64,000 bases of DNA from Patescibacteria group bacterium. GTDB taxonomy: Bacteria; Patescibacteriota; Patescibacteriia; SG8-24; DYFX01. The DNA lies in contig JBBTWH010000001.1 in the NCBI GenBank assembly GCA_038062835.1, positions 42,982 to 106,981 on the forward strand, written 5' to 3'. Shown here piece after piece: positions 1 to 64,000 of this stretch. Numbering within the stretch: position 1 is the first letter of the stretch; every line of letters starts with the position of its first letter. The translations under genes and the position numbers were made by a program. Under the pieces are notes generated by a model. The model saw only the letters and a list, made by a program, of their open reading frames with translations. It did not search any database and was not told the origin of the DNA.

Positions 1-357
1 TCGTCGGAGTGGTACAACCGCATCATCGACACCGCGGACGTAGAGGCCGACTGGGATTGGACCCGGCCGCTCCGTCGCAAGGACAAGATCAAGAGCCGTA
101 CTATCGTCATCGGGCTGAACGGCGCCGCCGATCCCGAGAACGATCCGCCCGTCCCAGGCGAGGGCAGCTGCGTGCTGTTCCATCTCGAACGCAAAGGCCG
201 TCCGACCGTAGGCTGCACTTCGCTCGCCGAATCCCGCCTCGACTCGCTCGTCGCGTGGCTCGTCCCGAAGTCGAAGCCGGTCTACATCCTGATGACGCGC
301 GCGCAGTACGAGGAGCTTGCGTCGCTCGATGACGCGGACCTGCCCGAGCTTCCGTAA
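1..357 (+). CDS. 3' end of hypothetical protein (partial, runs off window start)
   Basis: Frame 1 is open from nt 1 to a TAA at 355-357, and an intrinsic terminator hairpin follows. Confidence 0.4.
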   Translation, partial: SSEWYNRIIDTADVEADWDWTRPLRRKDKIKSRTIVIGLNGAADPENDPPVPGEGSCVLFHLERKGRPTVGCTSLAESRLDSLVAWLVPKSKPVYILMTRAQYEELASLDDADLPELP

Positions 358-364
358 ACGAAAC

Positions 365-394
365 GACCCCGACGTAACGTCGGGGCCGTTTTTT
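365..394 (+). terminator. rho-independent terminator (ccccgacg-taac-cgtcgggg + T6)
   Basis: A GC-rich inverted repeat followed by TTTTTT is seen in the sequence. Confidence 0.5.
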
Positions 395-431
395 CACTCG
401 CCACGTCGGACGCACCGCGTCCTTTACGTGG

Positions 432-1109
432 TTACTTCTTTTTCTTGGCGGCGGCCTTCTTGGCCGGAGCCTTGGAGGCTTTCGCGGGCTTCTCGGCGAC
501 CACGGCCTTTTCGGCCTTCGGAGCGGCGGCCTTCTCGGCCTTCACCGGTTCCGCGGCGGACGTCTTCGCCGGAGCGGAGAGGTTCATCGCCTTGATGATC
601 ATGTCGAGCTTCGCGTTGATGGCGGCGAACTGCTCCTTGGAGCGGTCCTCGGCCGGGGCCGCGCGCTTGAACTCCTTATAGTCCGTCGCGCCGGCTTTCT
701 CGTTGCCGAAGCAGGCACGGCAGTACACCGGCTTGCTGCCGTTCGGCTTGAACGGCACTTCGCAGCCGTTTCCGCACGAGGCGCACGTCGCCTTGAAGAG
801 CTGCTTCTCCTCGCGATCGAACCCGCGGTCATCGCGGCGCGGCGCGGAGTCGCGGTCGAAGCGCATCGGCGCGGACGACGTATCTCCGTCCTTCTTGAAG
901 CACTCGCGGCAGTAGATCGGCCGGCTGCCGTTCGGCTTGAACGGCACTTCGCAGCCGTTTCCGCAGGTGGCGCAGGTGGCCTGATGCATCTGCGGGCGGT
1001 CGAACCCGCGGTCGTCGCGGCGATTGAAGCTTCCGCCTCCGCCGAACTTGCGGTCATTGCCGCCCTTCCATCCGCCCCCCTGGGGTCGGGTACCATTAGA
1101 CTTGTACAT
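432..1109 (-). CDS. tandem-duplicated zinc-ribbon protein with Gly/Arg-rich N-terminus and Lys/Ala-rich histone-H1-like C-terminal tail
   Basis: ATG is preceded by AAGGAGG. Two roughly 45-aa repeats each carry a CxxC-(17)-CxxC element (CATCGNGCEVPFKPNGSRPIYCRECF). The C-terminus reads AEKAAAPKAEK...KKAAAKKKK. Confidence 0.7.
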   Translation of the reverse strand: MYKSNGTRPQGGGWKGGNDRKFGGGGSFNRRDDRGFDRPQMHQATCATCGNGCEVPFKPNGSRPIYCRECFKKDGDTSSAPMRFDRDSAPRRDDRGFDREEKQLFKATCASCGNGCEVPFKPNGSKPVYCRACFGNEKAGATDYKEFKRAAPAEDRSKEQFAAINAKLDMIIKAMNLSAPAKTSAAEPVKAEKAAAPKAEKAVVAEKPAKASKAPAKKAAAKKKK

Positions 1110-1147
1110 TTTTTCCTTTATTTTGCCTCCTTATTGAAGACATCGCA

Positions 1148-1192
1148 GTATAGCCCAAATCCGGGAAAAATGCAAGGGGGCTATGGTAGAAT
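1148..1192. promoter_or_regulatory. divergent promoter region, with TATACT (-10) for the minus-strand gene and TGgTAGAAT extended -10 for the plus-strand gene
   Basis: The minus strand reads ggGCTATACTgcg and the plus strand reads ctaTGgTAGAATcg. Both lie upstream of SD-bearing starts. Confidence 0.35.
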
Positions 1193-1215
1193 CGGGACAG
1201 ACGCCCTTTCCAAGG

Positions 1216-1569
1216 AGGAACGCCATGGATGAGCCTCAGACGCCCATCACCCTGACCGATGCGGCGGCCGCGAAACTCATCGAGTTCCGCGACGCGGATG
1301 AGAAGACGCGCGGCAAGCCGCTCCGCCTCGCCGTCCAAGGCGGCGGGTGCGCCGGCTTCAACCAGGTGCTCTACTTCGACGATCCAAAGCCGGACATCGA
1401 CCAGGTCTTCGACATCAAGGGCCTCACCGTCCTCGTCGATTCGATGAGCCTGATGTACCTCGCGGGCACCGAGCTCGACTACGTCGACGGCCTGAACGGC
1501 ACTGGCTTCACGTTCAACAACCCGAACGTGAAGTCCACCTGCGGTTGCGGCAGCTCCTTCTCGCCATAG
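1216..1569 (+). CDS. HesB/IscA-family iron-sulfur cluster insertion protein (ErpA/SufA-like)
   Basis: GGAGG lies 7 nt upstream. The protein ends in CGCGSSF, with a conserved Cys in the LAVQGGGCAGF motif. It is about 117 aa. Confidence 0.8.
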   Translation, partial: RNAMDEPQTPITLTDAAAAKLIEFRDADEKTRGKPLRLAVQGGGCAGFNQVLYFDDPKPDIDQVFDIKGLTVLVDSMSLMYLAGTELDYVDGLNGTGFTFNNPNVKSTCGCGSSFSP

Positions 1570-1571
1570 CG

Positions 1572-1602
1572 AAACCGCCACCTTACCAGTGGCGGTCTTT
1601 TC
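1572..1602 (+). terminator. intrinsic terminator after the IscA-like gene
   Basis: accgccac-cttacca-gtggcggt followed by CTTTTC. Confidence 0.5.
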
Positions 1603-1610
1603 ATCTGCCG

Positions 1611-1646
1611 AAAAAGTATCAGATACCTTAGTATCTGATACTTTCG
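1611..1646. terminator. 14-bp perfect hairpin (aaagtatcagatac/gtatctgatacttt), bidirectional terminator between convergent genes
   Basis: Perfect inverted repeat with A-run and T-run flanks, between the erpA-like stop and the minus-strand gene stop. Confidence 0.45.
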
Positions 1647-1650
1647 TTTG

Positions 1651-2553
1651 TCATCGCTTTGCGCCCTTGCAGTCGGGGCAGTCCACCTCGCGCTTCGCCT
1701 TGTAGGTCTCCTCCTTCTTGCCGTGGCACATGCAGCAGGCGAACTGGCCGTTCTTGACGGCGTCGTTCGCCTCTCCCCAATCCCGTCCGGCTCCGATCTT
1801 CTTCGTTCCGCTGCCGCCGCAGAAATCGCACGGCGGCCAACCTTCGAGTTCTTGCTCGCTCTGCGGAGGATTGGGCATCGACATCTTCCCCGTGCCGCCG
1901 CAGTGATGGCAGGGGTCCGTCCCGCTGCCCTTGCAGTGCGTGCATTTGACGGTCGCCTCGTATTCCTGCTCGATCTTGCCGCTGCCGCCGCAGCGCGCGC
2001 ACGGCTTCTTTTCCTCCGCCTTCGTCCCGCCGCCGCAGCGGCCGCACTTCCCGCTCTTCTTTTCCCGCATCCGTTTCACCCACTCCCAAAGGCCGAGGAG
2101 GGCGAGCATCGTGCCGATGGTCCAGGCGGCTGTTTCGAGTATCGGCTGAAGCGAGTCCGGGGCGTATTCGGACGTCTCTTCAAGGAATTCCTGGGCGTTC
2201 TCGAGGGGGAACTCTTCCGGTTCCGCCGCCGCGCTCGCGTCAGGCATCGGGATGTTCGGCGTCGGCGGAGCCGAGGGTGCCGGGAAGGCCGACTGCTCGG
2301 ACGGCGCAGTCGCCGTGGACGTTTCCGGCTCCGCGGCCGTATCCGACGGTTCAGTCGCGCTGATGGCGGCCGGAGTCTCTGCGTTTTCCCTGCCGCAGCC
2401 CCAGTGGTCGCCGCCGGTCGGGATGCACATCACGCCGTACCCCGTCGGACATTCGAGCGCCGGCTTGGCCTGTTCGTCGCAATTAACGGCGGCGAAAGCC
2501 GTCCCCGGGAGGAGCGCGAGCGCGAAGGAAATCGAGACGAGGAATCTCTTCAT
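1651..2553 (-). CDS. membrane-anchored DnaJ-type (CxxCxGxG x6) zinc-finger protein without J domain
   Basis: Signal peptide MKRFLVSISFALALLPGTAFA, a Cys-rich ectodomain, a TM helix (WTIGTMLALLGLWEWV), then six CxxCxGxG repeats. TGaTATAAT lies 13 nt upstream of the ATG. Alternative start at 2565. Confidence 0.6.
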   Translation of the reverse strand: MKRFLVSISFALALLPGTAFAAVNCDEQAKPALECPTGYGVMCIPTGGDHWGCGRENAETPAAISATEPSDTAAEPETSTATAPSEQSAFPAPSAPPTPNIPMPDASAAAEPEEFPLENAQEFLEETSEYAPDSLQPILETAAWTIGTMLALLGLWEWVKRMREKKSGKCGRCGGGTKAEEKKPCARCGGSGKIEQEYEATVKCTHCKGSGTDPCHHCGGTGKMSMPNPPQSEQELEGWPPCDFCGGSGTKKIGAGRDWGEANDAVKNGQFACCMCHGKKEETYKAKREVDCPDCKGAKR

Positions 2554-2628
2554 ATCAGAGGTCATTATATCAATATCAGCCGTTTCTGCTATACTGGAGG
2601 TGTTTAACTATATAGCGATACGCGAGGT

Positions 2629-2781
2629 ATGGAGAACCAGCCCGTGACCGTAAAGACGAGGACGAGCATCTCGACCAGGACGAAAGTCATCGTGGCCCTG
2701 GCGCTCATCACCGGGGCGGTCATCGCCTACGCCGTAGTGGTGGCGCGCGTTCCAGGCCGATCGATATCGATTCCGGCGTAG
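2629..2781 (+). CDS. small single-TM protein, 'MENQP' paralog 1 (50 aa)
   Basis: MENQPVTVKTRTSISTRTKVIVALALITGAVIAYAVVVARVPGRSISIPA. This is one of three paralogous mini-ORFs with conserved upstream sequence (TGcTATACTGGAGGTG). Confidence 0.5.
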   Translation: MENQPVTVKTRTSISTRTKVIVALALITGAVIAYAVVVARVPGRSISIPA

Positions 2782-2832
2782 GACTGCCTTAGACGGGACT
2801 GTAAGTATCTAACCGAAGAATCACCGCAAGGT

Positions 2833-2997
2833 ATGGAGAACCAGCCCGTGGTCACGAAGACGAAAACGCGCGTCGCGACGCGAACGAAAGTCATCGTCGC
2901 TTTGGCGCTGCTCGCCGCGGCCGTCGTCGCCTACGCCGTCGCCAGCACGGTGAGCCTGAAAGCGCGACGCCCAGGAGATTGGAGCGTCCGCGGCTGA
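2833..2997 (+). CDS. small single-TM protein, 'MENQP' paralog 2 (54 aa)
   Basis: MENQPVVTKTKTRVATRTKVIVALALLAAAVVAYAVASTVSLKARRPGDWSVRG. The N-terminal 35 aa are conserved with paralogs 1 and 3. Confidence 0.5.
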   Translation: MENQPVVTKTKTRVATRTKVIVALALLAAAVVAYAVASTVSLKARRPGDWSVRG

Positions 2998-3056
2998 CGT
3001 CCGCGCTCCAAGAACGGAAAACCCGCCGGTGCTCGGCGGGTTTTCTTCGTTAGACT

Positions 3057-3383
3057 TCAGCCGCGCATCGCCAGGACGACGAAGAGCAGGACCGTGAAGG
3101 CCGCGAGCTGGCCGATGGTGCAGACGACCATCATGACGCCCTCGCGCTTCTTGCCGTCGATATAGAGCATGAGCGGCTTGCCGAAGATGAGCATGCACAT
3201 CGTCGCGGCGGACGTCACGAGCAGCAAAAGGAATCCGACGGGGGCGAGGGCGCTATCCGGCTTACCGTCCCCATCGCCGAAGATCCTCTCGATGTTCTGC
3301 ATGACCGTCCCCACGGCCGCGACATAGAGGATTGCGCCGGCGGAATAGGGCAGGCTTCGCTTGAAGGTCTTCATGTCGAGCAT
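3057..3383 (-). CDS. small integral membrane protein (3 predicted TM segments)
   Basis: 108-aa ORF with hydrophobic segments, lying between the MENQP paralogs. Confidence 0.45.
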   Translation of the reverse strand: MLDMKTFKRSLPYSAGAILYVAAVGTVMQNIERIFGDGDGKPDSALAPVGFLLLLVTSAATMCMLIFGKPLMLYIDGKKREGVMMVVCTIGQLAAFTVLLFVVLAMRG

Positions 3384-3413
3384 AGGTCTCGGTTATCGGT
3401 GAATCATGAGGGA

Positions 3414-3731
3414 CTATTTCTTCCGCTTTCCCGATCGCCTGGCGAGCACTCCTCTCACTGAAGGACTGATCGCCTTGTCCGCGCGATGGATGCAGCCGAT
3501 CCAGCAGCAAGGCCGGCGCTTCCCCTCCTTGAGCTGATCGACCATCCGCTCGATATGTTCCTTCCTCGTCTCGTCTTTCTTGACGAAGGTGACCCAGCAG
3601 ATCCACTCGTTACGTGCGAGTGGCGTCAGATCCTCCCAGACTCCCGCCGCCGCCCTATCGGAGACGAGAGCCTTTAGCATGTCCGAAGGCATCGTATGCG
3701 CGGAGCCGCTGGAGATCGTCTTTTTGGGCAT
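3414..3731 (-). CDS. YdeI/OmdA-family protein (bacteriocin-protection family)
   Basis: The C-terminal motif NEWICWVTFVKKDETRKEHIERMVDQLKEGKR matches the OmdA-domain consensus. Confidence 0.55.
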   Translation of the reverse strand: MPKKTISSGSAHTMPSDMLKALVSDRAAAGVWEDLTPLARNEWICWVTFVKKDETRKEHIERMVDQLKEGKRRPCCWIGCIHRADKAISPSVRGVLARRSGKRKK

Positions 3732-3830
3732 AAGTCGAATTTACATCACGGAAAGCGAGATGCGCAAAGTATACCAATTTCAACCTATTACGCTATACTG
3801 AAGGTGGCTAATCAAAGAATCATCGTCAGC

Positions 3831-3989
3831 ATGGAGAATCAGCCCTTCGCGGTAAAAACGAAGACGCGCATCTCGACCAAGACGAAGGTCGTCGTCGCCC
3901 TGGCGCTCATCACCGGGGCCGTCATCGCCTACGCCGTCGCGGTCGAGATCAAGGCGCGGCGACCCGGAGATTGGTCCATCAGCTCCTGA
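3831..3989 (+). CDS. small single-TM protein, 'MENQP' paralog 3 (52 aa)
   Basis: MENQPFAVKTKTRISTKTKVVVALALITGAVIAYAVAVEIKARRPGDWSISS. cgCTATACTGAAGGTG lies 31 nt upstream. Confidence 0.5.
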   Translation: MENQPFAVKTKTRISTKTKVVVALALITGAVIAYAVAVEIKARRPGDWSISS

Positions 3990-4023
3990 ACAGACCGTGC
4001 AGATACCGCGACGTATTCATCAC

Positions 4024-4071
4024 AAAAGCCAGCCATGGGAATGGCTGGCTTTTGATCAGACGCGTGGGTCG
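4024..4071 (+). repeat. repeated terminator-like element copy 1 (aaagccagcc-loop-ggctggcttttga + ACGCGTGGGTCG)
   Basis: A hairpin plus T-run, then a conserved 12-mer. A second copy lies at 6113-6160. Confidence 0.5.
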
Positions 4072-4167
4072 TCAGGTTTGACGGATCGACCGCTCCGATG
4101 TATCTTCTAGCCGCAGTCGGAACTATACGCACGACGGTCGGGGTACGTCCCCCGGTAAGGAGGATAC

Positions 4168-4515
4168 ATGAATCCTTGGGATAACCCGGAAAACTTTTTT
4201 CAGGGGGAATACCTTGGGCTTAAGCGCCGGTACTACGAGGGGCTCAACCTGCGGTTCGAGACGCCGCCGCCGGATGATCGCATGGAATACGGAGTCCGGT
4301 ACGTCATCGAGATCGGCTCTCGATTGCCGGTCGTGAAACCGGTGAATGGAATCGTCTACGCGGAATTCGTCCCTGTCCGATTCCGTGTCCGATTACATGG
4401 AACGTGTCCGAATGAATGGGTCGATGACTGTTATCATAAGGAGGGTCATCCTGAAACAGTCGGAGAATCAACCATCGACTTCCCGGTCAAGATGTTGCCG
4501 CCGCAGAAACGATGA
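4168..4515 (+). CDS. hypothetical protein (115 aa)
   Basis: AAGGAGGA lies 4 nt upstream of the ATG. Confidence 0.5.
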   Translation: MNPWDNPENFFQGEYLGLKRRYYEGLNLRFETPPPDDRMEYGVRYVIEIGSRLPVVKPVNGIVYAEFVPVRFRVRLHGTCPNEWVDDCYHKEGHPETVGESTIDFPVKMLPPQKR

Positions 4516-4547
4516 ATCCGCGCCCGCACCGCCACAAGGAGCAAAAC

Positions 4548-4826
4548 ATGGCAACGGATGGACCAACGCCCCCTGACTGCGACCAAGACATCTACGAGAA
4601 CGGTGAACATGTATTCACCACTGACACCATCCCACCGAACGCAATGGATGGTTGGGTGAAGAAGGTCGCCAAGCTCTCCGGTCAGCGCGTCGATTGGCAC
4701 TTCGTCGGAGGGCGCGCTGTGGTCCGCGCCCTCGGTGATATCACCAAGATCAAGAAGGCGATCGCGAAGCTCATGCCAGAGCACGACCGTCTGCACCTCG
4801 ATGCTTGCCGAAAAATACGGCCTTGA
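4548..4826 (+). CDS. hypothetical protein (92 aa)
   Basis: AAGGAG lies 7 nt upstream of ATG 4548. It overlaps the end of the upstream gene, so the two look translationally coupled. Confidence 0.4.
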   Translation: MATDGPTPPDCDQDIYENGEHVFTTDTIPPNAMDGWVKKVAKLSGQRVDWHFVGGRAVVRALGDITKIKKAIAKLMPEHDRLHLDACRKIRP

Positions 4827-4872
4827 GTCATAGAGTGTTGCCTCGCAACAACTCCTCGCGCACCCGCACGGT

Positions 4873-4918
4873 AAAGAGCACGCTCGCTCATGCCGTTCTG
4901 GTGCGCTCTTTGTTTTCG
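4873..4918 (+). terminator. intrinsic terminator (aaagagcacgc...ggtgcgctcttt + GTTTTCG)
   Basis: Inverted repeat followed by a T-run after the 4826 stop. Confidence 0.4.
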
Positions 4919-5107
4919 TCCGACCTGCTGCCATCCCTTAGTTCGGTACCTGGCACCTGTGGTAAGGACCAGGCGCGGTTCCAGGGAAAACACGATGCTG
5001 TGAATCGGTACCTGGTACCAAAGGGACAGGTATCCGCCGGTGCCGCCATCCTCATGGAGAAGGCGTTCCTCGCGCTGCTCGCGCGCACCGTGACTTCAGA
5101 CCGCACA

Positions 5108-5129
5108 CCGGCGACTTCGCCGGTTTTTT
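5108..5129 (+). terminator. intrinsic terminator (ccggcga-ctt-cgccgg + T6)
   Basis: Perfect 7-bp stem followed by TTTTTT. Confidence 0.5.
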
Positions 5130-5186
5130 CGATCGGACGTTCACGTCGCTTTTACGAAGGCGGCACATGAAGTATGATGATCGTCA

Positions 5187-5630
5187 ATGACGACTCACGC
5201 CATGAAACGCCAACGCCTAGTCTGGACGGATGATAAGAACACCGGGGTCCCTGAGATCGACGGACAGCACGAATCTTTTTATGGGATCGCCAACGCGCTC
5301 TCAGACTTCGCCGAACATCCGGTCATCGACAAGAACGGAGTCCGGCAGGCTTGGGAGAAACTGGTCGATCATATCTATAAACATTTCGAGGAGGAAGAGG
5401 GCCTGCTCAAGCGCCGAGGCTACCCGAAACTGAAGGAGCACCTCGCCGAGCACGACAAGTACAGGGAGCAGATCAAGAAGTTTTTCTTCAGGCTCCACAA
5501 CAGCACGACGAACCTGGACTCTCGCCAGCAAGCGGAGGCGATCGCAGATTTCGCGAACGAGTGGGCCGTGAAGCACACGCTCGCAGCGAAACAAGAGGCA
5601 ATCATCTTTCTCAAGAAGGATCGACAGTAG
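5187..5630 (+). CDS. hemerythrin-like metal-binding domain protein
   Basis: Has W..D....G...IDxQH and H..HFxxEE plus downstream His motifs typical of bacteriohemerythrin. Alternative start at ATG 5202. Confidence 0.65.
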   Translation: MTTHAMKRQRLVWTDDKNTGVPEIDGQHESFYGIANALSDFAEHPVIDKNGVRQAWEKLVDHIYKHFEEEEGLLKRRGYPKLKEHLAEHDKYREQIKKFFFRLHNSTTNLDSRQQAEAIADFANEWAVKHTLAAKQEAIIFLKKDRQ

Positions 5631-5640
5631 TGGTTCCGAT

Positions 5641-6099
5641 ATGGCACACCCCCAGACGACTCCACCCTTCGAGTTCTCAAAGATCAGCGAGAACGTATTT
5701 ATCGGCACAAATGCGTGCTGCCGTCTGCACTTCGACGAGACCCTGACCGCGCAGGGCGTCACTGCGGACATCTCGCTCGAAGGAGAGGCCATCGATCATC
5801 CGCAGGGCGTACGCACGTTCGTCTGGCTGCCAACGCCGGACCACGCCCCGCCATCGTATGAAAACGTCCTCGTAGGCATCGCGGCTCTCAAGCAGATGCT
5901 GAAGAATGGACAGAAGGTCTATATCCACTGCAAGAACGGCCATGGTCGCGCCCCCACCTTGTATGCCGCGTACCTCATCCTTGAGGGCAGCCTGTCACCA
6001 GAGGCAGCGGTTCAAGCCATCAAGAAACGCCGTTCGGTCATCCATCTCGAAGACGGTCAAACAGCGTTCCTTCAACGACTGTCTGCGCACAAAGCGTAG
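5641..6099 (+). CDS. dual-specificity (Tyr/Ser/Thr) protein phosphatase
   Basis: Carries the HCKNGHGRAP active-site signature (HCxxGxxR). It starts 11 nt after the hemerythrin stop. Confidence 0.7.
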   Translation: MAHPQTTPPFEFSKISENVFIGTNACCRLHFDETLTAQGVTADISLEGEAIDHPQGVRTFVWLPTPDHAPPSYENVLVGIAALKQMLKNGQKVYIHCKNGHGRAPTLYAAYLILEGSLSPEAAVQAIKKRRSVIHLEDGQTAFLQRLSAHKA

Positions 6100-6112
6100 C
6101 GTTATGAGACTT

Positions 6113-6160
6113 AAAAGCCAGCCAATTTCTTGGCTGGCTTTTGACCAAGCACGTGGGTCG
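6113..6160 (+). repeat. repeated terminator-like element copy 2
   Basis: aaaagccagcc-aatttctt-ggctggcttttga + ccaagCACGTGGGTCG, homologous to 4024-4071. Confidence 0.5.
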
Positions 6161-6278
6161 CCCCACACGCTTGCTCATGGCTCCGCGTCGTGGAGGACGT
6201 GAGAACTGCTATTATGCTGCACCCTGGACTGGTGTCTATCCCAGCCATGCGCTGACGGCCCCGGCTGGTGACACGACA

Positions 6279-6986
6279 TTAGACGATCTTTCGAAGCTCG
6301 TTCTTAAAATCCTCAACTGTCCACTCCATCATCTTTTTACCGTTTTCTTTAGTTATTACCCACCTGGGGTGATTATCGGCAATGCCGTCCGCACTAAAAT
6401 CTTTGAGGTGGTTGGTGCCGAATGGATTCTCAACGAAGAATTTCGGATAGTCATCAGGCGGGACGTCTGCCAACGACTCGTGTGAAGCGAGCATCATGGA
6501 AATCTCCACGTTACCGGCATGCGCATCGGTCGGTCCACCGATCATCCGACGCATTTTCTCTTCAGTCTCATCTGATCCTATCGGGAGGTGGACGATACGA
6601 ACATCGCCGAACACAGATGCATGGTCGACAACAAAGGCATCGAGCAGCGCAAGATTCCCTCCATGGAATGAGGCAAATGCGATTGTCTTGGCGTATGGCT
6701 TTAGGGAGTTGCAGATGTCGCTTAAGACACGGTTCATCGTTTCTGCGGTTACCCAAACTGTCCCCGGAAAACCCTCATGCTCCTCTGAGCAGGTAATGCG
6801 GAGTGTCGGCAAGAAAATAACCTCTGGGTACGCGGCCTCAGCCTCCTCCATGATAGCGTCGGCAAGATACGAATCTGCTCCTAACGCAAGAAACGGTCCG
6901 TGTTGCTCCGTAGCCCCCATAGGAACAACGAATGCGTACTTTTTATTGAGATCCAGGTTTGTGGTCCGTAAGCGTTCGAGAAACAT
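6279..6986 (-). CDS. creatininase-family amidohydrolase (creatinine amidohydrolase / mycofactocin MftE-like)
   Basis: Has the GATEQHGPFL motif, with His/Asp/Glu metal ligands. The gene is about 50% GC, well below its roughly 68% GC neighbors. Confidence 0.7.
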   Translation of the reverse strand: MFLERLRTTNLDLNKKYAFVVPMGATEQHGPFLALGADSYLADAIMEEAEAAYPEVIFLPTLRITCSEEHEGFPGTVWVTAETMNRVLSDICNSLKPYAKTIAFASFHGGNLALLDAFVVDHASVFGDVRIVHLPIGSDETEEKMRRMIGGPTDAHAGNVEISMMLASHESLADVPPDDYPKFFVENPFGTNHLKDFSADGIADNHPRWVITKENGKKMMEWTVEDFKNELRKIV

Positions 6987-7030
6987 ATGGTGACAGTCTA
7001 TCAGTTCCCCTTCCCACCTGGGTATAGCAA

Positions 7031-7058
7031 AAATACCCAGAATTTACTGGGTATCTTT
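7031..7058 (-). terminator. terminator after tRNA-Asn (acccag-taaatt-ctgggt + ATTTTTGC on minus strand)
   Basis: A hairpin plus U-run sits immediately 3' of the tRNA CCA end. Confidence 0.45.
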
Positions 7059-7101
7059 GCTGGCTCCGAGGCTGGGATTCGAACCCAGGACCAATGGATT
7101 A

Positions 7102-7647
7102 CAGTGCTGGCGACTGGACTATGTCATCCCCCTTTCGGGGGTCGGGGGCTTCCGCCGAAGCGCGTGCTTCGGAGTACTCTCTTGCGAGATAGTCTCTACA
7201 CCCTCCCCACTCCGCTCTTGCGAGCTTCGCGGGGCTCGGCTCGGCGTTGGTCGGACCGACGTTCGCCGAATTCACCCGATTTTTTCACCTCCGGCATCGC
7301 CGGAGCGTGCTGCCTGATGGACTTCGGCATGACAGTTCGCGCAGAGCAAGGCGCACTTATCGAGCTCGGATCGAATCCGTGCCCATGAGCGCGTCGTGCC
7401 GTCCGCGGAAATACTGAAGTCCTTATGTGCCGGTTCAAGATGATGGAACGTCAGCGCAGCTTCGCATGAAGCGTAACCACAACGTTCGCACGCACCTCCT
7501 TTGTAGGTGAGCGCCATCCGCTTGAGCATCTTTCGTCGCCGATCGACGTGATATTTGCTCTTGCATCTGACGCCGCAGAACCGGCGCCCTGCACCCGCCT
7601 GTCGAAGGCATGTCTTCCATGCGCATCGTCCGGCGGGACCAGCTTTG
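7102..7647 (-). mobile_element. group I intron with intron-encoded HNH endonuclease
   Basis: The 5' exon ends in U and the intron ends in G (omega G). A P1 helix forms between exon GGACUGU and intron GCUGGUCC. A P7 candidate pairs GACUAU with AUAGUC, and the 3' strand AUAGUCC lies 17 nt from the 3' splice site. Confidence 0.6.
7272..7529 (-). CDS. HNH homing endonuclease (intron-encoded, 85 aa)
   Basis: MLKRMALTYKGGACERCG...HHLEPAHKDFSISADGTTRSW...LLCANCHAEVH, an HNH motif with a CxxC/CxxC zinc site. The longer track ORF (to 7781) would read through the tRNA exon, so an internal start is used. Confidence 0.6.
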   Translation of the reverse strand: MLKRMALTYKGGACERCGYASCEAALTFHHLEPAHKDFSISADGTTRSWARIRSELDKCALLCANCHAEVHQAARSGDAGGEKIG

Positions 7648-7721
7648 ACAGTCCACTGCTCTACCGCTGAGCTACCTCGGAACGAACGAATTCCTGTCAG
7701 GGCGGTTTCCTGAACGGGCAT

Positions 7722-7750
7722 ACTATACACAGGCTCAAAAGTTTCATCAA
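7722..7750 (-). promoter_or_regulatory. putative sigma70 promoter for tRNA-Asn (TTGATG-17-TATAGT)
   Basis: On the minus strand it reads TTGATGaaacttttgagcctgtgTATAGT, about 35 nt upstream of the tRNA 5' end. Confidence 0.35.
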
Positions 7751-7845
7751 GGGGCGCGAACAGTATAGGTAAATATGCCATCCTTCACGCAAGACCCTAG
7801 GGAAACCCGCATTTAAGGCGTATACTGCCCGAAAGAACCCTTCCT

Positions 7846-8832
7846 ATGCCCCAGCGGACCCGCAAACCCCTCGCCGACCTCCACAACCACTTGGGCGCTT
7901 CGGTGCGGCCGTCGATCCTCTGGTCGATCGCCCACCGCCAGGGCATCAAGCTCCCGACCAAGAGCTACTGGGAGTTCGAGGAGATGATCACGATGCGCGG
8001 AAAGGAACGGAACCGGAACCTGAGCGAGATGCATGACCGTTTCTTCCGCTGGACGGAGCTCATCCAGTCCTCGCCCGAGGCCATCGAGGAGTCGGTCAAG
8101 GCCGTCATCGACGGCGCGTATCGCCGGGGCAACATCACGCTCCACGAACTGCGCTTCAATCCGATGAAGCGCAACCGCGGCGGCGAGCGCGACCTCGATA
8201 ACATCATCATGTCGGCGGTCTGGGGCATGGACAAGGCCCTGCTCGAGTATCCGCAGGTGAAGGCCGGCCTCATCCTCATCATGGACCGCTCGTTCCCGCC
8301 GGAGCAGAACATGATCCTCGTCGAGAAGGCCATCAAGTACGCCGGGCGCGGCGTGGTCGGCGTCGACATGGCTGGACCGAACCATCCGAAGTTCTCGATG
8401 CGCAAGCACCTGCCGCACTTCAAGAAAGCCCGGTCTGCCGGACTCGGCGTCACCGTACACACCGGCGAAGAACGCCAACTCGACGAGATGCGCTTCGTCG
8501 TCGAGGAAGTCCGGCCGGACCGCATCGGCCACGGCATCCAGTGCGTGCGTTCCGCCCCGCTGATGCGCCGCGTCGCCGAGCTCGGCATCACCCTCGAGAT
8601 CTGCCCGACCTCGAACCTGAAGAACAGCATCCTGCCTGGCATCAAGGCCCTGAAAGATACCTTCGCGGCCCTCATCAAACACGACGTGCCGTTCGTGCTG
8701 TGCACCGATGGGCCGGAGATGTATCAGACCCACCTTCACCAGGAACAGGAGTTCCTGATCGAGCGCGGCATCCTGACGGAGGCCCAGGTCGAGGCGGCCC
8801 GCAAGCATGCTTTCAAAGTCAGTTTCGTGTGA
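7846..8832 (+). CDS. add: adenosine/AMP deaminase-family metallo-hydrolase
   Basis: Has the LHNHLGAS (HxHL), HTGE, RIGHG, ICPTSN and TDGPE motifs. TATACT lies 19 nt upstream. Confidence 0.8.
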   Translation: MPQRTRKPLADLHNHLGASVRPSILWSIAHRQGIKLPTKSYWEFEEMITMRGKERNRNLSEMHDRFFRWTELIQSSPEAIEESVKAVIDGAYRRGNITLHELRFNPMKRNRGGERDLDNIIMSAVWGMDKALLEYPQVKAGLILIMDRSFPPEQNMILVEKAIKYAGRGVVGVDMAGPNHPKFSMRKHLPHFKKARSAGLGVTVHTGEERQLDEMRFVVEEVRPDRIGHGIQCVRSAPLMRRVAELGITLEICPTSNLKNSILPGIKALKDTFAALIKHDVPFVLCTDGPEMYQTHLHQEQEFLIERGILTEAQVEAARKHAFKVSFV

Positions 8833-8846
8833 TAAAATCAAGGCAT

Positions 8847-10598
8847 ATGCGCATCCCCCTCAAACCCGCCGCCCTTGCCGCCATCCTGAGCCTGATGTCG
8901 GCCGCCCTGCCGGCCGCGGCCGCTCCGGGCGACCTCGTCTCGATCGCCCTCCGCGACTTCAATCATGACGGCCGCATCGACCGTGCCGTCGTCGCCGTCG
9001 CCAACCCGAGCGGCTCGTCCTGGAGCCTCCAGGACGCCTCGGGTTTCGTCGTCGCGTACGACGGCGCCGCGCTCGCGATCTCCAAGGTCGCCGTGACCTC
9101 GCCGTCGTCCGACCCCGCCCTCGTCGAGATCGTCCTCGACGCCGCGAACCTGCCGCTCACGACGTCGGCCGCGAAGTTCGAGGTCTCCTACGCCGGCGCC
9201 GGACTCGCGGCGTTCGCCCCGGACGACGCCTCCGCCGCCGTGACGGAAAAGGACGAAGCCTCCCCGATCCTCATCGCCTCGAACCCGGCCGCGGGCTCCA
9301 TCGACGTCTACCGCAGCGCGAACATCACGCTCACGTTCAGCGAAGACGTCGACCCCGCTAGCCTCGTCCCGGCCTCCGCCCGAAACCCCGGAGCCTGGTC
9401 GTTCAGCTCCGCGGCCGCCGTCGTGACCGTCGGCCACTTCCCCTACGCGAACAACGCCGACGAAAGCTTCGGCATCGCCGCCAAGGATCTCGCCGGCAAC
9501 GCCCTCGTCGCCGGTCCGTATCCGAATCCCTTCGCCTTCCGCACCACCGACGACACCACGCCCTCCACACGCGCCGACAACGTCTTCGCGCTGACCGTCC
9601 CGGGCGCCTTCGCCGCCCTCCCGGCCGCCGGCCCTGCCCACCTCGCCTGGTACACCAACCTGGCGGATATCGCCTCCGTCCGCCTTTCCTACTCGACCGA
9701 CGCCGGCGCTTCCTACGCTCCGATCGCGACCGCGCCTGTCACGCAGGGCGTCCATGTCTGGTATCCGCCGCAGATCTCCTCGGCCTTCCAGCTGCGGGCC
9801 GAGGGCCTGAACGCCGCCGGGGTCCCGGTCGCATCATCGTTCGTGGCGCCGGTCTCGACCGTCGGCGCTTGGGCGCCCGAACCCGTGACGACGGCGCCGA
9901 GCGGCGCGCCTGATACGGCCGCCCCGGCCCTGACCGCCCCGGCCGTCATCGACCGATTCGACGCGACGGCCAGGAGCGCCAAGATGACCTGGACCACCGA
10001 CGAGCCCTCGCGGTTCGAGGTGAGCTACGGCTCCGAACTGAATTTCTCCGGCCGCGCCGAAAGCGCCGCCCTCACGACGTCCCACGAGATCACGCTGACG
10101 GGCCTCACGCCCGGCGCCTTGCATCAGGCGCGCATCACCTCGTTCGACGCCAAAGGCAACGCCGCCGTCTCGCGCGACTACTGGTTCGTCTTCCTGCGCG
10201 AAGGCGACCTTATCAAGGGAGAGGGCCCGGCCGTGTACTGGTACAAGGCCGGCAAGCGCTCCGCTTTCCCCCACCTCGACGTCTACCGCTCCTGGTTCGG
10301 CGAAGACTTCTCCAAGATCGTCCGCGTCTACGACACCCAGCTCGGCACCATCCCGTTGGGCGGGAACGTGAAGATGAAGGAAGGCGTCTACCTCATCAAG
10401 ATCCAGAGTGACCCCAAGACATACGCGGTCGAGCCGAATGGCGTCCTCCGCTGGGTGCAGACCGAGGAGCACGCAAGACAGCTTTACGGAGCCGCCTGGG
10501 CCAAGCGCGTCCGCGACGTCGACGTCAGCCTGTTCACGGACTACGCCATCGGCGCAGCGCTCGTTTCCGGAGAACGCCCGGCTGGCTACGCGAACTGA
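8847..10598 (+). CDS. secreted Ig-like/fibronectin-like repeat protein with conserved C-terminal ~110-aa module
   Basis: Signal peptide MRIPLKPAALAAILSLMSAALPAAAAP, then Ala/Pro-rich beta-rich repeats. The C-terminus is homologous to the C-terminus of the 52932-54863 protein (IPLGGN...KIQSDPKTY...ARQLYG). Confidence 0.6.
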   Translation: MRIPLKPAALAAILSLMSAALPAAAAPGDLVSIALRDFNHDGRIDRAVVAVANPSGSSWSLQDASGFVVAYDGAALAISKVAVTSPSSDPALVEIVLDAANLPLTTSAAKFEVSYAGAGLAAFAPDDASAAVTEKDEASPILIASNPAAGSIDVYRSANITLTFSEDVDPASLVPASARNPGAWSFSSAAAVVTVGHFPYANNADESFGIAAKDLAGNALVAGPYPNPFAFRTTDDTTPSTRADNVFALTVPGAFAALPAAGPAHLAWYTNLADIASVRLSYSTDAGASYAPIATAPVTQGVHVWYPPQISSAFQLRAEGLNAAGVPVASSFVAPVSTVGAWAPEPVTTAPSGAPDTAAPALTAPAVIDRFDATARSAKMTWTTDEPSRFEVSYGSELNFSGRAESAALTTSHEITLTGLTPGALHQARITSFDAKGNAAVSRDYWFVFLREGDLIKGEGPAVYWYKAGKRSAFPHLDVYRSWFGEDFSKIVRVYDTQLGTIPLGGNVKMKEGVYLIKIQSDPKTYAVEPNGVLRWVQTEEHARQLYGAAWAKRVRDVDVSLFTDYAIGAALVSGERPAGYAN

Positions 10599-10612
10599 AC
10601 GATGAGACGAAA

Positions 10613-10644
10613 AGACCCCCGGCGTACGCCGGGGGTTTCGCGTT
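10613..10644. terminator. bidirectional intrinsic terminator (cccccggcg-tac-gccggggg)
   Basis: Perfect 9-bp stem flanked by an A-run and T-run, between convergent genes. Confidence 0.5.
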
Positions 10645-11224
10645 ACAGATGCGTGCGCAGGACCAGGATCTGGATCCCGAGGACGCAGAAGTTGTAGGCG
10701 GCATGGACGCAGACGTTCGAGGCGTATGCCCACGCCTTGCTCTTGGTGCCGTCGGAGCGCCGGATGGTCCGGAACCAGAGTCGGCCAAGCAGCAGTCCCA
10801 GGGAGCCCTGGATGAAGATGCTGAAGTAGCCGCCGCCGTGCAGGAGGCCGAACCCGAGGAACGAGCCGGCCAGGAGTACGAAGATGTGCTTGATGCCGCC
10901 GGTCGCGTCGTCCGTGCAGAGCTCGCAGAGCCCGGCGCGGAAAGTCTCTTCCATGAGAGGCGCCATGACGCAACTGCCAAGGAGCGCCCAGAGGAAGCTC
11001 TCGCCGAGGGAGGCGTCCGCGAAGAGGGACTTGAGCGGATACGGCAGGAGCTCGTCACGCAGTCTCGGCAGGACGTCGATACCGACGGCGCCGGTCTTGA
11101 TGGCATACAGGTTCATGACCAGCAGGACGAGGGTCACCCAGAGCCAGACCAGCATGAACGTCACGCCGATCTCTCCGAGACGGTTGCGGTTGGCCCGTAC
11201 CCAGGCCTTCATGTTCCCGAGCAT
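10643..11224 (-). CDS. CPBP-family (CAAX/Abi-like) intramembrane metalloprotease
   Basis: Has the EETFRAG (EExxxR), FLGFGLLHG (FxxxH) and HAAYN motifs, with multiple TM segments. ATG 11224 has a GGAGG 7 nt upstream. The track ORF extends to GTG 11269. Confidence 0.7.
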   Translation of the reverse strand: MLGNMKAWVRANRNRLGEIGVTFMLVWLWVTLVLLVMNLYAIKTGAVGIDVLPRLRDELLPYPLKSLFADASLGESFLWALLGSCVMAPLMEETFRAGLCELCTDDATGGIKHIFVLLAGSFLGFGLLHGGGYFSIFIQGSLGLLLGRLWFRTIRRSDGTKSKAWAYASNVCVHAAYNFCVLGIQILVLRTHL

Positions 11225-11457
11225 GGCGTACCTCCGTTGTTGGAAAGACCGGGATTGATCTGAATCCACCTTACCAAAAGGGCCAGCCTTGGCGACTGGC
11301 CCCTGTGGATAACTACGTCGCTACCGGCCACGCTCCCGCTTAGACACGCTCCGCGGTCTTCGCTCACGCATGGCCGTCGCTCCTCCTTCGCGGCTGGGCA
11401 GGCCCAGCCTTGATGGCGGTTCATGGTGTTCCGCGCCGTCGCGCGGAACGATTTCCT

Positions 11458-12705
<1,248 letters not shown>

Positions 12706-12789
12706 AGCATTCGTGGAATCGCAAAAAAATATCGTCCTGGCGGATTCCGGATATCGTTCGGCGATTCCAGGATGGTCGGCCAGGGTCGG

Positions 12790-14559
12790 TCAATTGTGCG
12801 AACGTTTGGCGACGTCTTCGAGGCGTTCGGCGATTTTCGTCGCCGTCGCGCGGTCTCCGCGCTGTTCTGCCTCGGCGAGTGCGCCCACGAGCTCCTTTTC
12901 CATCTTCTTGATCGCGGCTTTTTCGAGTTCGCGCGCGCAGATGGCGGCCTCTTCCGACAGCCGTTCCGGGGTCCATTCGGATTCCGCCATGTCGCGATCC
13001 TTCAAAAGGAGGATCGGTTCGATGGGCGGCAGACCGGGGGCGTCTTTCAGGGCCTGAAGCGACGGGGCTTTGCCGTCCTCACTATACTGCGCCTTCAGGA
13101 ATTTGGCCAGGTTGCGCATCGGACCCTCCGGGAACCGGTCATCCAGGGCTCCGATATGGGCCGTGAAGAGCTCGGATTCGCTCAGCATGAGACAGAACAA
13201 CCGGGCGGAAAGGCGTTCCTCCCGGGTCTCGATCTTCGGAGCGGGGGCCGTGGGGCCGCTGGGAGCCGGAGCCTGCTTCTTGGCGGCCGCCAAGGCTTCC
13301 CGAAGGCCGTCATCGGTCAGCAGCAGCTTCTGGGCGGTCTCGTGGATCCAGTGATCGCGCAGGACCGGGTCATCGAGCAGCTCGAAGACCGTCTTGAGCG
13401 ATTGGATGGCCTTGCGCTTGCCGTAGGCGTCATGAGGCTTCACGGAAGCGATGGCCTGTTCGATGGAATATTCGATCATGTCGCGCGCGCCGGAGATGGC
13501 CTTCACCCACAGCTGCGGATCCTTGCGGATGACCTCGTCCGGATCCTTGAAGCCGGGCGGCAGGATGACGACCATCACCTGCAGGCCGTTCTTCCAGGCG
13601 TGCGGCAGGGCGCGCGCGGCGGCGTTCTGTCCGGCGATGTCGGCGTCGAAGGCGAGCGCGATGCGCGTGCAGTAGCGCTTCAGGATGTCGATCTGGTCGG
13701 TCGAGAAGGCCGTGCCGGAGACCGCCACGACGTTCTTCACGCCGGCCTCGTGCGAGGAGACGGCGTCCATGTTGCCTTCGACCAGCACGGCGAAGTCCGC
13801 CTTCTTGATCTGGCCCTTGGCGCGGTCGAGCGCGTAGACCAGGCGGCGCTTCTTGTAGACGATGGTCTCCGGCGTGTTCACGTACTTGCCGGTCTTCTCG
13901 GCTTCGGGGCTGTCCGGCAGGATGCGGCCGGTGAAGCCGACGACCGTGCCCTTCTCGTCGCGCAGGGGGATCATGATGCGGTCGCGGAAGCGGTCGTAGT
14001 GGCTGCGGTTCTTGTCGCTCGGGATGGCGAGGCCGGCCGCCATGATGTCGTCGACGGAGTGCCCCTTGCCCCGCAGCGCCTTCACGGCGGAATCCCAGGT
14101 GGCGGGCGCGTAGCCGATGCGGAACTCGGCGATCGTTTCGGGCTTGACGCCGCGCTTCGTCAGGTACGCCTGCGCGCGCGTGCCGGCCGCGTGCTTATAG
14201 GCGGCTTCGTAGTACCGCGAGGCGTCCTCCAGCACGGCGAGCGCGGCGGCGCGTTCGGAGTCGGCTTTCGGATCGAACTCCGGCAGGGTCACGCCCGCGC
14301 GGCGCGCCAGCTCCTTGATGGCGTCGCGGAAGTCCACGTTCTCCATCTTCTGGTAGAACGTAAAGACATCGCCGCCTTCGGAACAGCCGAAGCAGTGCCA
14401 GAACTGCTTGTCGCGATGCGCGTAAAAACTGGGGGTCTTCTCCCCGTGGAAGGGGCAGAGCCCCTTCATCGACTGGCCGCCGGCCGGAGTAAGCCTGACG
14501 TACTCCCCGACCACCTCGACCAGGTCCAATTTCTGCTTGATTTCCTCGGCCGTGGTCAT
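12790..14559 (-). CDS. dnaG: DNA primase DnaG
   Basis: Has the CPFHGEKTPSF zinc ribbon, a Toprim domain (EGNMD...DxD) and a C-terminal helicase-binding domain. AAGGAGG lies upstream. Confidence 0.9.
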   Translation of the reverse strand: MTTAEEIKQKLDLVEVVGEYVRLTPAGGQSMKGLCPFHGEKTPSFYAHRDKQFWHCFGCSEGGDVFTFYQKMENVDFRDAIKELARRAGVTLPEFDPKADSERAAALAVLEDASRYYEAAYKHAAGTRAQAYLTKRGVKPETIAEFRIGYAPATWDSAVKALRGKGHSVDDIMAAGLAIPSDKNRSHYDRFRDRIMIPLRDEKGTVVGFTGRILPDSPEAEKTGKYVNTPETIVYKKRRLVYALDRAKGQIKKADFAVLVEGNMDAVSSHEAGVKNVVAVSGTAFSTDQIDILKRYCTRIALAFDADIAGQNAAARALPHAWKNGLQVMVVILPPGFKDPDEVIRKDPQLWVKAISGARDMIEYSIEQAIASVKPHDAYGKRKAIQSLKTVFELLDDPVLRDHWIHETAQKLLLTDDGLREALAAAKKQAPAPSGPTAPAPKIETREERLSARLFCLMLSESELFTAHIGALDDRFPEGPMRNLAKFLKAQYSEDGKAPSLQALKDAPGLPPIEPILLLKDRDMAESEWTPERLSEEAAICARELEKAAIKKMEKELVGALAEAEQRGDRATATKIAERLEDVAKRSHN

Positions 14560-14593
14560 ACTTCTACCTCCTTCTTAGCATATCCCCAGCATC

Positions 14594-14623
14594 TTGCCCA
14601 AAGCGGGGGTTTCGTGTAGTCTG
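14594..14623 (+). promoter_or_regulatory. putative promoter for tRNA-Ser (TTGCCC-18-TAGTCT)
   Basis: A -35-like and -10-like pair about 20 nt upstream of the tRNA. Confidence 0.3.
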
Positions 14624-14643
14624 CTCCCGTAGGCCACGCCCAC

Positions 14644-14731
14644 GGAGGGGTCGCATAGTGGTCGAGTGCGCTCGCTTGGAAAGCGAGTATACCGCAAGGT
14701 ATCGGGAGTTCGAATCTCCCCTCCTCCGCCA
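14644..14731 (+). tRNA. tRNA-Ser(GGA), type II with long variable arm
   Basis: Acceptor GGAGGGG/CTCCTCC, anticodon arm CTCGC-TTGGAAA-GCGAG, T-arm GGGAG-TTCGAAT-CTCCC, discriminator G and an encoded CCA. Confidence 0.9.
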
Positions 14732-14736
14732 AAAAA

Positions 14737-14762
14737 GCCTGGACAACGTCCGGGCTTTTTTG
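14737..14762 (+). terminator. intrinsic terminator after tRNA-Ser
   Basis: gcctggac-aac-gtccgggc followed by TTTTTT. Confidence 0.5.
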
Positions 14763-14789
14763 TATCCTGCGCGGAGAAGGAGTCCTTTC

Positions 14790-15038
14790 ATGAGCGAACG
14801 AAGCGCGTCCGGCGCGAACGCGCCGCCCGGACAGGAATGGCAGATCGGCAAGACGGCCGCCACGATCAAGTTCGTCCTCGAGGCCGAGGTCGAGATGTAT
14901 CGGCGGCCGGACATGACCAACGGCGAAGGCTACACGCTCCTCATGCTCGTCGAACGCCTCAAGAGCGGCGTGGAATCCCTCATCGACTTCGAGACCGTCG
15001 ACGACTGGCTCGAGCGGCTCCGCGACCACTACCCGTGA
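14790..15038 (+). CDS. hypothetical protein (82 aa)
   Basis: GAAGGAG lies 8 nt upstream of ATG 14790. A stop-embedded hairpin terminator follows (15031-15056). Confidence 0.5.
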   Translation: MSERSASGANAPPGQEWQIGKTAATIKFVLEAEVEMYRRPDMTNGEGYTLLMLVERLKSGVESLIDFETVDDWLERLRDHYP

Positions 15039-15071
15039 CGGGTAGTCTTTTTTTCGGACGAAAAACATCCG

Positions 15072-15320
15072 TCAGCATGAACGGATGTAGACGAAGCGCG
15101 GGCCCTTGTAGCCGTGTTCCGGACGGTCGACGACTTCCGTGAAGTCCCGGACCGTGCGATAGCAGAGCTTGTAGGGTTCGTAGTCCTGCCGGTACACGAC
15201 GAGGGGAGGATTGGGCAGTTCGCCCTCCGCGGGGTTCGTGGCGTCTTCCGCGACGCCGTAGACGGCGTACGTCTTCCCTTTGAAGTGGCGGTAAATGCCG
15301 GAAGGGATCTGTTCAGCCAT
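15072..15320 (-). CDS. DUF1653-family protein
   Basis: GIYRHFKGKTYAVYGVAEDATNPAE...LVVYRQ matches the DUF1653 core. ATG 15320 has an AAGGAG 9 nt upstream. Confidence 0.55.
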   Translation of the reverse strand: MAEQIPSGIYRHFKGKTYAVYGVAEDATNPAEGELPNPPLVVYRQDYEPYKLCYRTVRDFTEVVDRPEHGYKGPRFVYIRSC

Positions 15321-16083
15321 TCGATACGCTCCTTGGCGATTGTCGGACACGACGCAGTATGACGAAAAGTCCGACGCCGAACAAGAGCATCGATCCGTAT
15401 TGTCCCGGCGTCAGTCCGGCATAGCGGATGTCGACTGTCCTCAGGAAATCCAGACCGAAACGGGCGGGGGCGTAGGCCATCAGCAGCCAGGCGAGGTAGA
15501 AACCGTCCGGCCGCGTCGTCCGCCGCAGGGCCAGATACGCGCCGAACAGCGCGAAGTCGAGGACGCCCAGCAGCAATCCCAGGTCGTACCGCGGCGCGTC
15601 CGGATAGTTCACGGCCAGCCAGTTCCCCGCGCCGTGCGCCAGCGTTCCCGGATGGTCGTGGATCAGGAAGCAGCCGATACGTCCGCAGCCGAGACCGAGC
15701 GTGGCGGCCGGTGTCAGGACGTCAGCCGTCTTCAGGAACGGCAATCCGAGCGCGCGGCCTTTCCATAGGAAGGCGCCGAAGGCGCCGAAGAACCCGCCGA
15801 AGGAGGAGAATCCGCCTTTCCAGATGCGCACGATGTCGAGAGGGTGCGCCACGTACCAGGCCGGTTCATAAAAAGCCGCGTGAAAGACGCGCGCGCCGAC
15901 GAACGCCAGGAACACCGTCCAGAACGCCAGCGACTCTGTCTTGGCGACATCGAGGCCTTTGCGCCGGGCTTCGCGGAGCGCGAAGAGCGTTCCGGCGACG
16001 ACGCCGACGGCGGCGAAAAGGCCCCAGACCTGCAAGGTCAGCGGCCCGAGCGCGAACGTCTTCCATTCGAGATACGGGATCAC
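15313..16083 (-). CDS. lgt: prolipoprotein diacylglyceryl transferase
   Basis: Has the RIWKGGFSSFGG motif and the GRIGCFLIHDHPG Lgt signature, with multiple TM segments. GTG start. Confidence 0.85.
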   Translation of the reverse strand: MIPYLEWKTFALGPLTLQVWGLFAAVGVVAGTLFALREARRKGLDVAKTESLAFWTVFLAFVGARVFHAAFYEPAWYVAHPLDIVRIWKGGFSSFGGFFGAFGAFLWKGRALGLPFLKTADVLTPAATLGLGCGRIGCFLIHDHPGTLAHGAGNWLAVNYPDAPRYDLGLLLGVLDFALFGAYLALRRTTRPDGFYLAWLLMAYAPARFGLDFLRTVDIRYAGLTPGQYGSMLLFGVGLFVILRRVRQSPRSVSNG

Positions 16084-16538
16084 AGCACGTTCAGCAGCCG
16101 AAGGGCGCTCTTGAAATCACCGATGGCTTTGCGCGCGAACGATGGGTCCAGGTAGTAGCTCGACTCGTGGGCAAGCTGGTTGCGCAAGCGGTGCGCGTTC
16201 CAGACGTCGCGGATCTTCGGGAACTTGTAGGCGGCGAACTTGAGCCGCTCGCCGAGCGTCGCGCCGGGAATCGCCATGGCCTTGAGCGCGTGGTCGAGGA
16301 GCTTGTCCGCTTCCATGACCGCCATCTTGAGGTTCATCTCGCCGCCGGCGGAGGACATGCGCTCGATCTCGTCCCAGCGCGCCTTGATGGCGCCGCGGTC
16401 CATGCCCTGGAGCTTCGGCGCGAACAGGCGGCGGAAGAAGCGGCCGATCCCGCGCAGCAGCAAGAACGCCATCGCCAAGCCGATGACGACGGCGACGATC
16501 TTCCCGACGGAGGCGACGTCGAACGAGACGGTCAGCAT
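16080..16538 (-). CDS. hypothetical N-terminally membrane-anchored protein
   Basis: An N-terminal TM segment followed by a helical cytoplasmic domain. Overlaps the lgt start. Confidence 0.5.
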   Translation of the reverse strand: MLTVSFDVASVGKIVAVVIGLAMAFLLLRGIGRFFRRLFAPKLQGMDRGAIKARWDEIERMSSAGGEMNLKMAVMEADKLLDHALKAMAIPGATLGERLKFAAYKFPKIRDVWNAHRLRNQLAHESSYYLDPSFARKAIGDFKSALRLLNVL

Positions 16539-16547
16539 GACGGTCCG

Positions 16548-17141
16548 CTATGATTTCGATTTGCGCGTCCAATGGACGCGGGCGGGCAGGTCGTCGCTCG
16601 ACCAGGAAACGCGAAGCTTGCCGCCCTTGTGCGACGAGTCCACGGCCTTGCCGAGGATGACAGCGAGCTGGTTCTCGGTCGTGGTCACCACGACGCGCTC
16701 GCCGCGGTCGTCGATGGCGACGATGCGGTCTTCCGGATCGCGCTTCTGGGCGCGCTTGGCAGCGTTGCGGACGGTCGCGAGAATCTCGGCCTTCTCCTTC
16801 TTGTCGATCAGGCCGTCGAGCGTCAGTTCACCTTCGAAGAGGGCCGACTTCGCGTCGGCGGGACCATGGGCGGCGTAGCGGCATTCCTCGCACAGGACGT
16901 CCTTCGCGGGTTTCGAGGCCTTACGTTTGGCCTTGAGCGCGGCGGCCAGGTTCGGGGCGGTGTGCCAATGGCCGTCGTACCAGACGGCTTCGCAGCGCGC
17001 GCACAGCTTCATTCCGGACGTCTTGCGCTTCTCCTTGTCCCACCAGTCCGTACGGGCCCCGGCCACGAAGGTCTTGGTGGCGCTCATCTTGGCCTTACGG
17101 GCGGGCGCGAAAGTCTTCTTGGAAATCTTTTTCTTCGGCAT
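16548..17141 (-). CDS. hypothetical basic protein with CxxC...CxxC zinc ribbon
   Basis: Lys-rich N-terminus, with CARCE...CEEC. Confidence 0.45.
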   Translation of the reverse strand: MPKKKISKKTFAPARKAKMSATKTFVAGARTDWWDKEKRKTSGMKLCARCEAVWYDGHWHTAPNLAAALKAKRKASKPAKDVLCEECRYAAHGPADAKSALFEGELTLDGLIDKKEKAEILATVRNAAKRAQKRDPEDRIVAIDDRGERVVVTTTENQLAVILGKAVDSSHKGGKLRVSWSSDDLPARVHWTRKSKS

Positions 17142-17181
17142 ATGCCGACAGTATAGCAGAAGACGCCCCGTTTGAGGCGTC

Positions 17182-18639
17182 TTAGAGCATCGGCCGCTTC
17201 CCGTGCCAGTCGGTCGCGTCCTGATAGCGTTTGGCGGCTTCGAGGACCAGCGCGTCGTCGAACTGCCGGCCGATGAGCTGCAGGCCGACGGGCAGGTCTC
17301 GGACGAAACCGCACGGGACGGAGACGGCCGGAGCGCCGACGACGTTGACCGTGACGGTGTAGATGTCCGTCAGGTACATGGCGATCGGGTCGTCGAACTT
17401 CTCGCCCAGGTCCCAGGCGACCGAAGGGGAGGTCGGCGAAAGCAGGAGGTCGACCTCCAGCATGAGCGCGTCGAACTCGGATTTCATCTTGGCGCGCACT
17501 TTCTGCGCCTGGAGATAGTACGCCTCGTAATAGCCGGCCGAAAGCGCGTGGGCGCCGAGCATGATGCGTCGGCGCACTTCGCGGCCGAAGCCCTGTCCGC
17601 GGGTCTCGAAATACGTCTCCTTCAGGCTCGGCGACGGCACGGAAAGGCCGAAGCGCATGCCGTCGTAGCGCGAAAGGTTCGCGCTGACCTCGCAGGGCAT
17701 GAGGACGTAGTAGACGGCCAAGCCGTGGTTCGCGGAGGGCAGGCTCACCTCGACGAGCTCCGCGCCGAGCTCCTCGAGCTTCTTGGCCGCTTCCAGCACG
17801 CGCTCGCGCACGCCTTCGTCCATGCCGTCGGCGAAAAACTCCTTCGGCATGCCGACGCGCAGGCCCTTCAGGCCTTCAGCCGGCAGCTTCGCCGCGGCGT
17901 AGCGCTCGCGAGAAGCACTGGTGGAGTCGAGCGGGTCCTCGCCTTCGATCGCCTCCAGGATCATTCCGGCGTCCTCCGCCGTGCGGGCGAAGGGGCCGAT
18001 CTGATCGAGCGACGAGGCCATCGAAAGCAGGCCGTAGCGCGAGACGCGGCCGTAGGTGGGTTTGAAGCCAGTCACGCCGCACATGGCGGCGGGCTGGCGG
18101 ATGGAGCCGCCGGTATCGGAACCGAGCGCGCCGAGGCACATGCCCGCGGCGAGCGCGGCGGCCGAACCGCCCGACGACCCGCCTGGAATCTTGGTGAGGC
18201 TCCAGGGATTGCGCGTGGGACCGAAGGCCGACGTCTCCGTCGATGAACCCATCGCGAACTCGTCGAGGTTGGCCTTGCCGAGGATGACGGCGCCCGCGGC
18301 CTTCAGCTTGGCGACGGCGGTGGCGTCGAAGGGCGATTCATAGTCGCTGAGGATCTTCGAACCGGCCGTGGTGTGGCTCCCCCTCATCTGCATGTTGTCC
18401 TTCACCATGAGCGGAATGCCGTCGAGCGGACCGATGGCCGCCCCGGACGCGCGGCGCGCGTCGGAGGCCTTCGCGGCTTCTCGCGCGGACGCTTCGAGGA
18501 GCTCAAGGACGGCGTGGACCTGGCCGTCCACCTCGCGGATGCGCTCCAAACAGGCCTCGGTGAGGTCCAAGCTGGTGAATTCCTTGCCGCGCAAGCCGTC
18601 GGCCGCCTGGCGGATGGTGAGCTGATGCAGTGCCGCCAT
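17182..18639 (-). CDS. gatA: Glu/Asp-tRNA(Gln/Asn) amidotransferase subunit A
   Basis: Has the amidase signature GGSSGGSAAALAAG and the Ser-cisSer-Lys triad context. Confidence 0.9.
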   Translation of the reverse strand: MAALHQLTIRQAADGLRGKEFTSLDLTEACLERIREVDGQVHAVLELLEASAREAAKASDARRASGAAIGPLDGIPLMVKDNMQMRGSHTTAGSKILSDYESPFDATAVAKLKAAGAVILGKANLDEFAMGSSTETSAFGPTRNPWSLTKIPGGSSGGSAAALAAGMCLGALGSDTGGSIRQPAAMCGVTGFKPTYGRVSRYGLLSMASSLDQIGPFARTAEDAGMILEAIEGEDPLDSTSASRERYAAAKLPAEGLKGLRVGMPKEFFADGMDEGVRERVLEAAKKLEELGAELVEVSLPSANHGLAVYYVLMPCEVSANLSRYDGMRFGLSVPSPSLKETYFETRGQGFGREVRRRIMLGAHALSAGYYEAYYLQAQKVRAKMKSEFDALMLEVDLLLSPTSPSVAWDLGEKFDDPIAMYLTDIYTVTVNVVGAPAVSVPCGFVRDLPVGLQLIGRQFDDALVLEAAKRYQDATDWHGKRPML

Positions 18640-18641
18640 AG

Positions 18642-18935
18642 CTACTTGAAGACGGCCTTCACCTTGATGAGGTCGCCCTCGCGCTCCGGCGCTTCGGCCA
18701 GCAAGGCTTCGCGCGTCGCGCCATCCGTCGGCATCACCTTGTCGGCACGCAGGACGTTGCTGACTCCGCTGATGTGCGCCGCGGGTTCGATGCCCTTCAC
18801 GTCGACGCTCGAAAGCTGGCCGACGTACTCCAAGACCGACGACATCTGGTCGCGGAACTTCTCGATCTCGTCGTCGGCGATCTTGATGTGCGCCAGCTCC
18901 GAGATCTTCAGGATTTCTTCGCGGGAAAGACTCAT
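18642..18935 (-). CDS. gatC: Glu/Asp-tRNA amidotransferase subunit C
   Basis: 97 aa, MSLSREEILKISELAHI..., immediately upstream of gatA. The track ORF uses a TTG at 18959. Confidence 0.75.
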   Translation of the reverse strand: MSLSREEILKISELAHIKIADDEIEKFRDQMSSVLEYVGQLSSVDVKGIEPAAHISGVSNVLRADKVMPTDGATREALLAEAPEREGDLIKVKAVFK

Positions 18936-18939
18936 AGTT

Positions 18940-21018
18940 TCAGGGCTTGAGCATAGCAAGGAACTCCTTCTCGCTCAAGACGGTCGTACCGAGCTTCCGG
19001 GCCTTCTCGGCTTTCGAGCCCGGTTCATCCCCGACCACCACATAGGACGTCTCTTGTCCGACGGATGACGAGACGCGTCCTCCCCGTTCGAGGATCTTAT
19101 CCTTGGCCTCGTCGCGGGAGAGCGACGCGAGCGTCCCCGTCAGCACGAAGACCTTATCCTTGAACGGCTGCGCCGCGGCGCGCCTTGGCCTCTCGATCTC
19201 GACGCCGACTTCGAGCAAGCGCTCGACCTCCCGCGCGCGCCGGGCATCACGGAAGAACGCGTGGACGCTCTCGGCCACGACGTCGCCGATGCCGCGCGCT
19301 GATTTCAGCTCCGGCAGCGGGGCGTCGCGCAGCCTCTCAAGGCTTCTGAATTCACGCGCGAGCTCGACGGCCGTCTCCTCGCCGACATGCCGGATGCCGA
19401 GCGCGAGGATGAAGCGCGCCAGCGTGACCGTTCTGGATGACCCGATCGCTTCGACGAGATTCTTGGCGGAGAGTTCGCCGAAGCCTTCCAGCGATTCGAG
19501 GTCGCCCGGAGCCAGATCGAAGAAGTCCGCTGGCTGCGAGACGAGGCCTTCGGCCATCAGCTGTTCGACGATCTTCCCGCCCAGCCCGTCGATATCGAAG
19601 GCGCGCTTCGAGACGAACAGCAGGAGGCGTCCCAGGTCTTTCGCCGGGCACTCCCGGTTCACGCAGGTGATGGCGACCTCGCCCTCGCGGCGGACGACGC
19701 CTTCGCCGCACGAAGGGCACGTCTTCGGCGCGACGATCTTCTTCTCCTTTCCGCTCCGCAGCTTCGGCAGGGCTTCGACGATCTTCGGGATGACGTCGCC
19801 GGCCTTCTCCAGCACGACGGTGTCGCCGATCCGGACGCCGAGGCGCTCGATCTCATCCATGTTATGCAGGGTCGCGTGGCGTACGGTCGTGCCGGCCACG
19901 AAGACGGGATCCATGACGGCGACCGGCGTGATGGCACCGGTACGGCCGACCTGCCAGCGAACCTCTCGGATGAGCGTCGTGACGGACTCGGCCGGGAACT
20001 TGAACGCGATCATGCCGCGCGGCGCCTTGCCCACGACGCCGAGACGCTCGTACAGCGCGTTGTCGTCCACGCCGACGACAAGGCCGTCGATCCAGTAGTC
20101 GAGTGATTCGCGCTTCTTCGCGACGTTCTCGTAAAGCGCGAAGACGGCCTTCGCGTCCTCGCAGCGGAGGTTCCACGGGTTCGCCTTGAACCCCATGAGC
20201 TTCGCCAGTTCGTGGCCCTGCTCGTGCGTCTTCAAGCCTTCATGCGTGACGAGATCATACGCCTGGAAGGCCAGCTTGCGCGCCGCGGCGATCTTCGGGT
20301 CGAGCTGCCGGATCGAACCGGCCGCGCCGTTGCGCGGGTTCACGATCGGCGGCTCCCCTTTCTTCTTCAAAGCGGCGTTCAGGGATTCGAAGACCTTCTT
20401 CGGCATGTAGACCTCGCCGCGGACTTCCGTACGCGCGGAAAGGAGGCAGGTGACGATCTTCTTCAGCCCGGCTTCGTCCAATCCTCCGCCGAATTTTTTC
20501 AGGAAGCTCCTGAGTTCGGCGTCGGACGGGCGCCGGAGCGCGAGCGGCACCGATTCGATGGTCCGCAGGTTCATCGTGACGTCCTCCCCGACCTTGCCGT
20601 CGCCGCGCGTCGAACCGCGCTTGAAAAAGCCGCCTTCGTATTCCAAAGAGACGGCCAAGCCATCCATCTTCATCTCGGCGTACAGGTCGCTCTTGAAACC
20701 GGGAACGCGGCGCCGCAGCCTTTCGATCCACTCATCGAACTCCTCGCGGCTGAAGACGTCCTCAAGCGACAGCATCGGCCGTCCGTGCGGAACCTTGCCG
20801 AACGTATCGAGCGGCTTTCCGGCTACGCGCTGGGTCGGCGAGTCGGGCGTGACGAGTTCGGGATGCGCCTGCTCGATCTTCCAGAGCTCGTGCTTCAGGG
20901 AATCCAAAGCGCCCTCGGAGACGGGGCTCTCGTCGAGGACGTGCGCGCGATAGCGATAGTCGTCGATGAGCGCGCGCAGCTTCTTGGCGCGTTCCCCGAC
21001 GGTCTTCTTGTCCGTCAT
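18940..21018 (-). CDS. ligA: NAD-dependent DNA ligase LigA
   Basis: Has the KxDG adenylation motif (KMDGLAVSL), an OB fold, a Zn finger (CPSCGEGVVREGEVAITCVNRECPAK), HhH and a C-terminal BRCT domain. The track ORF extends to 21057. Confidence 0.9.
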   Translation of the reverse strand: MTDKKTVGERAKKLRALIDDYRYRAHVLDESPVSEGALDSLKHELWKIEQAHPELVTPDSPTQRVAGKPLDTFGKVPHGRPMLSLEDVFSREEFDEWIERLRRRVPGFKSDLYAEMKMDGLAVSLEYEGGFFKRGSTRGDGKVGEDVTMNLRTIESVPLALRRPSDAELRSFLKKFGGGLDEAGLKKIVTCLLSARTEVRGEVYMPKKVFESLNAALKKKGEPPIVNPRNGAAGSIRQLDPKIAAARKLAFQAYDLVTHEGLKTHEQGHELAKLMGFKANPWNLRCEDAKAVFALYENVAKKRESLDYWIDGLVVGVDDNALYERLGVVGKAPRGMIAFKFPAESVTTLIREVRWQVGRTGAITPVAVMDPVFVAGTTVRHATLHNMDEIERLGVRIGDTVVLEKAGDVIPKIVEALPKLRSGKEKKIVAPKTCPSCGEGVVRREGEVAITCVNRECPAKDLGRLLLFVSKRAFDIDGLGGKIVEQLMAEGLVSQPADFFDLAPGDLESLEGFGELSAKNLVEAIGSSRTVTLARFILALGIRHVGEETAVELAREFRSLERLRDAPLPELKSARGIGDVVAESVHAFFRDARRAREVERLLEVGVEIERPRRAAAQPFKDKVFVLTGTLASLSRDEAKDKILERGGRVSSSVGQETSYVVVGDEPGSKAEKARKLGTTVLSEKEFLAMLKP

Positions 21019-21866
21019 AGGCAGGGCGCTCCGGAAACGCCTTTGAGGAGCGAACATTGGCTGAAGATCACGAAATCGAAGGCGCCCGAAAGCGGCTGAA
21101 GGCGCGGGAGACGGAGCTCCATGGCCTGCCGCGCCGCGCCGTACGTGCCGACCGACTCGACGGCCAGGCGCGACGGGATCGGCACCTGCACGCCGCCGGC
21201 GTCATCGGAACTATACGCCGTGATGGCCAGGTTGAAAATATCGCAGTTCTTCGCGCGCAGTCGCACGCGATATGCCTTCGAGGCCATGAAATCGTCATCG
21301 ATGACCTGGGGCGTGACCCGCAGGAAGGTCAGCGCCGGCGAATCGCCGTGGAACGCGACGTTCGGATCGAATCCGCCCGCCGCCGCCGGGTCCCAGCCGG
21401 TCGCCAACACCTCCAAGCCGGAGGTTCCGCCGCAGACGTCGTCCCAGGCGAAGGTCAGGGACTCCGTGCCGGCGGGGCTCGCGGGCGTCTCCGGATCCCA
21501 CAGCACGACTTCATACGAACGGTCTTCGGGGATGGAGGCGAAAATCGTCGTCTCGGTCGATTCCAGGGCGCGGCTCCAGCGCGCGCCGTTGCCGAGCGGA
21601 ACGCCGGAATCGGTCACCGACGAGTCATGGTTCGGACTCGCGTTCAGCGCGGCGGAACCGGCGCCGACGCGGCGGAGCTGGTAGAGGGTCTGTTCGGCGC
21701 CGGACTCCGCCGCCGCGAAGGCGATGACGGCGTCGTCGATGACGCGAGCCTGCCGCAAGTTCAGCACCGAGATGGTGCCGAGCGAGGCGCCCACGATCAA
21801 GACGCCGCTCATCACGAGGAGCGACATGAGCAGGACGTTCCCTTCGCGGCGAGCGTCAGCGTACAT
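21015..21866 (-). CDS. PilX-like type IV pilus minor pilin/assembly protein
   Basis: N-terminal hydrophobic segment (GNVLLMSLLVMSGVLIVGASLG), PilX_N-like. It is the last gene of the pilus operon. Confidence 0.5.
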   Translation of the reverse strand: MYADARREGNVLLMSLLVMSGVLIVGASLGTISVLNLRQARVIDDAVIAFAAAESGAEQTLYQLRRVGAGSAALNASPNHDSSVTDSGVPLGNGARWSRALESTETTIFASIPEDRSYEVVLWDPETPASPAGTESLTFAWDDVCGGTSGLEVLATGWDPAAAGGFDPNVAFHGDSPALTFLRVTPQVIDDDFMASKAYRVRLRAKNCDIFNLAITAYSSDDAGGVQVPIPSRLAVESVGTYGAARQAMELRLPRLQPLSGAFDFVIFSQCSLLKGVSGAPCL

Positions 21867-22443
21867 ATGAGCGCGCGGCTATGGTCGTCTGGGCGTTCAG
21901 CGTGACGATGTCCTCCGGCCTGCGGCCCTGCGTCCGTACCTTCAACGCCAGGGTCACGGTCGGCTGGGCGTCGGCCTTATAGAGTCCGCTGTCCTCGTCG
22001 ATCGAGAACGGGTCGGCCTGCGGGGTGATGAAAAAGGCGAGGTTCTCGAGGAGGATGCCGGAGGACGTGACGCTCTGCGCGACGCCGTCGACGCGCACGG
22101 CCAGACAACCGGCGACTCCCGCCGGACAGATCGACGGATTCGTCTCCTTGTAGAACTCGAGGCGGGAGCCGGAGGCGCTGCGGATGATGAGGTTCAGGGA
22201 CGGAGCCTGGATGCCGCCGGCGGCCTCGTACGTCTCGTAGTCGATGGACCCGGCACGGACCTCGCGCACGATGCTCTCGAGCGTGAAGCGCAGGTCGGCC
22301 TGCGCCGCCGTGATAGCCAGCACGCGGCGCTGCGCCTGGTTCGAGAGCAGGAAGATGGACGACGTCAAAGCCACCGTCAGGCTGAAGATGCCCATGACGA
22401 CCAGAAGCTCCATCAGGGTGATGCCGCGCGGCGCCGTCTTCAT
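21856..22443 (-). CDS. type IV minor pilin/pseudopilin (PilW-like)
   Basis: Prepilin signal RG|ITLMELLVVMGIFS, with Glu at +5. Confidence 0.6.
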   Translation of the reverse strand: MKTAPRGITLMELLVVMGIFSLTVALTSSIFLLSNQAQRRVLAITAAQADLRFTLESIVREVRAGSIDYETYEAAGGIQAPSLNLIIRSASGSRLEFYKETNPSICPAGVAGCLAVRVDGVAQSVTSSGILLENLAFFITPQADPFSIDEDSGLYKADAQPTVTLALKVRTQGRRPEDIVTLNAQTTIAARSYVR

Positions 22444-22450
22444 AGAGGTT

Positions 22451-23074
22451 TCATCTCCAGTCATAAAGGCGTTCCTCGACGGCCAGCGTCTGCTGCTGTC
22501 CTCCCGCGCCGCGCCAACGGACGGTCGAATAGACCGCCAGGCCCGCCAGCGTCTCGGAACCGAGGCAGGTCGCGGAACTTCCGACGATGCGCTCGACGCC
22601 GGTGCCATCGTCGCGGCAGACGTGTTGGAGCGTCAGGAGGCGCGAGTACGGACTCGCGGCCCCGCCGGTCGGCGGAGTGTCGGCCTGCCGATAGACGCCG
22701 TCGCTCATCAGGTAGACGGCCGCGTTCGCCGCCCCCATCGACGTGGGCTCGAACGAAAGCGTCCAGCTCCCGTTCTCCGTATCAAGCATCGGTCGTGCCG
22801 TCTTGTTGCCGGCACCATCGACCAGTCCGACCTGGAAGCTGCGCCCCATGAGCCAGTTGGTGTCGCGAGCCGCACGTACGACTTCCAAGCCTTCGCGCGC
22901 GAGGTTGGCGGCGATGACCTGCATGCCTCCGACGCGCGTCGCCGTGATGGAGGATTGGATGAGCGCCAGCGAACTCGAAATCGCGGTGATGATCACGGTA
23001 ATCGCCACCATCGCCTCGATGAAGGACTGTCCGCGCCGTGCGCCGTGCGGTGAACGGACGTGCCGCTCAATCAT
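22451..23074 (-). CDS. type IV minor pilin (PilV-like)
   Basis: Prepilin signal RRG|QSFIEAMVAITVI. Confidence 0.6.
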   Translation of the reverse strand: MIERHVRSPHGARRGQSFIEAMVAITVIITAISSSLALIQSSITATRVGGMQVIAANLAREGLEVVRAARDTNWLMGRSFQVGLVDGAGNKTARPMLDTENGSWTLSFEPTSMGAANAAVYLMSDGVYRQADTPPTGGAASPYSRLLTLQHVCRDDGTGVERIVGSSATCLGSETLAGLAVYSTVRWRGAGGQQQTLAVEERLYDWR

Positions 23075-23708
23075 GCTCGATTTTTCCGGAAAGGCGGTAG
23101 ATGGTGACATGGCGGGTCATGTTTCCGAATTGATGGCCGAGCGTCAGCGAAACCGTGGTCGGGCCGGAGTCCGAACCGTTGACGTACAGCTTCCCGAACG
23201 GCGGCGCGTAGACGATATCGAGCGGGTCACCGGAGGGGCTGCCCTGGAAACGCGCCGCCGCAGTCGAAACGTACGGCGCCGCCGCGTACTCCTCGCCCGC
23301 GTCGTACCGCTGGTCGTCGTCGGTGTCGTAGAAGAGAACGTACTCGCTGCTCGCGAGCGTCGAGAAACGGATGCCGTAGCCCGCCGGGACTCGCTTCTGG
23401 CATGATCCTCCGGAGCACGTGACTGCCGGCTGCTTCGGTTCGCACGCGTCGAGATCTTCCGCCCCGCCGCTGCAGACCGCCGCCAACCGGCCGGTCAATG
23501 ACGACGTCTGCACGGCCCGGAGCTGACCGACAAGGATGTCCGCCGCGAGACGCACTTCGGCCGCCTGCTGGCCGCCGCGGAAGTTCGCCATCATCATCCC
23601 CGTCAGCACGCCGATGATGGAAATCGAGACGAGCAGTTCGACCAGCGTGAACCCCCCTGCGCCGACGGCTCGGGGGGCAGGTCCCTTAGAGCGAGAGGAG
23701 CGAAGCAT
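23067..23708 (-). CDS. type IV minor pilin (prepilin-type N-terminal cleavage/methylation domain)
   Basis: GG|FTLVELLVSISIIGVL, the classic GFTLxE motif. Confidence 0.65.
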   Translation of the reverse strand: MLRSSRSKGPAPRAVGAGGFTLVELLVSISIIGVLTGMMMANFRGGQQAAEVRLAADILVGQLRAVQTSSLTGRLAAVCSGGAEDLDACEPKQPAVTCSGGSCQKRVPAGYGIRFSTLASSEYVLFYDTDDDQRYDAGEEYAAAPYVSTAAARFQGSPSGDPLDIVYAPPFGKLYVNGSDSGPTTVSLTLGHQFGNMTRHVTIYRLSGKIEHD

Positions 23709-24456
23709 ACCAGGCCATGATGGACTGGCCGAAGAACAGGGCCAGGAGCGTGCCGACGCTGAGGAAGGTCCCGAACGCCATTTGGCCGCTCCAACGCGCC
23801 TTGCCGGCGGCCAGGAGCCCGAGCGCCGCGACGGCCCCGATGACGTATGACGCGAACAGCGCCAGGATGACGCCGGGGAATCCAAGCATCGCGCCCATCA
23901 TGCCGCCGATGCGGATATCGCCGCCGCCTATCCAGCGTCCGCGCGAGATGACGTACTGGAAAAGGAAGAAGCCCGCCCCCGCGGCGGCGGCCAGGAACAG
24001 ATCGAGCGCGTCGGCCCCCGCCGCCAAGTTGAACAGGAACGCGATGGCGATCATCGGCAGCGTCACCGAATCGAAGACGACCATGTCGCGCAGATCGATG
24101 ACGAAGACGACCGTCAGCGCGGCGATGAAGATCCAATCGCGCAACACGAGCAGGGCGCCGCCGCCCAGTACGCCGGCGTCGCCGCCGCGCAGCCAGAAGG
24201 CGCTCAAGAAGAGAAGCGCCGTCGACAGCTCGACCATCGGATACTGCCAGGATATCGGCTTGCTGCAGGAACGGCAGCGGCCGCGGAGCGCCAGGAAACT
24301 GAAAAGCGGCACGAGCTCGCTCGGGCGCAGGACCGCGTGGCAGTCCGGGCAGCGCGATCGGCTCCGCCAGCCCGTCTCGCCGGACCGCAGCCTTCCGATG
24401 ACGACGTTCAGGAAGCTGCCGATCGCGAGACCGATGAATAAGGCTACGAAGGTCAT
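23686..24456 (-). CDS. pilD: prepilin peptidase (A24 family)
   Basis: Has the GSFLNVVI motif, a CxxC...CxxC zinc site, Asp active sites and eight TM segments. Confidence 0.85.
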   Translation of the reverse strand: MTFVALFIGLAIGSFLNVVIGRLRSGETGWRSRSRCPDCHAVLRPSELVPLFSFLALRGRCRSCSKPISWQYPMVELSTALLFLSAFWLRGGDAGVLGGGALLVLRDWIFIAALTVVFVIDLRDMVVFDSVTLPMIAIAFLFNLAAGADALDLFLAAAAGAGFFLFQYVISRGRWIGGGDIRIGGMMGAMLGFPGVILALFASYVIGAVAALGLLAAGKARWSGQMAFGTFLSVGTLLALFFGQSIMAWYASLLSL

Positions 24457-24459
24457 GCG

Positions 24460-24987
24460 TCAGGGACAAGTTCCGTTCCGAAGCGACGACTGGTCTACCA
24501 TCACCGCTCCGGCTGCCAGTTCGATTTGCGGCAAGCCGCGCTCCAGTGAGGATTGGACGCAATAGCCGAGGCACGGCGCCGTCGTGCAGGTCGAAATGAT
24601 GCCGTTCGTGCTGCGGTACGCATAGGCGGCGCCGTTCGGGGTCGGATTCGCCGGTACGAGGCCCATGTAGACCCTGCCAAGGTCGCAGTTCCCGACGCCC
24701 TGATCCGCGGCGAACGATGCGACGGCGCCCTTCGCGCACAAGACGTCGGTCGTACCGGCGCCGAGCGTCAGAGGAGAAGCCACGACCGGATAACCTGAAC
24801 CCGGCTCGAACGACAGCTCGAGCGCTTTTTGGATCTGCTTCAGGTCAGTCACCCGCTTCTCGTCACGCGCCTTCGCGCGCGCGCCGCCGACTGCGGCGAT
24901 GGTGATAGTGGCCGTGAGGCCGATGATGGCGATGACGATGAGGAGTTCTATGAGCGTGAATCCCCGAAAGCGCTGATGGATCGGCAT
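24460..24987 (-). CDS. type IV pilin (PilA-like paralog 1)
   Basis: RG|FTLIELLIVIAIIG, with a C-terminal Cys pair. Confidence 0.8.
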   Translation of the reverse strand: MPIHQRFRGFTLIELLIVIAIIGLTATITIAAVGGARAKARDEKRVTDLKQIQKALELSFEPGSGYPVVASPLTLGAGTTDVLCAKGAVASFAADQGVGNCDLGRVYMGLVPANPTPNGAAYAYRSTNGIISTCTTAPCLGYCVQSSLERGLPQIELAAGAVMVDQSSLRNGTCP

Positions 24988-25021
24988 GCTTCGCAGTCTA
25001 TGAACAATGCCTACATTATAA

Positions 25022-25054
25022 CACGAAAAGCCCGTCCATGATGGACGGGCTTTC
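25022..25054 (-). terminator. intrinsic terminator after the upstream pilin gene (aaagcccgtccat-c-atggacgggcttt + TCGTGT)
   Basis: A strong hairpin sits immediately downstream of the pilA paralog 2 stop. This is typical of major-pilin attenuation. Confidence 0.5.
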
Positions 25055-25071
25055 CCCGAGTCGACCGAGGC

Positions 25072-25554
25072 TTAGCAGCCCGGGGTCGCATCGTCGGCCT
25101 GAATGCCGTTCTGGTTGGCGCAGTTGGCGCCGGCGCCGAGCTGGCCGGTGGCTCCTTCCAGGCTGAAGGTGATCCAGTACGTGCCCGAGCCGGTGGCGCT
25201 GTTGTAGGTGTACGGCAGGCCGGCGGGGGTCGGGTTCGAGGGGACGAGACCCATGTAGATCGTCGTGCAGTTCGACGTGTCGCCCTGGAACACGGCTCCG
25301 CTGTTGTTGCAGAGGACGTCATCCGCAGCGCCGCCGAGGACGGTGGACGTCTCAGTCGGGTAGTTGTTCGACTCTGAGAACGCGAGCTCGAGGGCGGTCT
25401 GGATCTGGCGGATGTCCGAGACGCGCTTGGCGTCGCGGGAACGCTGGCGGGCGCTGTTAAGGGCGACGACGGCCAGGGTGGAGAGCAGACCGATGATGGC
25501 GATGACCACCAGCAGTTCGATAAGGGTGAAACCCTTGGACTGTGAGCGCTTCAT
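25072..25554 (-). CDS. pilA: type IV pilin (PilA-like paralog 2, probable major pilin)
   Basis: KG|FTLIELLVVIAIIGLLSTLAV. It has its own terminator and an AT-rich upstream region. Confidence 0.8.
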   Translation of the reverse strand: MKRSQSKGFTLIELLVVIAIIGLLSTLAVVALNSARQRSRDAKRVSDIRQIQTALELAFSESNNYPTETSTVLGGAADDVLCNNSGAVFQGDTSNCTTIYMGLVPSNPTPAGLPYTYNSATGSGTYWITFSLEGATGQLGAGANCANQNGIQADDATPGC

Positions 25555-25679
25555 ACCGTTGGAACGAAAGTTTCTAAATGACTAATTAGCATGGGTTCAA
25601 TCGCCTCGTGTCGGCACACGGATATGATGGACTCTTTTCAGAGATTCTTCAAAGCTGATTATCCACAGTCTACCATCTT

Positions 25680-26072
25680 TCAGCGCCTGACGCACGTGAT
25701 GCCGCCTGCTGGACGGACTTCGCACGCGCCTCCCGGCAGGGTGCCGACGCGCCCCTCGAGCGTGAAGCGCAGTACGTAGGAACGGCATGTCTCTGAGGCA
25801 TCCGGCGCGCAGCCTGCCGGTTCCGCCCGGTATTCGAACGCTTCCGCGAGTCCCGCGTCGTCGGCCGGCAGATCCGCGGCGGCGCCGGGGTACGAAGCCG
25901 TCATCGCACGGTATGTCTCGACGGCCGCCTGCGCCTGCCGCGCCGCGGAGACGACCGCGCCGTCGCGCTCGCGGCGCCGTGCGTCGAGGACGCCGAGCAG
26001 CATCGGGACTCCGAGAAGCAGGATGACTCCGGCAGCCACCAGGATTTCCGCGAGCGTCATGCCTTTGCGCAT
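25680..26072 (-). CDS. pseudopilin / minor pilin
   Basis: KG|MTLAEILVAAGVILLL prepilin-like N-terminus. Confidence 0.5.
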   Translation of the reverse strand: MRKGMTLAEILVAAGVILLLGVPMLLGVLDARRRERDGAVVSAARQAQAAVETYRAMTASYPGAAADLPADDAGLAEAFEYRAEPAGCAPDASETCRSYVLRFTLEGRVGTLPGGACEVRPAGGITCVRR

Positions 26073-26077
26073 ATGGT

Positions 26078-27286
26078 TCACATCTGTTGAGCGAGGCTGT
26101 ACATCGGAAGGATGATGGCCATCACGAGCGCGCCGACGGCGACGCCCATCACGATCATGATGATAGGCTCGATGGCGGTAGAGAGCGTCGAGACGGCGGC
26201 GTTCACCTCGCGCGTGTAGAAATCGGTCAGTCGGGAAAGCACCTGCTGCAATTTTCCGGTTTCCTCCCCGATCGAGATCATCTGGGTGACCATGTCCGGG
26301 AATTCCTTGCGGCCCTTCAGCGAGCCGGCCATGGTGTTGCCCGCCGAGACTTCCTGGACCGTCAGGACGAGGCCTTCGCGATAGGTCTCGTTGCCGACCA
26401 CGCCGGCGACGACCTTGAGGCTCGTAACCAGGTCGACGCCGCCTTCGATGAGCGTCGAGAGGCTGTGCGTGATGCGCGTGATATAGATCTTGCGGAAAAG
26501 CGCGCCGAATACCGGGATACGGAGCAGGACCCCGTCGAGGAATCGCTTGCCTCCGGGCGTACGATAGGCAGTCCTCACTCCGACGACGGCACCGAGCGCG
26601 CCGCCGACGATGACGTACCAGTATTTCACGAAGAAATCGCTCACGTTCACCAGGATCCTGGTGGCGAGCGGCAGATCGGCGCCGCTCTCGCGCAGGACTG
26701 CCGTCAGCTTCGGCACCACGAAAATCATCATCACGGTTCCTACGATGAAGAGCATGATGACGACGATGATCGGATACGTCATGGCGCCCTTCACGCGGCG
26801 ACGCAGATCGAGATCCTTTTCCTGCTGGTCGGCCAGATAGTGCAGGACCTCGTCGAGCTTGCCTGAAGTCTCGCCCGAACGGAGCATGTTCACGTAGAAC
26901 GACCCGAAGACGTGGGGGTATTTGGCGAACGCGTCGGAGAGCCTGACTCCGCCTTCGACCTCGTTGGCGATATCAAGGACGATGCCATGGAGCTTCGGAC
27001 TCACGGTCTGCCGCGCGGCGGTGCGCAGCGACCGCACGATGGAGATCGAAGCGCCGACCATCACCGAAAGCTGGCGCGAGAAGATGACGATGTCCTCGAC
27101 CTTGACCCGCTGGAGGAACGTGAATCTGAGGTTGCCGATCGAGGTCGCCTCGCGCTCATCGACGCCCATGACCTGATAACCGCGCTCACGAAGCACGTCG
27201 CCGGCCTGTCCGGCGTCGGCCGCTTCCACAGCGCCTTCAAGATCGCGGCCCCGGGAGTCCTTGACCTTGTAGCTGAAGATCGGCAT
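26078..27286 (-). CDS. pilC: type IV pilus inner-membrane platform protein (GspF family)
   Basis: Two T2SSF domains and three TM segments. Confidence 0.9.
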   Translation of the reverse strand: MPIFSYKVKDSRGRDLEGAVEAADAGQAGDVLRERGYQVMGVDEREATSIGNLRFTFLQRVKVEDIVIFSRQLSVMVGASISIVRSLRTAARQTVSPKLHGIVLDIANEVEGGVRLSDAFAKYPHVFGSFYVNMLRSGETSGKLDEVLHYLADQQEKDLDLRRRVKGAMTYPIIVVIMLFIVGTVMMIFVVPKLTAVLRESGADLPLATRILVNVSDFFVKYWYVIVGGALGAVVGVRTAYRTPGGKRFLDGVLLRIPVFGALFRKIYITRITHSLSTLIEGGVDLVTSLKVVAGVVGNETYREGLVLTVQEVSAGNTMAGSLKGRKEFPDMVTQMISIGEETGKLQQVLSRLTDFYTREVNAAVSTLSTAIEPIIMIVMGVAVGALVMAIILPMYSLAQQM

Positions 27287-27345
27287 GGGGAGGTCTGAGC
27301 GTTGAGGTTTGAGGTCTGACGTTAACCCTCAGACCTCAAACCTTA

Positions 27346-27744
27346 TTACTTCAGGTTGAGGATCTTCTTCACTTTCTTGACCGCTTCTCCGGGGACGAAG
27401 TGCGCCTTGATGAGGTAATCGACCGCGCCTTCCTTGAGGCAGCGCTCGACGTCTTCCTTCTGGCCGAGGTTCGTGAGCATCACGACGGGAATCTGCATCA
27501 GTTTCGGATCGAGCTTGAGGCGGTGCAGCATCTCGAAACCGTCCATTTTCGGCATGAGGATGTCGAGCAGGATGATATGGGGCGAGTGCTTCTCGGCCAG
27601 CTTCAAGCCCTGCTCGCCGTCGGCGCCGTGCAGGACGGTGAAACCTTCCAATTCAAATTTCGTGGCGTAGACGCTCGCCAGGAAGGAGTCGTCTTCGACC
27701 AGCAGTATCTTGACCTCGCTCAGGTTCGTCGGCATATGCATCAT
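27346..27744 (-). CDS. single-domain response regulator (CheY-like receiver, PilH-like)
   Basis: Has KILLVEDD, the phospho-acceptor Asp (ILLDILMP) and a conserved Lys. Confidence 0.8.
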   Translation of the reverse strand: MMHMPTNLSEVKILLVEDDSFLASVYATKFELEGFTVLHGADGEQGLKLAEKHSPHIILLDILMPKMDGFEMLHRLKLDPKLMQIPVVMLTNLGQKEDVERCLKEGAVDYLIKAHFVPGEAVKKVKKILNLK

Positions 27745-29495
27745 TCTCTCGCGAGACGGAGCACTTCGTCAACCGTCGTGGCGCCTTCGATGACCTTGAG
27801 CATCGCGTCCTGGCGCATGGTGATCCAGCCCTGCCTCCTCACTTCCTCCCTGACCTTATCGACAGGAAAGCCCTCGTTCATCATCTTCTGGATTTCCGCG
27901 TTGACGCTGATGAGCTCGGCGATGACCGTGCGGCCGGCGTAGCCCGTGTCGCTGCAGCGCAGGCAGCCCTTGCCCTTCTTGAACGGCAGCGGTCCTTCAA
28001 GCGTGAAGCCTTTCGGCAAGTATTCAGCGGGGACGTCCTTGAGGGCGTCGCGGACCATCAGGGCCGCGTTCTCCGGGACTTCCGCGTCCGTCTTGCAGTG
28101 CTCGCAGATCTTGCGGGCCAAGCGCTGGGCGATGATGAGATTGAGCGTCGCCGAAAGGAGGAACGGCTCGACGCCGAGATCGGTCAGGCGCGGGATGACG
28201 CCGATGGCGTCGTTGGTATGGATGGTGGTCAGGATCAGGTGGCCGGTAAGAGCCGCATGGACGCCGAGTTCGCCGGTCTCCTGGTCGCGGATCTCGCCGA
28301 CCATGATGACGTTCGGGTCCTGGCGCAGAAGGGCGCGCAAGCCGTTGGCGAAGGTGAACTTGATCTCCGGCTTGATCTGCGACTGGTTGATGCCGGGCAG
28401 GAAGTATTCGACGGGGTCCTCGAGCGTCGAGATGTTGACGCCCTCGTCGTTGATCATGCCGAGCATGGTGAGAAGCGTCGTCGACTTTCCCGAACCGGTC
28501 GGACCGGTGATCAGGATCATGCCGTGCGGTTTCTTGATCTCGGACTGCACGGCGTCGCGATACTTCTTGCGGAACCCAAGGCCTTCGAGCGTCGGCACGC
28601 CGGTGGAAGTGTCAAGCACGCGCATGACGACTTTCTCGTTGTCGACGACGGGGAGCGTCGAGATGCGGAAGTCGATGTTCTTGCCGTTGATGACCTGGGT
28701 GATGCGGCCGTCCTGAGGGACGCGCGTCTCGTCGAGCTTCAGGTTCGCCAGGACCTTCACGCGCGAAACGACCGCCGAGTGCAGGTAGGCCGGCAGGGTC
28801 AGCAGGGTGCGGAGCACGCCGTCGATACGGTAGCGCACGCGCGTCTCCTTGCCCTTCGGTTCGATGTGAATGTCGGAAGCCTTGGATTCCACCGCGTAGC
28901 GCATCACCACCGAGACGATGCGCGATACCGGCGCGCCCTTGATGACTTCCTCGATCTTGGATTCCTCGCCTTTCAGGTCCTCATCCTCCGCCTCTTCCTG
29001 CTCCTGCTCGGCCGTCACCAGGGCTTCGCCGACCTCCTTCTTGAACGCGCCGTATTGCTTGATGATGGCGATGGCCGCGTTCTGGGTGGTCACGGATGGC
29101 ACGGCCGTCATGTTGCGCTCGGCCATCAGGAACCCGACGGCTTCGGCGGCGGCGGAGTTGAGCGGGTCGACGTATGCGACCTTCAGCGTCGTCCCCTGCT
29201 GTTCGTAGGAGATCACCTGGTACGTTTCGGCGACCGTCTTCGGGATGATGTTAAGCGTGTCCTGATCGATCTGGCGGCCGGCCAGGTCCACGAACTCAAG
29301 ACCGAGGCCCTCGGCTTTCGCGCGCGCGAGGTCCTCTTCCTGCACCAGGCGCCGCTCCAATAGGACGCGTTCGAGCGCCTCGGCGTCCTGTCCGGCGAAC
29401 TCCGTAGCCAGCGCCACGAAGGTCTCCTTGCTGAGTTTTCCTTGACCCGCCAGCAGTTCGAGAAGGCCGGCAGCGGTCTTGAGGGCGACGGCCAT
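27741..29495 (-). CDS. pilB: type IV pilus assembly ATPase (GspE family)
   Basis: Has an N-terminal GSPII_E domain, Walker A (GPTGSGKST), Asp and His boxes, and a tetracysteine. Confidence 0.9.
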   Translation of the reverse strand: MAVALKTAAGLLELLAGQGKLSKETFVALATEFAGQDAEALERVLLERRLVQEEDLARAKAEGLGLEFVDLAGRQIDQDTLNIIPKTVAETYQVISYEQQGTTLKVAYVDPLNSAAAEAVGFLMAERNMTAVPSVTTQNAAIAIIKQYGAFKKEVGEALVTAEQEQEEAEDEDLKGEESKIEEVIKGAPVSRIVSVVMRYAVESKASDIHIEPKGKETRVRYRIDGVLRTLLTLPAYLHSAVVSRVKVLANLKLDETRVPQDGRITQVINGKNIDFRISTLPVVDNEKVVMRVLDTSTGVPTLEGLGFRKKYRDAVQSEIKKPHGMILITGPTGSGKSTTLLTMLGMINDEGVNISTLEDPVEYFLPGINQSQIKPEIKFTFANGLRALLRQDPNVIMVGEIRDQETGELGVHAALTGHLILTTIHTNDAIGVIPRLTDLGVEPFLLSATLNLIIAQRLARKICEHCKTDAEVPENAALMVRDALKDVPAEYLPKGFTLEGPLPFKKGKGCLRCSDTGYAGRTVIAELISVNAEIQKMMNEGFPVDKVREEVRRQGWITMRQDAMLKVIEGATTVDEVLRLARE

Positions 29496-29503
29496 GAGTA
29501 TCG

Positions 29504-29755
29504 TCAGTATGGTTCAAAAGGATTGTCGCGTCCCGTGCGCCCTGGGACGAGCGGGAGCTCGACCGGCAAGCGTAGCCGCGCATATTCCGGATGTTCCATG
29601 ACGGCCCTGGGGATGGAGGCGTCGACCGCCTTGGGCTGGTACGGAACCACGGTCAGTTTTTCCGGCGAAAAGACGAAAATGCCGAGCACGATGACGATGG
29701 CCGCCACGATGCCGCCGAGCAGGATCATCTGTTTCTGGCTTTTCTTCAGGTTCAT
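29504..29755 (-). CDS. small membrane-anchored pilus-operon protein
   Basis: 83 aa with a single N-terminal TM segment. It lies between pilO and pilB and overlaps the pilO stop. Confidence 0.45.
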   Translation of the reverse strand: MNLKKSQKQMILLGGIVAAIVIVLGIFVFSPEKLTVVPYQPKAVDASIPRAVMEHPEYARLRLPVELPLVPGRTGRDNPFEPY

Positions 29756-30339
29756 AGGCGTGCCGTCGGTTTGCCCGCAGTCCAGACGTAGGCGCGGATC
29801 GTCAGGCCGTAGCTCGCGCCCAGCGGATTGATGCTGGCGCTGCGGACGTCGAACAATCGGAGGTTGGATTCGAGGCCTTCGAGGAACAGCTTGAAGCGCT
29901 GATAGTTGCCGTGCTGGAGCGAGACGGCGATATTAAGCGCCCCGAGCCCTTGCACCCCCGGCAGACCCGTCATGTCGCCGGCGGCGAAGTTGATGGACGT
30001 AAGCTGAAGGTCGCTGGAGCGCGCGGCGGCCTCGAATATCGCCAAGAGACCCGGCGTGTCCTCCTCTGTCGGTATCATCGCGCGGATGCGTTCGACGTCC
30101 TCGGCGTCATACGAGTCGTACGCCGCCTTCAGCTCGTCCAGCTTCTTGAGATACGCCTCCTTAGCGAGACGCTCTTCCTGCAGCCGCATCGTGCGATCCG
30201 CTTGTCGGATACGCGCGAATTCCGGACGGAAGACGAACAGGAAACCGAGGCCAAGGAGGACGGCGACGAGCGCTGAGCCGGCCGGCAGGAGATTCTTGCC
30301 GATCCAGACGAGCGCCTTGCTTTGAGAAAATGAAGCCAT
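29752..30339 (-). CDS. pilO: PilO-like pilus assembly protein
   Basis: N-terminal TM segment, a coiled coil and a periplasmic domain. Sits between pilN and pilB. Confidence 0.6.
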   Translation of the reverse strand: MASFSQSKALVWIGKNLLPAGSALVAVLLGLGFLFVFRPEFARIRQADRTMRLQEERLAKEAYLKKLDELKAAYDSYDAEDVERIRAMIPTEEDTPGLLAIFEAAARSSDLQLTSINFAAGDMTGLPGVQGLGALNIAVSLQHGNYQRFKLFLEGLESNLRLFDVRSASINPLGASYGLTIRAYVWTAGKPTARL

Positions 30340-30340
30340 A

Positions 30341-31282
30341 TCAAGGCGCAGTTTCAGACGCGGCCGCTTCCGCCTTGAAATCGAAGATGGCGGGATCGAC
30401 CGTCAGCGTCATCGACGTGCGCGCGCCCTTCAGGAGGTCGTTCTCCGCGAAATCAGCGGAGGCCGTTCCGGCCGTGACCTTCCGCACGCGGGGGTCTTCG
30501 CGGAAGGCGATGATCTGCTTGGCCAGGGTCGTGTAATCGCTGGCGCGCACCTCGAAGCTTAGCGTGCCCGTATCGGCGCCGGCCAAGCTTCCGAACTGTA
30601 CGTTGGGAAGCGCGCGCTCTTCCATGAGCTTCAGGACCTGCGTCCAATGTTCGTGGTTCTCGAGCACGACGGCGGCGGTCTTGACGAGTCCCTGGAAATC
30701 GCGCACGGGCACGAGCGCGGATTCGCGGGCGGAAATCTGCGCGTCCATGTCGCGGACCGAGAGCTCGGCCTGCGCGTCGCGCTTCTCGACGACGGAGCGG
30801 TAGTACGCCAGGCCGCCATAGATCAGGCCGTCGAGCACGATGCCGAGCAGTCCGATCAGCGCGAAGGTCCTGAGCCGGCGGCGCAGGGCGACCTCGGACA
30901 TGCCGGCGCCGCCGCCCGAGGTGATGAGGCTGACGCGCAGCGTGTCGCTCCCCTTCTCTTCCTGAGGTTTAGGAGAAGGCGGCAGAGGCGATTTCGGAGG
31001 TGGCGTCGCGGCTGGCTTCGGCGGCGGGGGGAGCGGGGGCGTGGGCGGCTTCGGAGCCGCCGGTTTCGGCGGGAGCGCAGGGACCTTCTGGCTCAAGAGA
31101 GACGCTGCGGGGGCAGCGGCAAGCTTCGGCGGCGGAGCGGGGGCGGCGACTTTCGGTTCCGGGACGTCCGGGAGAGGCTCCGGTACGTGCAACGCCAACT
31201 CATCGGCGAGCGGCTTCGCGCCGCCCGCGGACTTTTCATCCTTGCGGGCGCCCGGCTCCGATAGGAAGTTGATGTCGCTCAT
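30341..31282 (-). CDS. pilN: PilN-like pilus assembly protein with Pro-rich N-terminal region
   Basis: Pro/Ala/Lys-rich low-complexity region, then a TM segment and a PilN-like domain. Immediately downstream of pilM. Confidence 0.6.
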   Translation of the reverse strand: MSDINFLSEPGARKDEKSAGGAKPLADELALHVPEPLPDVPEPKVAAPAPPPKLAAAPAASLLSQKVPALPPKPAAPKPPTPPLPPPPKPAATPPPKSPLPPSPKPQEEKGSDTLRVSLITSGGGAGMSEVALRRRLRTFALIGLLGIVLDGLIYGGLAYYRSVVEKRDAQAELSVRDMDAQISARESALVPVRDFQGLVKTAAVVLENHEHWTQVLKLMEERALPNVQFGSLAGADTGTLSFEVRASDYTTLAKQIIAFREDPRVRKVTAGTASADFAENDLLKGARTSMTLTVDPAIFDFKAEAAASETAP

Positions 31283-31291
31283 AGCGTCGCG

Positions 31292-32350
31292 CTAATCGAT
31301 GTCGCGCATGGCGAGCCCGACGGACACGCCGAACCGCGATCCGATCTGGTTGAGGACGGGACGCAGGGCCTCCGGATAGACCACGCGCGCCCAGGGATCT
31401 CCGACGTAGACGCGGAGGCTCATCGCTTTCGCGAGATAGTCGGCGAGCTGCGGCAGGAGCGCTCCGCCGCCGGTCAGGATGATCTTGTCGAGACGCTTGT
31501 CCTGGTTGGTCTTCTGGCCGAGGAACAGGTTCGTGGAATACGTGAGCTCCGTCAGGATCGGCGCGAAAACCTTCTCGAAGAGCTTGGGGAAACCGGCGTT
31601 ATACATCGACGCCATGGAAGCCGCGTCGATCTTCATGCTCTCGGCCTGGTCCACCGGCACGCCGAGGGCGGCGGACATCTCCTTGGTGACCGTCAGTCCT
31701 CCGAGCGAGACGGAGCGGCTGACGAACGGGATGCCGTGTTCGACGATCATGATGTTGGTGCGGAGCGTGCCGATGTCCAGGACCAGCGTCGGCGACTTGT
31801 CGCGCCCGATGAGAGAACGGATCATCGCCAGGGCCTCCGTCTCGAGGCTCGTCAGCTCGAGCCCGGCCGCGTTGAAGATGTCGGAATACTTCTTGATGAG
31901 GGACTTGGCGGCGCCCGTCAGCAGGATCTGGACGTATTTATCGTCAGGGCTCTGAGGGCCGACGGTGACCGGCTTCCAATCGACGGTCATCTCCTCGATC
32001 GGAAGCGGGATGAGCTTCTTGGCCTGCCACATGACCGCCTGCTCGAGATCCTCGCGCTTGGCGGTCTTCTGCACGCTGATGATGGAGCTGAATACCGAAG
32101 AAATCGGAAGGGCCGAGACGGCCTTGCGGCTGGTCGTCTTGGCCTTCTTGAGCATCTTTTTAAGGAGGTCGGCGGTGCCGGCAGCGTCGTCGATGTAGTT
32201 GCGCGTCATCTCGTCTACAGGACGGTCGACGAACGCGTAGGTCATGAGGCGCGCACGCCCCTTCTCGTTCAAGAGCTCGACGAGCTTCACGCCGCCGCCG
32301 CCGAAATCGATTCCGAGATAGCTGGGTCTTGATTGGCCGAACAATGCCAT
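31292..32350 (-). CDS. pilM: type IV pilus assembly protein PilM (actin-like ATPase fold)
   Basis: Has YLGIDFGGGGVKLVEL. GAGGAGG SD lies upstream. Confidence 0.85.
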   Translation of the reverse strand: MALFGQSRPSYLGIDFGGGGVKLVELLNEKGRARLMTYAFVDRPVDEMTRNYIDDAAGTADLLKKMLKKAKTTSRKAVSALPISSVFSSIISVQKTAKREDLEQAVMWQAKKLIPLPIEEMTVDWKPVTVGPQSPDDKYVQILLTGAAKSLIKKYSDIFNAAGLELTSLETEALAMIRSLIGRDKSPTLVLDIGTLRTNIMIVEHGIPFVSRSVSLGGLTVTKEMSAALGVPVDQAESMKIDAASMASMYNAGFPKLFEKVFAPILTELTYSTNLFLGQKTNQDKRLDKIILTGGGALLPQLADYLAKAMSLRVYVGDPWARVVYPEALRPVLNQIGSRFGVSVGLAMRDID

Positions 32351-32378
32351 ATCCTCCTCAGTGAATAGGTTCCTTCTC

Positions 32379-32393
32379 AGTATACCACACCGG
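32379..32393 (-). promoter_or_regulatory. extended -10 promoter TGgTATACT for the pilM operon
   Basis: On the minus strand it reads gtgTGGTATACTgagaagg, 35 nt upstream of ATG with an SD between. Confidence 0.4.
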
Positions 32394-32433
32394 CCTAAAC
32401 CCGCCTTACCGCGTCGTTCGCGAACGACGCGGC

Positions 32434-35400
32434 TTATCGCCCGGCGGTCGAACGGAAGCCTGGGAGCGAGCGGGTGGCGTCCGAAAGGCCCGGCGGGGGG
32501 TTCAGGATGACGCGGGCATCGAAGATGACGCGCTCGGAGCCTGAGGTGCGCGAGGCGTATTCCCGCTTGAACTCGAACTTCTTGGCGACGAACACGCCGG
32601 TGGCCTCGAACGGCGTCGTGCCGCCTCCGGTGTCGATCGTCTCCTCCGCGAAGAACGCGCCGACGGAACGATTGACCGTGGGGCCGACGTAGACATTGCC
32701 GCCGCCGGCGCCGTCTCTGAGCACGATCCAGCCGATCGAGGCCAGGTTCTTCAGGTCGCTCTCGTTGCGGTCCTGGTAGGTCAGGTCGCCGTCGATGACG
32801 AGGTCGCCTTTCACGATCACGAGGCCGTTGGCTCGCGCCGCTCCGGACGAGTTCTTGAACTCGATCGGCGCGCCGATCGTCAGCCCGGACGGGAAGTAAT
32901 AGATCTTGCCGTCGAGCCGGTCAGGCAACGAGCCTGGCTGCAGCAGCGCGCCGTACTTGCCGTTCAGGATGCCGTTCACGTCGATCGCGCCGAAGGAACC
33001 GACGTAGTTCTTCTCCGGCTTGGGAATCTCGTAGACGGTGGATCCTGACAATGCGCAGCCGAGCTCGCTCGTGAAGTTGGTGATGAGGCCGCCCGACTGC
33101 AGACAGTAGGTGGCGTTGTAGATGGGCGGCGCCTCCCCCGCCTGGATCTCGCCGCCGGAATAGACCTGTCCGGAAACGGTCTCGACGAACGGTTTCACGA
33201 GCGCCTTGCATTCGTTCGAGAGGCAGTCCGCGTTCGAGAAGCAGCAGCTGCCCTCGTCCGGAGCGCCTGCGCCGCAGGCGCCCCAGTCGAGACTGCAGAC
33301 GCCGATGGCGGAAGTGACCGGCGGCGAGCAGTCCGCATCGACGGCGCAGTTCACGGTGCACATCGGCTGGTCGACGATCACGCACAGGTCATCGCCCGCG
33401 CAGTCCGTATCCGCGGAACAGACGCCGCCGGGGGTGAGGTCGTCAGGAGATTCGCCGCAGTACTTGTATTTGCAGCGTCCGACGAGCCCGGCTTCGCAGG
33501 AATCTCCGATGCCGTTGGCGTTCTCGTCGCGCTGATTGGGATTATGGAAGTTGATGCAGTTGTCGCAGGCGCGCGGGAACGGCGCCCCGAAATACGTCGG
33601 CGTCGGCGGCGAGGCGTAGCCCGTCGGGGTGAAGCGTCCCTCGGGCGTCCCATCGACATCGACGTCGGCGTCCGCGCACGCGCCGGTGCCGACGTCGGCG
33701 TTCTCGCACTTCAGGAACGACTGCGCGTTGGAACGCACGATGTCGCCGCTCGAGTCGGTCGCCTCGACGAAAATCCAATAGCGGCCAGCCGCCAGGGCTG
33801 CCGGCACCGCGTAGACGCCCTGGCATGTCAGGGTCGTGCCGAGCGCGGTCGGGATCATCGTGGCCGTGCCTGCGATGCCGCCGACCCAATCCTGGTCGTA
33901 GACGTAGACGCGGCAGGTCGCGACGACCGGGAAGGTGCTGAGCGTGTCGGTGCGGAACTTGGTCGTCAGGCTGACGTCCTCGGTCCCGCGGTAGGTGAGG
34001 ACGGTCGAGCCGTTGACGTCCGTGCCGAGCACGAGGTTCTCGTCGACCGACGGGACGACGTTGACGTCGATCGTCTGCGTCGAAGTCGCGCTCACGTTGG
34101 CGGCGCCGTCGAGCGCCGCGGCGGCGATGTCGTACGCGGCGTTGTCGTTGGCGAACGGTCCGACCGTCGCGACGCAGTTGCCGTCCGGCGAGGTATAGCC
34201 CGCGCCTTCGAGATCGAACTCGCAACGGCAGATGCCGGACGGGTCGGCGTTCGGCGTCGCCTGGAGGCGGACGGTGGCGCCGACGGGCACGCTGACCTTG
34301 CCCGCCACGATGCCCTCGACCTCGACCGCCGGAGCCGGCAGGGTCGGGGCAGAATGTTCAAAGACCTGCACCGACGGCGTCGCCTCGCCGAACTCGACGG
34401 AGCCGGAGCGGTTCGCGACGGTCGAGATCTTGTAGTCCTCAGGGCCGAGCGGTACGGCCGAAGAGCTTGCGCAGCTCAGCGTCACGTCGAATCCGGCGAC
34501 CGTCTCTCCGTATTTCTCCGTGATGACGCCCACGCCGGAAGAAGGGCTGGCGTACTGCAGTTGCGAAGCGCCCGCGCCGGAAAGCGAACAGTTGCCGGCG
34601 CCGGCGTCGAACGGGAATGCGTTGGCGGCCACGGCACCGTCGCCGATGACGATGGTGAGCGAGGTGTAGCTGCCCGAGCCGGTGAAGCGGATGCGGTAGG
34701 CGGAACTCGCGTAGATACGGTCGTCATGGGCATAAAGCGTGTTGCCGCCGGAGACGATCGGCGCGAGCGCGGTCGTATGCGGCACGTCGGGACAGCTCGC
34801 CGCCAGGGTCCAGCCGCCGGCGCCCGGACGCTGCTTGCACTGGACGCCGTCCTGACAAGCCGCGTCGAAGCAATCGGCGCCGGCGTCCGAATCGTTGTTC
34901 GCTCCGTCGTGACAGGTGACCGCGCCGGACTCCGCGCCGCAGAAATAGGGGCTGGACGCGACGGAGCCTACGGTCGGCCCGTGCCGCTGGGCCGGAGCCG
35001 TGCAGCCGACGTCGGCGCAGTCTATCTGGCCGTCGCCGTCGTTATCGATGCCGTCGCCGCAATAGTCCGCGTCGTTCTCGGAGGCGGAGCAGATGGCGAC
35101 GTCGGTGGCGAGCGTCGCGTACTGGGATCCGCAGGCGGACGTCGTGCAGCCCGAGCGTCCGATCTTGCGGTTCGCGCGGCATTCTGCGTCCGCGCAGTCG
35201 ATCACGGTATCGAGATCGTCGTCCACGGCGTCGCTGCATGAAAGGAACGTGTAGTCCTCCTGGCCGGGACTTGGTCCGCACTGGCCGAAAACGTTCCGGC
35301 AGTCTGGATCGAACTCGTCGATCAGCGCGTTGCCGTCGTTGTCGATGCCGTCGTCGCAGAGATTGAAATAGAAGGCGGGCAGGACCGTGCCGTCGCCGAG

Positions 35401-36633
35401 AGGGCTGGGCGGCAGATACGCCTCGAAGCTCGCGCAGGAACTGGCGCCGAAGGAAGCGCCGAGACAGTCGATGTCGGCGCAGTCGACGTCCTCGTCGAGG
35501 TCGTCGTCGAGTCCGTCGAAGCACTGCGCCGGCGCATCGACGAACGTGCCTGAACCGATATCCCAGCGCATGCGCTCGTCGACCGTGCAATTCCCCTGGC
35601 CTTCGCAATCGTAATCGCGGCAGTCGATGCCTGTGCCTGCGCTCGTATCGACGGCGGAGCCGTAGTCCTGATCGCGGTCGTTGTCGATGTCGTCGACGCA
35701 GGATATCTCGACGGCGGCGCAATCCTGGAAGCCGCTCTTCCAGCAGCCGGTGCCTGGATCGTCGTCGGCGCAGTCGAGCTCGCCGTTGCCGTCGTTGTCG
35801 AACGCGTCGGCGCAGTTCGCGTGCGCGGCGCCGGCGTTCTCGGAACCGCAGAACTTCGTGCCTGCGAGGTTGCCTGGGCGGCCGTTGCAGAGCGGGTCGG
35901 CGCAGTCGAGCTCGCCGTTGCCGTCGTTGTCGAGGCCGTCGTTGCAGGTCTGCTCCGGAGACTCGCAGACCTGCGTCGGGCTGATGCTTTCACCCGTGCA
36001 ATCCGAATCGGCGCAGTCCAGGCGATAGTCCAGGTCGTTGTCGACGCCGTCGTAGCACTGCCGGTGCGACGGCCCGAATAGCGCGGAGAGCGAGGCGCCC
36101 TCGTCGCGGTTCGAGGGAGAAGACGCGTCGAGGTACACGCTGAACGGACCGACGATCTGCGTCGCTCCGTATTGCGAGAGCTCAAGCGTGATGGAAATCG
36201 TGCCCGGTACCGGCGAGACGTAGCGGAGGTCCTGCGTGAAATCATACGTCACGCCGGCCGCGCTGGAACCAGACGATCGTTCGATGATGGTCTTGGGGAT
36301 GTTGACGGCCTGGTCGGGCGGCAGGCTGGCGACAGGGCTCGGATTCTTCAGCGAAGCGTTGCCGGAAAAGGCCTTGTCGACGGTGATCTTGAAGCGCACA
36401 GGGTCGGCGTCCGCGGAGTACGGACCGCTCGTGAAACGGACCTTGAGGCTGGCGTCGCCCTCCTCATGGTTCTGCGTCCAGGCGTATGCGACGACCTGAC
36501 CGCCGACCGAGACGTTCCCCGCGCATACGTTTCCCGCGCATGAAGGATTCATGACCGCCTGGGCCGGCAGGAACTCGCGCCAGAACAGTCCGGCGGCGAC
36601 GGCGAGCGCGATGATCCAAAAACGGGTCTTCAT
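32434..36633 (-). CDS. giant (1399 aa) secreted Cys/Asp-rich repeat protein, putative Ca2+-binding adhesin
   Basis: Signal peptide, then about 8 copies of C.DG.DND.(N)G..DC.D motifs resembling thrombospondin-type-3/dockerin Ca-binding loops. The N-terminal region is beta-rich and the C-terminal region is rich in Gly, Asn and Tyr. Confidence 0.7.
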   Translation of the reverse strand: MKTRFWIIALAVAAGLFWREFLPAQAVMNPSCAGNVCAGNVSVGGQVVAYAWTQNHEEGDASLKVRFTSGPYSADADPVRFKITVDKAFSGNASLKNPSPVASLPPDQAVNIPKTIIERSSGSSAAGVTYDFTQDLRYVSPVPGTISITLELSQYGATQIVGPFSVYLDASSPSNRDEGASLSALFGPSHRQCYDGVDNDLDYRLDCADSDCTGESISPTQVCESPEQTCNDGLDNDGNGELDCADPLCNGRPGNLAGTKFCGSENAGAAHANCADAFDNDGNGELDCADDDPGTGCWKSGFQDCAAVEISCVDDIDNDRDQDYGSAVDTSAGTGIDCRDYDCEGQGNCTVDERMRWDIGSGTFVDAPAQCFDGLDDDLDEDVDCADIDCLGASFGASSCASFEAYLPPSPLGDGTVLPAFYFNLCDDGIDNDGNALIDEFDPDCRNVFGQCGPSPGQEDYTFLSCSDAVDDDLDTVIDCADAECRANRKIGRSGCTTSACGSQYATLATDVAICSASENDADYCGDGIDNDGDGQIDCADVGCTAPAQRHGPTVGSVASSPYFCGAESGAVTCHDGANNDSDAGADCFDAACQDGVQCKQRPGAGGWTLAASCPDVPHTTALAPIVSGGNTLYAHDDRIYASSAYRIRFTGSGSYTSLTIVIGDGAVAANAFPFDAGAGNCSLSGAGASQLQYASPSSGVGVITEKYGETVAGFDVTLSCASSSAVPLGPEDYKISTVANRSGSVEFGEATPSVQVFEHSAPTLPAPAVEVEGIVAGKVSVPVGATVRLQATPNADPSGICRCEFDLEGAGYTSPDGNCVATVGPFANDNAAYDIAAAALDGAANVSATSTQTIDVNVVPSVDENLVLGTDVNGSTVLTYRGTEDVSLTTKFRTDTLSTFPVVATCRVYVYDQDWVGGIAGTATMIPTALGTTLTCQGVYAVPAALAAGRYWIFVEATDSSGDIVRSNAQSFLKCENADVGTGACADADVDVDGTPEGRFTPTGYASPPTPTYFGAPFPRACDNCINFHNPNQRDENANGIGDSCEAGLVGRCKYKYCGESPDDLTPGGVCSADTDCAGDDLCVIVDQPMCTVNCAVDADCSPPVTSAIGVCSLDWGACGAGAPDEGSCCFSNADCLSNECKALVKPFVETVSGQVYSGGEIQAGEAPPIYNATYCLQSGGLITNFTSELGCALSGSTVYEIPKPEKNYVGSFGAIDVNGILNGKYGALLQPGSLPDRLDGKIYYFPSGLTIGAPIEFKNSSGAARANGLVIVKGDLVIDGDLTYQDRNESDLKNLASIGWIVLRDGAGGGNVYVGPTVNRSVGAFFAEETIDTGGGTTPFEATGVFVAKKFEFKREYASRTSGSERVIFDARVILNPPPGLSDATRSLPGFRSTAGR

Positions 36634-38051
36634 GGGCGAGGAGGCTGAGGCGAGGACGCGGGCGGGTGCGTGATGCAGAGATACGTGATGCCGCGGCAGT
36701 TACGGTCCGGTACGGTCGCAGGAGTGCCCCCGGCGCAGTCGCGCTGGAGGTTGGCGTCGTCGTCGACGCCGTCGTAGCAGCGGATCTCTACGGGAATGCC
36801 GCGCGCCCTCAGCAGGGTGAAAGCGAGGTCGCCCTCGGTGTCGCACTGCGCGACGTTCGCGTCCGGGTCGGTGTTCTCGAAATAAGCCCTCGACGGATCG
36901 GTGTCGGCGTTGCCGTCCAGGCAGTATTTCGCGCGCACGGAGTCGACTGAATTCGCGCCCGCGGCGCCGGCGAACGTCCACGTCGAAGGATGGACCGCGA
37001 CGTTGCGCGAGACGGCCTTCACCTCCGGCGGCGTCGCCTGGATCTCGCAGCCGAACGGCGGATCAGGCAACTGCGAGCTGAACGACCAGAGAACCGGGTT
37101 TCCCGAGCCGTCCACGACGGCATCGCCGCCAGTCATGGCGTATGAGATCGAATACGTCGGGACCAGCGCCTGACGCGTCGTGACGGTATGCAAAAGTTCG
37201 CGATGCGTCCCGTTTGACATCTGGAAGACGCAGCGGATGATCGCGCCTGCCGGCGCGGAGAATCCGTTGAAGACGACGGGAATGTCGGTCAGCGCCGACG
37301 TGCTGGGCGCCGGCGAGTAGACGCCTTCGATAGGATCGATGTCGTCGGTCCAGCCGGTGTCGACGAACGTGCTTCGAGCGCCCCAAGCCCCGGGCGCCGC
37401 GCAGGAGGAGAACGGCGTACCGCAGCCGAACTTGATCCAGCCTGAACCGCTGGCGTCGCCGTTGCCGTTCCAGGCGTAGCCGTTGAACTCGCCGGCGGGC
37501 TGAGTGGCGTCCTCGTCGTACTCGACGGCGTAGTCGGAGCTCGGGCAGGAATGCGGCGATGCGGTGTTCGTGCCGACATCGGTGCAGTTGAGGGAAATCC
37601 AGCCGCGGTAGTTCGCGCCGTCCGTCATGCTGATGACGTAAGCCCAGCCGTGGATCTCCTGGTCGGTGGTGTCGTAATACGCGCACGGGACGAATCCGGG
37701 GCAATAATGGTCCGCCGCGCTGACCGGACTCGAAGGCGTACCGCCAGGAGGCGCCCCGGCCGCGCCGTCGCATGTCGCGCCGAAACAGATCCAGCCCGCA
37801 GTGGTCGACCAGGCCCAGCCCGAAAGGTTGTTGTCGTCATCGAAATCAAGGCCGTAATCCCCTCCTGCGCCGACGCATCCGGTGCCGGGATTGTTGCAGT
37901 CCATCGAGATCCAGCCGAGCGAACCGGACCACGCCCAGCCGCTGACGTTATGGACGGCGGCCTCCGCGGAGCGCGGGATGAGCAGTAATACGAAGACGCC
38001 CACGCCGAAAACGAGGGAGGTCAGTCTGGCGGAAAGCCCGGACGTTCCCAT
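36630..38051 (-). CDS. secreted 'GWAWS...GWIxxxC' repeat protein
   Basis: Signal peptide plus TM. Four repeats follow: NVSGWAWSGSLGWISMDC, NLSGWAWSTTAGWICFGATC, GWAYVISMTDGANYRGWISLNC and NGYAWNGNG..GWIKFGC. The C-terminus has a CYDGVDDDANLQRDC motif like the giant protein. There is a 4-nt overlap with the downstream giant gene. Confidence 0.6.
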   Translation of the reverse strand: MGTSGLSARLTSLVFGVGVFVLLLIPRSAEAAVHNVSGWAWSGSLGWISMDCNNPGTGCVGAGGDYGLDFDDDNNLSGWAWSTTAGWICFGATCDGAAGAPPGGTPSSPVSAADHYCPGFVPCAYYDTTDQEIHGWAYVISMTDGANYRGWISLNCTDVGTNTASPHSCPSSDYAVEYDEDATQPAGEFNGYAWNGNGDASGSGWIKFGCGTPFSSCAAPGAWGARSTFVDTGWTDDIDPIEGVYSPAPSTSALTDIPVVFNGFSAPAGAIIRCVFQMSNGTHRELLHTVTTRQALVPTYSISYAMTGGDAVVDGSGNPVLWSFSSQLPDPPFGCEIQATPPEVKAVSRNVAVHPSTWTFAGAAGANSVDSVRAKYCLDGNADTDPSRAYFENTDPDANVAQCDTEGDLAFTLLRARGIPVEIRCYDGVDDDANLQRDCAGGTPATVPDRNCRGITYLCITHPPASSPQPPRP

Positions 38052-38071
38052 ACGGCCTTATTCTACAGGAA

Positions 38072-38100
38072 TTGACGCTCCCTCGCACGGCCCTCACAAT
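38072..38100 (+). promoter_or_regulatory. sigma70-like promoter for pepF (TTGACG-17-CACAAT)
   Basis: aaTTGACGctccctcgcacggccctCACAATgggg, about 35 nt upstream of ATG 38135. Confidence 0.4.
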
Positions 38101-38134
38101 GGGGACATCTGCCTTAATCGAGTAGCGCCGTATC

Positions 38135-39949
38135 ATGCCTTCCAAGACCGAAAAAACCGGGGCCGAAAACGTCCGCTGGGACCTCTCGTTCCTCTATAAA
38201 GGGATCGATGACCCGAGGCTCACGACCGACCTCGACGAGGTCGTGAAGCACTGCCGTTCGTTCAACAAGCGCTTCCGCGGCAAGCTCGGGACCGACCTGG
38301 GCGACGCTCTGCGCGCCTACGCCGACATCTCGGCCCAGAGCATGAAGATCGGCGTCTACCTCTTCCTCTCGAAGAGCGTCGACCTCTCGAACGCGAAGTT
38401 GAACGCCAAGCGCGCCGAGGTCGACCGCGTCATGAACGACGCCTCGGGGGAGCACCTGACGTTCTTCACGCTCGAGCTCGTCGACATTCCGGAGGCCGAC
38501 ATCGCGCGCCAGGCCAAGTCCGACGCCTTCGTCGCGAAGCACCGCCCCTGGATCGATCACGCGCGCCTCTTCAAGCCGCATCTGCTCAGCGAGCAGGTCG
38601 AGGGCGCGCTCACCAAGCGCGAGAGCTTCGGTCCCGGCGCCTGGAGCGACTTCTTCGACGAGGTCGAGGCCGACCTGAGCTTCAAGCTCGGGAACGACAA
38701 GATGACGCTGACGGAGATCCTGCACGTCGTGAACGACGACGCGAGCGCCGTGCGTCGCGCCAGGACCCTCAAGGTCCTGAACGACGGCCTGGGCGGACCC
38801 TTCGCCAAGTACGCCGCGCAGACGCTCTGGCAGACGGCCGGCGGCAACGACCTGGAAAACAAGGAGCGGGGCTACAAGCACCCGATGCAGGGCCGCAACA
38901 TGGGTAACCGCATCCCGGACAAGGTCGTCGAGGCCTTGCACGAAGCGGTCACCGATGTCGCCGGACCCTTGGCCCGCCGCTGGTACCGCTTGAAAGCCAA
39001 GCTTTTGGGCCTCAAACGCCTCCGGTGGAGCGATCGCAATGCGCATCTGCCTTTCGAGGACAAGAGCCTCGTGCCGTTCGACGTCGCCCAGCGCGAGATC
39101 GTCCTTCCGGCCTACCGGAGCTTCAGCCCGACGCTCGCCAAGCTCATCGAAGAGATGGTGAAGGAGCGGCGCATCGACGCGCCGGCCGGGCCGAACCGCG
39201 AGAGCGGCGCCTACTGCTACTCGATCGTGCTCCCCGACGGCAAACCGATCTCGTTCAACTTCCTGAACTACAAAGGATCGAAGCGCGACGTGATGACGAT
39301 CGCGCACGAGGAAGGCCACGCCGTCCATGGCCTCCTGGCCGGAGAGTCGCAGGGCGTCCTCCAGCAGCACGCGCCGATGGCCTACGCCGAGACGGCCAGC
39401 GTCTTCGGCGAGATGACGACCTTCGAGTTCCTCCGCGCCCGCATGCCGAAGGACGACCCGAAGGCCTCGCTGGCGCTGGTCGCCGGCAAGATCGACGATA
39501 TGCTGAACACCGTCGTGCGGCAGATAAGCTTCTCGAACTTCGAGCGCGCGCTCCATGGCGCGGGCAAGAAGCTGGCGGCCTCGGACCTCGACGCGCTCTG
39601 GATGGAGGCCACGCGCAAGATGTACGGCAAGGACGGCGATGTCTTCGACTACGCCGACATGTCGCACCTCTGGGCGTACATCTCGCACTTCCACCGGCCG
39701 TTCTACGTCTACAGCTACGCATTCGGCGAACTGCTGACGCAGAGCCTCTACGCCAAGCGGGAGGCCTACGGCAAGAAGTTCGAGCCGTTGTACCTCGACC
39801 TCCTGCGCGCCGGCTCCACCAAGGACGCCGTCGGCCTGCTCAAGCCCTTCGGGCTCGATCCGACCGACCCGACGTTCTTCGCGGATGGCGTCACGGGCAG
39901 CCTCGGCAAGCTCGTGGCCGAGGCGGAAAAGCTGGCGAAGAAAATCTAG
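38135..39949 (+). CDS. pepF: oligoendopeptidase F (M3B family)
   Basis: Has the HEEGHAVHG zinc-binding motif plus a downstream Glu. Confidence 0.9.
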   Translation: MPSKTEKTGAENVRWDLSFLYKGIDDPRLTTDLDEVVKHCRSFNKRFRGKLGTDLGDALRAYADISAQSMKIGVYLFLSKSVDLSNAKLNAKRAEVDRVMNDASGEHLTFFTLELVDIPEADIARQAKSDAFVAKHRPWIDHARLFKPHLLSEQVEGALTKRESFGPGAWSDFFDEVEADLSFKLGNDKMTLTEILHVVNDDASAVRRARTLKVLNDGLGGPFAKYAAQTLWQTAGGNDLENKERGYKHPMQGRNMGNRIPDKVVEALHEAVTDVAGPLARRWYRLKAKLLGLKRLRWSDRNAHLPFEDKSLVPFDVAQREIVLPAYRSFSPTLAKLIEEMVKERRIDAPAGPNRESGAYCYSIVLPDGKPISFNFLNYKGSKRDVMTIAHEEGHAVHGLLAGESQGVLQQHAPMAYAETASVFGEMTTFEFLRARMPKDDPKASLALVAGKIDDMLNTVVRQISFSNFERALHGAGKKLAASDLDALWMEATRKMYGKDGDVFDYADMSHLWAYISHFHRPFYVYSYAFGELLTQSLYAKREAYGKKFEPLYLDLLRAGSTKDAVGLLKPFGLDPTDPTFFADGVTGSLGKLVAEAEKLAKKI

Positions 39950-39954
39950 GACGA

Positions 39955-39990
39955 AAAATCCCGACGGCCTCCGTCGGGATTTTCATTTTG
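39955..39990 (+). terminator. intrinsic terminator after pepF (tcccgacgg-cctc-cgtcggga + TTTTCATTTT)
   Basis: Perfect 9-bp stem followed by a T-run. Confidence 0.55.
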
Positions 39991-40116
39991 CATATACCAC
40001 CCCGGCGAAGGATGGAGCCCACGCGCTTCGTCATCAGATACAAACTCACCTGATGAAAAAGTATCAGATGAAAATCCTTCTTGAAATCAAGGGAGGGGCA
40101 GGCGCGTGTTTGACGT

Positions 40117-40410
40117 TCAGACGTGGCCGAACATCCACTCGCGGGTGTCCGGGTCGCCGAATTTCTCGTCGTACTGCCTGGCCATCTCTTCGCTCGTGAG
40201 CTTGGCGGCGCCGGCGGCGTAGATTTCGACGGCCAGTTTCTGCCAGGCGACCGCATCGGCTTCGCCGAGCTTGGCCATGGCCGCGTCCAAGCGGCCGAAG
40301 AACGCCTCCATGTTTCCTTCCGCCAACGCCGCTTTCGCTTCTTCGAAGGCCAGATCCTGCTCGTTCCGTTCGGTCCGTTCGATCGGGGCTTCGGGCATGC
40401 GTTCAGACAT
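40117..40410 (-). CDS. hypothetical acidic protein (97 aa)
   Basis: ORF with conserved-looking helical composition. It ends in FGHV. Confidence 0.4.
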   Translation of the reverse strand: MSERMPEAPIERTERNEQDLAFEEAKAALAEGNMEAFFGRLDAAMAKLGEADAVAWQKLAVEIYAAGAAKLTSEEMARQYDEKFGDPDTREWMFGHV

Positions 40411-40421
40411 GGGGGGCGGTC

Positions 40422-40841
40422 CTATTTCTTAAGATGCCGGTCGAGCGCCTTGTTGACCTGCGCGTCGGCTTCCGTGTTGTACTCGCGACGGACGTGCTTG
40501 AAGGTGACTTTCTTGAAGGCGATGCGCTCGTTGTGGATCAGCATGTAGATCGAGGCGAGCCCGGCGTCCTTCACCTTGTACTCCCCCGTCAGCTGTTTCA
40601 CCGCGAGTTCGGAGTCCATGCGCATCTCGAGCGTCTCCGCGCCGAGTTCGCGCGCCTTGCGGATGGCGGCGAGGATGCCCTTGTACTCGGCTTGGTTGTT
40701 GGTGGTGATGCCGACGTATTCGCCGTGCCCCGCGATCGATTCGCCGTCGGGCGTCTTGATGACGTAGCCGTACGCCGAAGGACCGGGGTTCCCGCGGGAA
40801 CCGCCGTCGCTATACGAAATCAGGTGCTTGTGGACGGCCAT
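40422..40841 (-). CDS. rnhA: ribonuclease HI
   Basis: Has SDGGSRGNPGPSAYG, TNNQAEY and a D/E catalytic tetrad with C-terminal D..N..AD. TATACT lies 15 nt upstream. Confidence 0.8.
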   Translation of the reverse strand: MAVHKHLISYSDGGSRGNPGPSAYGYVIKTPDGESIAGHGEYVGITTNNQAEYKGILAAIRKARELGAETLEMRMDSELAVKQLTGEYKVKDAGLASIYMLIHNERIAFKKVTFKHVRREYNTEADAQVNKALDRHLKK

Positions 40842-40915
40842 AAATACAGGGGGAAGTATAACATAAGGCCTACTCCTCCGTGGCCTTACCCCCCCCAGCC
40901 TACCCTTTCAAATCT

Positions 40916-40943
40916 CCAATAACGCACGGCCGTGCGTTATTGG
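40916..40943. promoter_or_regulatory. 28-bp perfect loop-less palindrome CCAATAACGCACGG|CCGTGCGTTATTGG, operator-like
   Basis: Perfect 14-bp inverted repeat between the recJ terminator and the rnhA promoter. Confidence 0.35.
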
Positions 40944-40977
40944 AGAAAAGAAAGCCCCTCTTTGGAAGAGAGGGGCT
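40942..40977 (-). terminator. intrinsic terminator after recJ
   Basis: agcccctct-cttccaa-agaggggct followed by TTCTTTTCTCC on the minus strand. Confidence 0.5.
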
Positions 40978-40992
40978 GGAGTGAGTGGGGAT

Positions 40993-42789
40993 TTAGGACT
41001 GGATCTCCGAAGTCCGAATATCGACGACCCTCCCTTGCGGCTCGACGCGGCCTTGCCATTCGTTGAGATCGAGCTCGACGACGGCGTCGATTGGACCGCC
41101 GATCGGGAGATCGACCAGCCTCGGACCGAACCCGAAGCCGATGAGCTTCAGGCGTCCGCCTTTGTCGTCGACGACGGTCAGCTGGAGGTGCTTACCCTCT
41201 GCGCCGACTTGCCGCGACGAGGCGACGCGTCCTCCGCGCAGGAGGAAGCGCGGACGAGGGTTGCCCTCGCCGTGCGGTTCGAGCGCCTTCAGTTCCCTGA
41301 TGAGCCCGACGGAGACCTCGTGCACCGCCGCCTCTTCCTCGATCTCGATCGAGGGCGTGAGGTCGGCGGAACCGAGCGTGGCGTCGGCGTGAGCGACGAA
41401 GGCCCTCTTGAAGGCCTCGAAGTTCTCGTCGCCGACGATGGTCATCCCGCAGGCGGCCGGGTGGCCGCCGAACTTCTGGATATGTTCGGAACACGCGCGC
41501 AGGGCACCCGTGACGTCGAAGCCTGGGATGCTACGGCCGGAACCGACGTATCTCGCAGCGGAAGGAACTCCCCCTGCCCCCTCTTGCTCCAAGAGGGGGG
41601 AAAGTCGAGTCTGACGTCCTAGGGCGATGACGGGGCGGTAGTGCTCGTCGACGAGCTTGGAGGCGACCAGGCCGCACAGCGCGGCCGGCCAGCCCTGTCC
41701 CGCCACGACGATAGCGCTCTGCGTCGCTTGCGCGGCGCCCATCACGAAGGCCTCTTCCATGATGTTTGCGGTCGCTTTCTGGCGGTCCGTGTTGTGGCCG
41801 TGCAGGACTTCGGCGCGGACTTCCGCGTCCTCCGACGTTTCCGCCGTCAGCAGCCCGAAGGCGGCATCGGCGTGCTCCATGCGTCCGGCCGCGTTGATGC
41901 GGGGCGCGATGCGGAAGCCGATGGACATGGCATCGAGAACCTCGTCGTCGCGGCGCACGCCGTCGATGAGGGTCTTGAGGCCGAGGCGTTTCGTCTTGTT
42001 GAGGACCACGAGCCCGTAGTGCACGAGCGCGCGGTTCTCGCCGACGAGCTTGCCCATGTCGGCGACGGTGGAGATGGAGACCATATCGAGCAGCCACTTC
42101 TCGTGGCCCTCGGGGAGATGCGCTTCTTTCCAGAGCGCCTGGCAGAGCTTGAAGGCCACGCCGCCGCCCGTGAGGTGGCGGAACGGATACGTCTCGCCTT
42201 CGCGCAGCGGATGCAGGATGGCGTAGGCGGGCGGAAGCTCGGGCGGCAGGGTGTGGTGATCGGTGACGATGACGTCGATGCCGAGCGAGACCGCCAGCGT
42301 GATTTCCTTGCCGCTCGAGATGCCGCAGTCGCAGGTGATGATGACCTTGGTTCCCTCCGCGGCCATCTTCTCGATCGACGGGGAGTTCATGCCGTAGCCG
42401 TCCTTCTCGCGATGCGGCAGGTACACCGACACGTCGGCGCCGATGGCCTTGAGCGTCGAGTGGAGCACGACCGAACCGGAGACGCCGTCGGCGTCATAGT
42501 CGCCGTGGACGACGATCTTCTCGCCGGTCTTCGCTGCCTTCATCAGACGGTCGACGGCCTTGCGCATATCAAGGAACAGGAACGGATCGTGGACATCACG
42601 ATCCCAGGAAGGATGCAAGAACCCGTCGGCCTCGGCGGCCGTGCGGATGCCTCTTCTCCACAGGAGCGCGGCGATGAGCCGCGAATGTCCCGCCAGCGCC
42701 GTGAAGGCTTCCTGCGGGACCGCTTCGGCCATCTTCCAGCGTTTTTGACCCATGGGCCTATTAGTACCCGTAGAAGGCCGTGGAGACAA
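40993..42789 (-). CDS. recJ: single-stranded-DNA-specific exonuclease RecJ
   Basis: Has the DHH motifs (HGDYDADGVSG, DHH) and the DHHA1 domain. Confidence 0.9.
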   Translation of the reverse strand: MSPRPSTGTNRPMGQKRWKMAEAVPQEAFTALAGHSRLIAALLWRRGIRTAAEADGFLHPSWDRDVHDPFLFLDMRKAVDRLMKAAKTGEKIVVHGDYDADGVSGSVVLHSTLKAIGADVSVYLPHREKDGYGMNSPSIEKMAAEGTKVIITCDCGISSGKEITLAVSLGIDVIVTDHHTLPPELPPAYAILHPLREGETYPFRHLTGGGVAFKLCQALWKEAHLPEGHEKWLLDMVSISTVADMGKLVGENRALVHYGLVVLNKTKRLGLKTLIDGVRRDDEVLDAMSIGFRIAPRINAAGRMEHADAAFGLLTAETSEDAEVRAEVLHGHNTDRQKATANIMEEAFVMGAAQATQSAIVVAGQGWPAALCGLVASKLVDEHYRPVIALGRQTRLSPLLEQEGAGGVPSAARYVGSGRSIPGFDVTGALRACSEHIQKFGGHPAACGMTIVGDENFEAFKRAFVAHADATLGSADLTPSIEIEEEAAVHEVSVGLIRELKALEPHGEGNPRPRFLLRGGRVASSRQVGAEGKHLQLTVVDDKGGRLKLIGFGFGPRLVDLPIGGPIDAVVELDLNEWQGRVEPQGRVVDIRTSEIQS

Positions 42790-42889
42790 GCATGCTGGTC
42801 AGGACGAGCAGGCAGAGCAACGCCCAGCCCTTCTTGACCCAGTCGCGCCGACGCCACTTTTTCTTCTTGATGATCTTGTCGTCATTCAT
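42761..42889 (-). CDS. possible small membrane protein (42 aa, MNDDKIIKKKKWRRRDWVKKGWALLCLLVLTSMLVSTAFYGY)
   Basis: ATG-initiated mini-ORF filling the gap between lepA and recJ. It has a basic N-terminus and a C-terminal TM segment, and is not in the track because it is under 60 aa. Confidence 0.3.
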   Translation of the reverse strand: MNDDKIIKKKKWRRRDWVKKGWALLCLLVLTSMLVSTAFYGY

Positions 42890-42893
42890 ATGA

Positions 42894-44744
42894 TCATTTC
42901 CCTTCGTCACGTCGTTTCAGGACCGCGATGAACGCCTCGGGCGGGATGTCGACGCCGCCGGCCGCGAGACCCATCATCTTCTTCTTGCCCTTCTTCTGCT
43001 TCTCGAGGAGCTTCTTCTTGCGCGTCACGTCGCCGCCGTAGAGGTAGCCGGTGACGTCCTTGCTGAACGGCTTGATGCGCTCGGAGGCCACGATCTTGCC
43101 GCCGATGGCGGCCTGGATCTTGATCTCGAACTGCGTCCGCTCGATCTCCTCCTTCAGGATCTCGCAGACGCGCCGACCGATGCGCGTGGCGTCGTCCTCG
43201 TAGACCATCATCGAGAGCGCCTCGACGGGGTCTTCCGCCACCAGGATGGACATCTTCACGACCTCGGCCGGGCGATATTCGGTGAACTCGTAGTTCATCG
43301 AGGCGTAACCGGAAGACACGCTCTTCAATTTATCATAAAAGTCGACCAGGATGGCCGAGAGCGGCATCTCGAAATGCATGATGACGCGCGCGCCGACCAC
43401 GTCGTCGACGGCGGCGGCCGACTCGACGCCCGTCAGGTATTCCATCGTCTTGTAGATGCCGCGCTTGTCGACGACCATGCCCATCACGCCGCCGATGTAC
43501 TGCTTAGGCGTGACGATGTCGAGCTTGACCCACGGCTCGTGGATGCGGTCGACCTTGCTCATGTCGGGAAGTTCCGACGGCGACTTGATCATGATCGAGC
43601 CGCCGTGCTTGAGGTCGACCTGGTAGGCGACGCTCGGGACCGTGACGATGAGATCGAGATTATATTCGCGCGTCAGGCGCTCCTGCAGGATTTCGAGATG
43701 TAGCAATCCGAGCAATCCACAGCGGAAGCCGAAGCCGAGCGCCGAGGATTGTTCGGGCTCGAAGGCGAGCGAGGCGTCGGAGAGTTTCAGCTTCAAAAGC
43801 CCTTCGCGCAGGCGGTTGAATTCGTCGCCCTCCTTCGGGAAGACGCCAGCGAAGACCATCGGCTTGATCTCCTTATAACCTGGCAGAGGCTGGAGGCCGC
43901 GCGCTTTCCAATCCGAGACGGTGATGGTGTCGCCAACGCGGCAGGCGGAGATGTCCTTGTGTCCCGTCACGATGTAACCGATCTCGCCGGCGGAGAGCGC
44001 GGCGGACTGCATCAGCTTGGGACGGAACCAGCCGACTTCCAAGACTTCGTTCTGCGCGAGCGTGGCGGTGAGCTGGGCCTGGACGCCGCGCTTCACGGAG
44101 CCTTCGACGATGCGCACGAAGGCGACGACGCCTTTGTATTCGTCGTAGATGGAATCGAAGATGAGCGCGCGGAGCGGCTTCTCGTTCTCGATCTTGGGAG
44201 GAGGCACGCGCGCGATGACGGCGTCGACGATTTCCTGGATGCCCTGTCCCGTCTTGCCGGAGGCCAGGATGATCTCCTCGCGCCTGCAACCGAGGAGCTG
44301 CATGAATTCCGCGGCGGTCTTCTCGACGTCGGCCGCGGGCATGTCGATCTTGTTGATGACCGGGATGATCTCGAGACCCTGCTCGATGGCGAGGTAGAGG
44401 TTGCCGATGGTCTGCGCCTGGACGCCCTGCGTGGCGTCGACGAGCAGGATGGCGCCTTCGACGGCGGCCAGCGAACGCGAAACCTCGTAGGTGAAGTCCA
44501 CGTGTCCCGGCGTGTCGATGAGGTTCAGGATGTAGTCCTTGTCCCCTGCCTTGTAGTCCATGCGGACCGGCTGGAGCTTGATGGTGATGCCGCGCTCGCG
44601 CTCGAGGTCCATCGTGTCGAGCAGCTGGGCCTTCATCTCGCGCTTTTCGACGGTGCCGGTGAATTCCAAGAAGCGGTCGGCCAGGGTGGATTTCCCGTGG
44701 TCGATGTGCGCGATGATGCAGAAATTGCGGATCTCGGCGGGCAT
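42894..44744 (-). CDS. lepA: elongation factor 4 (LepA)
   Basis: Has IRNFCIIAHIDHGKSTLADR G1, the G2-G5 motifs and the LepA C-terminal domain. Confidence 0.95.
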   Translation of the reverse strand: MPAEIRNFCIIAHIDHGKSTLADRFLEFTGTVEKREMKAQLLDTMDLERERGITIKLQPVRMDYKAGDKDYILNLIDTPGHVDFTYEVSRSLAAVEGAILLVDATQGVQAQTIGNLYLAIEQGLEIIPVINKIDMPAADVEKTAAEFMQLLGCRREEIILASGKTGQGIQEIVDAVIARVPPPKIENEKPLRALIFDSIYDEYKGVVAFVRIVEGSVKRGVQAQLTATLAQNEVLEVGWFRPKLMQSAALSAGEIGYIVTGHKDISACRVGDTITVSDWKARGLQPLPGYKEIKPMVFAGVFPKEGDEFNRLREGLLKLKLSDASLAFEPEQSSALGFGFRCGLLGLLHLEILQERLTREYNLDLIVTVPSVAYQVDLKHGGSIMIKSPSELPDMSKVDRIHEPWVKLDIVTPKQYIGGVMGMVVDKRGIYKTMEYLTGVESAAAVDDVVGARVIMHFEMPLSAILVDFYDKLKSVSSGYASMNYEFTEYRPAEVVKMSILVAEDPVEALSMMVYEDDATRIGRRVCEILKEEIERTQFEIKIQAAIGGKIVASERIKPFSKDVTGYLYGGDVTRKKKLLEKQKKGKKKMMGLAAGGVDIPPEAFIAVLKRRDEGK

Positions 44745-44797
44745 GTCGCGTCTACGCTATCAAAAAACCCCGACCGTTTCAAGGGTCGGGGGGTCGG

Positions 44798-45397
44798 TCA
44801 CATATGAGCGACCAGGAAACGACGAAGGGCGTACGGTTTGATCGGGACCAGATCGAAGCACCAGGAGTGCGCACCATGGAAGGCCCAGGGCGCGAACCAC
44901 ACGTGGCTCTGGTCGCGCCACGGCGATCCGAGCGCGACGATCGGGTAGAAGTGGATGAGATCCCGATACCGGTCTGAGAACGCCTCCATCTCGTGGAGAG
45001 TCACCGGGCGGTAGCGATAACGCGCCAACCGCTCGGTCGCGTCCGTCAGCGAGACCGGCCGCTTGAAGTCGACGAACTTGAGGCCGAGCGTGGCCGAGAC
45101 GAGGCCGGGCTGGCAAGGGAAGTACTTCGCCTTCAGGAAGCAGGCGACATGTTCGACGCGTCGTTCCTTGGTGATGCGCGCGAACAGGTCCTCGATCGGC
45201 ACGGCGTAGTCGACCGTCACGGTCCAATCGCGATCCTCCGGCACGGGCCGGTCTTCGTCCTCGTCTTCGATGGCGCACTGGATGCGCTCCATCGTCGCAT
45301 CGAACGGGAGCGTCCCTTCTTCGAGCCGTCGTTCCAGGTCCTTCAGCCTCTTGTGCAACTTCCGATACTGTTCGTCGGTGACACCTTTACGCGTCAT
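44798..45397 (-). CDS. hypothetical protein (about 199 aa)
   Basis: ATG 45397 has AAGGAGG 6 nt upstream and a TTGACG-17-CATACT promoter (about 45427-45455). The track ORF extends to 45685. Confidence 0.5.
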   Translation of the reverse strand: MTRKGVTDEQYRKLHKRLKDLERRLEEGTLPFDATMERIQCAIEDEDEDRPVPEDRDWTVTVDYAVPIEDLFARITKERRVEHVACFLKAKYFPCQPGLVSATLGLKFVDFKRPVSLTDATERLARYRYRPVTLHEMEAFSDRYRDLIHFYPIVALGSPWRDQSHVWFAPWAFHGAHSWCFDLVPIKPYALRRFLVAHM

Positions 45398-45461
45398 GAC
45401 AAACCTCCTTGGTGCGGGAAATTCCGCGCGCGAAGTATGCAGTCGTATGGATGGCGCGTCA

Positions 45462-45499
45462 AGCGGAAAAGAAAGCCGCCCCTGCGAGGAGGGGCGGAC
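45462..45499 (-). terminator. intrinsic terminator (ccgcccct-cctcgc-aggggcgg + CTTTCTTTTCC)
   Basis: Strong hairpin plus U-run on the minus strand, ending the structured RNA region downstream of murJ. Confidence 0.55.
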
Positions 45500-45513
45500 T
45501 AAGATAACAAAGC

Positions 45514-45834
45514 GGTTGGTTTCCTTTAGCCCCAGGATGCTGACGGCACGAGGCCATTTGTGTACCCGACTGCTGGAGCCGCTGCGGTGGTCACGTCCTC
45601 GCGGACTTCTTCCACCGGTCGCCTGTCGCTGCGACCTTGGCGGTCCCTTAACCCCCGACGGCGCAATGCGCGACCGCTTCTGCACGCCGCCGGTTTTGGG
45701 CTAGCTCCCCGTCCTCCGACGGGTGTCGGAGGAGCTCCGCCCGGCTTACGCCGGTTCTGCTTAGAGGCGACTTATCATCCCGAAGGAAATGCGCCCCGAA
45801 AGGGAATCCCGATTTGGTTTCTTGGAACCCAACC
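45514..45834 (-). ncRNA. candidate structured ncRNA (about 320 nt) closed by an 11-bp terminal helix; possible divergent RNase P RNA
   Basis: The ends GGUUGGGUUCC and GGAAACCAACC pair 10 of 11. Internally there is a P4-like pairing, GAUAAGUCGCCUC with CGACAGGCGACCGG, resembling GGAAAGUCCGGGC with CGACAGAACCCGGC of bacterial RNase P. A GGGGUUAAGGGACC stretch resembles AGGGUGAAAGGGUG. The region is intergenic and followed by a terminator. Confidence 0.4.
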
Positions 45835-45846
45835 GTTCCCAGCGTA

Positions 45847-47523
45847 TCACAGGTCCTGCGTGTCCGAAACCGCCAAGGGCTTCTCGAACTTCAAGAAGCG
45901 TCGATGCATGGCGCCGGCGATCGCCATCAGCTCTTCCGACTTCAGCAGATAGAGGACGAGCACATACGCCACGATGCCCAACAGGCTGGCGACGGACGCT
46001 TCCTTGAGCACCGAGAGGCTGCCGCGTGTGTCGAGAGTGACCATCCGCGGTTGGACGACCTGCCAGGCGACCCACGCGCACGCCGCCGCGCCGAGGAAGA
46101 ATTTCCCGAAGGCGCGCAGGATGCCGGCGCCGCCGATGCGGCCGAATTTTTTTCTGAGGACGAAGGCGAGGACGATCACCTGCAAGGCCGACGCGACCGA
46201 GAAGGCGGCGGCGAGCGCCAGGACGCGGACGTCATCCACGCCGAAGAGGCCGAGCCAGAGCCAGACGGTGGCCGCGCCCGGACCCGTCGAGAGCCAGGCC
46301 TTGCACGCGAGCGTCACGGCGATGTTGACCGCCATGGCGGCGAACGAGACCAGGACCGGGATGAAGGTGTTCTTGAGGGCGTAGAAAGCGCGGGCCAGGA
46401 GCGGCGCGAGGCCCTGGAACGCGAGCGAGACCGCGAAGACACCGAGCGAGGCGGCCGCGAGGCGCGTGTCGTTCCAGTCGAGCCCGCGCGCGCCGATCAG
46501 CACGCGGACGATGTGCACGCGGAGCACGACGGCCATAGCCGAGAGCGGGATCAGGAAGAACAGGATCTGCCGGAAGGTGGCGGCGAAGATGTCGCGGAAG
46601 CCGTCGCGATCGCCGCGGGCAGAAGCCTCCGAGAGCGCCGGGAAGGCCGCGATCGAGAACGGGATGGCGAAGGCGCCGAGCGGCACCGCCGAGATGTTCA
46701 TCGCCAGGTTGAAGAGAGCCGGGGCGCCGACGCCGAAGGTCGTGCCGATGGCCGTGCCGATGAACTGGCTGATCTGCGAGATGTCGACGCCGAGGACGCG
46801 CGGCAGGAAGAGCCGCCCGACCTCGCGCACGCCCTCGTGCTTCGCGTCGAGCGCGAAACGCAGCCGCCAGCCGAGCGCCATGGCCGGCGGGACCTGCACC
46901 AGGAGGTGCAGCACGGTGCCGATGATGGCGCCATACGCCACGCCCATGACACCGAACGGCTTCGAGAGGAAGACGATGCCGAAGATGATGGCGGCGTTGT
47001 AGATCGGCGGCGCGAAGGCCACCGCCAGGAAACGCCGGTTGGAGTTCAGGACGCTGGAGAAGACCGCCGAGAGCGCCAGGACGAACGGCGAGAGCATCAT
47101 CACCCGCGTCAGCATGATCGTCAGCTGGAGCTTCTCGCCGGTGAACCCGGGAGCGATGTGCGGCACCAGCCAGTGCGCGCCGAGCGAGAGCGCCAGGCTC
47201 AAGACGCCCATCACCACGGCCACGATCGAAAGGATGCGGTCCGTCATCCGCCAGGCTTCTTCGCGCCGGCCCTTCGCCAGGTATTCGGTGAAGACCGGGA
47301 TGAAGGCCGCCGCGAAGACGCCCAGGATGAGGAGCGCGAACAGGAAGTTCGGCACCTGGAACGAGGCGTAATAGGCGTCGAGCTCGTCGCCCACGCCGAA
47401 ACGCCCGACCAGCATGCGGTCGCGGAACAACCCGAGGATGCGCGACAGGATCGAACTGACGCCGATCAGGAGCGCGGCGCCGGCGATGGTCTTGGATTCC
47501 TGGTTGAAGAGCTTGGAGATCAT
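45847..47523 (-). CDS. murJ: lipid II flippase MurJ (MviN)
   Basis: MISKLFNQ...GVSSILSRILGLFRDRMLVGRFG, with 14 TM segments. The track ORF extends to 47616. Confidence 0.85.
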   Translation of the reverse strand: MISKLFNQESKTIAGAALLIGVSSILSRILGLFRDRMLVGRFGVGDELDAYYASFQVPNFLFALLILGVFAAAFIPVFTEYLAKGRREEAWRMTDRILSIVAVVMGVLSLALSLGAHWLVPHIAPGFTGEKLQLTIMLTRVMMLSPFVLALSAVFSSVLNSNRRFLAVAFAPPIYNAAIIFGIVFLSKPFGVMGVAYGAIIGTVLHLLVQVPPAMALGWRLRFALDAKHEGVREVGRLFLPRVLGVDISQISQFIGTAIGTTFGVGAPALFNLAMNISAVPLGAFAIPFSIAAFPALSEASARGDRDGFRDIFAATFRQILFFLIPLSAMAVVLRVHIVRVLIGARGLDWNDTRLAAASLGVFAVSLAFQGLAPLLARAFYALKNTFIPVLVSFAAMAVNIAVTLACKAWLSTGPGAATVWLWLGLFGVDDVRVLALAAAFSVASALQVIVLAFVLRKKFGRIGGAGILRAFGKFFLGAAACAWVAWQVVQPRMVTLDTRGSLSVLKEASVASLLGIVAYVLVLYLLKSEELMAIAGAMHRRFLKFEKPLAVSDTQDL

Positions 47524-48629
47524 TTCAGCTTGAGGAGCTTGGCCGCCTGCCGCGCGATGGAGCCCTCCTCGTCGGTCGGTACCACCAGGTGCTTCAGCTT
47601 GAACGGCGCGAACCATCTCATGATCAGCACACGCATCTTGTCCGAGCGCTCGCCGATGCCGGCGGTGAAGACGACCGCGTCGCAGCCGCCCATGACGGCC
47701 ATGAACTGGCCGACGTAGCGCACGACGTCGTAGACGAACATCTCAAGCGCGAGCTTGGAACGCTTGTCCCCTCTCGAAGCGCCCTCCATCACGTCGCGCA
47801 TGTCCTTATGGCCGGAGATGCCGAGCGTGCCGGACTTCTTGTTCATCAGCTCATCGACCTGGTCCGGGGTCATCTTCAGTTCGCGGATGAGCCAGATGGG
47901 GATCTCCGAGTCGATGTCGCCGCAGCGCGTGGACATGGTGAGGCCTTCGAGCGGCGTGAAGCCCATCGAGGTGTCGACGGCCTTGCCGCCCTTCACCGCG
48001 GAGATGGAAGCGCCGCTGCCGAGATGGCAGGTGACGAGCTTCAGCTTGGAAAGAGGCTTCTTGAGTTTCTTGGCGGCTTCGGCCGCGACATATTCGTGCG
48101 AGATGCCATGGAAGCCGTACTTGCGCACGCCGTGCTTCTCGTAGAGCTCGTACGGCAGCGCGTACATGTAGGCGTAGTCCGGGATCTTCGTGTAGAAAGC
48201 CGTGTCGAAGACGGCGACGTTCGGCACGCTCGGCATCAGCTTCATGACGGCCTCGATACCCATCACGTTCGGCGGATTATGGAGCGGCGCGAGCTTGTAG
48301 TATTCCTTCAGCTGGGCGATGACCTTCGCGTCGATCTTCGTCGGCACCGTGAGCGCCGTGCCGCCGTGGACGACGCGGTGCCCGAACGCCTTCACTTTCT
48401 TCACGTCGAGACCGGCCTTCGCCAAGGCGGCGAAGGTCTTGGAAAGCGCGTCGGCGTGGTCGGGCACGGAAGCGAACGTCTCCCTGATCTCCTCGCCGCC
48501 GTTCTTGAACTTCAGGAACGGCTTGTCGAGGCCGATGCGTTCGACGATGCCCGAAGCCAGCGTCTTCATCTTGAGGTCGAAGACCTTGAACTTGAACGAG
48601 GAGGAGCCGGAGTTGATGACGAAGATCAT
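47520..48629 (-). CDS. ackA: acetate (propionate) kinase
   Basis: MIFVINSGSSSFKFKVF, with GHRVVHGG, CHLGSGASI and EGSIARQ motifs. Confidence 0.9.
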   Translation of the reverse strand: MIFVINSGSSSFKFKVFDLKMKTLASGIVERIGLDKPFLKFKNGGEEIRETFASVPDHADALSKTFAALAKAGLDVKKVKAFGHRVVHGGTALTVPTKIDAKVIAQLKEYYKLAPLHNPPNVMGIEAVMKLMPSVPNVAVFDTAFYTKIPDYAYMYALPYELYEKHGVRKYGFHGISHEYVAAEAAKKLKKPLSKLKLVTCHLGSGASISAVKGGKAVDTSMGFTPLEGLTMSTRCGDIDSEIPIWLIRELKMTPDQVDELMNKKSGTLGISGHKDMRDVMEGASRGDKRSKLALEMFVYDVVRYVGQFMAVMGGCDAVVFTAGIGERSDKMRVLIMRWFAPFKLKHLVVPTDEEGSIARQAAKLLKLK

Positions 48630-49213
48630 GGCAGTTCAGCTATGGCGTCTGATGATTTACCCATCGGTCCGTGGCCGGGGACGATCCAGGCGGAGAGGCC
48701 GATGATCCTGCGGCGGCTGGCTTCGAGCGCGTCCTTGTCGCGGACGACCTTGAGGCGCGGGTCGGAGGGGCTGCGCACCCAGAGATCGCCCGCCATCGCC
48801 ACGACGCCTTCGGGCGCGTTCACGACGACCGCGCAATCGTGGTCGCTGTGGCCGCCGAGCTTCAGCACGTAGACGTCGTCGGTGATCGGCAGCGCCTCTT
48901 CCGGCCAATACGCGTGGATGGAGCCCTTCCAGCGCGATCCGGCGCCGACGTATTCGGCGTTCGGGAAGAGATGCAAGAGACCGGTGTGGTCAGGATGGAA
49001 ATGCGTGAGCACCACGACGTCCACCTTCAAGGGATCGACGTCGGCGGCTTCGAGCGCGGCGAGATAGGCCTCTTCCTCGCCGGCGTTGGCGACGTCGACG
49101 ACGATGCGGCGGCTGCCGTCCTCGATATACGTCGAGGTGCAGGTCACGTCGAAACGGGTGCCGCGCTCGATCCAGCGCCACCAGCCTTCGCGAATGACGC
49201 GGACGGAAGCCAT
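48626..49213 (-). CDS. MBL-fold metallo-hydrolase
   Basis: Has THFHPDHTG (HxHxDH) and downstream His/Asp ligands. The ATG at 49213 is 3 nt after the pduL stop. Confidence 0.7.
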   Translation of the reverse strand: MASVRVIREGWWRWIERGTRFDVTCTSTYIEDGSRRIVVDVANAGEEEAYLAALEAADVDPLKVDVVVLTHFHPDHTGLLHLFPNAEYVGAGSRWKGSIHAYWPEEALPITDDVYVLKLGGHSDHDCAVVVNAPEGVVAMAGDLWVRSPSDPRLKVVRDKDALEASRRRIIGLSAWIVPGHGPMGKSSDAIAELP

Positions 49214-49215
49214 AT

Positions 49216-49869
49216 CTACTTCTGCGTCCAGTGCGCTTCGCCTTTCTGCACCGCGATGATCTCCCCCGTCGCCCCTTGCGCGGAGAGCGAAGCGGCGTTG
49301 GCTTCGTCGGTGTCGAGATGGATGTTCATGCGGAAGCTCGGATGCACGCGCACCGCCACGTTGTGGACGGTGATCGGCGTCTCGCCCGGCACGCGGACCG
49401 AGATCAGGTCGCCGTTCTTCAGGCCGAGCGTCTCCGCCTCCTTGTCGGAGCAATGCAAATGCCGCTCGTCGTTGATGACGCCTTCGGCAAGCTCGACGGA
49501 ACCTTTCGGACCGACCAGCTCGCACGCGGCGGTCCCGGCGAGGTCGCCGGAGATGCGCACTGGCGTCATGATGCCCAAGCGATAGCCGTCGGAGAACGCC
49601 AGTTCGACCTGTGACTGCTTGCGGCACGGTCCGAGCACGCGCGCCTCGAACTGCCCCTTCGTCCCTTTGACGACGACTTTTTCCTCATACGCGTATTGCC
49701 CCGTCTGCGAGAGCTCCTTCAGGACCTTCATCTGGTAGCCGGAGCCGAAAAGGACGTCCTGGTGCTCCCGGGAAAGATGGACGTGGCGGGCGGAATATTC
49801 GATGCGCACCGAGACGCCGACGGCCGGATGCCCGGCGACGGAATCGAGCGGCAGGGGTTCATTCGTCAT
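49216..49869 (-). CDS. pduL: phosphate acyltransferase PduL-family (phosphotransacetylase/propanoyltransferase)
   Basis: Two PduL repeats, with the ARHVHLS motif. Pairs with ackA. Confidence 0.75.
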   Translation of the reverse strand: MTNEPLPLDSVAGHPAVGVSVRIEYSARHVHLSREHQDVLFGSGYQMKVLKELSQTGQYAYEEKVVVKGTKGQFEARVLGPCRKQSQVELAFSDGYRLGIMTPVRISGDLAGTAACELVGPKGSVELAEGVINDERHLHCSDKEAETLGLKNGDLISVRVPGETPITVHNVAVRVHPSFRMNIHLDTDEANAASLSAQGATGEIIAVQKGEAHWTQK

Positions 49870-50335
49870 AATGCTTCACGATGGGCGTTTCGTCGTAACG
49901 GAGGAAGAAGCGTACCACGCGGGCGATGAGCGTCTTCTCCTTGGTGATGCCGAACTTCTTGAGACGCGAGGCCGGCGCGCGGAAGGTCGTCACGGCCCAT
50001 TCGATCAGGCGCGCGTTCGACTTCACGACCATGCCGAGGATGCCGGTCTTCCACTTCGGCGCCGACAACCGCTTGTTCACGATCTTGATGGCGGAATCGG
50101 GACAGACGCGCTCGCAGGTCTCGCAGCCGATGCACTTGTCGAGGTCGATGACGATGGCCGGCTCGCCGAGCATGCCGAGCTTCTTGGTGTCCCAGCTGAT
50201 GGCGTTCACGGGGCACTTCATCACGCACTCGCCGCAGGATTTGCAAAGCCCGGTGAACCGCGTGACGCGGACCTTGGCGTTCTCCTCGGTGTGCGGTTCG
50301 AGGCGCTTGAGCTCTTCGGGCGTGTTGCGGTCCAT
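49859..50335 (-). CDS. porD: 2-oxoacid:ferredoxin oxidoreductase delta subunit (2x[4Fe-4S] ferredoxin)
   Basis: Has two clusters, CKSCGECVMKCP and CIGCETCERVCP. Confidence 0.75.
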   Translation of the reverse strand: MDRNTPEELKRLEPHTEENAKVRVTRFTGLCKSCGECVMKCPVNAISWDTKKLGMLGEPAIVIDLDKCIGCETCERVCPDSAIKIVNKRLSAPKWKTGILGMVVKSNARLIEWAVTTFRAPASRLKKFGITKEKTLIARVVRFFLRYDETPIVKHYDE

Positions 50336-50336
50336 A

Positions 50337-50888
50337 TCAGGCGTGGGAATAGCCGATGTCGAAGGCCTTCTCGTTCAGTTCCTTGAGCGCAGGGTCCACC
50401 TCGTACTTGGACTTGAACTGCTTCTCGATGCCAGCCAGGAAGCTGTCGCGGTCGAGCCCGGGAATCGTCTTCACCATCGCGCCCATCATGATCATGTTGA
50501 AGACGCGCGGCTTCTTCAGCTCCTCTTTGGCGATGCGGCCGGCGTCGATCTGCCTCGGATTCCAGCGCGTGATCTGCGCGACGTCCTTCACCAGGAAGCT
50601 GTTCACGATAATCTTCGTGTCGTCCTTGAGGTAGTTGAAGATACGCGGCACAGCGCGCTGGGAGAGCGCGACCCATAGGTCCGCCTTGGCGAACTTCGGA
50701 TACGCGAGATCCGTGTCGCTGATTTGCGCCCAGGCTTCGGTCACGCCGCCGCGCTTCTCGGTCGAGAAGTACGGCACGTAGACCGCCTTCTTCCCCTGAA
50801 GGAAGGCGGTGTAGGCGATGATCTTGGCGATGGACTGCACGCCCTGCCCCCCCTCGCCGCTGATGATGATCTTGTACGGCTGGCTCAT
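50337..50888 (-). CDS. porG: 2-oxoacid:ferredoxin oxidoreductase gamma subunit
   Basis: IIISGEGGQGV motif, POR_gamma domain. Confidence 0.8.
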   Translation of the reverse strand: MSQPYKIIISGEGGQGVQSIAKIIAYTAFLQGKKAVYVPYFSTEKRGGVTEAWAQISDTDLAYPKFAKADLWVALSQRAVPRIFNYLKDDTKIIVNSFLVKDVAQITRWNPRQIDAGRIAKEELKKPRVFNMIMMGAMVKTIPGLDRDSFLAGIEKQFKSKYEVDPALKELNEKAFDIGYSHA

Positions 50889-50889
50889 A

Positions 50890-51621
50890 TCAGAAATATC
50901 CCAGCTTGAACGCCTTCGCGAGCTTCCCTTCGAGGATCTCGAAGGTCTTGTCGGGATGCTCGACGGTGCCCCAGTTCAGCGTGCAGGGCGAAAGCACTTC
51001 GAGGAAGGCGAAGCCCTTGCCGTCGATGACGTGCCGGAGGCCTTCCTTCATCAGGTCGCGGAGCGCGAGCTGCCGCGTGGTGATGCCGCGCGCGATCCAG
51101 GCGCTCGGGTTCACGTGGCGGATGAGGTCGGGACCTTTGATGAAATGATCGTCCGCGCCGTACGGCGTGGTGGCCGTCTTCATGCCGGGGAGCGTCGTGG
51201 GCGCTTCCTGTCCGCCCGTCATCCCGTAGACGGCGTTGTTCACGACGATGACGAGGACGTCCTCATCGCGGATGGCGGCGCTCAGGAGTCCGCCCATTCC
51301 TATGGCGTAGGCGCCGCCGTCGCCGACGTACGCGACCGCGACGGCGTCGGGGTTGCCGCGCTTGAGTCCGCACATCGTCGGGACGGTGCGGCCGTGATGC
51401 GTCTCGATGGTGTCGATGTTGAAATAATCGTAGGCCAGGAGCGAACAGCCGATGTCGACGCCGAAGGCCACGCGCCGCTGGATGCCGAGATCGTCGATGG
51501 CGAAACCGAAGGCCTTGAGGACCTCGGGATGTCCGCAGCCGGGACAGAAAAGATGCGGCTTCGATTCAAGCCGTACGCACTTGGGATAGGCGAGATGAAT
51601 GCTGGGGGCATTCATAAGCAA
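50890..51621 (-). CDS. porB: 2-oxoacid:ferredoxin oxidoreductase beta subunit (TPP-binding)
   Basis: CPGCGH, GDGG and a TPP-binding fold. Confidence 0.85.
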   Translation of the reverse strand: MLMNAPSIHLAYPKCVRLESKPHLFCPGCGHPEVLKAFGFAIDDLGIQRRVAFGVDIGCSLLAYDYFNIDTIETHHGRTVPTMCGLKRGNPDAVAVAYVGDGGAYAIGMGGLLSAAIRDEDVLVIVVNNAVYGMTGGQEAPTTLPGMKTATTPYGADDHFIKGPDLIRHVNPSAWIARGITTRQLALRDLMKEGLRHVIDGKGFAFLEVLSPCTLNWGTVEHPDKTFEILEGKLAKAFKLGYF

Positions 51622-51745
51622 AAAGCCAAAAGTTCAAAGCAAGAAGCTGGAAGCCAAAGGTCAAAATTCAAAAGCCCGAGCTTTTTTCTTGCAGCTTCTG
51701 ACTTCCCGCTTTTGGCCTTTGACTTTTGGCTTTTTGCTTTCATAT
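51622..51745. repeat. AT-rich about 120-nt imperfect long hairpin between porA and porB (encodes K-rich mini-ORF MKAKSQKSKAKSGKSEAARKK... on minus strand)
   Basis: Left arm gcaaaaagccaaaagttcaaag... and right arm ...ctttgacttttggctttttgc. Local GC is far below its surroundings. Confidence 0.45.
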
Positions 51746-52864
51746 TCAGGCGTTCTTGATGAGTTCCACGATCTCCTCGGGATAGATGCCGATGGAGGGG
51801 CGGAAGTGTTCGATCATCTTCGGGCCGGGCATGTCGTACAAACCGTCGCGCACGATGCGGGCGAGCTGGTTGATGGCGGACTCGGCGAGAATGATGGTGT
51901 CGGCGCCCTTCGCCGCTTCGAGCAGGGCCTTCCGCGGGAACGGATTGATGGTGATGGGACGGAAGAGGCGCGCCTTGCCGCCGGTGGCGTCGATGGCGGC
52001 CTTGGCGGCCTGCGAGACGATGCCGTGCGCGACGACGAGCACCTTGGCGTTCGGGTCGCCGTACGACTCGTGCTCCTCGATGTCCGGCGCCATCTTGTCC
52101 CAAGCGGCCTTGATCTCCATGTTCACCTGGAGCGTCTCCTCTTCGAGGTTCAGGCAGTTGCGGTAACAGGAATATTCCACGCCGTCCTGGACGCGGATGT
52201 GCACTTCGGGTTTCGGCACGACTTCGTTGATGGGCCGATCGCGCTTTTCTTCGAGCAAGTAGCGTTCCGTCGGCACCGTCTCGATGCCGCGCGAAGCGGG
52301 ATCGTACAGCTCGACCTCGCCCATCATCTTGGCCTGGTAGCCGTCGGAAAGCAGGAAGGTCGGGAAACGATATTTCCAGGCGATGTTGAAGACCTTGATG
52401 CCGTAGTCGTAGAGCTCCTGCAGGGTCGCCGTCGAATAGACGATGCGGTAGCCGTTGCCGTTGCCGCCGTAGGCGGTGAGGTTCACTTCGGATTGCGAAT
52501 AGATGACGGTGGAGGTGGACGGGCCGCCGCGCATGTTGATGTAGGCGACGGTCGGCGTGCGCATCGCCTCCGCCATCGAGAAAGCGTCCTGCATCAGGAT
52601 GTTGCCGGGACCGGCGGTGACGGTGAAGGAGCGGCGCCCGGCCAAGGTGGAGCCGAGCAGCATGAACGACGCGCCGATCTCATCCTCGGCCTGTACGAAC
52701 ACCATGTCGTCCTTCTTCCCCTGCTCCGAACCGGCCTCCTTCGCCCACCAAAGCAAAATCTCCGACCCTGGCGTGATCGGATACCCATACATGGCCGTCG
52801 CCCCGGCAGCGCGCGCCGCCCGAGCCAGGACCTCGTTGCCCATCATGAACTGTTTTTCGGGCAT
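51746..52864 (-). CDS. porA: 2-oxoacid (pyruvate/2-ketoisovalerate):ferredoxin oxidoreductase alpha subunit
   Basis: MPEKQFMMGNEVLARAARAAGATAMYGYPITPGSEI, POR_N domain. The -10 TGcTATACT lies 6 nt before ATG. Confidence 0.85.
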   Translation of the reverse strand: MPEKQFMMGNEVLARAARAAGATAMYGYPITPGSEILLWWAKEAGSEQGKKDDMVFVQAEDEIGASFMLLGSTLAGRRSFTVTAGPGNILMQDAFSMAEAMRTPTVAYINMRGGPSTSTVIYSQSEVNLTAYGGNGNGYRIVYSTATLQELYDYGIKVFNIAWKYRFPTFLLSDGYQAKMMGEVELYDPASRGIETVPTERYLLEEKRDRPINEVVPKPEVHIRVQDGVEYSCYRNCLNLEEETLQVNMEIKAAWDKMAPDIEEHESYGDPNAKVLVVAHGIVSQAAKAAIDATGGKARLFRPITINPFPRKALLEAAKGADTIILAESAINQLARIVRDGLYDMPGPKMIEHFRPSIGIYPEEIVELIKNA

Positions 52865-52881
52865 GCCCGCAGTATAGCAAA
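52799..52881 (-). repeat. 83-bp direct repeat copy A (porA promoter + codons 1-22)
   Basis: Matches 54798-54880 at 80 of 83 positions. Confidence 0.85.
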
Positions 52882-52900
52882 CAAGGCCCCGAAGGGCCTT
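52877..52900 (-). terminator. hairpin (aaggccc-cgaa-gggcctt) after beta-helix gene / before porA promoter
   Basis: Perfect 7-bp stem. Confidence 0.4.
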
Positions 52901-52931
52901 GTGGGGACTGTGGAGACATTTGACGGCCGCA

Positions 52932-54863
52932 TCATCCAGACAACGGGGTACCGACCGTGTAATTCACCCAGAAAGCGTCAGAGACGTCGTCGATCATGCG
53001 ATTCCATCCGTCGCCGTACAGCTGACGCGCCGCCGCCTCCGACGGCACCAAGCGGAGGATGCCCGCGCGCGAAACCACGTAGACTTTAGGGTCGCTCTGG
53101 ACCTTGATCATGCGAGCGCCTGGCCGGTAGGTGATGTTGCCGCCAAGGGGGATGCCCGCCAGCGTCGCGTCAGAAACAGTCGCGATGCCGTTGAAGTCGG
53201 CGTACCAGGTGAAATAGGCCCTGTCGTTCACGAAGACGTAGCGTTTACCGTCGGCGCCGCAGTAATAGACCGCCGGCAACGTTCCCCTGACGCGCGATCC
53301 GGAGACGCAGGGCGGCGAGGAAGCGGTGGTGAGGCGCTTGTCCGTATTGATGTCCCACGTCGAAGCCATCGCGACCATCGCCGTGTAGTCGCCCGCCACG
53401 GTCGGATCGGTCGCCGGCGGAATGGATCTTCCCGAACCATCGGGGTCATAGCCGTTACGCGCTTCGTCGCCGTCCTTGAATCCATCGCCGTCCGTGTCAG
53501 GATTCGACGGGTTCGTATTGAAATGCCCGGTCTCCTCGGCATCGGAAAGCCCGTCGCCGTCGGTATCCGCCGGCAACAGTGCGGATGGTGGCGCGGGTGT
53601 GGGTGTGGGTGTGGGTGTGGGTGTGGGTGTGGGTGTGGAACCCGGCGCCGTGCAGGCCAGCGGCGCATGGGCCTTGGCAGACTGACAGATGTTGCCGCCG
53701 CCGTCGACGACCATGCTTTGGGGACCGAAGAGGAGCCCGTTTCCCGTAACGCCGAAATCGTTGGCAGTAAAGACGTTGTTCGAAAGGATAAAATCGCCGG
53801 AGCCGATATCGTGGCCGTCCTGTGGGATGTTCGCCACGGCGACGCTCGAGAAATCGAACTCGGCGTTGAAATCGGCGGGACTCGCGGCATTCAATACGCG
53901 ATTGCCGCGGAACGTGTTATCCGTGAAATAGACCTTGCTTTCCGACGGCTTGAAACGGTACGCCCGGAAGAAATAGAACATCCGCGCCGAACCGCCCTCG
54001 ACCGTATTATCGGAGACGGTGTTCGATTTCCAGCTGTTGAAGTACCAGCCGCCGATGCCGCAGACCAGCGAGCGGTGGATCCGATTGCGGTCGAAGATCG
54101 TCCGTTCAATGAGGCCTACCGTCTCGATCCCGCAATCGTAGTTTCCCGCGGTATCGTTATCCCGGACCACGTCATCGCTCTCGTCGATCAGCACGATGCC
54201 GTCATCGAGCCCGAGATGATCCGCAGGCGCGTCCCTGCCAGTCAGGGTATTGGCCGTAATCGCGTTCCGGCGGCCGTTCGAGACGCTGATGAGCGCGGGA
54301 ACGTCGAACGTGGCCGTCCGCATCGAGAGCGTGTTGCGCTCGATCTTGCTGTCAGACGAGCCGTTGAAGGTGAGCGCCGCCGCCATGGTGTTGTCGTGGA
54401 CATCGATGAACGATGAGTCATTGATGCTCGCGTCGATGTACGCATCGGACGAAGATGTCGTCAGGGTATTGCCGGTGATCTCGCCGCGCGTGCCTCGGAC
54501 GACGTAGAGGAAGGAGCGGTGCTGAGCGCCATCATCCTTGGTATTGAACCTGCAATTCTTGAGCGTGAAATCGCTGACGTCGGTGAACTCGAACGCCCGG
54601 TAGAAGTCGTTGATCGTGTTGTTCTGGCAATCGATGACGACATCGTGCGTGTCGTGGATGCTGAAACACGGCGTTCCGACGTTCGTCGACAAGGTCTGTT
54701 CGAGGACGTATGTGCCGCTTGCAGTGATTTCCCGGCAACTGGAAAGCACCATCGGGGCATCCGCCGCCGCCGTGAAGGGAACGAGCAGCATCAGGACCGC
54801 CCCGGCAGCGCGCGCCGCCCGAGCCAGGACCTCGTTGCCCATCATGAACTGCTTTTCGGCCAT
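52932..54863 (-). CDS. secreted right-handed parallel beta-helix repeat protein with TSP3-like Asp-rich repeats, (PT)7 linker and conserved C-terminal module
   Basis: The N-terminal 22 aa are copied from PorA and continue into an h-region and AxA site (AVLMLLVPFTAAADA). Has NTxT beta-helix repeats, DTDGDGLSD...DTDGDGFKDGDE and PTPTPTPTPTPTPT. The C-terminus is homologous to the C-terminus of 8847-10598. Confidence 0.65.
   Translation of the reverse strand: MAEKQFMMGNEVLARAARAAGAVLMLLVPFTAAADAPMVLSSCREITASGTYVLEQTLSTNVGTPCFSIHDTHDVVIDCQNNTINDFYRAFEFTDVSDFTLKNCRFNTKDDGAQHRSFLYVVRGTRGEITGNTLTTSSSDAYIDASINDSSFIDVHDNTMAAALTFNGSSDSKIERNTLSMRTATFDVPALISVSNGRRNAITANTLTGRDAPADHLGLDDGIVLIDESDDVVRDNDTAGNYDCGIETVGLIERTIFDRNRIHRSLVCGIGGWYFNSWKSNTVSDNTVEGGSARMFYFFRAYRFKPSESKVYFTDNTFRGNRVLNAASPADFNAEFDFSSVAVANIPQDGHDIGSGDFILSNNVFTANDFGVTGNGLLFGPQSMVVDGGGNICQSAKAHAPLACTAPGSTPTPTPTPTPTPTPAPPSALLPADTDGDGLSDAEETGHFNTNPSNPDTDGDGFKDGDEARNGYDPDGSGRSIPPATDPTVAGDYTAMVAMASTWDINTDKRLTTASSPPCVSGSRVRGTLPAVYYCGADGKRYVFVNDRAYFTWYADFNGIATVSDATLAGIPLGGNITYRPGARMIKVQSDPKVYVVSRAGILRLVPSEAAARQLYGDGWNRMIDDVSDAFWVNYTVGTPLSG
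53595..53638. repeat. (GGGTGT)7 hexanucleotide microsatellite encoding the (PT)7 linker
   Basis: Seven perfect tandem copies inside the CDS. Confidence 0.85.
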
Positions 54864-54880
54864 GCCCGCAGTATATCAAA
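54798..54880 (-). repeat. 83-bp direct repeat copy B (promoter TGaTATACT + start + 22 codons of beta-helix protein)
   Basis: See 52799-52881. Confidence 0.85.
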
Positions 54881-55073
54881 AAAGAGGGGCGGCGGCGTCA
54901 TCGGTCGCGAGCTGGCGCCGGGAAGAGGTATGTCGCTGTTGGAACGGACGCTGCGCTCGCGACCGCTGCCGCCGCCTTGGTGGGGACAAGAACCACACTG
55001 ATTCGAGGCTTGACATTTCGCCTCCGAGGTGGTAGACCGGCGCGGTACGCAACCCGTGAAAGGAGTTCATTCG

Positions 55074-55961
55074 ATGCGCAAAGGTCTCATGATCGCCGGT
55101 ATCGCCGTCTTCGTCCTCGTCTGCGGCAGTTTCCTAACTTGGTGCGGCTTCGCCCGCAACCCGGAATCGCCGGCCGGCTACGTCGGCTACTGCACGCAGG
55201 GCTCGATGTTCGGCAAGGCCGAGTTCTACGGCATGCAGAAGGGTCCGACCTCCCCCGGCCGGACCTGGATGCTCGAGTGCGTGAATATCAGCATCACGCC
55301 GTACACCTTCACCGAGACGTTCACCGCCGAGGATTCGGTGCTCTCGAGCGACCAGCTCAAGCTCTCGGTGAACATGCACGTCACCTTCAAGATCGACGAG
55401 GCCAAGGTGCGCGCCTTCGTCGAGGAGTACAGCACCCTCCACGAAGGCGCGAAGGACCCGAACAAGGTCGTCCAGGTCGCCTACGACAACTACCTGAAGC
55501 CAAAGATGCGGGCGTTCGTCCGCAGCGAGATCCAGGAGCGCGTGTGGGGACAAGCCGTCAAGGAGATGCTGTTGATCGGCACCAGCGTCCAGGATGACCT
55601 CGTGGCGTCCACCAAGGACACGCCCTTCGTGGTGATGAGCGTCGTCATCGACAGCATCCAGCCGCCCAAAGAGGTGGCCGACGCGGTCTCGATGAAGCTG
55701 GCCACCGATCAGATCCTGGCCCGCAAGGACGCCGAGGTCGAGATTGCCAAGAAGGACGCCGCCAAGCGCGAGGAGGAAGCCCGCGGCATCGCCAAAGCCA
55801 TGGAGATCATCAACGGCAAGCTGTCGCCGATGTACCTCCAGCACGAGGCCATCGAAGCGCAGAAGATGATGGTCGGTTCGCCGAACCACACCACCATCTA
55901 CATCCCGGTCGGCACGAACGGCGTGCCTCTGACAGGCACCTTCGACGCCTCCGGCAAGTGA
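55074..55961 (+). CDS. SPFH/band-7 (stomatin/prohibitin/HflC-like) membrane protein
   Basis: N-terminal TM segment, an SPFH domain and a coiled coil (EVEIAKKDAAKREEEARGIAKA). AAAGGAG SD lies upstream. Confidence 0.75.
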   Translation: MRKGLMIAGIAVFVLVCGSFLTWCGFARNPESPAGYVGYCTQGSMFGKAEFYGMQKGPTSPGRTWMLECVNISITPYTFTETFTAEDSVLSSDQLKLSVNMHVTFKIDEAKVRAFVEEYSTLHEGAKDPNKVVQVAYDNYLKPKMRAFVRSEIQERVWGQAVKEMLLIGTSVQDDLVASTKDTPFVVMSVVIDSIQPPKEVADAVSMKLATDQILARKDAEVEIAKKDAAKREEEARGIAKAMEIINGKLSPMYLQHEAIEAQKMMVGSPNHTTIYIPVGTNGVPLTGTFDASGK

Positions 55962-56057
55962 CCCCTCCGTGAGGGGTCTTTTTCTTTACTCCAACGCCCA
56001 AGGAGATTTTTTAGGCGTATACAAATACACGATATCCTCGGTACCGATGTACGTATC

Positions 56058-56615
56058 TCATTCGCTCGGTTTGCAGTTCTTGAAATCAACGGTCACCTCG
56101 AAACTCTTTCCAGACGGCGCGGACTGGGCATTTTCCAGCTGACACTCCGCGCGCAGCGACCCGGACCAATACTCCTGCCCACGGTCTCTTGAGACCCTTC
56201 TTCCGGAAAACAGGTTGATGCTCAGGTATGCGCCCAAAGGATAACCATTCTCGATATTCGAAACAGGAAATGTGCATGGACGTCCGTAAAAACGGCCGCC
56301 GGTAGGCGGTTGATAGTACTCAACCATCGGCCTAAGCGCGATGCTGACCAGATTCCTCTTCTCGATATCCCGCGCGAACCCGACACCCTCATTGTCCTTG
56401 GTATAGAATTGCGGACCGAAAACCGTGCCGAGGCATGAGGTGATCGGTGCGCTGGAAATCGTCTCGCCGTTTTCCTTGATGACAAGCTGCCCGTGCACTT
56501 CCGTCGGCAAAAAGTACGACTGGTTCGTTCCCCGCATGACGTAAAACACCGCGACACCAACGAGCATGAGCGCTAGTGCGAGATGTTTCAGGGTGTCACG
56601 CGTGATACGGGGCAT
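56058..56615 (-). CDS. hypothetical N-terminally anchored protein (185 aa)
   Basis: N-terminal TM segment, with Cys residues in the C-terminal domain. Confidence 0.45.
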   Translation of the reverse strand: MPRITRDTLKHLALALMLVGVAVFYVMRGTNQSYFLPTEVHGQLVIKENGETISSAPITSCLGTVFGPQFYTKDNEGVGFARDIEKRNLVSIALRPMVEYYQPPTGGRFYGRPCTFPVSNIENGYPLGAYLSINLFSGRRVSRDRGQEYWSGSLRAECQLENAQSAPSGKSFEVTVDFKNCKPSE

Positions 56616-56624
56616 ATACAGGTA

Positions 56625-56966
56625 TCATTCTAACGCCCAAGGACTCTTTTTGGGAGTGTACAGGTACACGATCTCCTCCCCCTCCACGACGATCTCGATT
56701 TTTTCCAAATTGGCTCCCTCCGGCGCCGCCGTGTCGGGGACGGCTTGGCCCGTCGTGCATTCGTAGCGGGCGCCGTGCCAGTCGCATTCGAAATGCTCGC
56801 CGACGCAGCGGAGCTTGCCGCCCATGTGCATGCACCAGTCGACGTAGCCACGCAAAGAATCTCCGGTGTTGACGATAATCAAATCGCGCCCCATGGCGCG
56901 GTAGCTTTTGGCGCGGCCGACGGGGACGTCGGAAACTTTACCAAGGGTGATCCTTTGCGTCGTCAT
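56625..56966 (-). CDS. Rieske [2Fe-2S] domain protein
   Basis: CMHMGGKL(x)...CDWHGARY, the CxH-CxxH Rieske ligands. Confidence 0.7.
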   Translation of the reverse strand: MTTQRITLGKVSDVPVGRAKSYRAMGRDLIIVNTGDSLRGYVDWCMHMGGKLRCVGEHFECDWHGARYECTTGQAVPDTAAPEGANLEKIEIVVEGEEIVYLYTPKKSPWALE

Positions 56967-57669
56967 GATGCTTGCGGTGTCCGAAGGTGTAATTGAAGCC
57001 GTCGTGGCGGATGGGGCCGCGCGCGAGGATGTGGAGTTCGGCCAGGAGGAACTTGGCGTAGATCGGGAAGCGGCCGTCGCGGTCGAAGCGGCGGACGGAG
57101 ACGCGGATGCGCGAACCCGTCATGACGCGGAACTTGCCGATCTTACCGGCACGTTCGACGTAGTCGTGATCCTCGGCGAGCGTGATGGATTCGTCGAAGC
57201 CGCCGATGGCCTCGTGCAGCGCCTTGGTCGCGAAGATGCAGAAGCCCGGCGCGTGCGCCATCAGGAACTGCGTGGCCATCATGTGAGCGTTGAAGACGTT
57301 GTGCGTGACGGAGTCGAGCAGGTTGCCGCCGAGCGGCTTGATCATGCAGGTCGCGGCATCGAGCTTGCGGCGCGCGAACTGCGCGACCTTGTGATCGAGC
57401 CAGTCGGTCTCCGGCAGGACGACGTCGGCGTCCAGGAACAAAAGAAGGTCGCCTTGCGCGGCGCGGGCGCCCAGGTTCCTTCCGGGACCGGGCATGCCGC
57501 CGTCGACGACCTTCGCTCCGAACCGCGCCGCGATCTCTCGCGTGCGGTCGGTGGATTTGGCGTCCGCCACGATGATCTCATACCCCTCAAAGCGCTGGCT
57601 CCGGATGGAAGCCAGCAGGCGCGGGAGGTAGTCCTCCTCATTATAGGTAGGGATGATGATGCTGAGCAT
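56938..57669 (-). CDS. family-2 glycosyltransferase
   Basis: MLSIIIPTYNEEDYLPRLL..., DAD and DxD (FLDADV), a GT-A fold. Confidence 0.8.
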   Translation of the reverse strand: MLSIIIPTYNEEDYLPRLLASIRSQRFEGYEIIVADAKSTDRTREIAARFGAKVVDGGMPGPGRNLGARAAQGDLLLFLDADVVLPETDWLDHKVAQFARRKLDAATCMIKPLGGNLLDSVTHNVFNAHMMATQFLMAHAPGFCIFATKALHEAIGGFDESITLAEDHDYVERAGKIGKFRVMTGSRIRVSVRRFDRDGRFPIYAKFLLAELHILARGPIRHDGFNYTFGHRKHHDDAKDHPW

Positions 57670-57736
57670 AACGGGGTTTCAGACCGTTTTCACGGGCTAA
57701 AACCCTATCGAGAGACACGATACCACGCCGGAGGGC

Positions 57737-58891
57737 TTACTGGAAGAGGCGGGGGTTCACCCGGACGATCTTGTCGTCGCCATCCCTCGGCGCCCCGCGT
57801 CCGTCCATGTTCGAGGTCGTGAAGTACAGCAGCTTGTCCGGGCCGATCGCGACCGCGCGGATGCGGCCGAACTCCTTCTCGAAGTGCGAGATGACGGTGA
57901 CCGGACTCTCGTCGATCTTGGCCTGATAGAGCGCTTCGCCGCGCAGGCCGCCGAAGAAGAGGCTGTCGGCGTGGAACGCCATGCCTCCGGGCGCCCAGGT
58001 GTCAGTCGCTCCGGAATGTACGACCGGCTTGCGCATGCCGTCGGCTTCCCTGTCGCCCTCGATGGAGGGCCAGCCGTAGTTCTGCCCTGGCTCGATGACG
58101 TTCAGCTCGTCAAGGCCGGACTTCACGCCGGAGCGTCCGTGCTCGACAGCCCATAGCCGGCCTTGGCCGTCCCAGGCGAGGCCTTGCGGATTGCGGTGGC
58201 CGTACGACCAGACCGCCGTGCCGAACGGATTGTCGCTCGGGATCGTCCCGTCGTCGTTCAGGCGAAGGATCTTGCCCGCCAGCGAATTCAGGTCTTGCGC
58301 GAGCGCGCCCTGCGTGGCGTCGCCGGTCGTGACGTAAAGCTTTCCGTCGCGTCCGAATGCGAGCTCTCCCCCGTCGTGATAGATGGCGCCCGGGATGTTC
58401 TGGAGGATCGTCGTGCGTTCGACGAGCGAAGCGGCTTCAAGACGATACCGATCGACGCGGTTCCTGGCGGCGCCCGAGGCCGTGACGGTCCGATACAGGT
58501 AGACAAACCCGTTCTCTTCGAACTTCGGATGGACGGCCACTCCCAGCAGTCCGCCCTCGCCGCCGTCGCGCACGTCGTCGATGCCGTAAATTTCCGCCGC
58601 CCTGCCATCGGGAGCGACGCGCTTGAGCCGCCCCGGACGCTCCGTCACGAGCATGCCGCCGTCCGGCAGGAAGGCGATCTCCCACGGGATCTCAAGGCCG
58701 CTCGCGACCACCTTGAAGTCGGCTTCCTGCATATCCTGGCGCAGCACGCCCTCGGCGACGATGCTCGGGCCTTCCGGCAGCATCGATTCGACGGTGTATA
58801 GGACGCGGCCGCGGTAGGCGTAGAATCCAAATGCCGCGACCGCGACAGCCACGCAGGCGAGAATCGACCTGATTCCTTTAGGGAACTTCAT
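57737..58891 (-). CDS. PQQ-dependent/soluble sugar (glucose-sorbosone) dehydrogenase-family beta-propeller protein, membrane anchored
   Basis: Has GGLLGVAVHP, YGHRNPQGLAWD and GWP motifs. TGaTATACT lies 7 nt before ATG 58891. Alternative start at 58918. Confidence 0.65.
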   Translation of the reverse strand: MKFPKGIRSILACVAVAVAAFGFYAYRGRVLYTVESMLPEGPSIVAEGVLRQDMQEADFKVVASGLEIPWEIAFLPDGGMLVTERPGRLKRVAPDGRAAEIYGIDDVRDGGEGGLLGVAVHPKFEENGFVYLYRTVTASGAARNRVDRYRLEAASLVERTTILQNIPGAIYHDGGELAFGRDGKLYVTTGDATQGALAQDLNSLAGKILRLNDDGTIPSDNPFGTAVWSYGHRNPQGLAWDGQGRLWAVEHGRSGVKSGLDELNVIEPGQNYGWPSIEGDREADGMRKPVVHSGATDTWAPGGMAFHADSLFFGGLRGEALYQAKIDESPVTVISHFEKEFGRIRAVAIGPDKLLYFTTSNMDGRGAPRDGDDKIVRVNPRLFQ

Positions 58892-58967
58892 GGCCTTCAG
58901 TATATCACGGGTCGACATGCGGGAGATTCGCCAATAATAAAAATCCCCCGTGGTGCGAGGGATACGC

Positions 58968-59732
58968 CTACTTGGAAGGCGGCGGGATGCTGATCGTGAC
59001 GCGTTCGAGCTGCGAAGTGCCGTCACCGACCGCGACGGGACCTTGGCCTGGAAAGGACGTGAGGTAGCCGATATTGGCGCCATCGAGGAACTTCCGGATG
59101 GTGTCGATGCGGATGGCCACGCGGACGACGATCTGCCGGCCGTCGTTCGGACCGGTCGGGATCAGCGCCCTCATCAGGCCGATGAGCTTGCCGTTGCGGG
59201 CGAGAAAGATGCCGGAACCGGACGTGCCGGGGACGCCGTCGAGTTCTATGAGCAGGGCGTCCTCGTCCCCTTCAAGTAGGTCGTAGTCGACCGTCTTGAC
59301 GGCGCCCTTGGAGCCGAGCTCCCCGAGGTCGTACGGGAACCCGATGTTGTAGACGTCGTCGAGCAGGTGTACCTCGGAGAGATCGGCCAGGACGACCGCG
59401 CGCGTGAAGCGGCGTTCGACCTTGATGACCGCGAGGTCGTGCACCTCGTCCCAGCCGACCACCTTGGCGGGGTACGCCACGGCGGCGGCGTCGCCCTCGG
59501 CGATGTTGATGATCAGCTCGCGCCGACCATCGCCCGCCACATGGTGGCACGTCAGGAGCAGGCCGTTCTCGGCGTCGATGACGACGGCGGAACCGTGGCC
59601 CATCGGCAGGATATCGACGCGGTGCGTCGCCTCCTCGTTGTCGTCGATCTTCGGCGTTTCCGGGCCCCTCGTGCGCGACGCGCACGCGGCCAGGAACACG
59701 CACCCCACGATCGTCATTTTCGTTCCGCGCAT
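58968..59732 (-). CDS. trypsin-like serine protease (S1 family, no PDZ), probable lipoprotein
   Basis: Has the catalytic triad, with His in LLTCHHVAG, Asp in DLAVIK and Ser in GTSGSGIF. The N-terminal signal has a Cys (VFLAAC). The track ORF extends to 59777. Confidence 0.65.
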   Translation of the reverse strand: MRGTKMTIVGCVFLAACASRTRGPETPKIDDNEEATHRVDILPMGHGSAVVIDAENGLLLTCHHVAGDGRRELIINIAEGDAAAVAYPAKVVGWDEVHDLAVIKVERRFTRAVVLADLSEVHLLDDVYNIGFPYDLGELGSKGAVKTVDYDLLEGDEDALLIELDGVPGTSGSGIFLARNGKLIGLMRALIPTGPNDGRQIVVRVAIRIDTIRKFLDGANIGYLTSFPGQGPVAVGDGTSQLERVTISIPPPSK

Positions 59733-59842
59733 CGCATCCTCCTGTTTGGTTCGTCGACAAAGATCTCCTGGAAACACTCTATCACAGGCGAATGAACGGG
59801 CAACTCCGGCACATCCACAGTTTCTGATATACTGTCTGCGAT

Positions 59843-61015
59843 ATGCGCTACGCCTTCGCCGCCATCCTCATCGCCTTCAGCCTCGCGGCCGCGCCGGTCC
59901 AGGCCAAGGCTCCCGCCGATTTCTTCAAGTCCATCCCCCACGACTTCGCGACGGGAGCGAGGTTCTACTTCGAGACGGTCGGCGGCTGGCTATCGGACCT
60001 GTTCGACCTGCTCGGCCTATCCGGCAAGCTGACCTACGTGACCGAAGGCGGAGATTGCGTGCAGGCCACGCGCTGCTCCCTCGGACTGGTCTGCGTGAAC
60101 GACTGCGAGGGCGGCGACTGCGACGTCTACGCCAAACGCTGCCTGAAAGGACCCGATCGCGTCGACGTCCTTGGCGAGTATTCCACGTGCGGCGAGAGCG
60201 GGGAGATCTGTTCCGACGGCACGTTTTGCGCGCGCGTCTGCCCCAGAGGGGCGGACTGCGGCGGCGTCACGCATCGCTGCATGCGCCCCATCGAACTCGA
60301 CGAGGCCTGCGCGCCCGCCGCCGATTGCCGCGCGGCGTGCGCGAAATACCCGTTCGCTCCCATCGGCCCATCCGCGTACGTCGCGAGGTGCGGCGGCGGA
60401 TCATGCGCCTGCGAGCCTGTCGTGATCGCGCCCGAGGCTGAGCGCGTCGAATGCCCGCCCGGGCTGGAAACGGAAATCGCCTGTCCGGCAGGCACCCACC
60501 CCGCCTGCACGCCCGCCGCCTGCCCGTCCGGCATCTGCCAGCCGTATCTGACGTGCCTCTCCGACCCCGCCTACGGCGGCATCTGTCTCGACGCCTCCGA
60601 GTGCGCGGATTCGGAGTGCGCGGAAGGCGCGTCCCCGTTCTGTGACGGTTCAGACCGACGCTGCAAGTGCCGCTCCTCCGAAATCAAGACCATCGCCTGC
60701 GCTTCCCCTTCCGATTGTGAAGCCTCGCTTGCCTGCGGCGCGAACGAAGTCCACGCCTGCGTCGAAGGCGCCTGCGCCTGCGCCCCGGCAGGAGTCGTCA
60801 CGTCCTGCTCGTCCGCCTCCGAATGCTCTTCCGACTGCCCCGAAGGATATGGACCGGCCTGCGTCGAAGGCGCCTGCGCCTGCCAGCGCGTCACTGAGAA
60901 CGTGCCGGTCGCCTGCCAGGACGTCGACCAATGCGGCGGCGTCTCCTGCCCCGCCGGCTTCGACAAGGCCTGCATCGACGCGAAGTGCGCCTGCACCCGC
61001 ACGGTCCAGCAGTAA
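59843..61015 (+). CDS. secreted cysteine-rich repeat protein (about 60 Cys; repeated C.EGACAC units)
   Basis: Signal peptide MRYAFAAILIAFSLAAAPVQA. Repeats include CVEGACACAPAG and CVEGACACQRV. Confidence 0.6.
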   Translation: MRYAFAAILIAFSLAAAPVQAKAPADFFKSIPHDFATGARFYFETVGGWLSDLFDLLGLSGKLTYVTEGGDCVQATRCSLGLVCVNDCEGGDCDVYAKRCLKGPDRVDVLGEYSTCGESGEICSDGTFCARVCPRGADCGGVTHRCMRPIELDEACAPAADCRAACAKYPFAPIGPSAYVARCGGGSCACEPVVIAPEAERVECPPGLETEIACPAGTHPACTPAACPSGICQPYLTCLSDPAYGGICLDASECADSECAEGASPFCDGSDRRCKCRSSEIKTIACASPSDCEASLACGANEVHACVEGACACAPAGVVTSCSSASECSSDCPEGYGPACVEGACACQRVTENVPVACQDVDQCGGVSCPAGFDKACIDAKCACTRTVQQ

Positions 61016-61058
61016 TAAGGTTGACGGAACCCCCGAAAAAGGCTAGCCTTGGCCGGAC

Positions 61059-62375
61059 ATGAAGTACGGACAAGCGCTCACGATGAAGGTCGATGGATTC
61101 GACGAACGCGGCCGCGGCATCGGGAAGACCGATGCGAAAGCGACGGCCGCGTATTTCGTCATTCCCGGCGAGACCGTCGAGGGTATCTTCGTCGGCCGCA
61201 AGCAGGGCACGGCGCGCCTCGGCGATGCCGTCGTCACCCAGGCCTCGCCGGACCGCGTGAAGCCCGAATGTCCGCACGCCGGCTCATGCGGCGGCTGCGC
61301 CTGGCAGCATGTCGCGTATGAGCGCCAGCTCAAGGAGAAGATCGCGATGATCGACGTGGCCTTCAAGGCCGCCGGCGTACCGCTCTCCGTCGGCCGCGCC
61401 ATCCCGGCTGGCGAACTCTTCCATCACCGCAACCGGATGGATTACGTCTTCGGCCCGAAGGGCGAGCTCGGACTCAAGGAACCAGGCCGCTGGGACAAGC
61501 ATCTCGATCTCGCCACCTGCTTAATGCTTTCCGCCGACGGCTTCGAGGTCGTGAGGCGCGTGAAGGCATGGGTGAAGACCACATCGCACATGCCGTGGGA
61601 CAACCGCTGCCATCAAGGCTTCCTGCGCTACCTCGTGGTGCGCGAAGGCAAGTTCAGCGGCGAGAGGCTCGCCACGCTCGTGACATCGGCAGGCGAGCTC
61701 GAGAACGAGGAGGGGCTGATGGAAGCGCTCGATCCGCTCTGTACCTCGATCGTGCACGGCGTGAACCACACGATCACCGACATCTCGACCGCCGCGACGC
61801 TCCGTCCGCTGAAGGGCGAGGCGCTCCTCCGCGAGAAGATCGGCGGCGTGAGCTACCGCATCCATCCCAACGCCTTCTTCCAGACCAACAGCCGCATGGC
61901 CGAGGTCCTGCTCCAGGAAGTGAAGGCCTTCGTGAAGTCCGGCACGCATGCGAAGCTCCTCGACCTGTATTGCGGCGGCGGATTCTTCTCCCTCGGCCTC
62001 GCCGGGGACGTCGAGTCCGCGCTGGGCGTGGAGCTCGACGCGCCCGCCATCGAGCAGGCTAAGATGACCGCCGACGAGAACGGCATCAAGAACGTCCGCT
62101 TCCTCGCCGAAGCCGCCGAGAAGCTTTCCTGGGAGACCGAGGCGCCGGACGTCGTCATCGTCGATCCGCCGAGGAGCGGACTCCACCCCGCCGTGCGCCG
62201 CACGCTGATGGAGCGACGGCCTGAACGCATCGTCTACGTCTCCTGCAACTTCCGCACGCTGGCGACCGATCTCAAGGACTTGTTGCGCGCCTACAAGGCC
62301 GAACCTGCCGTCGCCGTCGACCTCTTCCCGCATACGCCGCATATCGAAACTCTGGTACACTTGACCCGCATATGA
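61059..62375 (+). CDS. rlmD: 23S rRNA (uracil-C5)-methyltransferase RlmD/RumA family
   Basis: TRAM domain, an Fe-S Cys cluster (CPHAGSCGGCAWQH), the FFQTN, DLYCGGG and DPPRSG SAM-MTase motifs, and a catalytic Cys. Confidence 0.85.
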   Translation: MKYGQALTMKVDGFDERGRGIGKTDAKATAAYFVIPGETVEGIFVGRKQGTARLGDAVVTQASPDRVKPECPHAGSCGGCAWQHVAYERQLKEKIAMIDVAFKAAGVPLSVGRAIPAGELFHHRNRMDYVFGPKGELGLKEPGRWDKHLDLATCLMLSADGFEVVRRVKAWVKTTSHMPWDNRCHQGFLRYLVVREGKFSGERLATLVTSAGELENEEGLMEALDPLCTSIVHGVNHTITDISTAATLRPLKGEALLREKIGGVSYRIHPNAFFQTNSRMAEVLLQEVKAFVKSGTHAKLLDLYCGGGFFSLGLAGDVESALGVELDAPAIEQAKMTADENGIKNVRFLAEAAEKLSWETEAPDVVIVDPPRSGLHPAVRRTLMERRPERIVYVSCNFRTLATDLKDLLRAYKAEPAVAVDLFPHTPHIETLVHLTRI

Positions 62376-63262
62376 AAGTCGGATTCGTCGCCCTCGTCGG
62401 GCGCTCCAACACCGGAAAATCCACCCTGCTGAACGCGCTGGTCGGCACGAAGGTCGCCATCACCACGCCGAAGCCGCAGACCACCCGCCAGGCCATCCAG
62501 GGCGTGCTTCACGGCGCCGAGGGCCAGATCATCTTCGTCGACACGCCAGGCATCTTCCGCAAGCGCCGTGACGCCGTCACCAACCGCATGAACGCGGCCG
62601 CCAAGGGCGCGCTCGAGGACGTCGACCTGGTGCTCTACGTCGTCGATCCGACCCGCGCCATCGGAGAAGAGGAGGAGGACATCCTGAAACTCATCGCCGA
62701 CGTGAAGTCGCGGAAGCTCCTCGTCATCAACAAGATCGACGAGCCGCGTCCGCGCTATCTCGAGGACTATCGCGCCCTCGCGCCGGACTTCGACGGAAAG
62801 GTCGAGGTATCCGCGCTCAAGCTCACGCACCTGAAGTCGCTCCTCAAGGAGATTTACGCGCGCCTGCCGGAAGGCGAGCCGGTCTACCCCGAGCACCAGA
62901 TCACCAACATCGACAACAAGACCTGGTACGGCGAGCTGATCCGCGAGAAGGTCTTCATGGCGCTCTACCAGGAAGTCCCCTACACGATCGCCGTCGAGGT
63001 CGACGAGATCGAGATGCGACCGTCGAAAGGCGGCCGCGTAAAGCCTGACGGCCACGCGGCAGGCAATGAGATCCTCTACATCAAGGCGCGCATCCTGACC
63101 GACTCCGACCAGCACAAGCGCATGATCATCGGCGCCGGCGGCATGATGATCCGCAAGATCGGCATGAACGTCCGCAAGGAGCTCGAGCATATCCAGGGCA
63201 AGAAAGCCTTCCTGGACCTCGAAGTCGTCACGGATCCCCATTGGCCCGAGCGGATGCAGTAA
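62372..63262 (+). CDS. era: GTPase Era
   Basis: Has GRSNTGKSTLLNAL G1, DTPG, NKID and a C-terminal KH domain. Overlaps rlmD by 4 nt. Confidence 0.9.
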   Translation: MKVGFVALVGRSNTGKSTLLNALVGTKVAITTPKPQTTRQAIQGVLHGAEGQIIFVDTPGIFRKRRDAVTNRMNAAAKGALEDVDLVLYVVDPTRAIGEEEEDILKLIADVKSRKLLVINKIDEPRPRYLEDYRALAPDFDGKVEVSALKLTHLKSLLKEIYARLPEGEPVYPEHQITNIDNKTWYGELIREKVFMALYQEVPYTIAVEVDEIEMRPSKGGRVKPDGHAAGNEILYIKARILTDSDQHKRMIIGAGGMMIRKIGMNVRKELEHIQGKKAFLDLEVVTDPHWPERMQ

Positions 63263-63327
63263 GCTCATCCATCAATCGTCTGGCAAACCGACGCGGATCG
63301 GTGCCTGGCACCTAGGTGCCACGAAAG

Positions 63328-63359
63328 ATGCCCGGCGCCTTTTCGGGCGCCGGGCATCA
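63328..63359. terminator. bidirectional intrinsic terminator (gatgcccggcgcc-ttttc-gggcgccgggcatc)
   Basis: Perfect 13-bp stem between convergent genes. Confidence 0.55.
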
Positions 63360-63401
63360 ACCGGACAAAGGACTAAGTGTCCAAGTGCACGAGCTATAGG
63401 C

Positions 63402-64000
63402 CTAAGTAACCGAGGACTGCTTGCGGGGAACGAACACGAACGAATCGTCCGGATGCCACCCACCGCCGGGCCTCCCGCTAATCGCGTCCAGCCACGACCC
63501 GCCGCCGCTGCGCCCCACGAAGAACACGCTCGGGCCGACGTAGCGGTCCGCCAATGGTTCCATCGCCACGATGACATCATCGTTCATAACTTGCTCCTTC
63601 ATCGATAGGCGTAGTGCCGGACCGGCCTCGGCAGGAGCGTGGTCGAGGCCGAGTTCCTTGGCCCTTTTCAGGATTTCGTCATAGCGCGTGTAGGCGGTGA
63701 AGCCAAGCGCCTCGACCGTAAGGCGGATGAGTTCGGTTTCCTGTTTTTCCTTCGAGGTCGACGTCTTGCGAAGGATGTCCTTCGCCCGATCCGTGATCTC
63801 GAAGCTTTCCATGGCGAGTTCCGCCTCATATTCCTCCGGCGTCTTGCCGCCGAGTTCGAGCTTGAAGCGCTCGATGCGGCCTTCGGGAAAGGAGGTGTAG
63901 AGGTGTTCCAGATGCGAGAGCGCGTCAAAGACGCCGGGGAAGAGGGGTCCGACGTAGGCTTTGGTGGAGGATGTGATTTCGTCCTGGTTCCAGGCGATCT
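63402..64000 (-). CDS. hypothetical protein, partial (N-terminus beyond window end)
   Basis: The frame stays open upstream of M63812 to the window edge (…IAWNQDEITSSTKAYVGPLFPGVFDALSHLEH…AMESFEITD…). Confidence 0.45.
   Translation of the reverse strand, partial: IAWNQDEITSSTKAYVGPLFPGVFDALSHLEHLYTSFPEGRIERFKLELGGKTPEEYEAELAMESFEITDRAKDILRKTSTSKEKQETELIRLTVEALGFTAYTRYDEILKRAKELGLDHAPAEAGPALRLSMKEQVMNDDVIVAMEPLADRYVGPSVFFVGRSGGGSWLDAISGRPGGGWHPDDSFVFVPRKQSSVT

Follow-up and report, generated by a model that had tools for sequence, protein, structure and literature searches.

A tandem zinc-finger protein widespread in Patescibacteria, tentatively read as an RNA- or ribosome-associated nucleic-acid binder

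The 64-kb window analysed here (the whole stretch of DNA, not only the gene under study) contains a gene whose product, judged by its profile matches, is a member of the catalogued CxxC-x17-CxxC family (PF23477 / TIGR04272). Its architecture is common across the Patescibacteria: a disordered Gly/Arg region, a finger, a linker, a second finger, a heptad-patterned helix and a Lys-rich tail. We tentatively read this protein as a multivalent, zinc-dependent nucleic-acid binder, more likely to be associated with RNA or the ribosome than with the nucleoid. An earlier, sequence-only reading of the same DNA had suggested a nucleoid-associated or RNA-chaperone protein. A nucleic-acid binder is indeed what it looks like (fingers, Gly/Arg disorder, a Lys tail and a whole-protein net charge of ~+20, the family median being +18), and between the two roles we lean towards RNA and the ribosome because of the ABC-F, TypA/BipA and YsxC genes in its neighbourhood and the GAR-like disordered regions of its homologues, while RecQ neighbours and the Lys-rich tail keep a DNA-binding role alive.

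As a database finding this protein is not new, as its domain is curated and the exact protein (100% identical, P0001) has already been deposited in NCBI/ENA under the name of the CxxC-x17-CxxC family. What is new here is the conserved whole architecture, the small one-finger versions of archaea and Omnitrophota, the near-invariant fifth cysteine, the treble-clef model and the recurrent gene neighbours.

Results

The gene and its surroundings

The coordinates of the gene and its features are collected in Table 1. It has the look of an independent transcription unit. The sequence-only reading noted a strong Shine-Dalgarno sequence; a strong AAGGAGG is present, but it lies 16 nt from the ATG, and the AAGGA at 4–5 nt is the weaker of the two. 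The divergent gene at 1225–1569 (+ strand) is of the IscA/HesB type (PF01521, E 2e-22), as had been proposed, but the promoter that it was thought to share was not called by a promoter scan; the boxes found by eye match eight of 12 consensus positions, lie within the 115-bp divergent intergenic region and fall below the threshold of the scan. On the other side of the gene, the hairpin may serve as a terminator in both directions.

Table 1. Features of the gene and its flanks (window coordinates; aa, residues of the encoded protein).
Feature	Position	Strand	Remarks
CDS, CxxC-x17-CxxC domain-containing protein	432..1109	-	225 aa + stop; ATG start; TAA at 432-434; from the ORF list
N-terminal Gly/Arg-rich region, aa 1-39	993..1109	-	predicted disordered; 11 Gly, 9 Lys/Arg, net +5; AF2 pLDDT 43-55
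Zinc finger 1, aa 40-76	882..992	-	predicted ligands C46, C49, C67, C70 + conserved fifth cysteine C53; HMM stretch 40-73
Linker, aa 77-102	804..881	-	mixed-charge Arg/Asp, net 0; carries second RRDDRGFDR lead-in; AF2 pLDDT <50
Zinc finger 2, aa 103-139	693..803	-	predicted ligands C109, C112, C130, C133 + conserved fifth cysteine C116; AF2 pLDDT 82-87
Spacer between finger 2 and helix, aa 140-154	648..692	-	variable; poorly conserved in alignments; low pLDDT
Amphipathic helix, aa 155-175	585..647	-	AF2 helix, pLDDT ~87; consensus EQFxxLNAKLDxILKAL
C-terminal tail, aa 176-225	435..584	-	Lys/Ala/Pro-rich, disordered, ends KKKK; pLDDT <55
DNA repeat copy A (finger 2 core)	708..793	-	87% identical to 897-982; perfect run ~44 nt
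DNA repeat copy B (finger 1 core)	897..982	-	87% identical to 708-793
Ribosome-binding region	1114..1132	-	AAGGAGG 1126-1132, proximal AAGGA 1114-1118; read from sequence
Promoter-like TTGCAT (1170-1175), 17-nt spacer, TATACT (1147-1152)	1147..1175	-	by eye; inferred
GC-rich hairpin, 8-bp stem, between convergent genes	367..385	.	terminator called on + strand only

No paralogue of the twin-finger protein was found elsewhere in the window, and Rfam revealed no RNA elements near the gene, its only match being a tRNA-Ser at 14644–14731. We also considered and rejected a defence or phage origin, given no PADLOC match, one weak PHROG of unknown function, and only seven loci in 2.9 million viral contigs.

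Family membership and taxonomic spread

Both family models matched the protein twice, with scores far above their cut-offs (PF23477, zf_Tbcl_2: 111.7 bits, E 1.2e-32, cut-off 27; TIGR04272: 111.9 bits, E 8e-33, cut-off 36). The family is large, with 6949 matching clusters (50% identity) at E ≤ 1e-3, 4259 at 1e-10 and at least 505 at 1e-30. The best 150 representatives were all 168–339 aa long and matched over their full length, with the twin-finger architecture dominant, and neither these nor the best 120 matches per word-indexed search contained a domain fusion that might reveal function. In alignments of 95 homologues the architecture was kept down to ~37% identity. Finger number ranges from two to four among homologues, each finger being preceded by an RGG/FGG, RD or SR-rich spacer; co-matches to PF14599 were extra finger copies in the three- and four-finger proteins.

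Archaea and Omnitrophota encode one-finger versions of 45–73 aa, consisting of a Gly/Arg N-terminus, the finger and a short Lys/Arg tail, the best of which are 50–71% identical to finger 1 and have the same fifth cysteine. The tandem architecture with helix and long Lys-rich tail was, among the matches, essentially found only in Patescibacteria. NCBI and JGI label some of the one-finger archaeal proteins ‘DNA-directed RNA polymerase’, which appears to be a carried-over annotation. The gene neighbourhoods of one-finger relatives in archaea were uninformative.

Searching the literature for family names, accessions and motif strings, we found only one paper, on small proteins of Methanosarcina mazei (PMC12704099). 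It reports the one-finger relatives as robustly detected small proteins in Methanosarcina, counts eight paralogues in M. mazei, documents oxidised cysteines by top-down proteomics, and shows by ICP-MS that two of them, A00184 and A01980, both purified on heparin, bind zinc; its authors suggest transcription as a starting hypothesis (PMC12704099). Zinc binding is thus shown only for archaeal one-finger relatives, and is predicted for the window protein. The family had been called uncharacterised in the sequence-only reading, which is apt for its function, but not for a curated domain with zinc binding shown in archaea and this exact protein already named. Searches on Patescibacteria with ribosome or nucleoid returned nothing relevant, and no entry that could be mapped to the PF23477 / TIGR04272 family was found in the supplements (Tn-seq, annotation) of the Southlakia study.

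Zinc fingers and internal duplication

The CxxC-x17-CxxC motifs occupy 900–974 (unit 1) and 711–785 (unit 2), and their occurrence is unlikely to be due to composition, as only 41 of 100,000 composition-preserving shuffles contained one or more. All CxxC pairs of both units are invariant in the 95 homologues, as are P56, F57, P59 and F71 of finger 1 along with its ligand cysteines. The fifth cysteine (C-x2-C-x3-C-x13-C-x2-C) is nearly so: 185 of the 190 units from Patescibacteria have it, as do all but one of the 120 small proteins.

While the sequence-only reading was right about the two motifs, its term ‘ribbon’ does not fit the modelled fold, which is not the two-hairpin fold of a zinc ribbon. 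In the full-length AF2 model finger 1 (pLDDT 83–89) forms a beta-hairpin followed by a helix, and the single-finger model (pLDDT 82.4) has strands at 7–11 and 17–20 and a helix at 33–40 running from the second CxxC, such that the predicted fold is that of a treble clef and not of a classical ribbon. Foldseek searches of the PDB with the full-length and single-finger models gave nothing below E 0.4, the matches above this value being generic Zn(Cys)4 sites (PHD, Fur/PerR, MCM, eS27, YacG, LIM). Likewise, neither the protein sequence nor a profile built from 65 finger sequences found anything in the PDB below E 0.1, the profile recovering chance matches only, to eS26 (E 0.9).

The predicted internal duplication of roughly 45 aa is real: 48–51 aa can be aligned (aa 29–76 versus 89–139) with 34 of 48 residues identical, a repeat period of 63 aa and the RRDDRGFDR lead-in identical in both copies. 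It is also visible in the DNA, where a second repeat stretch (802–839 versus 985–1022, 84% identical) accompanies the finger cores, and where synonymous differences occur in only three of 24 same-residue codons.

Disordered regions, helix and tail

AF2 predicts order in the fingers and the helix alone, most of the protein being disordered. The N-terminal region has 28% Gly and 15% Arg, as do the family medians, with two RG dipeptides; ‘RGG-like’ is therefore loosely right as a label for a Gly/Arg-rich segment, but there is no literal RGG triplet. Homologues have a median of three RG/RGG motifs, and some show clear RGGF/GGFGGR runs.

The helix, whose motif was found in 89 of the 95 homologues, has its hydrophobic residues in 3-4-3-4 heptad spacing; K167 is invariant, and N165, L168, D169 and L175 each reach a conservation of 90% or more. 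Its putative role is in dimerisation or docking, possibly as a coiled coil.

The tail (aa 179–225: 14 Lys, 18 Ala, 5 Pro, net +10) ends in KKAAAKKKK and is of the KAAK type, as previously described. The median homologue tail is 47 aa long, with 32% Lys and a net charge of +9; a Lys/Arg cluster stands at the end of 68 of the 89. The further comparison with histone H1 suits the window protein but is not a family constant, since in ~11 of 89 homologues the tail is close to uncharged or carries a negative charge, which reaches net −22 at the extreme (examples are P0043 and P0114). Ala/Pro richness is a feature of high-GC members, and low-GC members have Lys/Val/Glu tails.

Gene neighbourhood

We compared the four genes on either side in 67 species-level loci (49 clusters at 50% identity), a sample that includes genomes labelled Saccharibacteria, Komeilibacteria, Paceibacterota, Minisyncoccales and Peregrinibacteria. 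An ABC-F ATPase was near the gene in 14 loci, TypA/BipA in seven and YihA/YsxC in five, with at least one of the three in 19 loci and 12 clusters; random gene placement would give ~0.5–1.8 loci per family. The DNA helicase RecQ was near the gene in 10 loci (eight clusters), always on the same strand, and lies downstream on the contig of the window as well as in a relative of 66% identity. Most loci have none of these neighbours, and linkage is loose (gaps of 36–300 nt, strands sometimes opposite, no overlapping starts), so the genes may simply have stayed together as inherited housekeeping synteny, without being functionally coupled. No family of ribosomal-protein genes turned up as a neighbour in three or more of the 67 loci. 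We rejected a general functional link with IscA: in a relative of 60% identity an IscA-type gene is also close by, at a distance of two genes, but only the lineage of the window shows this adjacency, which is not recurrent over the 67 loci.

Discussion

How might such a protein work? Each ~37-aa unit would form a small treble-clef finger round a single Zn(Cys)4 site, with disordered Gly/Arg/Asp segments stringing the fingers together, while the helix at aa 155–175 would pair or dock the molecule and the Lys-rich tail would add a non-specific electrostatic grip on the polyanion. The target would most likely be RNA, with the protein acting as a general RNA chaperone or as a ribosome-assembly or ribosome-associated factor in Patescibacteria. 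Counting against this interpretation are the RecQ neighbour, the loose synteny, the missing RGG triplet of the window protein and the uninformative structure searches. In addition, Lys/Ala/Pro tails are classically DNA-binding.

The first option of the sequence-only reading, a nucleoid-associated protein, corresponds to a linker-histone-like alternative, in which tail and fingers would coat or bridge chromosomal DNA and the helix would dimerise to bridge duplexes. We regard this as possible but doubtful. The basic tail, typical of the family in its Lys content, net charge and Lys/Arg end, speaks for it, as do the recurrence of RecQ on the same strand and the independent-unit look of the gene, typical of abundant architectural proteins. 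However, the neutral or strongly acidic tails of ~11 of 89 homologues mean that the tail cannot be the core of the function, and the restriction of Ala/Pro richness to high-GC members likewise weakens the analogy. Moreover, Pfam and NCBIfam searches revealed no DNA-architectural domain, be it a winged helix, HU, a histone fold or another, and both the spacers (Gly/Arg and Arg/Asp) and the neighbouring ribosome-factor genes point away from such a role. If the neighbours do reflect function, one might instead imagine a lineage-specific ribosomal protein filling in for those missing from Patescibacteria, as the protein is small, very basic, predicted to bind zinc and widespread in the phylum. This we consider very improbable, given that finger number varies from two to four, that tail length and charge vary widely, and that neither a ribosomal-protein HMM match nor a recurrent ribosomal-protein operon context was found.

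A protein-binding regulator of the transcription machinery is an improbable reading. The cysteines are spaced as in the DksA/TraR finger (PROSITE PS01102), some one-finger archaeal relatives bear the polymerase name, and archaeal RNA polymerase subunit P is a structural neighbour (9bct_P), albeit at a non-significant E of 3.4. On the other hand, no DksA/TraR, TFIIB, RpoP/Rpb12 or RNA polymerase subunit model in Pfam or NCBIfam matched at E ≤ 1, and the N-terminus is disordered rather than a DksA-type coiled-coil domain. Transcription is also where the M. mazei authors would start, yet their eight paralogues are unfit for a core polymerase subunit (PMC12704099). About as improbable is a role centred on metal or redox chemistry, whether as zinc buffer or store, redox switch or Fe-S site. 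The near-invariant fifth cysteine, the IscA-type genes near the gene here and in the 60%-identical relative, the cysteine oxidation seen in M. mazei (PMC12704099) and a Pfam match to Molybdop_Fe4S4 (E 0.041) are consistent with such a role, but that match is far below threshold, IscA does not recur, the purified M. mazei relatives held zinc (PMC12704099), and the long basic disordered regions and variable finger number would be left unexplained.

Returning to the RNA- or ribosome-associated binder, we can sketch a broader scenario, which as a whole we think unlikely. The family may be an ancient Gly/Arg-rich zinc-finger RNA chaperone common to ultrasmall prokaryotes (Patescibacteria, DPANN and other archaea, Omnitrophota). 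In Patescibacteria it would have been duplicated, and a helix for dimerisation and a polycationic tail would have been added; together with ABC-F, BipA and YsxC it would take part in the assembly of the large ribosomal subunit or in ribosome rescue, with the fifth cysteine adding redox or metal sensing.

Regardless of mechanism, the family merits attention. Patescibacteria account for a large part of bacterial diversity and live with stripped-down genomes, and a protein conserved over most of their classes without an assigned function is a candidate for core unrecognised biology. The PF23477 / TIGR04272 family is both abundant, with thousands of sequence clusters, and architecturally distinctive, such that pinning down an RNA, ribosome or DNA role would provide annotation for thousands of ‘domain-containing’ proteins and could show how ultrasmall cells chaperone nucleic acids.

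Comparison with known systems

The closest known proteins are M. mazei A00184 and A01980 (PMC12704099), which, compared at the level of the domain family, have the PF23477 / TIGR04272 finger domain in common with the window protein. In contrast to the 45–73-aa, one-finger archaeal proteins, that of the window is a 225-aa tandem with a conserved helix and a long Lys-rich tail.

Among bacterial zinc proteins, the C4 finger of DksA/TraR (PF01258) has the identical CxxC-x17-CxxC spacing, and both are small bacterial zinc modules. Nonetheless, the window protein matched neither PF01258 nor the NCBIfam DksA models at E ≤ 1, it lacks the N-terminal coiled coil and acidic tip, its only helix outside the fingers being C-terminal to them, and it has instead the loop VPFKPxGxKPVYC and the fifth cysteine. 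Clear membership of a DksA/YacG-type or ribosomal-protein family, which the sequence-only reading had said would count against it, was thus not found: YacG gave no Pfam match and non-significant Foldseek matches (1lv3, E 3.8 and 5.9), bL31, bL32, bL33, bL36, uS14 and bS18 gave no Pfam or NCBIfam match at E ≤ 1, and RpoP/Rpb12 was met only through the Foldseek match to 9bct_P discussed above.

Linker-histone-like Lys/Ala/Pro tails are known in bacteria from chlamydial Hc1, mycobacterial HupB/MDP1 and AlgP, and the window tail, with its (KAE/PAK)n run ending in KKAAAKKKK, resembles them. The window protein, however, has no HU, H1 winged-helix or Hc1 domain, and a minority of its family members have an acidic tail or none.

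A further likeness, by analogy only, is with the Gly-rich zinc-knuckle RNA chaperones of eukaryotes. In plant CSP/GRP proteins, Gly-rich spacers separate the CCHC knuckles, and nucleolar proteins carry GAR/RGG domains; here too, small zinc modules in variable number alternate with Gly/Arg-rich disorder, which is the design that we propose for the family. The module is of an unrelated type, however, a predicted C4 treble clef rather than a CCHC knuckle, and there is no cold-shock or RRM domain. If the ancient-chaperone scenario were true, the family would be the prokaryotic counterpart of the eukaryotic GAR-domain and zinc-knuckle RNA chaperones.

Family membership and gene structure

The finger gene encodes a fresh member of a catalogued, functionally unstudied family. 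Its product has two matches each to PF23477 (zf_Tbcl_2, 'probable treble clef zinc finger') and TIGR04272 (E ~1e-32) and carries their defining cysteine spacing and, by prediction, their fold, and a 100%-identical protein, named 'CxxC-x17-CxxC domain-containing protein [Patescibacteria group bacterium]', is present in NCBI/ENA on groundwater metagenome contigs labelled Hain_H41. Thus the domain family is already catalogued; the sequence-only reading had called it uncharacterised, which holds for its function, as none is assigned, but not for the domain itself, since a Pfam search places the protein in a curated family. A literature search on the CxxC-x17-CxxC family returned nothing relevant beyond work on small proteins of M. 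mazei, where eight carry this domain, two bind zinc by ICP-MS (heparin was among the purification steps) and a role in transcription is the authors' speculation only (PMC12704099).

The open reading frame and its two CxxC-x17-CxxC units lie exactly as that reading described (see table), and the units are not a product of chance, as 41 of 100,000 composition-preserving shuffles gave one or more such motifs and the curated HMMs match so strongly. An internal duplication, initially put at roughly 45 aa, is borne out at 48–51 aa (aa 29–76 versus 89–139), with identity at 34/48 positions, the lead-in RRDDRGFDR identical in both copies and a repeat period of 63 aa. The duplication is also evident in the DNA, and only three of 24 same-residue codons differ synonymously between the finger-coding copies; the perfect DNA run and the few synonymous changes are a hint of gene conversion within the gene or of very strong codon bias in a 63.5% GC genome. 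The N-terminus (aa 1–39; 11 Gly, 9 Lys/Arg), described earlier as RGG-like, is Gly/Arg-rich but lacks a literal RGG, while the proposed KAAK-type tail is present (aa 179–225; 14 Lys, 18 Ala, 5 Pro; net charge +10), ending in KKKK.

Features in and around the finger gene (window coordinates)
Feature	Position	Strand	Remarks
Finger gene	432–1109	-	ATG start, 225 aa (ORF listing)
Finger unit 1	882–992	-	C46, C49, C67, C70; CxxC-x17-CxxC
Finger unit 2	693–803	-	C109, C112, C130, C133; CxxC-x17-CxxC
Duplicated DNA, main stretch	708–793 and 897–982		87% identity; ~44-nt perfect run
Duplicated DNA, second stretch	802–839 and 985–1022		84% identity
Candidate promoter	1170–1175 and 1147–1152	-	TTGCAT-17-TATACT, by eye
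GC-rich hairpin	367–385		between finger gene and convergent neighbour; terminator called on + strand only
IscA/HesB-type gene	1225–1569	+	divergent neighbour; PF01521, E 2e-22
Convergent neighbour	1–357	+	249 aa; extends past left edge of window (locus L001, 8629–9378)
304-aa protein	1651–2565	-	hydrophobic N-terminus
Small ORFs	2629–2781, 2833–2997, 3831–3989	+	50–54 aa, paralogous

Of the expression signals proposed earlier, the divergent IscA-like gene is real. The strong Shine–Dalgarno sequence (AAGGAGG) exists but is separated from the start codon by 16 nt, a long spacing, and a weaker AAGGA is found at 4–5 nt; a promoter scan called nothing, but a candidate can be discerned by eye. Given the hairpin and the surrounding signals, the finger gene looks like an independent transcription unit.

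The convergent 249-aa protein has no Pfam match, and a 66%-identical relative keeps it beside the finger gene (locus L100, 3626–4375). The 304-aa protein has a C-terminal half full of CxxCxGxG-type motifs in the style of DnaJ or anti-TRAP zinc fingers, its sole Pfam match being a sub-threshold one to Anti-TRAP (E 0.004). The three small ORFs share a common start (MENQP..VKTKTR.S(T)xTKV.VALAL..AV.AYAV), have one predicted transmembrane helix each and are without a match in Pfam; they resemble a tandem family of very small membrane proteins.

Conserved architecture and predicted structure

Alignments of 24 and 95 homologues, reaching down to ~37% identity, showed a single conserved architecture: a Gly/Arg-rich N-terminus, finger 1, a mixed-charge Arg/Asp/Gly/Ser linker, finger 2, a variable spacer, an amphipathic helix (consensus EQFxxLNAKLDxILKAL) and a Lys-rich tail. 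Some homologues have three or four fingers, with an RGG/FGG, RD or SR-rich spacer ahead of each. Invariant positions within a finger are the four ligand cysteines together with P56, F57, P59 and F71, and a fifth cysteine (C53, C116; CxxCxxxC) occurs in 185/190 Patescibacterial units and in 119/120 one-finger archaeal or Omnitrophota relatives, so that the full motif reads C-x2-C-x3-C-x13-C-x2-C (family alignments A2–A4). This cysteine may belong to the core, act as an alternative ligand or serve as a redox site. Between proteins, identity is 0.63 for finger 1 with finger 1, 0.61 for finger 2 with finger 2 and 0.57 for finger 1 with finger 2; the fingers are thus scarcely differentiated, and this is an old duplication with the same constraint acting on both copies.

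In the helix, K167 is invariant, and N165, L168, D169 and L175 reach 90% conservation or more; its hydrophobic residues follow a 3-4-3-4 spacing, which suggests a short coiled coil or docking helix. Tails of 89 homologues have a median of 47 aa, 32% Lys, no Arg and a net charge of +9, with a terminal Lys/Arg cluster in 68; ~11 are neutral or acidic (lowest net -22). The Ala/Pro 'H1' flavour belongs to high-GC members, including the window protein, and Lys/Val/Glu tails to low-GC members.

The window protein comprises two predicted Zn(Cys)4 fingers parted by disordered, highly charged spacers. In the AlphaFold2 model only the fingers (pLDDT 82–89) and the helix (pLDDT ~87) are ordered, the pTM is 0.24 and the domains do not pack against each other. 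In a single-finger model (pLDDT 82) the first CxxC sits on a beta-hairpin and a helix begins at the second, so the finger is predicted to be a treble clef, not the classical zinc ribbon first proposed.

Distribution

When 1.84 billion cluster representatives were searched with a profile, 6949, 4259 and 505 proteins matched at E thresholds of 1e-3, 1e-10 and 1e-30, respectively; the best 150 representatives are full-length matches of 168–339 aa, with no domain fusions among them. Across GTDB species, each represented by one genome, at least 593 stretches code for a relative. Record titles among the matches listed include Paceibacterota, Uhr-, Magasanik-, Falkow-, Komeili-, Buchanan-, Collier-, Peregrini-, Peri-, Gracili- and Saccharibacteria and WS6; for archaeal entries listed, the finger region alone aligned. 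Dozens of Patescibacteria-like loci sit in TPA assemblies titled 'uncultured Gammaproteobacteria' or 'Pseudomonadales', which, given the content of the loci and the small contigs, are probably mislabelled bins with placeholder or erroneous taxonomy. The family is rare on viral contigs (7 loci), has one weak PHROG match of unknown function, and gave no match in a search of defence systems.

A finger-only profile found 1252 proteins, of which the best 120 are 45–73-aa proteins of DPANN, Bathyarchaeota, Woesearchaeota and Omnitrophota, built of a Gly/Arg N-terminus, a single finger and a short Lys/Arg tail. Many one-finger relatives of 45–70 aa (e.g. proteins P0122, P0127, P0136 and P0183) are named 'DNA-directed RNA polymerase' in NCBI/JGI, probably a propagated misannotation, as no similarity to RpoP/Rpb12 models was detected in them. 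Archaeal genomes can hold adjacent paralogues: at Woesearchaeota loci L094–L098 (~2524–3159), PF23477 proteins of 123 and 52 aa lie side by side, downstream of a tRNA dihydrouridine synthase (Dus) gene.

Genomic neighbourhood

The finger gene is enriched near three ribosome-associated NTPases and RecQ. When ORFs within ±4 genes were clustered at 67 loci (neighbour identities confirmed by NCBIfam), the recurrent families were an ABC-F ATPase (14 loci; 10 of 49 clusters at 50% identity), RecQ (10; 8 of 49), TypA/BipA (7; 6 of 49) and YihA/YsxC (5; 2 of 49), against 0.4–1.8 loci per family expected from random placement. Rough binomial P-values, for loci that are phylogenetically non-independent, span 1e-5 to 1e-12, YsxC excepted. 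Individual loci vary widely, and the order ABC-F, finger gene, YsxC or BipA, RecQ recurs at loci that carry the labels Saccharibacteria, Komeilibacteria, Paceibacterota, Minisyncoccales, Peregrinibacteria and others. With intergenic gaps of 36–300 nt, these are not tight operons. The contig from which the window comes has RecQ past the window's left edge, three genes downstream of the finger gene, and RecQ is also downstream in a 66%-identical relative; the IscA adjacency is lineage-specific.

Possible function

The sequence-only reading offered a nucleoid-associated protein or an RNA chaperone, and a nucleic-acid binder remains plausible. We tentatively lean towards a role with RNA, either as an RNA chaperone or as a factor that assembles, or associates with, the ribosome, because the spacers resemble GAR, RD and SR regions and, of the four most frequent neighbour families, three act on the ribosome. 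The main rival, a nucleoid or linker-histone-like DNA binder, draws on the polycationic tail and the RecQ neighbourhood; however, the feature most suggestive of DNA, the tail, is dispensable for some family members, which again favours RNA, and we consider this rival rather unlikely. Minor alternatives are an RNA-polymerase-binding factor, a lineage-specific ribosomal protein, and a metal or redox role, to which the fifth cysteine would point.

The protein might hold a nucleic-acid polyanion by a multivalent grip, in which specific but weak contacts would come from the fingers and electrostatic avidity from the Gly/Arg spacers and Lys tail, while the conserved helix may pair two chains. With its Patescibacteria-wide architecture, fifth cysteine and ribosome-factor neighbourhood, the family is a reasonable experimental target.

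Comparison with known families

The earlier reading had named DksA/YacG-type factors and ribosomal proteins as families to which the protein might instead belong, and searches placed it in none of them. DksA/TraR fingers have the same cysteine spacing, but the window protein fails the DksA/TraR HMM test and is missing the coiled-coil domain; YacG, RpoP and zinc-binding ribosomal proteins were ruled out by HMM and structure/profile searches. The tail is similar to bacterial H1-like tails in its composition alone. In overall design it is like the Gly-rich zinc-knuckle RNA chaperones of eukaryotes, a likeness of analogy and not of homology.

Follow-up and report, generated by a model that had tools for sequence, protein, structure and literature searches.

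Three paralogous genes probably encoding single-pass membrane mini-proteins in one species of Patescibacteria

Three short related ORFs, here called MENQP, are found in the window, i.e., the whole 64,000-nt stretch of Patescibacteria DNA that was analysed. In our view they are probably genuine, species-restricted paralogous genes for single-pass membrane mini-proteins, with ordinary promoters and perhaps an accessory or regulatory role in the membrane. The ORFs and the two genes between them are as follows:

2629–2781, plus strand: MENQP copy 1, 50 aa, annotated by NCBI as AAB554_00245
2833–2997, plus strand: MENQP copy 2, 54 aa, recognised by alignment and coding statistics
3057–3383, minus strand: gene for a 108-aa membrane protein with three helices in the AF2 model; context, outside the MENQP family
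3414–3731, minus strand: OmdA-domain gene, 105 aa (PF13376, E = 3e-16); context, outside the MENQP family
3831–3989, plus strand: MENQP copy 3, 52 aa, recognised by alignment and coding statistics

The three ORFs lie exactly where an earlier note on this DNA had placed them, all on the plus strand, and their products share 65–76% identity, with 29 invariant columns in the alignment. At the DNA level, the identity is 76–87% over 113 nt (DNA family D1). A tblastn search of the window with the consensus protein recovered the three copies with E values of 1e-12 to 1e-27, followed by the next best match with E = 0.29; the similarity is far above chance, and the window contains no fourth copy. The C-termini had been described as divergent, which is true of copy 1, whose homology to the other two stops after Gly43, but not of copies 2 and 3, which have KARRPGDWS in common. 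The last seven codons of copy 1 (RSISIPA) appear to extend into what was the promoter, now decayed, of the following repeat unit. The description of the ORFs as unannotated holds only for the ORF track supplied at the time, since copy 1 is the NCBI hypothetical protein AAB554_00245 (MEK7545487.1); all three ORFs are predicted by gene callers on metagenome contigs. Longer calls for copy 3 (61 and 97 aa, from upstream GTG or ATG codons) are not conserved in copies 1 and 2.

A conserved TATACTG(G/A)AGGTG element had been reported upstream of each ORF. Its exact form, GCTATACTGRAGGTG, is intact upstream of copies 1 and 3 only (2588–2602 and 3792–3806), while the equivalent site upstream of copy 2 has decayed to GACGGGACTGTAAGTAT. 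Nor is it a special motif: TATACTg is the ordinary -10 box of this genome and recurs before many genes of the window. The GGAGGTG part was considered as a Shine-Dalgarno sequence or a leaderless GTG start and rejected, the GTG being in frame only in copy 3 and blocked by stops in copy 1. The following signals were located around the three ORFs:

2566–2581 (feature 2564–2581), no strand assigned: upstream box TATATCAATATCAGCC, common to copies 1 and 3 (DNA family D2)
2564–2569, minus strand: TATAAT, judged from the sequence to be the probable -10 box of the divergent 304-aa gene; overlaps the left edge of TATATCAATATCAGCC
2590–2595, plus strand: -10 box TATACT in the context TGCTATACTG, for the copy 1–copy 2 transcript
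2782–2832, plus strand: spacer between copies 1 and 2, with a decayed -10 box (GGGACT), the leader CTAACCGAAGAATCACCG and no terminator
3017–3045, no strand assigned: hairpin terminator with a 12-bp stem, an A-run before and a U-run after it, common to copy 2 and the convergent 108-aa gene
3770–3785 (feature 3768–3785), no strand assigned: upstream box TATACCAATTTCAACC of copy 3, overlapping a minus-strand TATACT
3768–3773, minus strand: TATACT, probable -10 box of the OmdA/108-aa operon, from which a 36-nt leader would result
3794–3799, plus strand: -10 box TATACT for copy 3, the same box as before many genes of the window
4023–4054, no strand assigned: perfect 14-bp hairpin terminator after copy 3 (z = -4.4; repeat I3)

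The region 2564–2581 would thus be one half of a back-to-back promoter pair. The predicted transcription start of copies 1 and 2 is near 2602, so that their leader would be about 26 nt long, and that of copy 3 about 25 nt. Copies 1 and 2 probably share a bicistronic mRNA, from which copy 2 would be translated, since the spacer lacks a terminator, its -10 box is decayed, and its leader CTAACCGAAGAATCACCG is well conserved compared with that of copy 3. Housekeeping-type TATACT promoters would serve two transcription units, one with copies 1 and 2 and the other with copy 3, each apparently closed by an intrinsic terminator. The MENQP leaders show no significant structure (z = -0.3 to -0.55). No canonical Shine-Dalgarno sequence was found at the right spacing upstream of any copy; the motif precedes only 9 of the 37 long genes of the window, and, as most genes here lack it, its absence is no objection to translation of the MENQP ORFs.

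The pattern of differences between the copies indicates that the three ORFs are very probably genuine protein-coding genes. In pairwise comparisons, the sense frame had dN/dS values of 0.42, 0.30, and 0.36, the lowest among the six frames in each pair, although this evidence of constraint comes from about 45 aligned codons of three sequences in one nearly clonal population. Variable sites are distributed over the three codon positions as 13/7/20 (chi-square test, only p = 0.04), 14 codon columns vary synonymously only, 10 of the 15 amino-acid changes are conservative, and every indel is a multiple of three. The ATG start and the ORF length are kept. The GC3 of 0.83–0.88 is close to that of the 37 long genes (0.81), and the codon log-likelihood of 0.18–0.56 compares with 0.45 ± 0.23 in real genes; in copy 1, one antisense frame scored slightly ahead of the sense frame in codon usage. 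The ORF is also better conserved than its upstream region (87% versus 76%). Strain polymorphism was discarded as a source of population dN/dS, since the metagenome contigs are 99.9–100% identical and carry no SNPs in the MENQP ORFs. An RNA element conserved instead of a coding sequence, the outcome that the earlier note had named as fatal to its proposal, is disfavoured by the frame-specific substitutions; the covariation term of RNAalifold over the region was unfavourable (+2.1), an Rfam search of the region returned zero matches, and the structured-RNA reading was rejected on these two grounds.

The phylogenetic range of the family appears to be narrow. In an exhaustive HMMER profile search of 1.84 billion (1.84e9) representative proteins, the MENQP sequences matched only themselves, besides one spurious match, the TPR protein P0003, which was rejected as a homolog. 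In a word-indexed protein search, the sole match was copy 1 itself. Searches of Pfam, NCBIfam, PHROGs, PADLOC, and PDB gave best E values of 0.01–0.4, far short of the cut-offs and all on the transmembrane (TM) segments. No confirmed relative emerged when GTDB genomes, JGI metagenomes, and IMG/VR were scanned with sequence patterns, nor did any phage or plasmid match in tblastn. The search for similar mini-ORFs in related genomes suggested by the earlier note was performed on a synteny-guided set of 52 loci, together about 535 kb, surrounding homologs of the neighbouring 304-aa and 108-aa genes; neither a MENQP ORF nor MENQP DNA was found there by tblastn, a six-frame ORF HMM search, or blastn. 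A similarity of 20–23 bits between RTKVIVALAL and a signal peptide beginning with MRTKIIVAFAL, encoded just downstream of the 106-aa ortholog in L054–L058, was regarded as noise, because the best chance matches elsewhere in the set (527 kb) score 25 bits and part of the aligned stretch falls upstream of the gene start. The MENQP genes have been found so far only in one species of Patescibacteria.

The MENQP ORFs do bracket the genes of the OmdA protein and the small membrane protein on the opposite strand, as had been noticed, and the other neighbours encode a Zn-finger membrane protein and uncharacterised proteins. The gaps to neighbouring genes are 63 nt upstream of copy 1 and 99 nt upstream of copy 3, and 59 nt downstream of copy 2 and 178 nt downstream of copy 3. 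The proposed toxin/immunity relationship with the OmdA protein or the membrane protein failed on co-occurrence: the pair of the OmdA gene and a 106–108-aa gene is present in relatives (loci L008, L013, L054, L056, and L057), and lies nearby in L011 and L012, all without a MENQP ORF; none was found in 39 genome loci. Because relatives hold this pair without MENQP, a link between MENQP and OmdA is unsupported, and we do not think that MENQP and the OmdA operon form a toxin/immunity pair; an attractive account of the locus is thereby removed. The suggestion of a small bacteriocin fared no better, given the lack of a GG leader, of export or modification genes nearby, and of co-occurrence with the proposed immunity genes. 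Searches of the neighbouring genes against Pfam, NCBIfam, PADLOC, and PHROGs detected no ABC transporter, protease, or modifying enzyme.

The MENQP products are predicted to be bitopic membrane proteins of about 50 residues, each consisting of a 19-residue N-terminal tail, a TM segment at residues 20–38, and a polar C-terminal tail of 12–16 residues. The TM segment is favoured by the Hessa sum (-1.4 to -2.3), and the AF2 model contains a single helix (residues 16–40); together with the coding signature, these data support the idea of paralogous single-TM mini-proteins with a basic N-terminus. With one helix here and three in the model of the 108-aa protein, both folds are too simple for a fold search to be informative. 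The N-tail is polybasic and rich in Thr, with a net charge of +3 to +4 and alternating basic and hydroxyl residues (KTKTRISTRTK). The helix has a conserved small-xxx-small face, (G/A)29xxxA33xxxA37, and the C-tail contains ARRPGDWS in copies 2 and 3 and is truncated after ARVPG in copy 1. According to the positive-inside rule, the N-tail should be cytoplasmic and the C-tail outside.

Proteins of this kind could be small subunits with an accessory or regulatory task within the membrane, comparable to MgrB, AcrZ, or MgtS. Their TM helix would pack on a larger membrane protein or self-associate, and the basic N-tail would rest on the anionic inner leaflet. MENQP resembles the MgrB, AcrZ, MgtS, PmrR, and Prli42 type of protein in having fewer than 60 aa, one TM helix with a small-xxx-small packing face, its own promoter and terminator, a lineage-restricted distribution, no Pfam domains, and an action presumably exerted via a larger membrane protein. 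The likeness is architectural only, with no sequence homology, and MENQP differs in its 19-residue polybasic Thr-rich tail ahead of the TM segment and in the presence of three paralogs per locus. As to its origin, we infer local duplication of a cassette of about 200–230 bp, made up of the two back-to-back promoters, a short leader, and the ORF. The dS among the MENQP paralogs is 0.6–0.7, more than the 0.24–0.26 between the 108-aa gene and its orthologs in relatives lacking MENQP, a value for which a simple young-family account has no explanation. Annotation systematically misses small membrane proteins, and there is hardly any knowledge of them in Patescibacteria (CPR), bacteria with tiny genomes and a biology dependent on the cell envelope and host contact. 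MENQP, apparently under constraint and restricted to one species, is a candidate for a lineage-specific envelope function or a model for the birth of a new gene and its spread by local duplication; the modest outcome is that one MAG gains three credible small genes while a conspicuous motif is reduced to the promoter of the organism.

The earlier note had also likened the mini-proteins to type I toxins, which, once produced, would depolarise the membrane or make it permeable, their synthesis normally being curbed by a putative antisense small RNA; we consider this unlikely. The heuristics of Fozo et al. 2010 comprise a size below 70 aa, a TM region, a polar/aromatic C-terminus, and tandem duplication (PMC2887945). 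At 50–54 aa MENQP falls within the size limit (PMC2887945), each protein has one TM region, the C-terminus is polar/aromatic (RRPGDWSISS), and the tandem duplication is accompanied by similarity running past the ORF into the flanking non-coding sequence. The same authors require isolation from flanking genes by at least 400 nt upstream and at least 250 nt downstream (PMC2887945), while the gaps here are 63–99 and 59–178 nt. The narrow range of MENQP is also shared with type I toxins. In known toxins of this type, the TM segment is located almost at the start and the charges are C-terminal. MENQP, however, carries its 19-residue basic tail ahead of the TM segment, and its leader of only about 25 nt is unstructured, unlike the long structured toxin leaders. 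No minus-strand TATACT-like -10 box was seen inside or just 3' of any copy, no antisense RNA was matched in Rfam, and no toxin family in Pfam, NCBIfam, or PADLOC matched MENQP. The follow-up yielded no positive support for a toxin or membrane-active role. To Hok, Ldr, Ibs, Fst, TxpA, and ZorO, the likeness lies in size, single TM segment, polar/aromatic C-terminus, tandem duplication, and narrow range, and the difference in the basic N-tail, the short unstructured leader, the close packing of genes, and the lack of toxin homology.

It is quite unlikely that MENQP is a secreted precursor in which residues 1–35 form a Sec signal peptide cut after A33-Y34-A35, releasing cationic signalling or antimicrobial peptides of 15–19 residues (VAVEIKARRPGDWSISS and relatives), similar in size to Phr, PapR, and NprX. 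The sequence AYA↓V is invariant in all three copies, consistent with the -3/-1 rule, the N-terminal half has an n-h-c-like layout, and ARRPGDWS in the would-be mature part is kept between copies 2 and 3. Gram-positive pheromone precursors are comparable in length to the 50–54 aa of MENQP. However, the n-region of 19 aa is unusually long for a signal peptide, the hydrophobic stretch of 19 residues is of TM length, the helix predicted by AF2 runs unbroken through the putative cleavage site, and positions -4 to -6 lack a helix-breaking Pro or Gly. The N-tail is the best-conserved part of the protein, an uncommon trait if it served simply as a signal peptide, and no genes for an RRNPP-type receptor, processing protease, or exporter were found nearby. 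The Sec-dependent Phr, PapR, and NprX of monoderms likewise derive from 40–57-aa pre-peptides that combine a basic N-terminus, a hydrophobic core, and an AxA motif with a conserved C-terminal portion of short length, but MENQP differs from them in its TM-length core, very long n-region, and lack of an adjacent receptor gene.

A further proposal, also quite unlikely, is that the MENQP unit is a young, species-specific, self-contained cassette of about 220 bp that has made local copies of itself and now lends promoters to the 304-aa gene and the OmdA operon. The peptides encoded by it would be membrane-active, being type I-like toxins, which would be the first described for Patescibacteria, or else peptides at the surface or secreted that serve an episymbiotic lifestyle.

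It is very unlikely that the ORFs are non-functional, i.e., incidental or very young frames carried along by a duplicated promoter cassette, a non-coding RNA, or a DNA repeat, with selection keeping the bidirectional promoter of the 304-aa gene and the OmdA operon. Such a reading would suit the lack of homologs in the representative proteins and related loci searched, the back-to-back -10 pairs of copies 1 and 3 facing real neighbouring genes, and the frequency of open frames at 63% GC. Nevertheless, the ORF is better kept than the promoter part, and the frame-specific substitutions, in-frame indels, and gene-like GC3 point to coding. In copy 2, the promoter is lost, yet the leader, ATG, frame, and full length are kept, and RNA structure has no covariation support.

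Finally, the idea that MENQP are regulatory leader or arrest peptides, in which stalling at the C-terminal R-x-P-G would control terminator read-through and downstream genes (e.g., from copy 3 to the 115-aa gene at 4168), is scarcely credible and was rejected because the motif breaks the known rule. R(R/V)PG does occur 5–9 codons before the stop, and copy 3 is followed by a hairpin terminator and a same-strand gene 178 nt downstream. Arrest modules with RAPP-like motifs are known from the C-terminal ends of small TM or secreted proteins; a small residue (Ala or Gly) is required at position 2, and in RAPG the Ala could not be replaced at all (PMC12992588). RRPG and RVPG have Arg or Val there. 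MENQP shares with ApdA, ApdP, ApcA, and SecM (RAPP/RGPP/RAPG; PMC12992588) the small size, the N-terminal TM or signal segment, and R-x-P-G/P near the C-terminus; it differs in position 2 and in the motif being too near the TM segment, which ends about four residues before RxPG and would still be inside the exit tunnel, so that no insertion force would be sensed. No alternative antiterminator pairing is evident, and for two of the three copies there is no gene downstream that could be regulated, the terminator of copy 2 being common with a convergent gene. The 115-aa gene downstream of copy 3 has promoter-like sites of its own.

The MENQP ORFs constitute a real paralog family of small predicted bitopic membrane proteins, apparently under constraint, restricted to one species, and placed on ordinary predicted promoters. 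All three ORFs were found at exactly the positions proposed in the earlier note, and two genes lie between copies 2 and 3 on the opposite strand, as it had claimed: an OmdA-domain gene (PF13376, E = 3e-16) and one encoding a membrane protein of three predicted helices with no Pfam domain.

1651–2565 (−): 304-aa gene, divergent, left of copy 1
2629–2781 (+): MENQP copy 1, 50 aa
2833–2997 (+): MENQP copy 2, 54 aa
3057–3383 (−): 108-aa membrane-protein gene
3414–3731 (−): 105-aa OmdA-domain gene
3831–3989 (+): MENQP copy 3, 52 aa

Alignment of the three copies revealed 65–76% protein identity with 29 invariant columns, and the DNA identity over the first 113 nt was 76–87%. A search of the window with the consensus peptide matched the three copies with E-values of 1e-12 to 1e-27, while the next match had an E-value of 0.29; the relatedness is thus far beyond chance, and no further copies are present in the 64 kb. 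The sequence of copy 1 is that of NCBI protein MEK7545487.1 (AAB554_00245, "Patescibacteria group bacterium"), copy 3 was also gene-called as a 97-aa protein, seen among the self matches of the profile search, and the same DNA (99.9–100% identity) occurs on contigs from the Hainich groundwater well H41 and other runs. The copies had been described as sharing a near-identical N-terminus and diverging at the C-terminus; the relatedness stood, but not a simple C-terminal divergence, since KARRPGDWS is common to copies 2 and 3. In the alignment, the departure is limited to copy 1 and abrupt after Gly43, and the DNA of the last seven codons of this copy is about 60% identical, position-matched, to the upstream box of the repeat unit, which suggests that copy 1 was cut short at the junction of a 204-nt tandem duplication.

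The ORFs are very probably protein-coding. In tests on about 45 codons of three sequences (the population contigs carry no variation), the pairwise dN/dS in the sense frame was 0.42, 0.30, and 0.36, the lowest among the six frames for every pair, and 13, 7, and 20 variable sites fell at codon positions 1, 2, and 3, respectively (p = 0.04). Every indel in the alignment is a multiple of three, GC3 is 0.83–0.88 versus 0.81 in 37 long genes, conservation is 87% in the ORF versus 76% in the promoter region, and no RNA covariation was detected across the copies (unfavourable RNAalifold term of +2.1). There are 14 synonymous-only codon columns, and 10 of the 15 amino-acid-changing columns are conservative; the log-likelihood per codon is 0.18–0.56 versus 0.45 ± 0.23 in 50-codon windows of real genes. 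An Rfam search yielded only sub-threshold, terminator-driven matches.

Residues 20–38 form a 19-residue hydrophobic segment with favourable membrane insertion (simple Hessa sum of −1.4 to −2.3), and AlphaFold2 modelled a single helix at residues 16–40 with unstructured ends. The N-tail, MENQPxxxKTKTRISTRTK, in which Thr or Ser alternates with basic residues, carries a net charge of +3 to +4, and the C-tail +1 to +3; an N-in/C-out orientation would be favoured by the positive-inside rule. The conserved helix face (G/A)29-x3-A33-x3-A37 in the alignment is a typical helix-packing motif. AYAV is invariant in all copies, with a possible signal-peptidase site after AYA; an uncleaved anchor is favoured over a cleaved signal peptide, however, since the n-region is long, the hydrophobic core has the length of a TM segment, and the predicted helix runs on without a break.

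A conserved TATACTG(G/A)AGGTG element had been reported before each ORF. This holds for copies 1 and 3, to which the exact element GCTATACTGRAGGTG is restricted, but not for copy 2, where the homologous site has decayed. When the window was scanned for ORFs preceded by TA[TG]A[CA]T, TATACTg was seen to recur before many genes, often only 6–10 nt from the ATG, which indicates that the element before copies 1 and 3 is the predicted ordinary −10 box of this organism (genome consensus TATACTg).

54863 (−), 52864 (−), 59083 (−), 17141 (−), 6986 (−), 38051 (−), 59843 (+): examples from the window of −10 boxes ending 6–10 nt before the ATG
2564–2569 (−): TATAAT, putative −10 box facing the 304-aa gene
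3768–3773 (−): TATACT, putative −10 box facing the OmdA gene
3017–3045: hairpin with flanking A and U runs after copy 2, common to the convergent 108-aa gene
4023–4054: hairpin with flanking A and U runs after copy 3 (z = −4.4)

The −10 position would imply leaders of about 25 nt for copies 1 and 3. A second conserved upstream box, TATAyCAATwTCArCC, overlaps the minus-strand −10 at these two copies, so that the repeat unit would carry a back-to-back promoter pair. Copy 2 has lost its −10 box and kept its leader CTAACCGAAGAATCACCG, which is identical to that of copy 3 at 15/18 positions; no terminator was found between copies 1 and 2, and copy 2 is probably translated from a bicistronic copy 1–copy 2 mRNA. 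A canonically spaced Shine-Dalgarno motif is missing from all three copies, which is no objection, since only 9 of the 37 long window genes have a similar motif. Many window genes appear leaderless or nearly so; such near-ATG boxes and the low Shine-Dalgarno count suggest widespread leaderless initiation across this Patescibacteria genome.

An exhaustive search of 1.84 billion representatives with the 52-column MENQP profile, which at this database size is blind to relatives below about 40% identity, retrieved copy 1, copy 3 in its 97-aa call, a TPR protein as a spurious match, and nothing else. No relative was found in pattern scans of 185,579 species genomes, JGI metagenomes, and IMG/VR, or by tblastn against phages and plasmids, and matches in Pfam, NCBIfam, PADLOC, PHROGs, and PDB were sub-threshold and on the TM segment only. 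The exact protein of copy 2 is absent from a 15-billion-protein collection, although the gene was called on the same contigs; small ORFs are thus incompletely covered there, which weakens protein-only claims of "no homolog". Given this and the profile limit, the DNA of related loci was searched directly: 52 loci (~535 kb) surrounding genes homologous to the 304-aa and 108-aa neighbours, including orthologs 75–84% identical and the complete Patescibacteria genome CP129476.1, contained no MENQP-like ORF or DNA. Candidatus Uhrbacteria are also among the relatives reached through the neighbouring genes. The tblastn search proposed in the earlier note, run on these loci, found no conservation beyond this species. 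At current sampling, MENQP is an orphan family, and its proteins join orphan small membrane proteins as a class.

Among these loci (L numbers), the OmdA gene and a 106–108-aa membrane gene are adjacent in L008, L013, L054, L056, and L057 and close in L011 and L012, and none of these has a MENQP ORF beside the pair. In L008, the OmdA gene, a 107-aa gene, a DUF1697 gene, and the 304-aa homolog are collinear in this order, and the DUF1697 gene occupies the place of copies 1–2. At the place of copy 3, upstream of OmdA, a tRNA gene with anticodon GTT (Asn) is located in L013 (3765–3991) and L055 (594–1211); the L013 OmdA gene has its own predicted near-leaderless TAGACT promoter. Judged from gene order, the MENQP region is a rearrangement-prone variable locus among relatives, and, since these keep the pair without a MENQP ORF, the units are additions specific to this lineage, placed on the edges of a gene pair that is itself conserved. 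The direct repeats lie 998–1202 nt apart, and the bracketing of the pair would most simply be a by-product of local duplication. It is no evidence for the suggested toxin/immunity link with OmdA, against which the relatives holding the pair alone also speak. For the OmdA domain, the Pfam label "bacteriocin-protection" says little about function.

The closest functional analogy is with small single-TM accessory or regulatory proteins (MgrB, AcrZ, MgtS, and similar), a heterogeneous class to which the likeness is architectural only, with no membership claimed. Measured against the heuristics of Fozo et al. 2010 (PMC2887945), MENQP is like type I toxins in being small, having a TM segment and a polar/aromatic C-terminus, and being tandemly duplicated. 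However, unlike in toxin loci, the copies sit close to the adjacent genes behind a short leader without structure, and their basic tail is at the N-terminus; they showed homology to no toxin family, and the proposed search for antisense sRNAs, performed at the sequence level (−10 scan, Rfam), detected no antisense promoter or RNA family at the copies. Nothing tested supported the earlier comparison with type I toxins and small bacteriocins. RAPP-type arrest peptides require a small second motif residue (PMC12992588), a rule broken by R(R/V)PG of MENQP, which comes only ~4 residues after the TM segment; for two of the copies, moreover, there is nothing downstream that could be regulated. The locus shows none of the leader types, transporters, or modifying enzymes of bacteriocin or RiPP precursors.

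The dS among the paralogs (0.60–0.71, on 50 codons only) is higher than that of the 108-aa gene versus its orthologs in the MENQP-less L011 and L013 (0.24–0.26). Possibly the family predates the splits and was then lost or not assembled in relatives; the mini-ORFs could also be faster at silent sites, or the estimate could be too noisy on 50 codons.

In the 304-aa protein (45–62% identity in relatives), a signal peptide and a Cys-rich ectodomain were recognised, together with a Pro/Ala-rich linker, a TM segment, and predicted cytoplasmic DnaJ-like CxxCxGxG zinc fingers. Its homologs start at its second Met (MK...), and translation probably begins at the second ATG (2553), 10 nt past the TATAAT box. 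The 108-aa family is common to Patescibacteria and DPANN archaea (Woesearchaeota, Pacearchaeota, Nanoarchaeota; 37–44% identity, L028–L053) and may represent a membrane protein that ultra-small episymbionts of both domains share. In two relatives, L015 (8324–8488, +) and L014 (about 2173–2340), a different small ORF runs across the stop codon of the 108-aa gene and encodes 54 aa, with two TM segments predicted (MNAIRMKSVAYTNLAIFALFFG...); small membrane ORFs seem to recur beside this gene without homology to one another. Directly downstream of the 106-aa ortholog in the close relatives L054 (1203–1943), L055 (1548–2018), and L056–L058 lies a gene whose secreted product contains repeats of Hcp-like motifs (DYYLKLDGVEGES / AFIKFGGVEGET) and has no homolog in the window; the similarity of its signal peptide MRTKIIVAFAL to MENQP RTKVIVALAL is at noise level (20–23 bits). 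The window has a GC content of 55–68% and a sole detected RNA gene, tRNA-Ser (GGA) at 14644–14731 (+), and a 160-aa ORF at 25072–25554 (−) has a type IV pilin-like N-terminus (KGFTLIELLVVIAIIGLL).

Follow-up and report, generated by a model that had tools for sequence, protein, structure and literature searches.

Two genes in the window, by which we mean the whole 64-kb stretch of DNA that was analyzed (part of a metagenome-assembled genome of uncultured groundwater Patescibacteria), encode proteins with different bodies and a common C-terminal module. Protein A, whose start codon agrees with gene calls from other assemblies, consists of a signal-like N terminus, a Big_5 domain at residues 136 to 233 (E 1.3e-6 in a Pfam scan), a weak fn3 domain at residues 372 to 440, and the module at the C terminus; its gene neighbors those for an adenosine deaminase and an Rce1-like protease. 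In protein B, a signal-like N terminus is followed by a right-handed beta-helix of the NosD-like type, a Pro-Thr linker, bacterial TSP3 repeats, and the C-terminal module, with Pfam matches to Beta_helix (E 1.6e-11), NosD, and TSP3_bac. A 2-oxoacid:ferredoxin oxidoreductase is encoded next to it. Three alternative start codons were considered for protein B, none of which matches a gene call on record exactly, so the start of this protein is unconfirmed. Both proteins have one N-terminal hydrophobic segment of the signal-peptide type, and neither a second membrane-spanning segment nor an LPXTG motif was detected in either. The same genes are present in assemblies from Hainich groundwater. The features are as follows:

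8847..10598, + strand: gene of protein A, 583 aa (NCBI MEK7545498.1, product name "Ig-like domain-containing protein")
10200..10562, + strand: module copy A, residues 452-572 of protein A, two tandem repeats (family HMM, E 3.8e-46)
10200..10373, + strand: repeat 1 of module A, beta-beta-beta-alpha-beta-alpha (single-repeat HMM, E 4.5e-21)
10383..10562, + strand: repeat 2 of module A, beta-beta-beta-alpha-beta-alpha (single-repeat HMM, E 2e-23; separate model, pLDDT 82)
52932..54863, - strand: gene of protein B, 643 aa counted from the first ATG
52941..53303, - strand: module copy B, residues 521-641 of protein B, two tandem repeats (family HMM, E 2.3e-55)
53130-53303, - strand: repeat 1 of module B (repeat HMM, E 8.7e-24)
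52941-53123, - strand: repeat 2 of module B (repeat HMM, E 1.3e-24)

When protein A (8847-10595, + strand) was compared with protein B (52935-54863, - strand) by BLASTP, a single significant alignment was obtained, matching residues 453 to 572 of A with residues 522 to 641 of B (52 of 121 positions identical, or 43%; 2 gaps; E 1e-26). Every segment outside the module had E >= 2.5. The original prediction had claimed that the C termini of the two proteins align through a series of motifs (AVYW/Y, GKR, IPLGGN, IK(I/V)QSDPK, LR, ARQLYG, and W). All of these motifs are present, and the alignment of the two proteins is confined to the module. Its description of the remaining bodies as unrelated, one Ig-like and the other a beta-helix, agrees with the Pfam assignments (Big_5 versus Beta_helix/NosD). 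The limits of the module, however, had to be moved: a start at 10260 and a length of about 110 aa had been proposed, but the family HMM delimits a module of about 121 aa at 10200-10562, and the proposed start was therefore about 60 nt late. Positions 10563-10598, beyond the end of module A, encode an 11-residue tail and the stop codon. All six frames of the 64-kb window were scanned by tblastn and HMM, and no third copy of the module was detected. A Cys pair is conserved in about one third of modules, module B among them, as would be expected of a domain located outside the cytoplasm. A uniformly basic charge was not found among the modules: the median pI was 6.5 (range, 4.1 to 9.8), with values of 8.8 for module A and 9.1 for module B.

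The module was modeled with AlphaFold2 from a 59-sequence alignment (mean pLDDT, 95.4; pTM, 0.84). Its predicted secondary structure is beta-beta-beta-alpha-beta-alpha, two times in tandem. In a profile-profile comparison with hhalign, the two halves aligned over their full length (E 5e-6, probability 86%), and MAFFT placed them in register with the common pattern G-x-L-I-K ... V-Y ... G ... R ... Y/W-G ... W ... D ... Y-x-x-G. Since the halves align with each other, the module represents an internal tandem duplication of a unit of ~60 residues, and this unit is confidently predicted to fold as a four-stranded sheet with two helices.

We compared these models with known structures by Foldseek, using both the whole module and repeat 2, which was modeled alone (pLDDT 82) to serve as a single-unit query. 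Against the PDB, repeat 2 matched the repeat domains of EccB1 and EccB5 (entries 4kk7, 5cyu, 5ebd, and 7nps) with a TM score of 0.64-0.69 and an rmsd of 2.2-2.7 Å over 57-65 columns (probability, 0.96-1.0). For the whole module, EccB of ESX-1, ESX-3, and ESX-5 accounted for all top ten PDB matches (E from 4e-3, probability up to 0.97). In these matches, the TM score was about 0.35 and the rmsd about 13 Å, so the two units are oriented otherwise than in EccB. Repeat 2 also matched the wall-binding domain of the enterococcal phage endolysin LysIME-EF1, more weakly than it matched EccB (TM 0.49-0.53, rmsd about 5 Å). In the literature, the EccB1 repeats are described as four-stranded sheets with two helices, similar to the wall-binding phage subunit PlyCB (PMC4769845); in the LysIME-EF1 binding domain, two helices are reported to cap a four-stranded sheet (PMC7098653). 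Among viral predicted structures, the best match to the whole module was an uncharacterized Rhodococcus phage protein (TM 0.65/0.76, rmsd 2.9 Å, 127 columns); matches of the whole module to CHAP, lysin, and amidase proteins in this set were not significant.

By sequence, no model in Pfam, NCBIfam, or PHROGs matched the module, in keeping with the remark in the original prediction that it belongs to no recognized family. That prediction had also raised a match to a known binding domain (SH3b, CW_binding, or PEGA) as the contrary outcome. In neither protein A nor protein B did the Pfam and NCBIfam searches return any of these domains, or SLH, CWB2, LysM, or PG_binding, at E <= 1. Searches of PDB sequences with three profiles (built from two sequences, 59 sequences, and the single repeat) yielded no significant match. 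The top PDB sequence matches, to designed beta-propellers and antibody heavy chains, were rejected as spurious because they reflect short hairpin motifs (YAINPNGKLKW and DTAVYYC). The module was not found in a search of 50,697 phage genomes, and we found no description of it in the literature searched on EccB, PlyCB, the S-layer, and Patescibacteria.

Relatives in other genomes number in the thousands, at 40-60% identity. A profile built from the two copies in the window recovered 71 metagenomic proteins (E down to 1e-54), all named "hypothetical" and with no Pfam domain over the module; the sole taxon labels among them were Patescibacteria or Veblenbacteria. A 59-sequence profile was then run, with no word filter, against 1.84 billion cluster representatives (50% identity), and this search returned 5,729 clusters at E <= 1e-3, 2,924 of them at E <= 1e-30. 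All sampled matches with an informative taxonomic label were from Patescibacteria. In addition, genomes were scanned (one per species) with six trimmed modules as the query and two peptide patterns, which confirmed 454 stretches. Among the best 80 loci, informative titles named Uhrbacteria, Parcubacteria, Veblenbacteria, Falkowbacteria, Paceibacter, Minisyncoccota, and "Patescibacteria group," and several genomes contributed three or four loci each. Because the scan rests on two peptide patterns, it favors close relatives and says little about phyla beyond Patescibacteria. Many other records from the scan carry the title "uncultured Gammaproteobacteria," which we took to be a placeholder. To judge from these sequence searches, the module belongs to a large, uncatalogued family that is common across Patescibacteria. 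The HMM search of relatives and the structure prediction, which the original prediction had suggested as checks, gave a large family and a confident two-unit model (pLDDT 95.4).

We used the best 80 loci to ask what else the carrier proteins contain. These loci hold 115 module-bearing reading frames by HMM, often in tandem gene arrays, and 96 of the frames are complete. Whether all carriers are secreted had been posed as a question in the original prediction; an N-terminal hydrophobic, signal-like segment is present in 95 of the 96 complete carriers. The module follows this segment directly in 64 of the 96 (starting at residue 13-120), with more than 1,000 residues after it in some proteins, and lies at the extreme C terminus in 31. 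In the one carrier in which it is at neither end (residue 136 of 1,323), the start call is probably over-extended. Given 64 N-terminal modules among 96 carriers, the C-terminal position seen in proteins A and B is no defining property of the family. There are also free-standing forms of ~178 aa that consist of a signal peptide and the module only.

The partner domains of 92 relatives were counted by Pfam (E <= 1e-4) in two sets: 32 with a non-N-terminal module (the 31 C-terminal cases plus the one at neither end) and 60 with an N-terminal module. Peptidase_M23 was the commonest partner in the non-N-terminal set (12 of 32), followed by Peptidase_S8 (5 of 32); Big_5, Big_1/invasin, beta-helix, and DUF5122 propeller domains were also found. 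The M23 part of one carrier (L034) matches phage endolysin families. In the lysostaphin-type layout, an M23 peptidase is joined to a C-terminal targeting domain that directs it to the wall. Most proteins of the N-terminal set have no recognizable domain; the remainder include 14 with a Cupredoxin-like domain, 5 with Big_7, and 2 with CAP, as well as TPR and YHYH proteins. Also in this set is a conserved protein family, about 1,150-1,350 residues long, with abundant Ser, Thr, Ala, and Gly, few Cys residues, and no Pfam match. The gene for this ~1,200-aa protein is typically followed by a gene for an S8 peptidase or by a ~410-aa gene with a C-terminal module. Further representatives add DUF3048, PQQ propellers, fn3, and CARDB to the list of partners. 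LysM, SH3b, SLH, CWB2, and PG_binding were absent from all 92 carriers at E <= 1e-4. The view in the original prediction that a conserved module is shared by otherwise unrelated secreted proteins holds, and the module is an independently folding unit.

Beyond the domain itself, its duplication, fold, family size, positions, and partners, we infer a binding function and a class of ligand. The hypothesis that we favor, to which we give about an even chance, is that the module is a non-covalent cell-envelope anchor, analogous to SLH or CWB2. A carrier would be exported by Sec, after which its module would bind the cell's own envelope non-covalently, the ligand being peptidoglycan or a wall-linked glycopolymer; binding of this kind would hold at the cell surface those proteins that lack a membrane or sortase anchor, as the three-repeat SLH and CWB2 modules do in Firmicutes. 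Three lines of evidence led us to this proposal: the module shares its fold class with the EccB repeats and small phage wall-binding domains; the M23 peptidoglycan hydrolase is the most frequent C-terminal partner; and one module is carried both by a candidate surface-layer protein and by paralogous enzymes and adhesins without another anchor, a pattern like that of SLH and CWB2. In Bacillus, SLH proteins, and in Clostridioides difficile, CWB2 proteins likewise share one module over a surface-layer protein and paralogous enzymes and adhesins.

The original prediction had grouped anchoring with sorting and secretion recognition, and these fared differently. Anchoring is the best-supported reading, though only indirectly, through the fold likeness to EccB repeats and endolysin wall-binding domains, the M23 fusions, and the terminal placement in proteins without another anchor. 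A C-terminal signal for sorting, secretion recognition, or covalent anchoring, of the kind represented by sortase LPXTG, PEP-CTERM, or the type IX secretion C-terminal domain, would account for the C-terminal position in both window proteins, but we consider it highly improbable. The module directly follows the N-terminal signal-like segment in two thirds of complete relatives (64 of 96), and the positions of the module in its carriers rule out a sorting or secretion signal that has to be C-terminal. Moreover, the module folds well as a double domain (pLDDT 95), the carriers already have ordinary N-terminal signal-like segments, and proteins A and B lack an LPXTG motif as well as any terminal hydrophobic segment or charged tail. 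Chance similarity, or a recent duplication private to genes A and B, can be set aside almost with certainty: there are only two copies in the window, as such a duplication would produce, but these reach E 1e-26 at just 43% identity and have thousands of relatives in other genomes. A family of 5,729 clusters led us to reject a recent private duplication, and the similarity is not limited to two recently duplicated tails, an outcome that the original prediction had allowed for.

Two other hypotheses concern what the module binds. It could recognize wall or surface glycans of a host and thereby aim adhesins and lytic enzymes (M23 and S8) at host cells. Patescibacteria are largely episymbionts; the bodies of proteins A and B are of adhesin type (Ig-like, fn3, beta-helix, and TSP3); a foreign wall is the target of similarly folded wall-binding domains in phages; and the sequence and pI of the module vary widely, as expected if its targets are diverse. 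Enzymes that attack other cells, lysostaphin among them, likewise combine an M23 domain with a targeting domain. However, a protein released toward a host would need some other hold on its producer, and A and B carry no further anchor. The module is also strongly conserved across Patescibacteria classes that must differ greatly in their hosts, and it is carried by cupredoxins and by the ~1,200-aa surface protein, for which a ligand on the producer side fits better. We therefore regard binding to the host as unlikely.

Alternatively, the module could bind itself or a common scaffold such as an S-layer, in the manner of cohesin and dockerin, rather than a wall polymer. The EccB repeat, its closest solved fold, belongs to a periplasmic domain that forms ESX protein assemblies (7nps and 7np7), units of the PlyCB and LysIME-EF1 types function as octamers or tetramers, and the tandem arrays of module genes in many genomes could encode a hetero-oligomeric surface complex. 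Against this, the S-layer-like ~1,200-aa candidate itself bears the module, which makes it unlikely that the module is a mere tag for docking onto that protein, and free-standing proteins of ~178 aa contain a signal peptide and the module alone. The fusions to M23 hydrolases suggest a wall substrate, although oligomerization and wall binding are compatible. Taking these points together, we judge protein-protein docking or oligomerization to be rather improbable, with envelope anchoring as the preferred reading.

More broadly, the module may be the device by which Patescibacteria (the candidate phyla radiation) in general anchor proteins to their surface, one that binds a group-specific wall polymer and tethers a candidate S-layer protein together with surface enzymes and adhesins. 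We advance this extension only tentatively, as a possibility on the doubtful side. One preprint reports S-layer proteins in Patescibacteria. If a general anchor of this kind exists, searching any Patescibacteria genome with an HMM of the module would reveal the surface proteome, and with it candidate host-interaction proteins. Members of this group account for a large part of bacterial diversity; they are almost wholly uncultured and spend their lives attached to other cells. Little is understood of how they build and populate their surface, and the module, which marks thousands of secreted proteins, offers a handle for listing them, from peptidoglycan hydrolases, proteases, and redox proteins to adhesin-like proteins and a conserved giant surface protein. 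It also supplies a concrete, testable hypothesis for how surface proteins are retained in Patescibacteria. Shared wall-binding modules are well established as a concept, so the module adds to a known class and introduces no new principle; it is a new family within an already known kind of domain. At the same time, it extends the fold of the EccB repeats and the small phage wall-binding domains to a third, much larger context, and it could contribute to deciding whether EccB repeats bind peptidoglycan, as has been suggested without proof.

Among systems of known structure, the EccB repeats R1 to R4 (4kk7, 5cyu, 3x3m, and 7nps) are the closest in form, comprising, like the unit of the module, ~55-60 residues folded as a four-stranded sheet with two helices. 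Both EccB and the module are extracytoplasmic, with their units in packed pairs. The architectures differ: in EccB, a membrane helix at the N terminus and a central sheet domain accompany four repeats, whereas the module has two repeats and no central domain. Their settings differ as well, since EccB is a core component of the mycobacterial type VII (ESX) secretion systems and the module is instead found free, on many unrelated secreted proteins. In sequence comparisons, the module had no Pfam match to the EccB family at E <= 1, and the PDB profile reached EccB1 at E 0.06-0.33 only. Membership in the EccB family was thus rejected; the folds are alike, but there is no sequence match, the architecture is another one, and the gene neighbors of A and B given above point to no secretion-system context.

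Similar in size and composition to the unit of the module are the cell-wall-binding domains of PlyCB from streptococcal phage C1 and of LysIME-EF1 and Lys170 from enterococcal phages. In these proteins several units act jointly, eight in PlyC and four in LysIME-EF1, compared with two fused units in the module. Domains of the PlyCB and LysIME-EF1 types accompany a peptidoglycan hydrolase, as do the modules of the 12 M23 proteins, unlike those of A and B. The best matches to the whole two-repeat arrangement are predicted structures of uncharacterized proteins from two actinophages, Rhodococcus phage Weasels2 (A0A1I9SA71) and Streptomyces phage LukeCage (A0A345MGB2), which share just 12-18% identity with the module.

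The SLH and CWB2 domains differ from the module in fold and sequence, to which they are unrelated (no Pfam match), and in having three repeats rather than two. The analogy that we propose is therefore functional only. Within that limit, the resemblance is in how the domains are deployed: SLH and CWB2, like the module, are short repeats at either terminus of many paralogous secreted proteins that have no covalent anchor, and the module resembles them in its range of partners, which takes in proteases, hydrolases, adhesins, and CAP domains as well as a large candidate surface-layer protein.

In the window, gene B, which encodes the beta-helix protein with a C-terminal module (protein B), is exactly flanked by two copies of a direct repeat and lies upstream of a compact operon. 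The features relevant to this locus are as follows.

49216-52864, minus strand, compact operon downstream of gene B
51746-52864, minus strand, 2-oxoacid:ferredoxin oxidoreductase alpha-subunit gene (korA), the downstream neighbour of gene B
52799-52885 and 54798-54884, 87-nt direct repeat, copies 95% identical, spacing 1,999 nt
about 53370-53390, minus strand, DINTDKRL of protein B (aa about 492-499), some 30 residues ahead of the module
53579-53632, plus strand, (GTGTGG)n run encoding the Pro-Thr linker of protein B

Each repeat copy contains a TATACT promoter-like box together with the ATG of the oxidoreductase alpha-subunit gene and that gene's first 22 codons. Since these are the neighbour's own ATG and leading codons, the start of protein B, MAEKQFMMGNEVLARAARAAGA, was copied from the neighbour, whose counterpart reads MPEKQFMMGNEVLARAARAAGA; the charged start of protein B's apparent signal peptide comes from these copied residues. 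Gene B looks like a gene that was either inserted into the korA 5' end or duplicated with it. The copies differ at four positions, which argues against the repeat being an assembly artefact. The operon encodes the alpha, beta, and gamma subunits of a 2-oxoacid:ferredoxin oxidoreductase, a ferredoxin-like 4Fe-4S protein, and a PduL-type phosphate acyltransferase: a fermentative route from acyl-CoA to acyl-phosphate, typical of reduced genomes. Within protein B, the Pro-Thr linker (PTPTPTPTPTPTPT) joins the beta-helix to the TSP3 repeats, and the hexanucleotide run encoding it is likely to vary in length.

The short motif I-N-x-D-K-x-L is also conserved alongside the module, both in protein B, as DINTDKRL, and in the related loci from the genome scan (L001-L080). 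There, it lies directly downstream of N-terminal modules in 43 of 81 cases and directly upstream of C-terminal modules in 13 of 34; protein A, the Ig-like module protein, has no such motif. This mirror-image placement suggests that the motif packs against the module or serves as a processing site. About a third of the related modules (33 of 115) carry a conserved Cys pair, as does module B (52941-53303, minus strand); the pair is absent from module A. One Cys lies just ahead of the module and the other, 13 to 15 residues away, in the V-Y-Y-C strand. The pair probably forms a disulfide, which would fit an extracytoplasmic location.

Dozens of species-representative MAG records with the module within typical Patescibacteria gene arrays are titled "uncultured Gammaproteobacteria bacterium" (L003, L005, L008-L010, L016-L018, and many more, from third-party "binchicken"/SRP co-assemblies); this is probably a placeholder name. 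L054 and L057, labelled Acutalibacteraceae and Binatia, may be mis-binned contigs.

Module genes in the related loci also occur in groups. The module genes at L072 and L073 are small and stand in arrays of three (178, 467, and 260 aa), and some products of such arrays have cupredoxin domains. A gene pair recurs at L003, L005, L009, L017, L026, L035, L038, and L053. Its second product is either a Peptidase_S8 protein of ∼540 aa or a ∼410-aa protein with a C-terminal module. The first product, of ∼1,200 aa, is rich in Ser/Thr/Ala/Gly, has an N-terminal module and no Pfam match, and is possibly an S-layer protein.
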